32,416 nt of DNA from Thermotogota bacterium (lineage in GTDB: Bacteria; Bipolaricaulota; Bipolaricaulia; UBA7950; UBA9294), in contig JBDKUT010000072.1 of the NCBI GenBank assembly GCA_039679545.1, forward strand, positions 1-32,416. The letters run 5' to 3'. The notes under the pieces are model-generated. The model worked only from the letters and a program-made list of their open reading frames with translations, ran no database searches and was not told where the DNA came from. Of the stretch, positions 1 to 32,416 are shown piece by piece; position 1 is the stretch's first letter, and every line of letters starts with the position of its first letter. The translations under genes and the position numbers were made by a program.

Positions 1-2
1 TT

Positions 3-539
3 TGGCGCGAGCTCGAAGTTGCGGCGACGTCCGCCGACGAGTTGCGTCGGACGATCTGGAGCCGCATCGTGCGCGCCCGGAGCCTCAGCCCATCGCTCGC
101 CGGGCCCATTGCGCGTGCGTACGGCGATGTCCGGCGCGAGAGCGGCGTCCGCTTCATCGAGGGAGTCCCCGAGACGCTCGAGCTTCTCCGCCGCCGCGGG
201 TACCGCCTTGGCCTCCTGACCAACGGCCTCTCCGAGGTGCAGTGGGACAAGATTCGCACTCTTGATCTGGCGCGACGTTTGAACGCCATCGTCGTGGGAG
301 GAGACATCGGGTGCTACAAGCCCGACGAGCGCGCGTTCGCCGCGTTGCTTGAGCGCCTCAGTGCCCGCCCGGCGCAAGTTCTCTTCGTCGGCGATTCCTA
401 TGACGCAGACGTGATTGGGGCACACGGCGTCGGCATGCAAACAGCGTGGATTTCGACCGACGGCGCAGACTACCCCGGGACCGTCGTTCCGGACTACGTT
501 CTGACCTCTGCTGCGGAGGTCCTGGAGATCTTGCCGTGA
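3..539 (+). CDS. HAD-superfamily hydrolase, subfamily IA (YjjG-like), 5'-truncated by the window edge
   Basis: The frame is open from position 3 to the TGA at 537-539. HAD motif II (LLTNG), motif III (KPD) and motif IV (VGDSYDADVIGA..VG) are present. Motif I lies outside the window. Confidence 0.9.
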   Translation, partial: WRELEVAATSADELRRTIWSRIVRARSLSPSLAGPIARAYGDVRRESGVRFIEGVPETLELLRRRGYRLGLLTNGLSEVQWDKIRTLDLARRLNAIVVGGDIGCYKPDERAFAALLERLSARPAQVLFVGDSYDADVIGAHGVGMQTAWISTDGADYPGTVVPDYVLTSAAEVLEILP

Positions 540-1399
540 TCTCTACGCGAGCAATCGCCCTCGGAGCCCTCTTCGCAGCCACCGTCTTCTCCGCCTCCGG
601 TGCGCAGCCGGCCGAGCTTCCGCGCGTCATGCCGTCGTTCAATCAGGCATACACTGTAGGTCCCGATGCTTGGGGCCGAGCTCCGCTCGGCACCGGCGGC
701 TGCCCCGATCAAATTGCGACCACCGGGTGTCTCGTCTCGGCGTTTGCCTGCGTGCTCGCCTACTACGGCGTCACCGTCGAGGTGCCGGCGATCGACTCCT
801 GGACGGGGCGCTCCGAGGTCGGAATGAATCCGGGCATCCTCAACGACTGGCTCAGGACACACAACGGGTACGGGAGCTGCTCCGAGGACCCCGTCGGGAA
901 CTGCTGTCTCGAGTGGGACTTCCTTCCCGAGGGAGTCGACGTCACGTTCCACACGAATCACAGCGAATCCGGAATCAGCTCCGTCGCCGCCGTGGTGATT
1001 GACCACGCCCTCCGCGAAGGCCACCCCGTCATCGCCGGCGTTCACTGGGGCCTCACCTGCCGTGGCGGGCTACCCGAGAACGAGGACTGCCACTGGGTTG
1101 TGCTGACCGAGAAGGTCGGGACCACGTACGCCATCGTCGATCCGTACAACCCCAAGGCGACCAGCTCTTCCGGAGTCCGGACGACCCTGGCCGCGGGAGT
1201 CAAGGGCGCCTACGTCATCGACCGCTTCGTCGTCGTCGCGCCGGCCGCCCCGAAGCCCGCCCCGGTCGTGGCGGCGCCGACGGTAGCAAAGAAACCCTCC
1301 GAGCCGGCCTCACCGGGCGCCGTCTCGTCCGTCCTGGTTTTGCTCACCGCCATCGCCGTCATCGTCGTCGCCGTCTTCGCAACCGGAGCCGACCACTAG
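536..1399 (+). CDS. Secreted, C-terminally membrane-anchored peptidase C39-like (papain-fold) protein
   Basis: The GTG at 536 overlaps the HAD stop (GTGA) and is followed by a signal peptide. C39-like motifs are FNQ...W, TGCLVSAFA (Cys), HWVVL (His) and IVDP (Asp). A Pro/Ala/Lys linker and a hydrophobic helix end the protein. The ORF-track start at 446 lies inside the HAD gene. Confidence 0.8.
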   Translation: MISTRAIALGALFAATVFSASGAQPAELPRVMPSFNQAYTVGPDAWGRAPLGTGGCPDQIATTGCLVSAFACVLAYYGVTVEVPAIDSWTGRSEVGMNPGILNDWLRTHNGYGSCSEDPVGNCCLEWDFLPEGVDVTFHTNHSESGISSVAAVVIDHALREGHPVIAGVHWGLTCRGGLPENEDCHWVVLTEKVGTTYAIVDPYNPKATSSSGVRTTLAAGVKGAYVIDRFVVVAPAAPKPAPVVAAPTVAKKPSEPASPGAVSSVLVLLTAIAVIVVAVFATGADH

Positions 1400-1406
1400 A
1401 CGTCCT

Positions 1407-2192
1407 CTACACGCCGCCCCAGGCGACGGCCGCCGCGCCGACGAGGATCGAGTAGACGCCGAAGACCCAGAACTGCCTGCGTGCCACGACTCCGAGCAAG
1501 ACTCGCGACGCGCCGAGGCCGACCAGAAATGCGGTCGCCGCACCAAGAACGACGCCGAGCCAGTTCACTTGGGCAAGCCCTCCGGAGTTCCCCGACTCGG
1601 CAAGGTTCAAGACGGCGGCGCCGACGAGGGCGGGGATCGAGAGAAGGAACGAGAATCGCACCGCCTTCCCGGATTCGATCCCCCGAAGAATCCCCGCGCT
1701 GATCGTCACACCGCTGCGCGAGAATCCCGGCAACAGCGAGGCAGCCTGCGCGACGCCGACGGCCACAGCGTCGATGAACGCAAGCTCCCTCTTCCGTGCG
1801 CGACGCGATGCGCGGTCCACGAAGAGAAGGAGAAGACCGACCACAAGCCACCCGATCCCGATCAGACGGAGCGATGCGAACGCCTCGTCGATTCGCCCGC
1901 GCGCCAGGAATCCAACGACGACGATCGGAACCGTGGCGACGATGAGGAACCCGATCTCCTTTCGCCGCTCGAGGGTCCCGCGATGGGAAAGAGCGCGGAA
2001 GAGGTCGGCGACGTCGCTTCGAAAGACGACGATCACTGCGGCCACCGTGCCGAGGTGCAAGCACGCCTCGAGAAGGACCCCCGGCGGGTCGAAGCCGAGA
2101 AGCCACTGCACGAGGGCGAGGTGTCCTGAACTCGAGACGGGAAGGAACTCGGTCAATCCCTGGATCACGCCGAGGAGGAGGTACTGGATCAT
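1407..2192 (-). CDS. uppP: Undecaprenyl-diphosphate phosphatase
   Basis: Signature motifs QGLTEFLPVSSSGHL and LLPGFSRSGVTI, plus FSFLLSIP, in a polytopic 261-aa membrane protein. Confidence 0.97.
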   Translation of the reverse strand: MIQYLLLGVIQGLTEFLPVSSSGHLALVQWLLGFDPPGVLLEACLHLGTVAAVIVVFRSDVADLFRALSHRGTLERRKEIGFLIVATVPIVVVGFLARGRIDEAFASLRLIGIGWLVVGLLLLFVDRASRRARKRELAFIDAVAVGVAQAASLLPGFSRSGVTISAGILRGIESGKAVRFSFLLSIPALVGAAVLNLAESGNSGGLAQVNWLGVVLGAATAFLVGLGASRVLLGVVARRQFWVFGVYSILVGAAAVAWGGV

Positions 2193-2956
2193 GGTCGCCT
2201 CCGGAGGTTGCAGTGCAACGTCAACGAATCAGCCGAGCACGCGTCCGCGCACGCGCCACACTTGATGCAGTTGTGGTCGTCATGCTCGTGGTGAGGCTCG
2301 ATCCCCATGGGGCAAACCCTCGTGCAGGCGCCGCACTCCGTGCACTTCGTCGGGTTCCAGCGGAGATGCACCAGGCTCACCCGATTGAAGAGCGAGAGGA
2401 TTCCGCCCATCGGGCAGAGGTAGCGGCACCAGAACCGGGCGACAAGGACCATCCCCACCAACGTCGCCCCGAGCGTCGCCATGTGCACGAGGAACGGCCG
2501 GTTCACCCGCGCGATGCCAAGAACCAGGTAGGGAATCGACGACTCGAGAGATGCGGCCGGACACAGCTTGCAGAAGACGGTGTCCGCGAGCGCCCACGCA
2601 GCGACCAGGGTCCCTGCGAGCACGACGTACTTCCCGTACGCGGCGGTCCTCTGGATCCGCCGCCGGCGGAACGAGAGGAGGTCGTTGATCGCCCCAAACG
2701 GGCAGAACCAGCCGCAGAACCCTCGTCCCGCCGCGATTCCGTACGCGAGGATCGCCCCGAGTCCGAAGAACGGGAACGTGCCGAAGACGATCATGTTCTG
2801 CAGCAATCCGACAGGGCACACGGTGATCGCCCACGGGCAGGCGTAGCAGTGGAGTCCCGGGAACACGATGTGGGTCATCCCGATTCCTGTGATCCCCAGC
2901 AGGCCAAGGAGAACGCCGCCGCCCTGGGTGACGCGCCGCCAAGCGGACAGCTTCAT
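2189..2956 (-). CDS. Membrane-bound 4Fe-4S binding protein (NapH/MauN/YccM-like polyferredoxin)
   Basis: HCYACPWAITVCPVG, three CxxxCP motifs (FCGWFCP, FCKLCP variant, WCRYLCP) and two C-terminal ferredoxin motifs (CTECGACTRVCP, CIKCGACADACS), with several TM segments. Confidence 0.9.
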   Translation of the reverse strand: MKLSAWRRVTQGGGVLLGLLGITGIGMTHIVFPGLHCYACPWAITVCPVGLLQNMIVFGTFPFFGLGAILAYGIAAGRGFCGWFCPFGAINDLLSFRRRRIQRTAAYGKYVVLAGTLVAAWALADTVFCKLCPAASLESSIPYLVLGIARVNRPFLVHMATLGATLVGMVLVARFWCRYLCPMGGILSLFNRVSLVHLRWNPTKCTECGACTRVCPMGIEPHHEHDDHNCIKCGACADACSADSLTLHCNLRRRP

Positions 2957-3999
2957 GCGCCCTCCTCGAGCAGGAGAACCAGCCGGTTTTCCAGGTTTTC
3001 AATCCCGAACAGGACGTGGTCCACGCCCAAGCGAACGATCGCGGGAACCACGGTTCGGCCCGACTGAATCACCCCGTACCGCCTCGCAAGCTCCGGCTCG
3101 CGCTCGACGTCGACGAACCGGTAGCCAATCCGCGCGTTCAGCGCACCCACCTGCTCAACCAGGGCCTCGGCGAACGGACAGGACCGGCACCACGGGGCAT
3201 GAAAGACGAGGAGATCGACGGGTTCCGAAAGCGCCCGGATGCGAGCGGTTTCCTCCGCGGAAAGGTGCGGCGCGCGCGCGGCGGTCTCCTCGATTCCGAC
3301 GCACGACGTGCACAGCACCGCCGCGATGCTCCGAGCCTGCTCGTGCTGCCCGAGGACCACGCCGTACGCAAGCCCAGCACCCGCCGCAAGCAAGAGGACT
3401 GCACCCAGCGGCCAGCGCACGCCCGACGACCGCATCACGCAAGCCGTAGCAAGGACGAAAAGGGCAAGGCCCGCCGCGACGGCGTACGGAATCCAGGCGC
3501 GGGCCGCGGGCTGACTGGAGTCCGGGACCGGCCCGGCGGGCGGGATCGCCGCATCCGTCGGCCCAACACCGGCAGGCGTTCTGACGAGGACCGTGATGTC
3601 ACGCGAGTCGAGGAGCTGGAAGCAAAGGTCGCCGATGCAGTACGTATAGGCGAACTCAAGGCTCCCCGCGACCGTCCCCGGCAGGGCGTTCTCGGGGGCG
3701 AGGATCGACACCACGAGATCGATGGAGTTGAACGGTCGGAGAACTGTGATCTCCTGCGGCGCGGGGGCCAGCACGAACTCGCCCGGTCCGGTCCACGTTA
3801 CGACGATGTCGTCGGCCTCTCGAACGCTCGCGTTTTCGATCCGCACCGTCACCGTCGCTCGCTCCCCCGCGCCCACCTCGATCGACACCGGCTCAACGGT
3901 GAACGAGAGGATCTTCTCCTGCGCAACGGCAGTCATCGCTGTGGTCGCAACGATGACCAGGAGGGCGAGGATGGCTCCGACCTCCCGCCGACCGCTCAC
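2953..3999 (-). CDS. Thioredoxin-family fusion protein: signal peptide, Ig-like domain with Cx4C, two TM helices, CTSC motif, C-terminal thioredoxin (WCRSC)
   Basis: YTYCIGDLCF (Cys pair at 3622-3639), CTSCVGI (3301-3312) and FHAPWCRSCP (3178-3189) with the cis-Pro loop VVPAI. The GTG start overlaps the upstream stop. Confidence 0.85.
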   Translation of the reverse strand: MSGRREVGAILALLVIVATTAMTAVAQEKILSFTVEPVSIEVGAGERATVTVRIENASVREADDIVVTWTGPGEFVLAPAPQEITVLRPFNSIDLVVSILAPENALPGTVAGSLEFAYTYCIGDLCFQLLDSRDITVLVRTPAGVGPTDAAIPPAGPVPDSSQPAARAWIPYAVAAGLALFVLATACVMRSSGVRWPLGAVLLLAAGAGLAYGVVLGQHEQARSIAAVLCTSCVGIEETAARAPHLSAEETARIRALSEPVDLLVFHAPWCRSCPFAEALVEQVGALNARIGYRFVDVEREPELARRYGVIQSGRTVVPAIVRLGVDHVLFGIENLENRLVLLLEEGA

Positions 4000-5120
4000 G
4001 GTGTGGGCTCCTCGGCGAGCAATGCTTCAATCGCCGCGACAAGCGCGTCGCCGCGCAGACCGCGCGCGCGGATGACGCCGTCGCGACCGATGAGGTAGGT
4101 CATCGGGATCCCGCCGATCCGATAGAGAGAGGAGATCGGCCCGTCAGATCCGTCGTAGATCTGCGCGTACGAAAGGGCGCGCTTCGTGATAGCGTCGCGA
4201 AACGCGGCGTCGGACCGATCGAGGTTGACGCCGAGGACGATTACGCCCTTCTCGCTCAGAGCCTCGTGGATGCTGACAATCGTGGGCAGCTCCGCAAGGC
4301 ACGGGGCACACCAGGCGGCCCAGAAGTCGAGAAGCACGATCTTCCCGCGGAGCGAGGCAACGTCGACCAGATTCCCCTGCACATCCAGCGCCGTGAACCC
4401 GGGGGCGGGGAAGCCTTCGAGAAGCGGAGGCTTCGGCGAGGCAGGCACGGCCGCGGTCACGATCTCGGCCCAGGAGCCGTCGGCCGCCACGGCCGCGGTG
4501 ACGTACGTCGTCCCCTCAATGACGAACGGCTCGTAGAGGCCGAACCGCTCGTGGGAGTCGGCGTCCGTCAGGAGCCGGCCGTCTCCGTCAACATCCACGA
4601 ACAGCGTCCCGGCGTCATCGTCGAACCTCCCGTTGGTGTCGTCGTCGACGACGGCGAGCGCAACGGTCCGTCCCGCGGTTTCGAGCGCTCCCGATCGATA
4701 GTTGTCGCGGCAGTACGTAACCACCACCGGAAGAAACGGAGACCACATGAGGAACGCGCGGTAGGATGCCGTCTGGCTTTCGGTGCCGGTGAGAATGAAC
4801 TCCGGAGACGCGAGCAGCGTTCCGTCGGCGAAGGCTTGGTCCCATTCGACGGGCGTCGTTGTCCCGTCCCCATCGAGGTCGACCGCGAGCGTCGCTCCGT
4901 CCGTCGGGGAAGCGATCCGCACGGCGCGCCGCTCGCCCGCAAGGGTCAGGATCCCGGAGAGCGCTCCGCGGTCCGTCCCGTCGGGCGAGACCTGGATCAT
5001 GTGCAGCGCACAGGACGTCGTGAGGAGGGTGATGTCGCCCACGTACTCAAGAGGAACCGTCGCCGCGGCCGCGGCGCAGGCTACGAAAAGCGAGACGCAG
5101 ACAACGGCGGCCGCTCTCAT
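3996..5120 (-). CDS. TlpA/ResA-family disulfide reductase (redoxin) with a large exported N-terminal domain
   Basis: The C-terminal domain reads APGFTALD..G..V....LRGKIVLLDFWAAWCAPC...GIPMTYLIGRDG. The ATG at 5120 overlaps the gltX stop (ATGA) and begins a signal peptide, MRAAAVVCVSLFVACAAAAA. The ORF-track start at 5318 lies inside gltX. Confidence 0.88.
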   Translation of the reverse strand: MRAAAVVCVSLFVACAAAAATVPLEYVGDITLLTTSCALHMIQVSPDGTDRGALSGILTLAGERRAVRIASPTDGATLAVDLDGDGTTTPVEWDQAFADGTLLASPEFILTGTESQTASYRAFLMWSPFLPVVVTYCRDNYRSGALETAGRTVALAVVDDDTNGRFDDDAGTLFVDVDGDGRLLTDADSHERFGLYEPFVIEGTTYVTAAVAADGSWAEIVTAAVPASPKPPLLEGFPAPGFTALDVQGNLVDVASLRGKIVLLDFWAAWCAPCLAELPTIVSIHEALSEKGVIVLGVNLDRSDAAFRDAITKRALSYAQIYDGSDGPISSLYRIGGIPMTYLIGRDGVIRARGLRGDALVAAIEALLAEEPTP

Positions 5121-6406
5121 CCGCGGGTCTCCCCGGCGTACGCGCGAAGCCGATCCACGGTCATCGACGGGCCCACGGCCGACAGGATCTCGAACAATCC
5201 CGGTCCCACCTTCCGCCCGGTGACGGCGATCCGGCAGGCCTGCGCCACGTCCTTCAGGGTCGCGTTCTCTCTGCCGAGGACATTGCGGAACGCCTCTTCG
5301 ACCTTCTCCGCCGTCCACGGATCGAGCGACTCGACCCCGTCGGCAAGGGTCGCCATGAGGTGAGCCTGCGTCGGCGTCACGGCGACCTGATCCTCACGTT
5401 CGAGCGGGACGGGGAACAGCATCTCCAGGGTTGCCGCGAGATCGGCAAGGGTCTTCGCGCGGTCCCGCAACAGGTTCGCCCCGGCACCAAGTCGCTCGCG
5501 GTTTGCCTGAGCCCACATCTCTGCGCTGACGTGCCCGCGCGCGACGACGAACGGCTCCGCAAGACCGACGAGCGCGTCGAGATCCGCGCGCTTCATGTGC
5601 TGCTGGTTGAGCCACAAGAGCTTGGCGTCCTCGAACACGGCCGCCGACTTGTTCAAGCCCTCTAGGGTGAACAGCCGAACGAGGTCGTCGCGCGAGAAGA
5701 CCTCCTCGTCCCCGTGGGCCCACCCCAACCGGACGAGGAAGTTCACGAGGGCATCCGGCAGGATTCCTCGGCTCTTGTACTCGAGGACCGAGGTGGCACC
5801 GTGCCTCTTGGAGAGCTTCCCACGGTCCGGGCCCAGGATCATTGGAAGGTGGTAGAAGAGCGGCATGGGGCGCTCGAGCGCCTGGTAGATCCGCATCTGC
5901 TTCGGCAGGTTGTTGAGGTGCTCGTCTCCGCGGATCACGTGCGTGATCTCCATGTCGACATCGTCAATGACCACGACGAAGTTGTAGACGAACGAGCCGT
6001 CGCTCCGTCGGATGACGAAGTCCTTCAACTGCTCGTTGTCGAACCGCACGTCACCGACCAGCTCGTCGTGCACGACCGTCGCCCCCGCGTCGGGAACGCG
6101 GAACCACCAAGCTCCTTCCTTCTCGTAGACCGCACCTGCGCGAAGGAGCGATTCCGCAACCTCCAGGTGGCGTTCGTGGCGCTCGGCCTGGCGGTAGTAC
6201 TCGTCCCAGTCCAGTCCGAGCCACCGCATCGAGGCCACAATCTGCTCGATGGCCTCGTCGGTGGACCGCTCGCGGTCCGTGTCCTCGATGCGCAGGACGA
6301 ACGTTCCGCCGGTGTGCCGCGCGAAGAGCCAGTTGAACAGCGCCGTGCGCGCTCCGCCGACGTGCAAGTATCCCGTCGGGCTCGGCGCGAACCTCACTCG
6401 AATCAT
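5117..6406 (-). CDS. gltX: Glutamate--tRNA ligase (short form, 429 aa)
   Basis: RVRFAPSPTGYLHVGGARTALFN, LRIEDTD, ITHVIRGDEH and KLSKRHG. A C-terminal anticodon-binding domain (RIAVTG..GPGLF) is present, so this is not GluQ. Confidence 0.96.
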   Translation of the reverse strand: MIRVRFAPSPTGYLHVGGARTALFNWLFARHTGGTFVLRIEDTDRERSTDEAIEQIVASMRWLGLDWDEYYRQAERHERHLEVAESLLRAGAVYEKEGAWWFRVPDAGATVVHDELVGDVRFDNEQLKDFVIRRSDGSFVYNFVVVIDDVDMEITHVIRGDEHLNNLPKQMRIYQALERPMPLFYHLPMILGPDRGKLSKRHGATSVLEYKSRGILPDALVNFLVRLGWAHGDEEVFSRDDLVRLFTLEGLNKSAAVFEDAKLLWLNQQHMKRADLDALVGLAEPFVVARGHVSAEMWAQANRERLGAGANLLRDRAKTLADLAATLEMLFPVPLEREDQVAVTPTQAHLMATLADGVESLDPWTAEKVEEAFRNVLGRENATLKDVAQACRIAVTGRKVGPGLFEILSAVGPSMTVDRLRAYAGETRG

Positions 6407-6442
6407 CGTCCCCCCTCAATTCCGGGTCGTGCCCGCGCGCCC

Positions 6443-6451
6443 ATTGTACCA
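6443..6451 (-). promoter_or_regulatory. Putative extended -10 promoter element (TGGTACAAT) for the gltX operon
   Basis: The minus strand reads TG-G-TACAAT about 37 nt upstream of the gltX ATG. A GAGGGGGG SD-like run precedes the ATG. Confidence 0.55.
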
Positions 6452-6472
6452 CCGGCGTCGCGATCGATCGGG

Positions 6473-7261
6473 TCAGCCACGGCCTGTGTCTCTACGCCCT
6501 CGACGGCGGAACTCCGAGCAGACCACGGCGGCCGCCACCGCCACGTTGAGCGACTCCTTCCCGGGAGCGGGCGCCGTCCACGGTGGAATGGTGATTCTCC
6601 GGGAGACGAACGGGAGAACCTCCTCCGACAGACCTCTCGCCTCGTTGCCGAAGAGGATGATGCCGTGGCCTCCAAGCTCGGCTTCGTAGATCGACTCGCC
6701 GTCCAGGACGGTTCCATAGACGGGCAGCTCGCGCGCGGCCACATCGCGGAGCAGGGCGGGAAGCGAGACGCGGTGCACGCCGACGTGGAGGAACGCTCCC
6801 ATGGTGGCCTGCACGACCTTAGGGTTGTAGGGGTCGACGCAATCCGGGGAACAGACGACGCAAGAGGCGCCGAACCACGCGGCGACGCGAAGGAGGCTGC
6901 CGAGGTTCCCGGGGTCCCGCACCGCTTCGAGCCCGAGCGACAGGCCCTCGAGAAGCTGGGACGGGTACAACTCTTCGCCGGGCTGCGGCACCACAGCGAT
7001 CGCGTTCTGCGGGGTTGCGAGGAAGCTCAGCTTCCCAAGCTCGGCTCGGCTGACGCGGGTGACCTCTCCTACATTCGCCCCCGCAGACCGGGGCTGCGCC
7101 TCCCACCACTCATCCACAACGTAGAGCTGCTCGATGGGGTGTTTCGCCTCGAGGTAGTCGCCGACCATCCTGTCGCCCTCAACCACGTAGAGGCGAAGCT
7201 GTGCGCGAACCTTGTCCTGCTGCAGAGATCGGACAAGCCGCATCCTGCTCTGGCTCAACAT
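6473..7261 (-). CDS. TrmH/SpoU-family (SPOUT) RNA 2'-O-methyltransferase
   Basis: SPOUT motifs DPGNLGSLLR, FGNEARGLS and ESLNVAVAAA, with an N-terminal substrate-binding domain (VVEG...ATPQNAIAVV). A GGAGGT SD lies upstream. Confidence 0.93.
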   Translation of the reverse strand: MLSQSRMRLVRSLQQDKVRAQLRLYVVEGDRMVGDYLEAKHPIEQLYVVDEWWEAQPRSAGANVGEVTRVSRAELGKLSFLATPQNAIAVVPQPGEELYPSQLLEGLSLGLEAVRDPGNLGSLLRVAAWFGASCVVCSPDCVDPYNPKVVQATMGAFLHVGVHRVSLPALLRDVAARELPVYGTVLDGESIYEAELGGHGIILFGNEARGLSEEVLPFVSRRITIPPWTAPAPGKESLNVAVAAAVVCSEFRRRGRRDTGRG

Positions 7262-7359
7262 CGCACCTCCGTTTGAGGGGCTTCGACGTGCATCGTCCTA
7301 AGATCTTGGCACATTCGGTGCTCGGCGACGAGGAGGTCTGAGGTTCGGTAAGAGGCCAG

Positions 7360-7385
7360 GGGAGAGGGACTTGCGTCCCTCTCCC
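7360..7385 (-). terminator. Perfect 11-bp hairpin with a GCAA tetraloop (minus strand); terminator-like or part of a small RNA
   Basis: GGGAGAGGGAC-TTGC-GTCCCTCTCCC on +. The loop reads GCAA (GNRA) on the minus strand. There is no clear U-tract, so the function is uncertain. Confidence 0.45.
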
Positions 7386-7824
7386 GGAGGGCTGGTATCG
7401 GGGGTGCGAGATGTCTTACTCGCAGTTCAAACGATTCAACCTAGGCGCGAAATGTGAGGAGTATGTGAAGCCCGATTGAGGATTCAGTGGAACGGGCGCG
7501 AGCACGAAGGAAGTCGTGAATGAAGACAAGGAGGGAAGCGGGGGAGCGCATGGCGGCCGATGGTCCGCCGCGGTCGTTGGAGCCTTTTCCTACCCACCCT
7601 TCGTGTAGGGAGCTTTTCTCTGCGCCTGCCTTGCGCCTGCCTCCGTTCCCTCATCGAAGCTCGTTGCACGATTTTTCCCCCTCCGTCACGATCTCCGGCG
7701 TCGCAAGAAGCACACGTTGAAACAATGACCACGACGAGCGTGTTCATTTCTCGTAGGTGCAGCGCCTCGGTAGAGTCTTCTGGAACGTCGCGCCGGACGA
7801 CTCAGGCGCACACAGGGGGCGAAC

Positions 7825-10800
7825 ATGATCGTGAAGAACCGACAGAGTGTCTATTTCATCCTTCTCACCGCCGCCACGCTTCTCTCGGTGATTGGACTCT
7901 CGGGAGGTGCGGAGGACAAAGCCCTGGTGCCGACCGCCGGGCCTGTCGCTCCGACCGTCGTGCGCATCGTGCCCCAACGGGGCGAGGAGCTTCGCGCCGA
8001 CGCGGCCATCGTCCTCAGCTTCTCGACCGAGATGGACCGCGACTCCGTCGAGGACGCCGTCCGCCTGTCTCCCGAGGTGCCAATCCGATTCGAGTGGTCC
8101 GGTGGGCGCACGTTGCGGATTCTCCCCGCTACCGTGTGGTCGCGGGACGTCGAGTACGCCCTGACGGTCACGACGAACGCACGCGATCTCACCGGGGGTT
8201 CGTTCGCGGAATCCGCCACGTTTCGCGTTCGCACGGTCGGCTTCCTTGAAGTGACCCAGACCGCCCCCGCCGACGGGTCCACCGAAATCGCCACGACGAG
8301 CACCGTCGTCCTGACGTTCAACCGGCCCGTGGTCGCCCTGGCCGCTCTGTCGGATCCGCGCAGCGCGGAGCTTCCGAAGCCCCTCCATCTCACCCCCGAA
8401 GCCGCGGGCAGAGGGGAGTGGCTGAACACGTCCATCTACGTCTTTACCCCCGAACGGCCGCTGCGCGGCGGCACCCAGTACACGGCGACCGTACCCGCCG
8501 GATTGACTGACACCACGGGAGGACTCCTCGCCGTCGACGCATCGTGGACGTTCACGACGGAGCAGCCCAAGGTCGCGTGGACAACACCGGACTCCGGCGA
8601 GACCCTCGTCTCCATCAACACGATGGTTCGCATCGCCTTCAACATGCCGATCGGCGGCGCCGCCGCCGCCGATCACTTCTCTCTTCGTAAGGTCGGGCTC
8701 CTCGGGATTCCGGTCGGCCCGAAGGTCGAAGGAACCGTATCGACCGAAGGGAACGACGTCCTGTTCACGCCAAAGGCCTCGCTTGACTACGACACGGAGT
8801 ACCTCGCCACCCTCGAGCCCGGCGTGACGGGAACCGAAGGTGGGCTCGGGACCGAAGCGTTTACCACGTGGCGTTTCCGAACGGTTCCCCTGCCCCGCAT
8901 TGTCGGCACCTCGCCCGAGGACGGCGACGACAACGTCTACCCGTACGCGTCGTTCCTGATCAAGTTCAACACGCCGATCGACCCCGACACGGTGGTGAAT
9001 CACGTCACTGTGGAGCCGGCCCCGCCCCCGAGTGACCTCTCCTGGTACTACCGACCTTGGGACAACACGTACGTCCTCGATTTCGGCGCGGCTCCGAGCC
9101 GAACGTACGCCGTCCGCGTCAGCCCCGGCATCTCCGATCCCTACGGGAACAAGACCGCCGAGCGCCTCACCGTGAAGTTCAAGACGGCGGCCCTCGAGCC
9201 CTCCGCCTGGTTCCACGTCCCCGACCACGTAGCGACGTACAGCACGTACGAGCCGGCGCGTCTCTACGTCGGGCACCGCAACACGGACGAGCTCCAGCTG
9301 ACGCTCACCCGCATCGACACCGCCGCGTACTTCCGGGCGATGTCCGACTGGTACAACTTCAACCCTCCGGCGGAGGGGAAGCTGCGGTCCTGGGCGGTGT
9401 CGGTGACCTCCGCTCTGAACGAGGTCGCCTACGCTCCCGTAGACCTCGTCAAGGGGGGAGGCACCCTCGAGCCGGGGATCTACGTCGTCGACGTCCACGC
9501 AAGCGGCGTTGAGTGGGACCGCTGGCAGCACCGCCGCATCCTCATTGCAAGCCCTACGCACTTGACCCTCAAGACGTCCAGCGAGGAGACCCTCGTGCTC
9601 GCCACCGATCTCGAGACCGGTGCTCCGGTGGGCGGCCTGATCCTGTGGGCGCTCGACGGCGACGGCGAGCCGATCGATGTCGACGTTACCGACAGCCGCG
9701 GCCTGGCCCGATTCCCCGCCGCGGGAACGTACGACTGGCGCGGCTTGACGGTGATGGCTCGAAGTCCGTTCGTCCTTTCGAGTTCCGAGTGGAGCGACGG
9801 CGTCTCGCCGTGGGACTTCGACTTCTCCTCCGAATCGTCGCCGAAGACCCGCACGTACATCGACACCGACCGCCCGATCTACCGTGCCGACCAGACCGTG
9901 TTCTTCCGCGCGGTGCTGCGCGGTGAGAGCGACGTCCAGTACACCATTCCGAAACCGGGCAAGGCGACCGTAACGATCCTGGATCCGTCGTGGAACGCTG
10001 TCTACGCGAAGGATCTCGCCATCGACGAGTTCGGGACTGTGTCGGACGAGCTTGTGCTCGCAAAGGATGTTCCGCTCGGGACGTACTCCCTCCGCGTCGA
10101 CTGGGAGGAGGAGTCCGCGTACGCCACGTTCGAAGTCGCCGCGTACCGAGTTCCGGAGTTCGAGGTCACCGTCGAGGCCGTTCCTAGCGAGACGGCACAC
10201 GGCAACCCGATCGCCGGCACTGCTCGCGTGACCTACTTCTTCGGCGCGCCGGTGGCCGACGTTCCCGTCGAGTGGCGGGTCGTCTCGACGCCGTACACCT
10301 TTTCCCCGCCTCAGCTTGAGCGGTACACGTTCAGCGACGTCGACGATCCCTGGAGCTGCTTCGGATGCTGGTGGCGGGCGCCGTCGCCGGTCGTACCGAT
10401 CCTCGAGGGGACGGGGCGAACCGACGCCTCGGGCGCCCTTGTGATCGAGCTCCCGCCCGACATCGCGTCGCGACTGAACGATCCGGAAGACCCTCCCGCC
10501 ACCGACAGCCGAACCCTCACCCTCGAGGCAACAGCCCATGGCCGCGACGGCCAGGCCATCTCCGGCCGAGCCAGCGTCGTCGTCCACCAAGGCTCGTACT
10601 ACGTCGGCCTCGCCGCGGCGAAGACGATCGCCCGCGCCGGCGAGGAGATGCCCGTCGACGTCGTCACCATCGACTGGGCCGGCGCTCGCCTCGCGGCCCA
10701 GTCGCTCTCCTACACCGTGTACCGACGCGAGTGGTCGAGCGTCTTCGAGTCCAACAAGACCGGGGGCGGCCGCTGGACCTGGACGTCGTCGGACGTCGAG

Positions 10801-13800
10801 GTCGCCCGCGGCGCACTGACGACGGACGAGCGCGGCGAAGGTCTCGTCGCCTTCGTTCCCGAGCAGGGCGGGACCTACAAGGTCGCCGTCCAGGGGCTCG
10901 ACGAACGCGAGCGACGGATTCGCGCCGGGTTGTTCGTTTGGGTAAGTGGCCCGGAGAGCGTGTCGTGGAGACGCGAGAACGACGACCGCATCGCACTCGT
11001 GAGCGACAAAACGACGTACTCGGTCGGCGACACCGCGAAGATTCTTGTCCCGAGCCCATACCCGGGAACCCAGTGGGCGTGGGTGACGGTCGAGCGCGGC
11101 GGCATCCTCAGTCAACAGGTCGTCAAGCTGCCGTCGAACAGCGCCGTCCTCGAAATCCCGATTACCGAGGACGCCGTGCCGAACATCTACATCGGGGTTG
11201 TCCTCTTCCAGGGTCGCGCCACGGCCGTCGCCGCAGGGGCACCCCCCACCGCTGGGTGGAAGGTCGGCTACGTGGCTGTGTCCGTGAACCCGGCCCCAAG
11301 ACTCCTGTCGATCGCACTCGCCCCGTTGAGCGCCGCCCCGCAACCCGGCGACATCCTCAACGTGGCGCTGCGGGCGACCGACGCCGATGGACAGCCCGTT
11401 CGGGGGAGTTTCTCCCTCGACGTCGTCGACAAGGCGGTCCTCACGCTCCAGCCGCGGACGCCCAACCGGATCGCGGGCGAGTTCTTCGGGCGACGCGGCC
11501 TCGGCGTTCGCACGGCGGGCGGCCTGACGATCTCGCTGGGTCGCCTCGTGCTCGAACAGCAGGCCGATGTCGGACCCGTGGCCGCGGAGGGCGCTGGCAA
11601 GCGCTACAGCGTCGGTTCGGCGCTGCCGATGGCGGCGCCGATGGCGGAGGCGACGGCCTCCGACCTCGAGGAGGCACGTGGTGCTTCTGGACAGCTCCCC
11701 AGCGGAGTCGCTCTGCGCGAGGACTTCGCCGACACCGCGTTCTGGACGCCGGTCGTCAAGACCGACGCCGACGGACGGGCAACCGTCCAGGTCAAGCTTC
11801 CCGACAACCTCACGACGTGGATCGTCCGCGCCGTGGGCGTCACGACGCAGACCGAGGTCGGGGAGGCAACGGCCGACGTCCTCGTCACGAAGCCGCTCCT
11901 TGTTCGTCCAGCCGTTCCGCGATTCTTCGTGGTCGGCGACCGCGTTCGCCTCGCCGCTTCGGTCACGAACCAAACCCCCGACGTCCTCGCCGTCGAAGTC
12001 ACGATGGGCTCGACCGGCCTCACGGTCGAGGATCCGGCGGTCCGCACCGTCAACGTCCCTGCCCATGGAGAGGCGACCCTCACCTGGTGGGTGACGGTAA
12101 ACGACGTGCCGTTCGTTGATCTGGCCTGGAGTGCCGTCTCGGGGAAGTTGTCCGACGCCGCTCGGCCTCGCCTCACGACCGGCCCGGAGGGAACCGTCCC
12201 CGTGTACCGCTACACGGCTCCGGAAATCGTCGGAACCGCCGGCGTGCTCGCGGAGGCGGGCGGGCGTACGGAGACGATCGCACTCCCGCCCGAGTTCGAC
12301 GCGTCCCGCAGCCGCCTCGACCTCCGTCTCGACTTCTCGCTCGCCGCATCCCTGCGCGACGGTCTGTCGTACCTCGAGCACTTCGAGTACGAATGCACCG
12401 AGCAGGTCGTCAGCCGATTCCTTCCGAACGTGCTCACGTTCCGCGCGCTGCGACTTCTCCACCTCGACGACCCCGAGCTGACCGCGAAGCTCGACGACTT
12501 GGTCCTCCAAGGCCTCGAGAAGCTGTACACGCGTCAGAATGAGGACGGCGGATGGGGCTGGTGGGAGGGGGAGAAGTCCAACCCGCACCTCACAGCGTAC
12601 GCGACGTATGCGCTTCTCCGCCTTGGCGACGCCGATGTCGCCGTACGCCGCGACGTCGTCGACCGCGCTCTGAGCTTCCTGAAGGACGCCCTCGTGCCCG
12701 CGAAGGAACTCGACGCCGGGTGGGAGGCCAATCGCCAAGCGTGGATCCTCTACGTCCTCTCTCTCGGAAGCCCGTCGGAGAGCGTGAGGGCGTACGCCGA
12801 CGACCTGTTCACCGGACGAACCAAGCTGTCACACTACGCGAAGGCATACCTCGCCATGACACTCGACACCACGGCGCACGGCAGCGGGGCGGTTCGAACC
12901 CTTCTCTCGGATCTCACGAATGACGCGATCCTCTCCGCGACCGGCGCCCACTGGGAGGAACCCAACTACGACGGGTGGGCGATGAACACGGACACGCGAT
13001 CGACCGCCGTCATCCTCGACGCGTTCGCGAAGCTCGACCCGGAGAACCTGCTCGTCCCCAACGTCGTGCGTTGGCTCATGGTCGCCCGCAAGGACGGCAT
13101 CTGGGAGACGACCCAGGAGAACGCGTGGGCTCTCATCGCGCTCACGGACTGGATGGTCGTGAGCCGGGAGCTCTCCGCGAACTACGAATACAGCATCCTC
13201 TGGGATGGCGACGTGCGCCTCGAAGGAGTCGTGGCACCAGCCGGCGTCGAGACACCGGTTCGGGAGTCGATTCCCGGTGCAGAGCTTGGACCCGGCGATC
13301 TTCATCCGCTGACCTTCTTCCGCGGCCGCGGCGACGGAAAACTCTACTACACGGCCCACTTGTACGTGCAACTGCCCGCCGATCAGGTGAGTCCACTCGA
13401 TCGAGGCATCCTCGTCGATCGGCGGTACGTTGCCGCCGACTGCGCGGCCGACGCGACGTGCCCCGATGTCGTTGAGGCCGCCGTTGGGGAGACGTTCGAA
13501 GTTCGTCTAACGATCATCGCTCCCCATGACCTCTACTACGTGGTCCTCGAAGATCCGATCCCGGCGGGGTGCGAGGCGATCAACACGACGCTCGCGACCG
13601 AGAGCGTCGTGAGTTCCGATCCGTCGCTGTCGCGGGAGAGCGGACGTTCGCCGTGGTACTTCTGGTGGTGGTGGCGCTGGTACTCGAGGAGCGAGATCCG
13701 CGATGAGAAGGTGGTCCTCTTCGCCGACTACCTCCCCGCAGGAACGTACAGCTACGTCTACCCAGTGCGAGCGGTCCAGCCCGGCGCGTACAAGGTTCTG

Positions 13801-13884
13801 CCGGCGAGCGCTCACGAGTTCTACTTCCCCGAAGTGTTCGGTCGGTCAGCCGGAAGGGCGTTCACGGTGCTCCCCTCCGAGTAG
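7825..13884 (+). CDS. Bacterial alpha-2-macroglobulin family protein with N-terminal tandem Ig-like (Big_5-type) domains
   Basis: Signal peptide and about four Ig-like repeats. MG-domain motifs are TDRPIYR, YRVPEFEV, VDKAVL, REDFADTAFW and LPDNLTTW. The thioester motif CTEQ is at 12394-12405, followed by QNEDGGWGWW, ETTQENAW and the C-terminal EDPIPAGCE...YFPEVFGRS. Confidence 0.96.
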   Translation: MIVKNRQSVYFILLTAATLLSVIGLSGGAEDKALVPTAGPVAPTVVRIVPQRGEELRADAAIVLSFSTEMDRDSVEDAVRLSPEVPIRFEWSGGRTLRILPATVWSRDVEYALTVTTNARDLTGGSFAESATFRVRTVGFLEVTQTAPADGSTEIATTSTVVLTFNRPVVALAALSDPRSAELPKPLHLTPEAAGRGEWLNTSIYVFTPERPLRGGTQYTATVPAGLTDTTGGLLAVDASWTFTTEQPKVAWTTPDSGETLVSINTMVRIAFNMPIGGAAAADHFSLRKVGLLGIPVGPKVEGTVSTEGNDVLFTPKASLDYDTEYLATLEPGVTGTEGGLGTEAFTTWRFRTVPLPRIVGTSPEDGDDNVYPYASFLIKFNTPIDPDTVVNHVTVEPAPPPSDLSWYYRPWDNTYVLDFGAAPSRTYAVRVSPGISDPYGNKTAERLTVKFKTAALEPSAWFHVPDHVATYSTYEPARLYVGHRNTDELQLTLTRIDTAAYFRAMSDWYNFNPPAEGKLRSWAVSVTSALNEVAYAPVDLVKGGGTLEPGIYVVDVHASGVEWDRWQHRRILIASPTHLTLKTSSEETLVLATDLETGAPVGGLILWALDGDGEPIDVDVTDSRGLARFPAAGTYDWRGLTVMARSPFVLSSSEWSDGVSPWDFDFSSESSPKTRTYIDTDRPIYRADQTVFFRAVLRGESDVQYTIPKPGKATVTILDPSWNAVYAKDLAIDEFGTVSDELVLAKDVPLGTYSLRVDWEEESAYATFEVAAYRVPEFEVTVEAVPSETAHGNPIAGTARVTYFFGAPVADVPVEWRVVSTPYTFSPPQLERYTFSDVDDPWSCFGCWWRAPSPVVPILEGTGRTDASGALVIELPPDIASRLNDPEDPPATDSRTLTLEATAHGRDGQAISGRASVVVHQGSYYVGLAAAKTIARAGEEMPVDVVTIDWAGARLAAQSLSYTVYRREWSSVFESNKTGGGRWTWTSSDVEVARGALTTDERGEGLVAFVPEQGGTYKVAVQGLDERERRIRAGLFVWVSGPESVSWRRENDDRIALVSDKTTYSVGDTAKILVPSPYPGTQWAWVTVERGGILSQQVVKLPSNSAVLEIPITEDAVPNIYIGVVLFQGRATAVAAGAPPTAGWKVGYVAVSVNPAPRLLSIALAPLSAAPQPGDILNVALRATDADGQPVRGSFSLDVVDKAVLTLQPRTPNRIAGEFFGRRGLGVRTAGGLTISLGRLVLEQQADVGPVAAEGAGKRYSVGSALPMAAPMAEATASDLEEARGASGQLPSGVALREDFADTAFWTPVVKTDADGRATVQVKLPDNLTTWIVRAVGVTTQTEVGEATADVLVTKPLLVRPAVPRFFVVGDRVRLAASVTNQTPDVLAVEVTMGSTGLTVEDPAVRTVNVPAHGEATLTWWVTVNDVPFVDLAWSAVSGKLSDAARPRLTTGPEGTVPVYRYTAPEIVGTAGVLAEAGGRTETIALPPEFDASRSRLDLRLDFSLAASLRDGLSYLEHFEYECTEQVVSRFLPNVLTFRALRLLHLDDPELTAKLDDLVLQGLEKLYTRQNEDGGWGWWEGEKSNPHLTAYATYALLRLGDADVAVRRDVVDRALSFLKDALVPAKELDAGWEANRQAWILYVLSLGSPSESVRAYADDLFTGRTKLSHYAKAYLAMTLDTTAHGSGAVRTLLSDLTNDAILSATGAHWEEPNYDGWAMNTDTRSTAVILDAFAKLDPENLLVPNVVRWLMVARKDGIWETTQENAWALIALTDWMVVSRELSANYEYSILWDGDVRLEGVVAPAGVETPVRESIPGAELGPGDLHPLTFFRGRGDGKLYYTAHLYVQLPADQVSPLDRGILVDRRYVAADCAADATCPDVVEAAVGETFEVRLTIIAPHDLYYVVLEDPIPAGCEAINTTLATESVVSSDPSLSRESGRSPWYFWWWWRWYSRSEIRDEKVVLFADYLPAGTYSYVYPVRAVQPGAYKVLPASAHEFYFPEVFGRSAGRAFTVLPSE

Positions 13885-13911
13885 CCGGAAGCGCGGTGTG
13901 AGGTTCGCTGC

Positions 13912-14316
13912 CTACTTTCCGCGCAAGAGTTGGAGCGCGTGGAGGTTGTTCGAGCACGTGAAAACGACGAGGGCCGCCGTCCCCGTGCTCGAGGCCGTCG
14001 CGTAGAGATCGTGAAGCGTGATGTCGCGGCGCGCCATCGCCTCCGCGATCCGGCACAGGAAGCCAGGATGGTGCGGCATCTCGACGGTAACGACATCGCG
14101 CTCCTGGACGGAGAACCCCGCGTCACGGAGCGCGTCTCGCGCGTACGTCTGCGAGTTCGTGATGAGGTGGATCCAAGCGCGGTCCCCTTCAACGCGGACG
14201 TGGATGGCCGCGAGGTCAATCCCCATGTCGCAGAGGACGCGACTCACATCGGCGATCACGCCGACTCGATCCTCGTCCTCAATCACGATTTCCCGCAGCA
14301 GTCTCGCTTCGCTCAT
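13912..14316 (-). CDS. Stand-alone tandem ACT-domain protein
   Basis: Two ACT signatures, EDRVGVIADVSRVL..MGIDL and PHHPGFLCRIAEAM..RDITL. An SD (GAGGAG) lies upstream of the ATG. Confidence 0.85.
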   Translation of the reverse strand: MSEARLLREIVIEDEDRVGVIADVSRVLCDMGIDLAAIHVRVEGDRAWIHLITNSQTYARDALRDAGFSVQERDVVTVEMPHHPGFLCRIAEAMARRDITLHDLYATASSTGTAALVVFTCSNNLHALQLLRGK

Positions 14317-14531
14317 CGTTCCACTCCTCGAAGGTTCCTCGAGCGGACCGTTCCACGGTACTGAAAGCCCGGAGAGCCCGGACTCCCGCGTGGGCCGTGC
14401 GGACGGGACATTCGCCAGTTCCCTACGAACGAGGACGAACCACGGTCACCGCCACCGAAGACCAATGTCTCGGGCGCGTTCACTGCGGGTCCCGCAGCGG
14501 GAAACACCGCTCGGCTACGGTTCTTCTCGAC

Positions 14532-17500
14532 ATGGATACGCGCAGAAGGCGTGGATGGGCGCTCGCAGCCGCCGTGGCGGTTGCGGTCGGGGTGGCGTTC
14601 GAGGCCCTGGCCGGCGTCGACCTGACTCTTCTGTCTGCCGACAAAGAGGCGCGCTCCGGGGAGTTCGTGACTCACGTCTTCTCGATCACCAACACGGGGG
14701 GCACCTCGGAGACCTACAGCCTGTCGACTGGTCTTCCGGACGGCTGGACCGCTCTCGGAGTCCCATCCTCCATCACGCTCGGGGCCGGGGACGAAGAGAC
14801 GCTGTTTCTGACGATCACCATTCCATCCGGCGCCCGCGCCGGCGCGTATGTCGTTGAGATGACAGCGGAGTCAATGAGTGATCCCACCGCAACGGCATCT
14901 ACGTCCGCGAACGTCGCGATCGGTGTGAGCAACAAGATCGAGATCGTCTCCCCTCCCGAGGGGGAAGGGATCGCACCCGGACAGGAAAAGGTCTACGAGT
15001 TCGTCCTCGTGAACCGGGGCAACGCTCAAGAGGTCGTGGCGGTGTCGGCGGAGTCGTCGCGCGGGTTTCCCGTCGAGGTGTCCCCAACCTCGATCGAACT
15101 CGCGCCCCAAGAGCGACGGACGTTCGCCGTCCGGATCTCCGTGCCGCTCACTACGTCCGCGGGGCGCGACGTCCTCACGGTCACGGTGACGTCCACGCTC
15201 TACGCCGACGTCACCGCCGAGGCCGTCATGTTCACCTCCGTTCGTCCCCCGACACCGTCCGCCGTCGGCGGCTCCCTGATCGAGCTCCTCGCGGGGCGGC
15301 TCCGCATCGGCGTCGATCGCAGCGAAACAGACAACACGTGGAACAGCCGCCTCTCGTTCTCGACCTCTGGGCGCGTCCTCGGCGGCTACCTCTCCGCGTC
15401 CTTCAACGTCGCTTCACCGTTCGGTTCCGAACCGCTCGACGTCACCTCCTACCAGGTCCTCTACCGCCTGGACCCAACGTCGTTCGCGCTCGGCGACGTG
15501 TCGCGGATGCTCACGGACTTCGTCGACGTGACGTGCGAGGGTGCGTACGCGGCGTTCGACACCGCGTTCGTCGATCTCGACCTCGTCGGAGGAATCGACG
15601 AGGATGAGGCGCGGTTCGGCGGCTACGTGGCCCTCGGCCCGGAGGCCGCGAACTTCGGGATCGCGTACTCCGACGCGCGAAGCCCGACGACCCAGGAGTC
15701 AATCTGGAGCGCGACGGCCTTCGCCGAGCCGTTGCCGAACTGGACGCTGCGGATGGAGGGCGCCGTCGGAACCGACAACGGGCTCCTCGGACACGCCTTC
15801 TTCGTCAACACGACGATCGACACGACCGCCTACTTCCTCACGGCGAGTGCGTTCTCCGCCGATACGTACTTCCCGGGACTTCGCAGCGACTCCGCGGGCG
15901 TCGAAATCGCCCAGCGGTTGCGTCTGAAGGCGCTCTCCCTCGGCATCTCGCTCGCCCACGTGAAGGACAACGTCGTCGGCGATCCGGCCGTTGACACCAC
16001 GATCGAGGACTCCCTCGGGTTCAACCTCTTCGCTCGTCCAATCGCCGGCGGCCCCGAGCTGCGAACGACACTCGAGTTCGAACGCGACCACGGCGTGGAT
16101 CCGGCCGTCCAGGATGACGTCAGCCTCCTCGTCGCCTACAGCATGTCCCAGTCTGGCGGGACCTTCCCGTACGCCTTCGACGGCCAGGTTGTCGACCGGG
16201 TTGACCGCGTGACGGGAAGCCACGTTCGAACGCTGACCCACGCGCAGGGCGTTGGACTCTCCGTGGATGCGTTCTACGCCTTCTTGCGGCTGCGCCAGGA
16301 GACCTACGTCGACGTCGTCACCGGAGCCACGCTGTCGGCGACGTCCAACGTTTCCGTCGTTCTACGTCCCGAGGGAACGCTCCACGAGGCGTCGATCACA
16401 TTCCGCAACGAGCTCGACGACTACGACGTGGAGGCGTCGCTGTTCCTCCGGGCTTTCCGCGACGTCGACCTTGCACTCTCCAGCACCATGGCCTGGGACC
16501 GTGACGGTGTGACGCCTCCGTCGTTCGGGTGGGGAATCTCGGTGCGGGTGAACTTCGGCGTGCTCGTCCCCTTTCTCGTCACCAAGGGACGCATCGAGGG
16601 GCGGCTGTTCATCGATCGGAACGGAAACGGTACGTACGACGCGGGCGATCCGCCGGTCGAAGGAGCCGTCCTCGCCGTCGACGGCCGTCAGGCCTCAACT
16701 GACGTAGACGGCGCCTTCCGCTTTCCACCCCTGGCTCCCGGCACATACGATGTTGTGGTCACAGAGCTTCCCGCCGATGCCGCCGCTCGCGCCCCCATCC
16801 CGGTGACGCTCCAAACGGGCCAGCTCGTAAACCTCGCCGTCCCCGTGTCACCGGCAGTGATTCTCCGCGGCTACATTTACGAGGACGCGAATCAAGACGG
16901 AACCCGCCAGGACACGGAGGGCGGGCTGAGTGGGATTCGCCTTGTCCTGACAGGTTCCGACGGAGTCCCATTCACCGCTTCGTCGGACCCACGCGGCGAG
17001 TTCGCGTTCTACGACCTTGTGCCCGGAGCGTACGTCCTCTTCGTCGATTCCCGATCCCTGCCGGCGCGGTTTGCGTTCACGACCGCAGAGACGCTGCACG
17101 TCGACGTCACGGCGTTCGGCGCGCCTCCCGCTACGATCGGCGGCTACATCCGGCCGCGCGAGGTACTCGTTACCTACCAACCGCCGACGGCCGACTTCGG
17201 CTACGTTCCCGCCGTCCCTCCGGTCGGCGCCGCCGTCACGTTCGACGCGTCCGGCTCCTTCGACTTCGACGGATCGATCGTCGACTACGACTGGGACTTC
17301 GACGGAGATGGAACAGCCGACGCAAGCGGAATCTCCGTCGTCTACGCGTTCGACACCCCCGGCCGGAAGTCTGTCACGCTCACCGTGACGGACGACGCCG
17401 GCAACGTTGACAAGAAGACCGTTTCCATTGAGGTCCAGGAGCCTCCGGAAGCCGTCGCCCCGGTCGCGATCACGGGAAGCTACAAGCCGCCGATCGCCGA

Positions 17501-18077
17501 CTTCGAGTATTCCCCTTCGGCGCCGACGCCGGGCATCGCCGTTGCGTTCGACGGATCCGCGTCGGTCGACTTCGACGGGCGGATTGTGGGCTACTCGTGG
17601 GACTTCGACGGAGATGAAGAGCGCGACGCGTCGGGTCCCTCCGCCTTGCACGTGTTCCCGGACGCCGGCGTGTACCCTGTGAGCCTGACCGTCACGGACG
17701 ACGGCGGGAACCGCGACACGGCTACCTACATCATCGAGATCGCGAGCCTGCAAGCCATTCCACTGGGCCCAACGACGGAGGCGCCGCCGCCCACGACCGT
17801 GCCGACCTCCGCGCAGCCGCCGATCGCCGACGTGCAGTACATGCCTCTGTCTCCAAAGCCTGGCGAGACGGTCATGTTCAGCGGAGAGCCGTCGGTCGAC
17901 CTCGACGGGACGATCGTCAGCTATGCCTGGGACTTCGACGGGAACGGCACGACGGACGCCACGGATCCCATCGTCGTCTTCGCCTTCCCGGCGGCGGGTA
18001 CGTTCAAGGTCCGACTCACCGTCACGGACGACGGCGGCAACACCGACTCGCTCGTGATCGAGATCGACGTGCAATAG
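14532..18077 (+). CDS. Large exported protein: 2x NEW3-like Ig domains, beta-strand-rich core, 2x SdrD-B-like domains, 3x PKD domains
   Basis: The ATG at 14532 gives the signal peptide MDTRRRRGWALAAAVAVAVGVAFEALA. Further evidence is ITNTGG..ETY...LPDGW and VNRGN repeats, G.LFIDRNGNG and GYIYEDANQDG motifs, and three PP.AD...WDFDGDG...V.LTVTDD.G repeats. The start is inferred, and no strong SD is seen. Confidence 0.85.
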   Translation: MDTRRRRGWALAAAVAVAVGVAFEALAGVDLTLLSADKEARSGEFVTHVFSITNTGGTSETYSLSTGLPDGWTALGVPSSITLGAGDEETLFLTITIPSGARAGAYVVEMTAESMSDPTATASTSANVAIGVSNKIEIVSPPEGEGIAPGQEKVYEFVLVNRGNAQEVVAVSAESSRGFPVEVSPTSIELAPQERRTFAVRISVPLTTSAGRDVLTVTVTSTLYADVTAEAVMFTSVRPPTPSAVGGSLIELLAGRLRIGVDRSETDNTWNSRLSFSTSGRVLGGYLSASFNVASPFGSEPLDVTSYQVLYRLDPTSFALGDVSRMLTDFVDVTCEGAYAAFDTAFVDLDLVGGIDEDEARFGGYVALGPEAANFGIAYSDARSPTTQESIWSATAFAEPLPNWTLRMEGAVGTDNGLLGHAFFVNTTIDTTAYFLTASAFSADTYFPGLRSDSAGVEIAQRLRLKALSLGISLAHVKDNVVGDPAVDTTIEDSLGFNLFARPIAGGPELRTTLEFERDHGVDPAVQDDVSLLVAYSMSQSGGTFPYAFDGQVVDRVDRVTGSHVRTLTHAQGVGLSVDAFYAFLRLRQETYVDVVTGATLSATSNVSVVLRPEGTLHEASITFRNELDDYDVEASLFLRAFRDVDLALSSTMAWDRDGVTPPSFGWGISVRVNFGVLVPFLVTKGRIEGRLFIDRNGNGTYDAGDPPVEGAVLAVDGRQASTDVDGAFRFPPLAPGTYDVVVTELPADAAARAPIPVTLQTGQLVNLAVPVSPAVILRGYIYEDANQDGTRQDTEGGLSGIRLVLTGSDGVPFTASSDPRGEFAFYDLVPGAYVLFVDSRSLPARFAFTTAETLHVDVTAFGAPPATIGGYIRPREVLVTYQPPTADFGYVPAVPPVGAAVTFDASGSFDFDGSIVDYDWDFDGDGTADASGISVVYAFDTPGRKSVTLTVTDDAGNVDKKTVSIEVQEPPEAVAPVAITGSYKPPIADFEYSPSAPTPGIAVAFDGSASVDFDGRIVGYSWDFDGDEERDASGPSALHVFPDAGVYPVSLTVTDDGGNRDTATYIIEIASLQAIPLGPTTEAPPPTTVPTSAQPPIADVQYMPLSPKPGETVMFSGEPSVDLDGTIVSYAWDFDGNGTTDATDPIVVFAFPAAGTFKVRLTVTDDGGNTDSLVIEIDVQ
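17181..18074 (+). repeat. Three tandem PKD-domain coding repeats
   Basis: Units begin near 17181, 17487 and 17817. Each contains TGGGACTTCGACGG and ACCGT(G/C)ACGGACGACG at the DNA level. Confidence 0.85.
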
Positions 18078-18115
18078 GTCCGAAGTTCCGGGCGAGACAG
18101 GCAGCGTCGATCGGA

Positions 18116-19321
18116 CTAGACAAGCTCGACGAACGCCCGCTTCCCGACCTGCACGAGGACCGGAGGATGGAACGGGACGTCGGCGTCGGGGGACTCGATC
18201 CGCTCCTCATTGACGCGGACCCCGCCCTGTTCGATGACGCGCTTCGCCTCACCGCGACTCTTCACGAGCCCGGAGGCATCGAGCAGGTCGATCACCCAGA
18301 TCGTTCCGTCGGCCTTCAGCTTCGATCGATCGAGAGTCTTCTGAGGCACCTCGGCCGGCCGCTCGTGGTGCACGTGGATCCGGTCGAACTCGGCCTCGGC
18401 CTCGGCCGCCGCCGCGGCGCTGTGGAACTTCGTGACGAGGGTCCTCGCAAGTCGCCGCTTCGCGTCGCGCGGGGCATCGTGAATCTCCGTCTTCACCGAT
18501 TCGATGTCCACGTCGGTCAGAACGTCGAAGTACGGTCCGATGAGCACGTCGGGGATCGACAGGAGCTTCCCGTACATCTCCTTGGGTGACTCGCCGATCC
18601 CGACGTAGTTGCCCGTCGACTGGCTCATGGCGCGCTCGCCGTCGAGGCCCACGAGGAGCGGAACGGTCAGCGCGACCTGCGGCTCCTGGCCGTACTCGCG
18701 TTGGATGTCCCTCCCGACGAGGAGGTTGAACAGCTGGTCCGCTCCCCCAAGCTCAACGTCCGCGCGGATGGCGACGGAGTCGTAGGCCTGCGCCAGCGGG
18801 TAGAGGAACTCGAGCACGCTGATCGAGCGGCCCTCCGCGTAGCGCTTCGCGAAGTCGTCGCGCTCGAGCATGCGCGCGACGGTGTACTTCGCCGTGAGCT
18901 GAATGACGTCGGCGAACGTCATCGCCCCGAGCCAGGTTGAGTTGTAGACGACCTCCGTCCGGGCCGGGTCGAGGATCTTGAACGCTTGGTCCTTGTACGT
19001 CGCCATGTTCCGCTCGATCTCGGCCTCCGACATCAGGGCCCGCGTCGACGCTCTCCCCGACGGATCCCCAATCCGGCGGGTGAAGTCGCCGACGACGAGA
19101 ACCCCGGTGTGCCCGAGGTCCTGGAACTGCCGCATCTTTCGCAGCGGCACGGAGTGCCCGAAGGTCAGGTGCGGTGCCGAGGGGTCGATGCCGAGCTTGA
19201 TCCGCAACGGCTTGCCCGTCTCTTTCGACCGGCGAAGCTTGGCGACGAGGTCCTCACGCGGGACGAGATCCTGGACTCCCCGTCCCAACTTCTCTTCCAC
19301 GAGCCGTTCGATCGCGTCCAT
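18116..19321 (-). CDS. tyrS: Tyrosine--tRNA ligase (bacterial type 2, C-terminal S4 domain) with atypical signature motifs
   Basis: LRIKLGIDP, GDFT.RIGDPSGR, EFLYPLAQAYDSV, DVELGGADQLFN and the S4 domain (SRGEAKRVIEQGGV...VGKR). HIGH reads TFGH and KMSKS reads AMSQS. Confidence 0.95.
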   Translation of the reverse strand: MDAIERLVEEKLGRGVQDLVPREDLVAKLRRSKETGKPLRIKLGIDPSAPHLTFGHSVPLRKMRQFQDLGHTGVLVVGDFTRRIGDPSGRASTRALMSEAEIERNMATYKDQAFKILDPARTEVVYNSTWLGAMTFADVIQLTAKYTVARMLERDDFAKRYAEGRSISVLEFLYPLAQAYDSVAIRADVELGGADQLFNLLVGRDIQREYGQEPQVALTVPLLVGLDGERAMSQSTGNYVGIGESPKEMYGKLLSIPDVLIGPYFDVLTDVDIESVKTEIHDAPRDAKRRLARTLVTKFHSAAAAAEAEAEFDRIHVHHERPAEVPQKTLDRSKLKADGTIWVIDLLDASGLVKSRGEAKRVIEQGGVRVNEERIESPDADVPFHPPVLVQVGKRAFVELV

Positions 19322-19333
19322 GATCCTTGTCCC

Positions 19334-21784
19334 TCACGTTCGGACGACGGAGACGATCCGGTCGTCCTCCTCCAGTTGAATGAGCCGAACGCCACGAGCG
19401 TAGCGTCGATACACGTTGATGTCCCCGGCGACGATCCGGATGACCTTCTGTTCCGTCGTAATGATGATCTCGTCCTGGTCGGAGACGATGACAACAGCGA
19501 CAAGCTCCCCGCACTCCGGATCGAGCTTGATCCCCTGCACGCCCTTGCCGCCCCGTCCCTGGACGGGGAAGTCATCGAGAGCGACGCGCTTTCCGTAGCC
19601 GCGAGTCGTCACCATGAGGAGCTTCTTGTCCATCGTGATCTCGCGCCCGAGGCACGCCATGCCGATGACATGGTCCTCTTCCTCGAGGCGGATCCCGATG
19701 ACTCCTCGGGACGGCCGCTTCGTCAGCCGCACCTCCTCCTCGCGGAACCGGATCGTCTGACCGCTTCGCGACGCGAGAATGACGTCGCCTCCCCCGTCGC
19801 CGACCGCGACGTCGACCAGGCGATCGTCGTCGTCGGCGTTCAGGGCGATGATCCCGTTGGCATTGACGTTCGAGTAGTCGTCGAGCCGGTTCTTGTTGAC
19901 GATCCCGTTCGCGGTCGCCATCAAGCACAGCTCATCCCCCACGTCTTCGAAGCTTCGCACCGGGAGAATGGACCGAACGAGTTCGTCCTGCTCGAGCGGA
20001 ACAAAGCTCCGTACGTTCTTCCCGGCCGCGTCGCGTCCGAGCGACGGCAACTTGTAGCCCTGAGTGCGGTACACCCGACGACGGTCGCTGAAGAAGAGGA
20101 GCTCGTCCCGGGCGTTGGCGAGACAGGTCACGGCCACGTAGTCGTCGTCCTTTGTCCGCTGGCCGATGACCCCCTTGCCGCCCCGTCCTTGGCTGCGGAA
20201 CTCCTGCGCTCGCGGCGCGTTCACGTAGCCACGCCGGGTCACGGTGACCATCAGGTCGTAGTCAGGGATCAACTCGTTGAAATCGACGGACCCGTCCTCA
20301 TTGGCGAGCGTCGTGCGACGCGAGTCGGGATACGCCTCTGCGATCTCCCGAAGTTCGCGCTTGATCGTCTCATCGAGCGTGACCTCACTCGCGAGGATCC
20401 CCTCGTACTCGGCGATCGCCCGCTTCTTCTCCTCGTACTCCGTATCGATCTTCTCGCCTTCCAGAATTCGCAACTGGGACAAGCGCATCTTGAGGATCGC
20501 GTCGATCTGCTCGTCGGTCAGCGCCAGCTCCTGCTGCAAGAGACGGGTTTCCGTCTCCGCGTCGCGCGCCGTGCGGATGATCTCGATGACGCGATCGATG
20601 TTCGCGAGCGCGATCCGGTATCCTTCGAGGATGTGCGCCCGTTCACGCGCGACCGCAAGGCGGTGCTCCGTCCGCCGCCGCACGACCTCACGGCGGAAGT
20701 CGATGAACGAATTCAGGATCTCCTTCAGGGACAGGGTCCGCGGATTCCCGTCAATGATCACGAGGAAGATCGCCGAGAACGTCCGCTCGAGCGGCGTGAA
20801 CTTGTACAGCTGGTTCAGAACGACATTCGGGTTCGCCGACTTCTTCAGTTCGACGACAATGCGTAACCCGTCGCGATCCGATTCGTCGCGCAGGTCGGAT
20901 ACCCCGTCGATCTCGCCGTTCTGCACCTTGGCAGCGATCGTCTCCACGAGCGTCGACTTCCTCACCTGGAACGGGATCTCGGTGATGACGATCTGGTTGT
21001 CCTCGATCGCAGCCTTGCCGCGAACCGTCATCTTCCCCAGCCCCGTGCGGTACATCTCCTCGATGCCGCTTCGCCCCATGATCACACCGCCGGTCGGGAA
21101 GTCCGGCCCCGGGATGTGCGTCATGAGATCCTTGACCGAGAGGAACGGGTCGTCCATCAGCGCGACAACCCCGTCGATGAGCTCTCCGAGGTGGTGCGGC
21201 GGGATCTGCGTCGTCATCCCGACCGAAATGCCCCACGACCCGTTCATCAAGAGGCTGGGAACGCGCGCCGGCAGGACCTGGGGCTCGTCGAGCGACTCGT
21301 CGAAGTTCGGACTCCAATCGACCGTCTTCTCGCCGAGTTCCTGGAGAAACTCCATCGCGACGGGCGACAATCTCGCCTCGGTATAGCGCGTCGCGGCTGC
21401 AGGATCGCCGTCGATCGAACCGAAGTTGCCTTGCCCGTCGACGAGCGGGTAGCGGTAGGAGAACTGCTGGGCCATGTTGACCATGGTGTCGTAGATCGCG
21501 AGCTCGCCGTGCGGATGGAATTTCCCCATCACCTCGCCGACCACGCGCGCCGACTTCCTGTGCGGTTTCCCGGGAACGACGCCCAGCTCCCGCATCCCGT
21601 AGAGGATCCGCCGCTGGACTGGCTTCAGACCGTCACGAATGTCCGGAATCGCGCGGCCGCGGATGACGCTCATCGCGTAGTTGATGTACGACTGCTGCAT
21701 CTCCTCTTCAATGAACACGCGCTCGAGCCGATCCGTGTTGCCTCCACTCTCTTCCCGAGGTTCTTCTTCGGGCGCGCCCTTCAT
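19334..21784 (-). CDS. gyrA: DNA gyrase subunit A
   Basis: [36 protein letters not shown], catalytic RYTEARL and GPDFPTGG. The C-terminal beta-pinwheel has a GyrA-box QGRGGKG at 20171-20191, which favours GyrA over ParC. Confidence 0.94.
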
Positions 21785-21813
21785 GGCCGATCCCCTCCCT
21801 CCAACACCAAACA

Positions 21814-21845
21814 GAGACCCTGGAGAGAAATCCCCCCAGGGTCCC
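21814..21845 (-). terminator. Putative intrinsic terminator or stabilising hairpin after the ABC operon
   Basis: Minus strand GGGACCCTGGGGGG-ATTT-CTCTCCAGGGTCTC forms a stem with G-U pairs, followed by TGTTTGGTGTT, about 30 nt downstream of the ATPase stop. Confidence 0.6.
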
Positions 21846-21874
21846 TGAGCTTCTTCTCCCCCTCGCCGCCGGCT

Positions 21875-22936
21875 CTACGCCGTCCGTCTCAAGCCGAGGG
21901 ACGCTTCCGACGTCCGTGCGGCGTTGCCAAGCCGTTCAATCTCGCCATGCCGTCGGCAGGCCACCAGGTGGCCGCCGCCGATATCGTCCAGCGTGGGCTC
22001 CTCCTCCTGCCAGCAATCCGGAACGCTGTACAAGCACCTCGGGTGGAAGCGGCAACCGGTCGGGATGTTCGTCGCCGCGGGAATTTCTCCCTTGATCGGC
22101 ACATCCTTGATCTGGTTGACCTTGCCGGAAATGGGCTCGCACACTGCCCCAATCAAGGCTTTCGTGTAGGGATGCAAAGCCTTGTCAATGATTGTGCCGG
22201 CCTTCCCCATCTCGATAATCTTCCCAAGGTACATGACAGCGAGGCGATCTGTAAAGTACCGCGCCGTCGAGAGGTCGTGGGTGATGTAGATGTACGTCAG
22301 GCCCATCTCCCGCTGGAGCTGCTTCATCATCGCCAGGATTTCGGCCCGCGTCGACAGGTCGATCATCGACACCGGCTCGTCCGCGACGATGAGGCTCGGG
22401 TTCAGCATCAGCGTTCTCGCCGTTGCGGCACGCTGACGCTGTCCGCCGCTCAGCATGTGCGGATAGCGCACGAGGAACTCCTCCGGCGGGGAGAGTTTCA
22501 CCTCGTCGAGAATCTCCCGTACCCACACGTCGCGCTCGGCCCTGTCCTTTCCAACTTTGTGAATCTCGAGCGGCTCCATCAGCACATTCTCGATCGTGAA
22601 GCGAGGGTTCATCGACGCGTACGGATCCTGAAAGATCATCTGCACGTGTCGACGGTGCTGTGCGAGAGCCGGCCCCGCAATGTGGGTGACGTCCTCGCCC
22701 TGGAGCTTCAGCGTCCCGTCCGTGATGTCGAGGAGCTTCATGATAAGCTTCCCCGTCGTCGTTTTCCCGCAGCCGGACTCCCCCACGAGGCCGAAGATCT
22801 CGCCCTTCTCCACGGAGAACGAGACTCCATCCACAGCGCGAACCCACGTCCGTTCATGCCGCAGGACCTGGCCGAGGTTCCGCTTGACCGGGAACCACTT
22901 CGTCAGATTCTCCGCCACGAGAATCGGCTCACTCAT
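21875..22936 (-). CDS. Oligopeptide/dipeptide-family ABC transporter ATP-binding protein (OppF/DppF-like)
   Basis: Walker A GESGCGKTT, signature LSGGQRQR, Walker B IVADEP and a C-terminal HPYT...GCRFHPRC domain. The start was moved to the ATG at 22936 (MSEPILVAENL), which follows a GGAGGT SD. Confidence 0.95.
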   Translation of the reverse strand: MSEPILVAENLTKWFPVKRNLGQVLRHERTWVRAVDGVSFSVEKGEIFGLVGESGCGKTTTGKLIMKLLDITDGTLKLQGEDVTHIAGPALAQHRRHVQMIFQDPYASMNPRFTIENVLMEPLEIHKVGKDRAERDVWVREILDEVKLSPPEEFLVRYPHMLSGGQRQRAATARTLMLNPSLIVADEPVSMIDLSTRAEILAMMKQLQREMGLTYIYITHDLSTARYFTDRLAVMYLGKIIEMGKAGTIIDKALHPYTKALIGAVCEPISGKVNQIKDVPIKGEIPAATNIPTGCRFHPRCLYSVPDCWQEEEPTLDDIGGGHLVACRRHGEIERLGNAARTSEASLGLRRTA

Positions 22937-23906
22937 CGAAGCACCTCCAGCATGCCACCATGTGATCGGGCTCGATTTCCCGCAGCGGGACATCATCGTG
23001 CGCACATCGCTCCATGACCACAGAGCAGCGCGGGTGGAATCGACAACCTGGCGGAGGATCGATGAGGTCGGGAGGCGTGCCGGGAATGAACGCGAGCGCT
23101 TCCACCTCCTCGTGGAGGCGTGGCGTGGCCGCCAGGAGCCTCTGGGTGTAGGGGTGCGCCGGGCCCTGCGGCCCATAGATCTGCTCGTTGGTCCCCAACT
23201 CGACGATCCGTCCCGCGTACATCACGAGGATCCGATCCGAGACCTCCGCCTCGATCGACAGGTCGTGCGTGATGAAGATGAACGACACTCCGACCTGCTC
23301 CTTCAGGTCCTTCAAGAGGTTGATGATCTGCGCTTGAACGACTACATCGAGCGCCGTCGTCGGCTCGTCGCAGATGATGACCTTCGGCTCGAGGAAGAGG
23401 GCGGTCGCGATGACGACCCGCTGCTTCATTCCTCCCGAGAGCTCGTGCGGGTACCGGCGCAGCACGTCGTCGGAGAGACCGACCAAGTTGAGGTAGTTCT
23501 TCATCCTCTCCCTGGCCTCCTGTCTCTCCATCTGTCGGTGCTGCTGCAGCGTCTCCCGCATCTGCTTCTCGATCGTGTAGACGGGCGTGAGGCAGTTCAT
23601 CGCGCCCTGGAACACCATCGAGATGCTCTCCCACCTCACCCTGCGCCGGATCTCGTTCTCGGAAAGCTTCAGGATGTCCTGCCCGTCCATCAGGATCCTG
23701 CCACCGACGATCCGTCCCGGTGGCGTTGGCATATTCAGCAACGCCGTCCCCATCGTCGTCTTCCCGCATCCCGACTCGCCGACGACCCCCAGAGTCTCGC
23801 CGCGCCGCACGTCGAACGTGATCGCGTCCACCGCCTTGACCACGCCCTTGTGCGTGAAGTAGTGCAGCTCAAGATCTGAGATCTCCAGTATTCGCTCTTT
23901 CTCCAT
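22929..23906 (-). CDS. Oligopeptide/dipeptide-family ABC transporter ATP-binding protein (OppD/DppD-like)
   Basis: GESGCGKTT, YPHELSGGMKQR, DEPTTALDV and HPYT...GCRFHPRC. Confidence 0.96.
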   Translation of the reverse strand: MEKERILEISDLELHYFTHKGVVKAVDAITFDVRRGETLGVVGESGCGKTTMGTALLNMPTPPGRIVGGRILMDGQDILKLSENEIRRRVRWESISMVFQGAMNCLTPVYTIEKQMRETLQQHRQMERQEARERMKNYLNLVGLSDDVLRRYPHELSGGMKQRVVIATALFLEPKVIICDEPTTALDVVVQAQIINLLKDLKEQVGVSFIFITHDLSIEAEVSDRILVMYAGRIVELGTNEQIYGPQGPAHPYTQRLLAATPRLHEEVEALAFIPGTPPDLIDPPPGCRFHPRCSVVMERCAHDDVPLREIEPDHMVACWRCFDE

Positions 23907-23909
23907 TGC

Positions 23910-25310
23910 CTACCTCGTCTTGAGCCTGGGGTTGAGGATCGTGTCCATCGCGAAACCGATGAATGCGAACGTCATGCCCAGGGCCGCCATAGCCAGTCCC
24001 GGAGGAATCACCCACCACCAGATTCCCTGCAAGACCGCCCCGCTGCTGAAGGCGTCGAAGAGAATCTGTCCCCACGTGACGACCGTGGCATCTCCGAGTC
24101 CGATCAGACTGATGCTCGCCTCGAACACGATGGCACCGGGAACGGCAAGCGCCATCGAGGCGAACGAGTACGGAATGAGCTGCGGCACCATGTGCCGGAA
24201 CAGGATCCGCCAATGGCTCGCACCAAGGCCGTGAGCCGCCTCGATGTAGCTCGTCTCCTTGATTTGCAGCGCAATCGACCGCACCGTCTTCACGGGGCCG
24301 ACCCAGAAGAAGATGCACATCATGATGATCATGATCCAGATGCTCGGCTTGAACACCGCGCTCATGACGATGAGGATCGGCAGGAGCGGAATGCTCACGA
24401 AGATCTCAAAGATGCGGTTCATGAGCGAATCGACCCATCCGCCGAAGTACCCCGCGGCGACGCCGTACAAGACGCCCACCGCGACGGAGATGAATGACGT
24501 GAGAAGGCCGATGATCAGCGCCCACTTCGTCCCGGCAATGAGACCGCTCCACAGGTCGCGCTTGCTGCCATCCGTACCGAGAAGGCCTTGGACGCCTCCT
24601 GCGATGACAAGCTCGGCGCTGTCGATCTTGGCTGTGGGGCTCGCCAGAGCCGCCTGTAGTCTCAGAGTGTAGGTGCCGTTAAGCACTTCGGGGGTACTCA
24701 GGATTCCCGGTTGCGCTTTCCCGAACAAGGCCGCGATAGAATCGATCTGCCGCGGGTTACGGGACGCAGCAATCGCTGGATCTTCGGCGGAGCTCGCCAT
24801 CGCGAACACTCGGTCCATCATGTTCTGAGCGACCGAGATTCGCAAGATCTGCGATCCCTCACTCGTCGTTGACTTGTTGTAGGTCACGGTCCTGCCGTCC
24901 GGACGAACGATCTCCATCGCGAGCGAGACGCGGCCGGTGACGCCGACCTTGAACATGAAGTCGCTCGGCGGCCGTCCCGCCTTGAACTCGTACGGGAACT
25001 CCATCGTCTGCATGCGAAGCGAGCCCGACGTCGAGTCAACCACGCTCGATGCAGGAATGATCTTCGAGACGGCGTAGTCCCGTCCCGTGAACCAATTGAC
25101 CCAGACCGGAAGAGCATACCGGGGATTGTCGAGCCAGTAGGTCATGTCGCGCCATCGGTTCGCCGCGTCCGCCTTGCTCAGCAAGACGGGCTGGAAAAGG
25201 ACGATCAGCACGAAGAGAGCCAGCATGACCAGTCCAAGCACGCCGAAGCGAACCTGGCGGAACTCGGCCCACAACGCCCTGGCTTGCGAAACACTTCGTT
25301 TGGTCTTCAT
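23910..25310 (-). CDS. ABC transporter permease (OppC/DppC-like) with a large extracytoplasmic insertion
   Basis: LLGTDGSKRDLW, the EAA loop YIEAAHGLGAS and TWGQIL. A long hydrophilic loop follows TM1. Confidence 0.93.
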   Translation of the reverse strand: MKTKRSVSQARALWAEFRQVRFGVLGLVMLALFVLIVLFQPVLLSKADAANRWRDMTYWLDNPRYALPVWVNWFTGRDYAVSKIIPASSVVDSTSGSLRMQTMEFPYEFKAGRPPSDFMFKVGVTGRVSLAMEIVRPDGRTVTYNKSTTSEGSQILRISVAQNMMDRVFAMASSAEDPAIAASRNPRQIDSIAALFGKAQPGILSTPEVLNGTYTLRLQAALASPTAKIDSAELVIAGGVQGLLGTDGSKRDLWSGLIAGTKWALIIGLLTSFISVAVGVLYGVAAGYFGGWVDSLMNRIFEIFVSIPLLPILIVMSAVFKPSIWIMIIMMCIFFWVGPVKTVRSIALQIKETSYIEAAHGLGASHWRILFRHMVPQLIPYSFASMALAVPGAIVFEASISLIGLGDATVVTWGQILFDAFSSGAVLQGIWWWVIPPGLAMAALGMTFAFIGFAMDTILNPRLKTR

Positions 25311-26362
25311 GCTTTTCCGCCCACCTTCACCCGCGGGTCAAGGAAGCCATAAACCAAGTCCAAGACGGCAAGAGCCAGGATGTAGATGCCCGTCGTGATC
25401 GTCAGATCCCCCATCAACACCGGGATGTCGTTCTGTTGCACGGCCTGCCAGTAGAGGTTGCCCATCCCCGGCCAGCTGAAGATCCCCTCGAAGATCAGGG
25501 CCCCGCTGATACTGCCGACCATGGCCAAGAGCGACATGGTGACGATCGGAGGTGCTGCTGTTCGCAGCGTGTGCCCGAACAACACCCGCCGCTCGGAGAT
25601 CCCGCGCGCTCGCGCCGACATGATGAAATCCTCTTGCAGCGTTCCGAGCACGATGTTCCGGGTGATGTAGGCACGGCCCCAGAAACCCAGAATGACCAGC
25701 GTGAAAACGGGAAGGACCATGTGCCATAGAAGGTCCAGGAAGAAGCCGATCCCTTGCGGCGGCGGCGCCGCGTGGATTCCTCCCGACGGGAAGATGGGCA
25801 AGGTGAACGCAAAGAACATGATCAGAAGCATCCCCAGCCACCAGGCCGGCATGCCGAAGACGATCATCGTTCCAATCGATGTCGCCTTGTCCATGAACCC
25901 GCCGGCCTTGCGCGCCTTGCGCAATCCGAGCCATACCCCGAGTACAACGTCGATGGCCGCGGCCACCGAGAAGAGCATGATCGTGCGCGGCAGACGCTCG
26001 CCTACGATCGTCAGGACGTCCTTCTCTCCTGCACTTGACTTGATAATCGTCGCTTCGCCAAGGCGAAAACTGACTGAGTCGACGGTCCTCCAGAAGACCC
26101 GGCTCAGGGTCGGCTCGTCCAGATGGTACATGCTCGTCAGTTCCGCCGTTCGCTGGACCCTTACGCGCGCCAAGACCTCGGAGCGGTTCTGCCCTATGAG
26201 CGTCTTCCCGAGCGACGTCACCTCCGCGCTCACTTGTTCGCGGATCTGCGACCGCAGGACCCTCTCCGCGACCGCGTTGAACAGCGCGGAGAAAATGGCC
26301 ACGGTAATCACGAACATGACGATCGCATAGAAGACACGTCGGGCGGCGTACTTCCAGTACAT
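25307..26362 (-). CDS. ABC transporter permease (OppB/DppB-like)
   Basis: ERLPRT, the EAA-like loop EDFIMSARARG, EGIFSWPGMG and YGFLDPRV. An SD (GAGGAG) lies upstream. Confidence 0.94.
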   Translation of the reverse strand: MYWKYAARRVFYAIVMFVITVAIFSALFNAVAERVLRSQIREQVSAEVTSLGKTLIGQNRSEVLARVRVQRTAELTSMYHLDEPTLSRVFWRTVDSVSFRLGEATIIKSSAGEKDVLTIVGERLPRTIMLFSVAAAIDVVLGVWLGLRKARKAGGFMDKATSIGTMIVFGMPAWWLGMLLIMFFAFTLPIFPSGGIHAAPPPQGIGFFLDLLWHMVLPVFTLVILGFWGRAYITRNIVLGTLQEDFIMSARARGISERRVLFGHTLRTAAPPIVTMSLLAMVGSISGALIFEGIFSWPGMGNLYWQAVQQNDIPVLMGDLTITTGIYILALAVLDLVYGFLDPRVKVGGKA

Positions 26363-26382
26363 GGTTTCTCCTCCCCGTCCCG

Positions 26383-26449
26383 ACAGAGAAGAGCGGGCAG
26401 TGCCAGCACAACCTGTGCACTCGACACCGCCCGCCCACTCTTCTTCTGT
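26383..26449 (-). other. Intercistronic stem-loop between the binding-protein and permease genes
   Basis: On the minus strand GCGGGCGGTGTCG..GCACA pairs with TGTGC-TGGCACTGCCCGC, and the flanking ACAGA(A)GAAGAG and CTCTTCTCTGT can extend the stem. Confidence 0.6.
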
Positions 26450-26490
26450 GTATCCTAGCCTAGTTACTTACCGTCAGCCGTCCTCCATTC

Positions 26491-29022
26491 CTACTGAACG
26501 AGGAGCGTTGCGCCGTAAGCAACCGGCAGACCGCCTGCAGGCGTTGCAAGGGCAACGATCGTGTACGCCCCGCCCGCAAGGCCGGCCGTCGCTTCGCCGG
26601 GCAGAGTAACACTCCACTCGCCCGCCGACGCCTGAGTGGCCGCGATCGTCGTCTCGCCCTTGTCCGACACGAACACCAACGAAACGGCCAACGACGCAGA
26701 CGTCGCCGGCTCGAAGATGTTGTACGGATAGGTGGCTTCGTCGATCTTGATCGAGATCGTCACCGGCTGCCCGGCCGTAGCCGCGGCGGGAGTGACGACT
26801 TCGTTGATCCGCGCCATGCCGACCTCGAACATCTTGTACATGTCGGCGCCGGTGTACGGATACCCCGGATCGCGGTTGGCCTTGAGCGTCATCTGGTTGA
26901 TGGCCGAGTTGTAGTTGTCGATGTAGAAGCCACCCTGGCTGATGTACGCATGGCCATGGGCATCGATGAAGTCGATCGCCTGCTGGTACATCGCGGCGAT
27001 GTCGGCTGGTGTCAACTTGGCCTTCGGAAGCATCGCAACGAGGTACGGAGGTACGTACTGCGCGTCACGCATCTCGACGAGCTTCGCGCGGATGTCAGCC
27101 ACGTGCGACGGGACCAGAACGTCGATCTCCGTCATGCCGGCCGTCTCCGAGAATCCGTAGATGGTGCCGGAAGCGCTTCCCTCCGCGACGATCTTCCCAA
27201 GGGCCTCTTGAATCGTCCACTTCACGCCCTGCGAGTGGTTCGACGCGCGAGCCCAGAGAGCCGGCGTGCCGGCGAACGCCACGCGGTTCGGATCCGGGAA
27301 GGCGTAGTCGTAGTAGTTCGTGATTGAGCCGTCTTCCCAGTTGTAGATCCCGCCGTGCGAGTACGCGAACCCCGGGGTCAGCAGCGTGGAATACCCGGAA
27401 TCGTACTCCGGATCTCCCTCGAAGTCCTCGGTCGCCCAGTTCTTGACGAACCCTTCGGTCGCCGCGAAATCAATCAGCGACAGAGGCGATCCGTCGTGGA
27501 AGTTCGACATCGTGATCTTGTAGGTCGCCTTGGCCCACGCGACTTCGTCGCCGGTGGAGACCCACTCCTTCTTCGTCGAGTCCCACTTAATCGCCTCGGC
27601 CGGCACGTCGACCAGGCCGGTGTTGGTCGTGAAATCGACGCCCGTCTCGACGTCACTCCACTTGGCCAAGAAGCCGGTCTCGGTGGCCGATCCGGGGGCC
27701 TGATAGGCGAGGGCATCGGTGCACTGTTGAATCAGGTTCGCGGCATACAGGTCGTTGAACCCCTGCGTACCGATCGGGTCCCAAGCGTTCAAGAAGAGCG
27801 ACCCGCGAGCCGAGAACTGCGTGATTCGGACCGGGCGATCCTTGTTGACGGGGATCATCGAGTACAGCGAGAAGTTGTTGACTCCGTCACCGAGGCCGTA
27901 CAGGAATCGGGTCTCAAACGAGGTCTTGTTCGAAGCGAAGTACACGAGCTGCTGCGCCAGGTACACGCGGACGGCGTCCTTCAGCCCTTCCTCGCATGCC
28001 GTCGTCATCAGCGACCAGTACTCGTCCATGGACCCAAACTGACCATAGGCGAGCTTCGTCGTGACCTCTTCCGAGATGGGGTTGATGAAGTTCCAGTAGG
28101 TGGTATCGCCCCAACCGGGATAGCATCCCGCGTACCAGTTGGAGTAGTACTGGTTGACGTTGCCTTCCCACCACTTGTTCGTGCCGCCGCCACCCCAACC
28201 CTCGGTGTAGATCGACCACACCATGTCCTTCGGATCGGTGCCATACAGAACGCCGATCTCGTAGGAGCGGTCACGGAGGATTCGATTCACCTTGATGCCG
28301 GTCTTCTCGATCTGATCCGCGAAGTAGTTCCCGATAATCAGACGCACGTTCGGGTCATCGACGCGGATCATGAACTGGACTTCAAAGACCGTGCCATCAA
28401 ACGCGTACCAGAAGCCGGCGGGCGAGGTCGCGTCCACGACCTTCGTCAGGCGCGGCGTCAGCTTCATCGCCTCGTCCATCGCGGCGGTGACGGCGGCGAT
28501 GGCTTTGGACTCGTTGCCTTCTGCCGTAAGACCGAGCTTGCCGGCAACCAGGTACAGCTTGTAGGCGCCAGGGTCGCTCGGCGCGACGCAAAGGACGGAC
28601 GCAGCGCCGGCTCCGCGCAGAATCTCGTCAACGATCTGCTGCCGGTTGACAAGGTCGTGCATCGCGAAGCGCACTGCCTGGATTGCGAAGGGGTTGAAGA
28701 TCTCCGTGCCCGTGTTGGTCACGGCGATGTACGGCGCCTCGTTCGGGTACGGGTTGAAGATGAAGGCAAGCCCGCTGGAAGGCGCTGAGTACATCTCAAT
28801 CGCGTCAAGCGTCTGTTGACTCAGTCCGGCGATGGTGCCGCCCGAAACACCGTAGAGGAAGAGGTCCGTGTTCCCGGCCGCAACGTCCTGAATCGCGATC
28901 TCTTCCTGCATCCGGCTTTCAAACACAACCTCGTCGGCGTATGGGCCTTTCTGGGCGAGCCCCAGAAGACTCACGAGGCTACCAATAACCAGCATCACGC
29001 TAAGGATTCTGCGCAGCCGCAT
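26491..29022 (-). CDS. ABC transporter substrate-binding protein, family 5 (OppA/DppA-like, long form with a C-terminal Ig-like domain)
   Basis: The ATG at 29022 follows AAGGAGG and begins a signal peptide. Motifs FNP..., NPFAIQAVRFAM..LVNRQQIVDEIL.G and FHDG....DF are present. The gene heads a permease-permease-ATPase-ATPase operon. Confidence 0.9.
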   Translation of the reverse strand: MRLRRILSVMLVIGSLVSLLGLAQKGPYADEVVFESRMQEEIAIQDVAAGNTDLFLYGVSGGTIAGLSQQTLDAIEMYSAPSSGLAFIFNPYPNEAPYIAVTNTGTEIFNPFAIQAVRFAMHDLVNRQQIVDEILRGAGAASVLCVAPSDPGAYKLYLVAGKLGLTAEGNESKAIAAVTAAMDEAMKLTPRLTKVVDATSPAGFWYAFDGTVFEVQFMIRVDDPNVRLIIGNYFADQIEKTGIKVNRILRDRSYEIGVLYGTDPKDMVWSIYTEGWGGGGTNKWWEGNVNQYYSNWYAGCYPGWGDTTYWNFINPISEEVTTKLAYGQFGSMDEYWSLMTTACEEGLKDAVRVYLAQQLVYFASNKTSFETRFLYGLGDGVNNFSLYSMIPVNKDRPVRITQFSARGSLFLNAWDPIGTQGFNDLYAANLIQQCTDALAYQAPGSATETGFLAKWSDVETGVDFTTNTGLVDVPAEAIKWDSTKKEWVSTGDEVAWAKATYKITMSNFHDGSPLSLIDFAATEGFVKNWATEDFEGDPEYDSGYSTLLTPGFAYSHGGIYNWEDGSITNYYDYAFPDPNRVAFAGTPALWARASNHSQGVKWTIQEALGKIVAEGSASGTIYGFSETAGMTEIDVLVPSHVADIRAKLVEMRDAQYVPPYLVAMLPKAKLTPADIAAMYQQAIDFIDAHGHAYISQGGFYIDNYNSAINQMTLKANRDPGYPYTGADMYKMFEVGMARINEVVTPAAATAGQPVTISIKIDEATYPYNIFEPATSASLAVSLVFVSDKGETTIAATQASAGEWSVTLPGEATAGLAGGAYTIVALATPAGGLPVAYGATLLVQ

Positions 29023-29147
29023 GTATTTCCTCCTTAGGAACAGTCCAAAGGAAGGCATCACGTGCATCCCACTAGACCGTCAAACACTCACACACCAGTT
29101 CCCAGTATCCCAGGGACATGGTCACGAAGACGAACGACTCCCGCCGA

Positions 29148-29570
29148 CTACAGCATCTCGAATTCCGCGGAGAAGACGTTGACTGGCGCGCTCTCGAACC
29201 AGTTGAGCTTCACCACGACGTACTCCCATGGAGCAACTTCGACCGGAAGCCACACCCGCTGGGTGCTGTAGTTGCCGACGGCGGAGATGACGTACGTCCG
29301 CCCATCTCCCTTGACAAGCGTGAACGCAACCTTCGTCCCATCAGCCTTGCAGACGTACGATTGATCCACATCGATCGTCGCGCGTTCCACAAGGCTGATG
29401 ACCAACGCGTAGGCACTCATATCGCTTGCGTTCTGGACGAACAGCCAGGCGCTCGAACCGTCTGTCGTGGCCACTAGGGTGACGTTGGGATCCTCATTGA
29501 TGGGCGTGGCACCAAGCGCTCCCACGACCACCATGGATGTCAGGAGTAAACCAATGGCCAATTTCCTCAT
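29148..29570 (-). CDS. Hypothetical secreted beta-rich protein (140 aa)
   Basis: The ATG at 29570 is preceded by AAAAAAGGAGG and begins the signal peptide MRKLAIGLLLTSMVVVGALG. No family was recognised. Confidence 0.75.
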   Translation of the reverse strand: MRKLAIGLLLTSMVVVGALGATPINEDPNVTLVATTDGSSAWLFVQNASDMSAYALVISLVERATIDVDQSYVCKADGTKVAFTLVKGDGRTYVISAVGNYSTQRVWLPVEVAPWEYVVVKLNWFESAPVNVFSAEFEML

Positions 29571-29670
29571 CACTTCGGAGCCTCCTTTTTTGTTCGCCTC
29601 ACACAGGAGCATGGGATCGCAACGCTGCGATTCCCCCAGCACCTGAGCCATCTAGTAGAGAGTAAGAGCC

Positions 29671-29698
29671 ATTATACGGAGAAACGAGGGCGAGACAA
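29671..29698 (-). promoter_or_regulatory. Putative sigma70-type promoter TTGTCT-N16-TATAAT
   Basis: On the minus strand the -35 TTGTCT is at 29693-29698 and a perfect TATAAT is at 29671-29676. It lies in an intergenic gap of a GC-rich sequence and points into the hypothetical gene and ABC operon. Confidence 0.7.
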
Positions 29699-29740
29699 GC
29701 AGACCCTTCGTCCCTCTCGTTCAATCAGGCATTGCCCGAG

Positions 29741-30832
29741 TCAGTGAGTGAGGTGAACCCCTCGCCCCGAGGCGTGGCTCGCTTCCGCCTCGCGAAACGC
29801 TTCCCCAAGACCTGCGAAGGCGAGAACGGAAGCGACAAGGAACCCTCCTGGGATGAGCAACCACGGAGAGCGCTCGACCGTCGCGAGGCTTCGCGCTCCG
29901 GCGAGCAATGCTCCCCAACTCGTCATCGGCTCCCGAACTCCAAAACCCAAGAAACTGAGCGACGCCTCCGTCAGCATGGTTCCGGGGATGAGGAGCGTCG
30001 CGGAGACCGCAAGGTACGACGCGACGTGGGGGAGGATGTGCCGGCAGAGGATCCGCATGTGCCCGGCTCCCACGGCCCTCGCCGCCAGGACGAAGTCGCG
30101 TTCGCGGATCGACAGGACCTGACCGCGGACGACCCGCGCCATCCCTCCCCACCCGATCGCTGCCAGTGCCCCAAGAATCGTGAGGAGGCTCACCGCAGGG
30201 GACACGTGACGCACAGCCAGCGCCGCCCCCACGACCAGGACGACGGGGAGTCCCGGAAGCGCGACCGCAACCTCCCCCAACCGCTGCAGAAGGAAGTCGG
30301 CCCAGCCGCCGCAGTATCCCGAGACTCCCCCCAGGAGCGCTGCAAAGGGGATCAAGAGGAGGAGGACGTACGGACCGACCACGAGGGAGACTCGGCCGCC
30401 GACCAGGACGCGAGAGAGGAGGTCTCGGCCCAGGGCGTCCGCTCCGAACACATAGATCCTGGCTTCGCGGTTGGGGTCGGCGAGGTCGAACAGGTGGACG
30501 TCGGCGGGGAAGACGCCGAACAGCCTGTACGGAGCACCATGGGCGAAGAACCGGAGGTACACCCTTCGGGATTCGTCCTCCACGATCCTCCGCGCATACG
30601 TGTGTACGTCGGTCTCCATGCGGAACGGATGAACGAACGGGCGGATCGACCAACCCTCCCCGTCGTGGAAGCGGATCCTCGTCGGAGGCGCAAACGCGTC
30701 CTTGTTCCTCTGTTCGTCGTACGGGTACGGCGCGAGGAACTCCGCCAGGATGCACATCACCGCAAGCACCGCGAGGACGGCCGCTGCCCCGCGCCACGCA
30801 CCGGACACCGTCCGTCTCCCAAGTCGGGTCAC
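29741..30832 (-). CDS. ABC transporter permease (OppC/DppC-like), second cluster
   Basis: EFLAPY, FGADALGRDLLSR, the EAA-like loop RDFVLAARAVGA and EASLSFLGFG...SWG. The GTG start overlaps the upstream stop. Confidence 0.93.
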   Translation of the reverse strand: MTRLGRRTVSGAWRGAAAVLAVLAVMCILAEFLAPYPYDEQRNKDAFAPPTRIRFHDGEGWSIRPFVHPFRMETDVHTYARRIVEDESRRVYLRFFAHGAPYRLFGVFPADVHLFDLADPNREARIYVFGADALGRDLLSRVLVGGRVSLVVGPYVLLLLIPFAALLGGVSGYCGGWADFLLQRLGEVAVALPGLPVVLVVGAALAVRHVSPAVSLLTILGALAAIGWGGMARVVRGQVLSIRERDFVLAARAVGAGHMRILCRHILPHVASYLAVSATLLIPGTMLTEASLSFLGFGVREPMTSWGALLAGARSLATVERSPWLLIPGGFLVASVLAFAGLGEAFREAEASHASGRGVHLTH

Positions 30833-31893
30833 GCTCCCCTCCGGATCCGTGGGTCGATCGCGAGCAGCAGAAGGTCCGCCGTCAAGTTCCCGCCGACAAG
30901 GAATACCGTAAAGAACGACAATCCCGCAAGCACCACATACGGATCATGCGCCTGAACAGCCTGCCAGAACGCCCTCTCGACGGTGGGAAGGTTGAACACG
31001 ACCGCCGCAATGAGGGAGCCTGACACGAGGCGCGGGAGTGAGAGCCCCAACATGCTGATGAGCGGGTTCGCGGCGTTTCGCAGGGCGTGCCTCCAAACGA
31101 CCCATCGCTCCGCGAGGCCCTTCGATCGAGCCGCAACGACGTACGGTTCGGCGAGCGCGTCTTGGAGATTGCCTCGCGTCTGGCGAGCCCATCCGATCCC
31201 CTCCGCAGCCCCGGCCGCCACCCACACGGGCCACAGGTGCCAAAGAAGGTTTCCCACTTTTCCCCACGACCACGGCCTTCCGAGGTAGCGATGGTCGAAC
31301 AACCCTCCCACCCCCAGTCCGAGATCGCCCACCCTCGCCGCGACGAGGAGCCAGAGGAGAAGGAGTCCGAGCAGAAAGACTGGAACGGACACGAGGCCGA
31401 ACGCGAGAACGGTTCCTGCTCGATCAACGATCCCGTGGGGCCTTGCCGCCATCCACACGCCGAGGGGGACGGCCACGAGGAGCGCAACCAGCATCGTGGA
31501 CCCGGCGACGAGGACTGTCCAGGCAAGTCGGCCGGAGAGAAAGAGCGCGTCGAACGCCGGGAGCGCCGATTCGAACGAGAGTCCGAAGTCGCCTCGCAGG
31601 ACGACGTTCTGCAGCCAGAGCCCGTATTGAATGAGGAGGGGCCGATCCAGTCCGAAGCGTGCGCGGAACGTCTCCAGTGTGGAACGAGAGACGTCCGGGT
31701 TCGCCTCGAGGCGTGTCCAGGCGTCGCCGGGAGCCAAGTGAACGAGCAGAAAGCAGACAAACGTCGCCGCCAGAATCAGGGGAACGGCCGCCGCAACGCG
31801 CACCACGACGTATAGGGGAAGGCCACAGCCCGAGCCCGAGGGGGCACCCCCCCTACGGCGCCAGGCGTGTGTCGAAGACGAGGTCGGCGGCAA
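30829..31893 (-). CDS. ABC transporter permease (OppB/DppB-like), second cluster; start uncertain
   Basis: LAPGD, FGLDRP...QY..WL, GDFGLSF, YVVAARSKGL, HALRNA and IDPRIR. The homology-like region begins near 31822 (LPLYVVVRV). The only upstream in-frame start is TTG 31893, which overlaps the previous gene. Confidence 0.85.
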   Translation of the reverse strand: MPPTSSSTHAWRRRGGAPSGSGCGLPLYVVVRVAAAVPLILAATFVCFLLVHLAPGDAWTRLEANPDVSRSTLETFRARFGLDRPLLIQYGLWLQNVVLRGDFGLSFESALPAFDALFLSGRLAWTVLVAGSTMLVALLVAVPLGVWMAARPHGIVDRAGTVLAFGLVSVPVFLLGLLLLWLLVAARVGDLGLGVGGLFDHRYLGRPWSWGKVGNLLWHLWPVWVAAGAAEGIGWARQTRGNLQDALAEPYVVAARSKGLAERWVVWRHALRNAANPLISMLGLSLPRLVSGSLIAAVVFNLPTVERAFWQAVQAHDPYVVLAGLSFFTVFLVGGNLTADLLLLAIDPRIRRGA

Positions 31894-32416
31894 GGGCGTT
31901 CTCCCCCGTCGGATGCCCGTTCGGATTGGCCATCTCGGCGTTGCCTACATGGTTGTAGTACGCGTACCGGAACGCGGGGTAGACCGTGTAGATGAGTCCA
32001 GCGTCGCGGGCCGCGAGGGTCTGCAACGTCCGGTAGATCTGGAATGCCTCGCGCACGTCGAGGGACGCGGCGCCGCGTGCGAACAGCGAGGCGAGCTCCG
32101 TCTCCGTCGCCGTCGGCTCCTGGCAGCCGGAGAGGTGCCAGAAATGGAGCCGGCCGCACGGGGCGTACACCCCCGCCAAGCTGTTCGGGTCAATCCCTCA
32201 GGTGAGCCCGAGGACGGCGGTATCGAACGCTCCGGAAAACAGGCGGTCGAGCATAAGCGACGTGTCGAGCGGCTCGAACCGAACGTCCAGTCCCGCCAAG
32301 CGGGCGCGGTCTGCGATGATCAGACACTCGCTCTCATACTCGGAAAGCCCCGCCGCCGTGGAGAGCCGAATCTCGAGCGGCGACCCACCCGGGAGGTCTC
32401 TCCACCCGACCCCATC
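31853..32416 (-). pseudogene. C-terminal part of an ABC substrate-binding protein (family 5), interrupted by an in-frame TGA; 5' part outside the window
   Basis: A single frame from 32416 reads DGVGWRDLPGGSPLEIRL...IIADRARLAGLDVRFEPLD...FDTAVLGLT*GIDPNSLAGVYAPCGRLHFWH...TAG at 31853. The TGA is at 32198-32200. It could be a nonsense allele, a sequencing error or recoding. Confidence 0.7.

Follow-up and report, generated by a model that had tools for sequence, protein, structure and literature searches.

We identified a bacterial type-2 tyrosyl-tRNA synthetase (TyrRS) that carries neither an HxGH signature with both histidines nor a KMSKS signature with at least one lysine, the two canonical marks of class I synthetases, and yet, judged from its sequence record, is a protein that behaves as the essential copy. 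The surprising part of this comparative picture is that, over most of a phylum, the sole TyrRS has lost both lysines and in places has apparently regained them. The gene, tyrS, lies in a window of 32,416 nucleotides (the whole stretch of DNA that was analysed), and the named homologs of its product belong to Candidatus Bipolaricaulota. The best reading is that of a housekeeping TyrRS which is active and whose phosphate site has been rewired, the activity and the geometry being what we infer. We regard it as almost certain that the enzyme is active. That it activates tyrosine by a rewired phosphate site, with arginines supplying the charge in place of the first histidine of HIGH and the two lysines of KMSKS, we consider probable by a modest measure. 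The features on which the argument turns are collected in Table 1.

Table 1. Positions within the window of tyrS, its neighbour gyrA and the residues discussed in the text.
Feature	Position	Strand	Evidence
tyrS, type-2 (T. thermophilus/TyrZ-like) bacterial tyrosyl-tRNA synthetase, 401 aa	18116..19321	-	TIGR00234, Foldseek, single match
HIGH signature, TFGH, aa 53-56; Thr53 for the first His, His56 retained	19154..19165	-	motif scan, 1h3e alignment
KMSKS signature, AMSQS, aa 231-235; no lysine at either position	18617..18631	-	motif scan, codons, 1h3e alignment
Arg82 (T. thermophilus Gly81), lineage-specific gain, best candidate charge compensator	19076..19078	-	association counts
Met97 (canonical Leu), co-varies with Arg82	19031..19033	-	Met in 97% of lysine-free loci; Leu in 90% of phylum KMSKS loci
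Ser48 (Thr in most canonical enzymes)	19178..19180	-	Ser in 89/89 lysine-free loci; Thr in 79% of 47 canonical outgroups
Arg90..Arg94 loop (T. thermophilus R89/R93), retained basic residues	19040..19054	-	R94 invariant; R/K90 in 82% of lysine-free loci
His51, compensator proposed by the first-pass annotation, not invariant	19169..19171	-	76% of lysine-free loci
Arg230, immediately before AMSQS; fixed in near relatives, variable across the phylum	18632..18634	-	120/120 close homologs; 60% of lysine-free loci
Tyrosine pocket Y174-x3-Q178-x-Y180-D181	18779..18802	-	invariant, 86 aligned phylum proteins
GGADQ, class Ic GxDQ motif	18734..18748	-	G192, G193, D195, Q196 invariant (86 aligned)
S4-like C-terminal tRNA-binding domain, Pfam aa 345-379	18185..18289	-	PF01479, E 1.3e-8
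gyrA, upstream neighbour of tyrS	19334..21784	-	NF004043 above cut-off

The tyrS product scores 327.9 bits against TIGR00234, above the curated cut-off of 113.8, and its AlphaFold2 model (pLDDT 90.8 overall, near 70 at residues 81-100) matches the T. thermophilus enzyme 1h3e in Foldseek with a TMq of 0.86. PF00579 and S4 domains were both found, and the Rossmann catalytic, alpha-helical and S4 domains are all present. The tyrosine pocket and the S4 domain had been described as intact in the first-pass annotation, and both descriptions hold: the tyrosine-pocket and ribose residues D86, Y174, Q178, D181, D195 and Q196 show no variation in 86 aligned phylum proteins, pocket and GxDQ motif also line up with 1h3e, and the S4 match is significant (Table 1). 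Met232, Asn238 and Arg94 are invariant as well. A homodimer model (through the CP1 region), which included ATP and Mg and for which protein-protein contacts were listed, scored 0.88 against 0.00 for the best control, a score that may reflect likeness to solved TyrRS dimers; the mark applied lets through 20 of the 30 solved pairs and one of the 23 single chains. The runs agreed in at least 98% of contacts, with a pLDDT of at least 92.

With regard to the signatures, TFGH and AMSQS lie where the first-pass annotation had placed them, in register with HLGH and KMSKS of T. thermophilus. The alignment with 1h3e is free of gaps over both motifs (T53=H52, H56=H55, A231=K232, Q234=K235, and elsewhere R82=G81, R90=R89, R94=R93, with T. 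thermophilus on the right), so they are true substitutions and not a register shift. Thr53 is encoded by ACC, Ala231 by GCC and Gln234 by CAG; GCC is indeed three changes from AAG or AAA. A sequencing error had been held unlikely, and the data reject it. Among the best 120 database homologs (query included), Thr53 is found in 120, Ala or Ser231 in 120 and Gln234 in 119, motif codons differ synonymously among relatives, and a contig from an independent study (run X3), compared over positions 18514-18664, is identical across the AMSQS region with 0 differences. Contigs in RNA run X15 also span this region and keep Ala231; they belong to a relative, about 90% identical there, and are no sign that this gene is itself transcribed.

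A search for a second tyrS in the genome (93.55% complete, 163 contigs), as the first-pass annotation had suggested, returned only the one TyrRS. The three PF00579 matches are this TyrRS and one TrpRS (HIGN, KMSKS) split over two contigs. Across the phylum, 176 of 184 genomes gave a match, 167 of them once; five of the nine genomes with two matches were opened, and these proved to hold split genes or C-terminal fragments. Among the 74 genomes that are at least 90% complete, PF00579 matched twice in 63, once in three and three times in eight, and the extra copy is a TrpRS in the seven of these eight that were resolved. The single-contig genomes G005 (96%) and G006 (99%) contain a lysine-free TyrRS only, with no second TyrRS. 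Values of dN/dS for tyrS are 0.062-0.096 in five same-genus pairs, and 0.02-0.05 for the catalytic domain. The gap between the gyrA stop and the tyrS start is 12 nt, as first reported, and gyrA lies upstream of tyrS in 100 of 110 phylum loci; in family f8, tyrS follows gyrA in none of seven. The genome encodes two tRNA-Tyr(GTA) genes of bacterial type (G1:C72, A73, long variable arm). Given the single copy, the selection and these tRNAs, the enzyme would be expected to activate tyrosine and charge tRNA-Tyr. We found no canonical housekeeping copy alongside it, no relaxed selection and no accessory context, any of which would have pointed to a pseudo-synthetase or a resistance paralog. The proposal of a paralog with altered function thus fails on the single TyrRS, the purifying selection and the conserved gene order, and the alternative put forward with it, an ATP site rewired in this lineage, is supported. 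The change looks specific to TyrRS, because the other class I enzymes recovered by a motif scan of the genome, which did not pick up CysRS, MetRS or ArgRS, retain basic residues: KMSKS in ValRS, LeuRS, IleRS and TrpRS, KLSKR in GluRS and VMSKR in GlnRS.

Some further observations concern the same genome, the window and its relatives. The two tRNA-Tyr(GTA) genes differ from each other, and a further tRNA-like call, 93 nt long, has eight bases in its anticodon loop. GlnRS (HVGH/VMSKR) occurs beside GluRS. The latter is encoded at 5117-6406 (minus strand) as a protein of 429 aa with a shortened insertion region and the motifs HVGG/KLSKR, which we take to be canonical for its family. Positions 7825-13884 (minus strand) hold a 2019-aa open reading frame; read by eye, with its CxEQ motif and the Ig-like repeats in its N-terminal part, it resembles a bacterial alpha-2-macroglobulin. 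Positions 14397-18077 (plus strand) encode a secreted protein of 1226 aa in which PKD-like domains are repeated, and this gene is convergent with tyrS across a 38-nt gap. Some f3 genomes carry a second, divergent TrpRS (L415:48-1031, minus strand, with similar matches in L417 and L419); that of L415 has HLGH but TMHTS for KMSKS, its canonical TrpRS lying elsewhere in the genome. No relative was found in the viral contigs searched.

Of the 176 phylum matches, 110 loci were analysed, 50 of them from the enzyme's own family. Rows L323, L335 and L398, from unpublished genomes, were left out of the analysis as a whole. Whether the altered motifs co-occur in relatives had been raised in the first-pass annotation, and they do: 89 of the 110 loci, in eight families, are without both lysines, 88 of these 89 carry Thr53 and all 89 carry Gln234. 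The pattern common to the lysine-free loci is T-x-G-H with [ASVG]-M-[SG]-Q-[ST]. KMSKS is present in 21 loci, namely 14 in families f8 and f11, five in genus g26 (with TLGH) and two with TLGN. The f8 and f11 KMSKS loci have lost the second histidine of HIGH instead (HIGI, HLGF and the like), and two further loci, of f7 and f11, show HLGV/KMSKS and HLGH/KMSKS, both with Ala82. Forms with the second histidine replaced and KMSKS intact (HIGI, HIAI, HLGF, HLGI, HVGI, HLGV) were seen in L084-L088, L093-L099, L106, L107 and L426, from f7, f8 and f11. The TLGN loci, L032 and L039, combine KMSKS with Arg82 and a TrpRS-like reading of HIGH, possibly an intermediate state; TIGN occurs in TrpRS.

A tree of 75 rows, 27 of which are hand-chosen outgroups, was built with the motif columns masked and unites the TyrRSs of the phylum in a single clade (SH-aLRT 99). 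A single clade of the lysine-free rows is rejected (AU p 5e-12), and the KMSKS genus g26 is nested in a lysine-free family, with starred branches (98, 95) leading to it. Since both g26 and the TLGN pair branch from within lysine-free groups, in each case behind starred branches, KMSKS was probably regained twice, leaving aside f8 and f11, where it may be ancestral or reverted. The variant thus appears to be phylum-wide with apparent reversions, which goes beyond what the first-pass annotation saw. Three loci (L118, L119 and L122; contigs G132:C62 and G135:C40) have one or two extra stretches coding for the tyrS C-terminal S4 region directly downstream of full-length tyrS, 62-70% identical to this protein.

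The background frequency was taken from the 150 nearest representatives at 50% identity, 9-10 of which were unscorable per motif. The first histidine is kept in 129 of 141, the first lysine in 143 of 149 and the second in 136 of 149; some departure from HxGH/KxxK occurs in 25 of 140 scorable representatives. Thr at the first position of HIGH, found in 12 of 141, is not rare in this branch of TyrRS, and both lysines are absent from one of 149, a fragment resembling this lineage. By these counts, the unusual part is the loss of both lysines, and Thr for the first histidine is a modest departure. Four long representatives (640-714 aa; P0289, P0312, P0360 and P0369) carry the variant pair HIGR with KMSTS or KMSSS.

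A DNA pattern searched in GTDB, narrow in that it requires Gln at position 4 and omits some codons, so that other lysine-free forms may exist in other phyla, gave 107 stretches. Six are titled Actinomycetota, and the rest are titled as this phylum or (75 translated) are 52-96% identical to this protein. The actinobacterial TyrRSs (L171, L200, L240-L291, L310-L360, L391-L399) form a large TLGW group, with KMSQS in 78 and RMGQS in 42 of 120 homologs, and the TLGW type is the sole TyrRS in all five genomes checked. They resemble the enzyme described here in Thr at the first position of HIGH, in Gln at the fourth position of KMSKS and in being the sole TyrRS; they differ in Trp for the second histidine, in usually keeping Lys or Arg at the first position of KMSKS, and in having no Arg82. 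L200, L391 and L392, with TLGW and AMGQS or VMGQS, are without all four signature His and Lys residues and have Ala or Gly82, yet carry Arg230; the PF00579 matches of the L200 genome are TyrRS and TrpRS only. The two Thr/Gln groups stand apart in the best trees, though the AU test leaves room for a common ancestry (p 0.08; 40 rows, LG+G4).

Turning to residues that could compensate for the lost charge, the best correlate, and our best candidate, is Arg82, which is absent from the first-pass annotation. It occurs in 89 of 89 lysine-free loci, in two of 21 KMSKS loci (those with TLGN), in none of 149 loci outside the phylum and in none of 144 representatives, at a position that is normally Gly or Ala. 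All six Arg codons are seen, Met97 and Ser48 accompany Arg82, and no phylum locus is without both lysines and Arg82 at once. In g26, where KMSKS is present again, Arg82 is replaced by Ala82 and Met97 by Leu97. Co-evolution of Arg82 does not reach statistical proof, as independent events are few and kin are not independent: of four independent pairs, two agree, none is opposite and two show no difference (p 0.5). Arg82 is not needed everywhere, because L200, L391 and L392 are lysine-free with Ala or Gly82. In the AlphaFold2 model it lies in a three-residue helix directly after strand 2. The subunit face of the dimer model lists residues 80, 83, 84 and 96 but not 82, which may leave Arg82 free to face the cleft. 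It probably faces the phosphate site. Of the neighbouring residues, Ser48 occupies what we take to be the position of the gamma-phosphate hydroxyl, and Arg90 and Arg94 are presumably the phosphate-binding basic residues.

The first-pass annotation had proposed His51 and Arg230 as the compensators. As universal compensators both fall short across the phylum, given their shares of lysine-free loci (Table 1). His51, present in 118 of 120 close homologs, gives way to Gln in about 10% and to Asp in about 10% of the 89 lysine-free loci, and Arg230 is replaced elsewhere in the phylum by His, Phe, Lys and others. Arg230 may nevertheless help in certain branches, since all close homologs and the three lysine-free actinobacterial enzymes carry it. 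Pro59 was rejected as a specific compensator, being present in 58% of lysine-free loci and in 43% of 47 canonical outgroups.

These observations suggest how the site could work. The usual two-step TyrRS chemistry would be retained, and the backbone of the loop, together with its Met, would still hold the adenine. Ser233, Gln234, Ser/Thr235 and Thr53 would offer neutral hydrogen bonds to the phosphates, and Arg82, beside the Ser48-Thr53 loop, would reach the beta and gamma phosphates next to Arg90 and Arg94, with Arg230 adding charge in this family. Historically, the gain of Arg82 likely made the lysines dispensable, and in the one genus where they returned, Arg82 and Met97 likely reverted too. 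A bolder claim, about which we are more doubtful than convinced, is that type-2 TyrRSs have a second, lysine-free way of stabilising the transition state at near-normal rate, through Arg82, Arg90 and Arg94 with the signature Thr and Gln, fixed across most of the phylum and switched back to KMSKS at least twice; together with the Actinomycetota enzymes free of all four residues, these essential enzymes would form a complete, naturally occurring double-mutant cycle for the class I signatures.

The strongest rival, which we consider unlikely but worth real weight, is an active sole TyrRS without compensation. Such an enzyme would be slower, or would lean on Arg90 and Arg94, the motif serines, the backbone, Mg2+ or K+; slow-growing anaerobes would tolerate it, and Arg82 would be structural or tRNA-binding. 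K+ takes over from the second lysine in human TyrRS. Signature variants are common among the representatives, TLGW/KMSQS, HLGF and HIGI forms occur, and lysine-free enzymes without Arg82 exist in Actinomycetota; moreover, a full-length LeuRS with AMSAS and double mutants remained assayable, according to the available part of PMC10450160. The near-complete fixation of Gln234 and Thr53 in lysine-free loci despite synonymous turnover, however, looks like constraint rather than relaxation, and slow growth has not relaxed the basic residues of the other class I synthetases of the genome.

An improbable explanation is selection for resistance to a natural adenylate-mimic inhibitor of TyrRS, as with the G/AxHH motif of IleRS2, with activity kept by secondary changes. 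We know of no such inhibitor in these habitats, the gene is a fixed neighbour of gyrA and not an accessory copy, and the tyrosine pocket is unchanged. On the other side, only TyrRS is altered among the synthetases scanned in this genome, Actinomycetota have Thr/Gln forms as well, and nested lineages show KMSKS again; a swapped HxGH motif gave up to 1000-fold mupirocin resistance at mild catalytic cost in the accessible portion of PMC10485003. Resistance would, in this sequence-based weighing, give the reason for the change and not the way the site works, and it could hold alongside the best reading. Very improbable is a removal of the lysines because acetyl phosphate would otherwise acetylate them and so inhibit the enzyme. 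E. coli TyrRS loses activity when K85, K235 and K238, corresponding to Arg90, Ala231 and Gln234 here, are acetylated (PMC6209979, as far as its available text goes), but acetate kinase is present in only four of 184 phylum genomes and was not found in this one, Lys90 persists in 24% of lysine-free loci, and other synthetases keep KMSKS. We give a negligible chance to a paralog that is inactive or in decay, and likewise to an error of assembly: the completeness and contig number of the genome make a missing gene formally possible, but the single copy, dN/dS below 0.1, the gyrA order, the recurrence of the motif in 89 of 110 loci, the independent contigs and the lack of a second TyrRS in single-contig relatives argue against it.

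TyrRS is the textbook example of HIGH and KMSKS side chains stabilising a transition state, and a naturally occurring, essential TyrRS that has neither lysine and no first histidine would mean that these residues are replaceable. The sister enzymes offer a series for testing signature coupling: HLGH/KMSKS, HIGI/KMSKS, TLGH/KMSKS, TLGN/KMSKS with Arg82, TLGH/AMSQS with Arg82, and TLGW/AMGQS. Motif-based calls of an inactive synthetase can be wrong, and the unusual ATP site may be of use to synthetase engineering and to work on inhibitor selectivity. A search of main texts, exact motif strings included and with subscription papers mostly outside its reach, found no description of this variant, nor of the TLGW/KMSQS form of Actinomycetota. 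The available parts of PMC5919687, PMC10810186, PMC6366043 and PMC12093056 mention nothing of the kind, and their supplementary alignments could hold such sequences. PMC5919687, in that same part, describes KMSKS as poorly conserved across class I and reports that TyrRS His mutants lose activity, and the LeuRS study with an AVGA/AMSAS cycle states, in the text we could draw on, that HIGH-KMSKS coupling had not been examined before it (PMC10450160).

Among known systems, the nearest are T. thermophilus TyrRS (1h3e, 9sdf/9sfb/9sfq) and the type-2 structures 6bqy and 6byq, with about 45% identity and TMq of 0.86-0.88. They share the Lys in strand 1, the tyrosine pocket, GxDQ, the equivalents of R89 and R93, and the S4 domain; relative to T. 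thermophilus, H52 is Thr here, K232 Ala, K235 Gln, G81 Arg and T47 Ser. G. stearothermophilus TyrRS is the mutagenesis model, in which roles are known for T40, H45, K82, R86, K230 and K233. It belongs with E. coli TyrRS to the other bacterial subfamily (23-27% identity); the fold is alike and the reaction presumably the same, but H45, K230 and K233 (K235 and K238 in E. coli), which are given a part in the transition state of those enzymes, are missing from the present one. Pro59 sits at what we take to be the Thr51-equivalent position, with Pro as in the G. stearothermophilus ATP-affinity mutant T51P.

Eukaryotic TyrRS and TrpRS (KMSAS/KMSSS) have lost the second lysine, for which a Ser or a distal Arg is put forward as the substitute in the parts available of PMC2275098 and PMC1934993. 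They keep the first lysine and both histidines, whereas both lysines are gone here; that eukaryotic TyrRS loses only the second lysine, as the first-pass annotation had it, agrees with yeast KMSAS in the same portion of PMC1934993. For human TrpRS, the accessible text of PMC2275098 has Lys349 binding the alpha-phosphate and Arg162, a proposed surrogate for the missing lysine, binding the gamma-phosphate, and favours the motif Ser (Ser351) over the distal Arg as compensator. The candidate arginine follows strand 2 here and strand 1 in human TrpRS. Finally, IleRS2 with G/AxHH (Brkic et al. 2023, PMC10485003, in the part available) is likewise a class I enzyme in a housekeeping role whose signature has changed in nature, and it too shows a wide distribution and a reversion. 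In IleRS2, HIGH alone is altered and the cause, mupirocin, has been shown, whereas in the TyrRS described here both signatures are changed.
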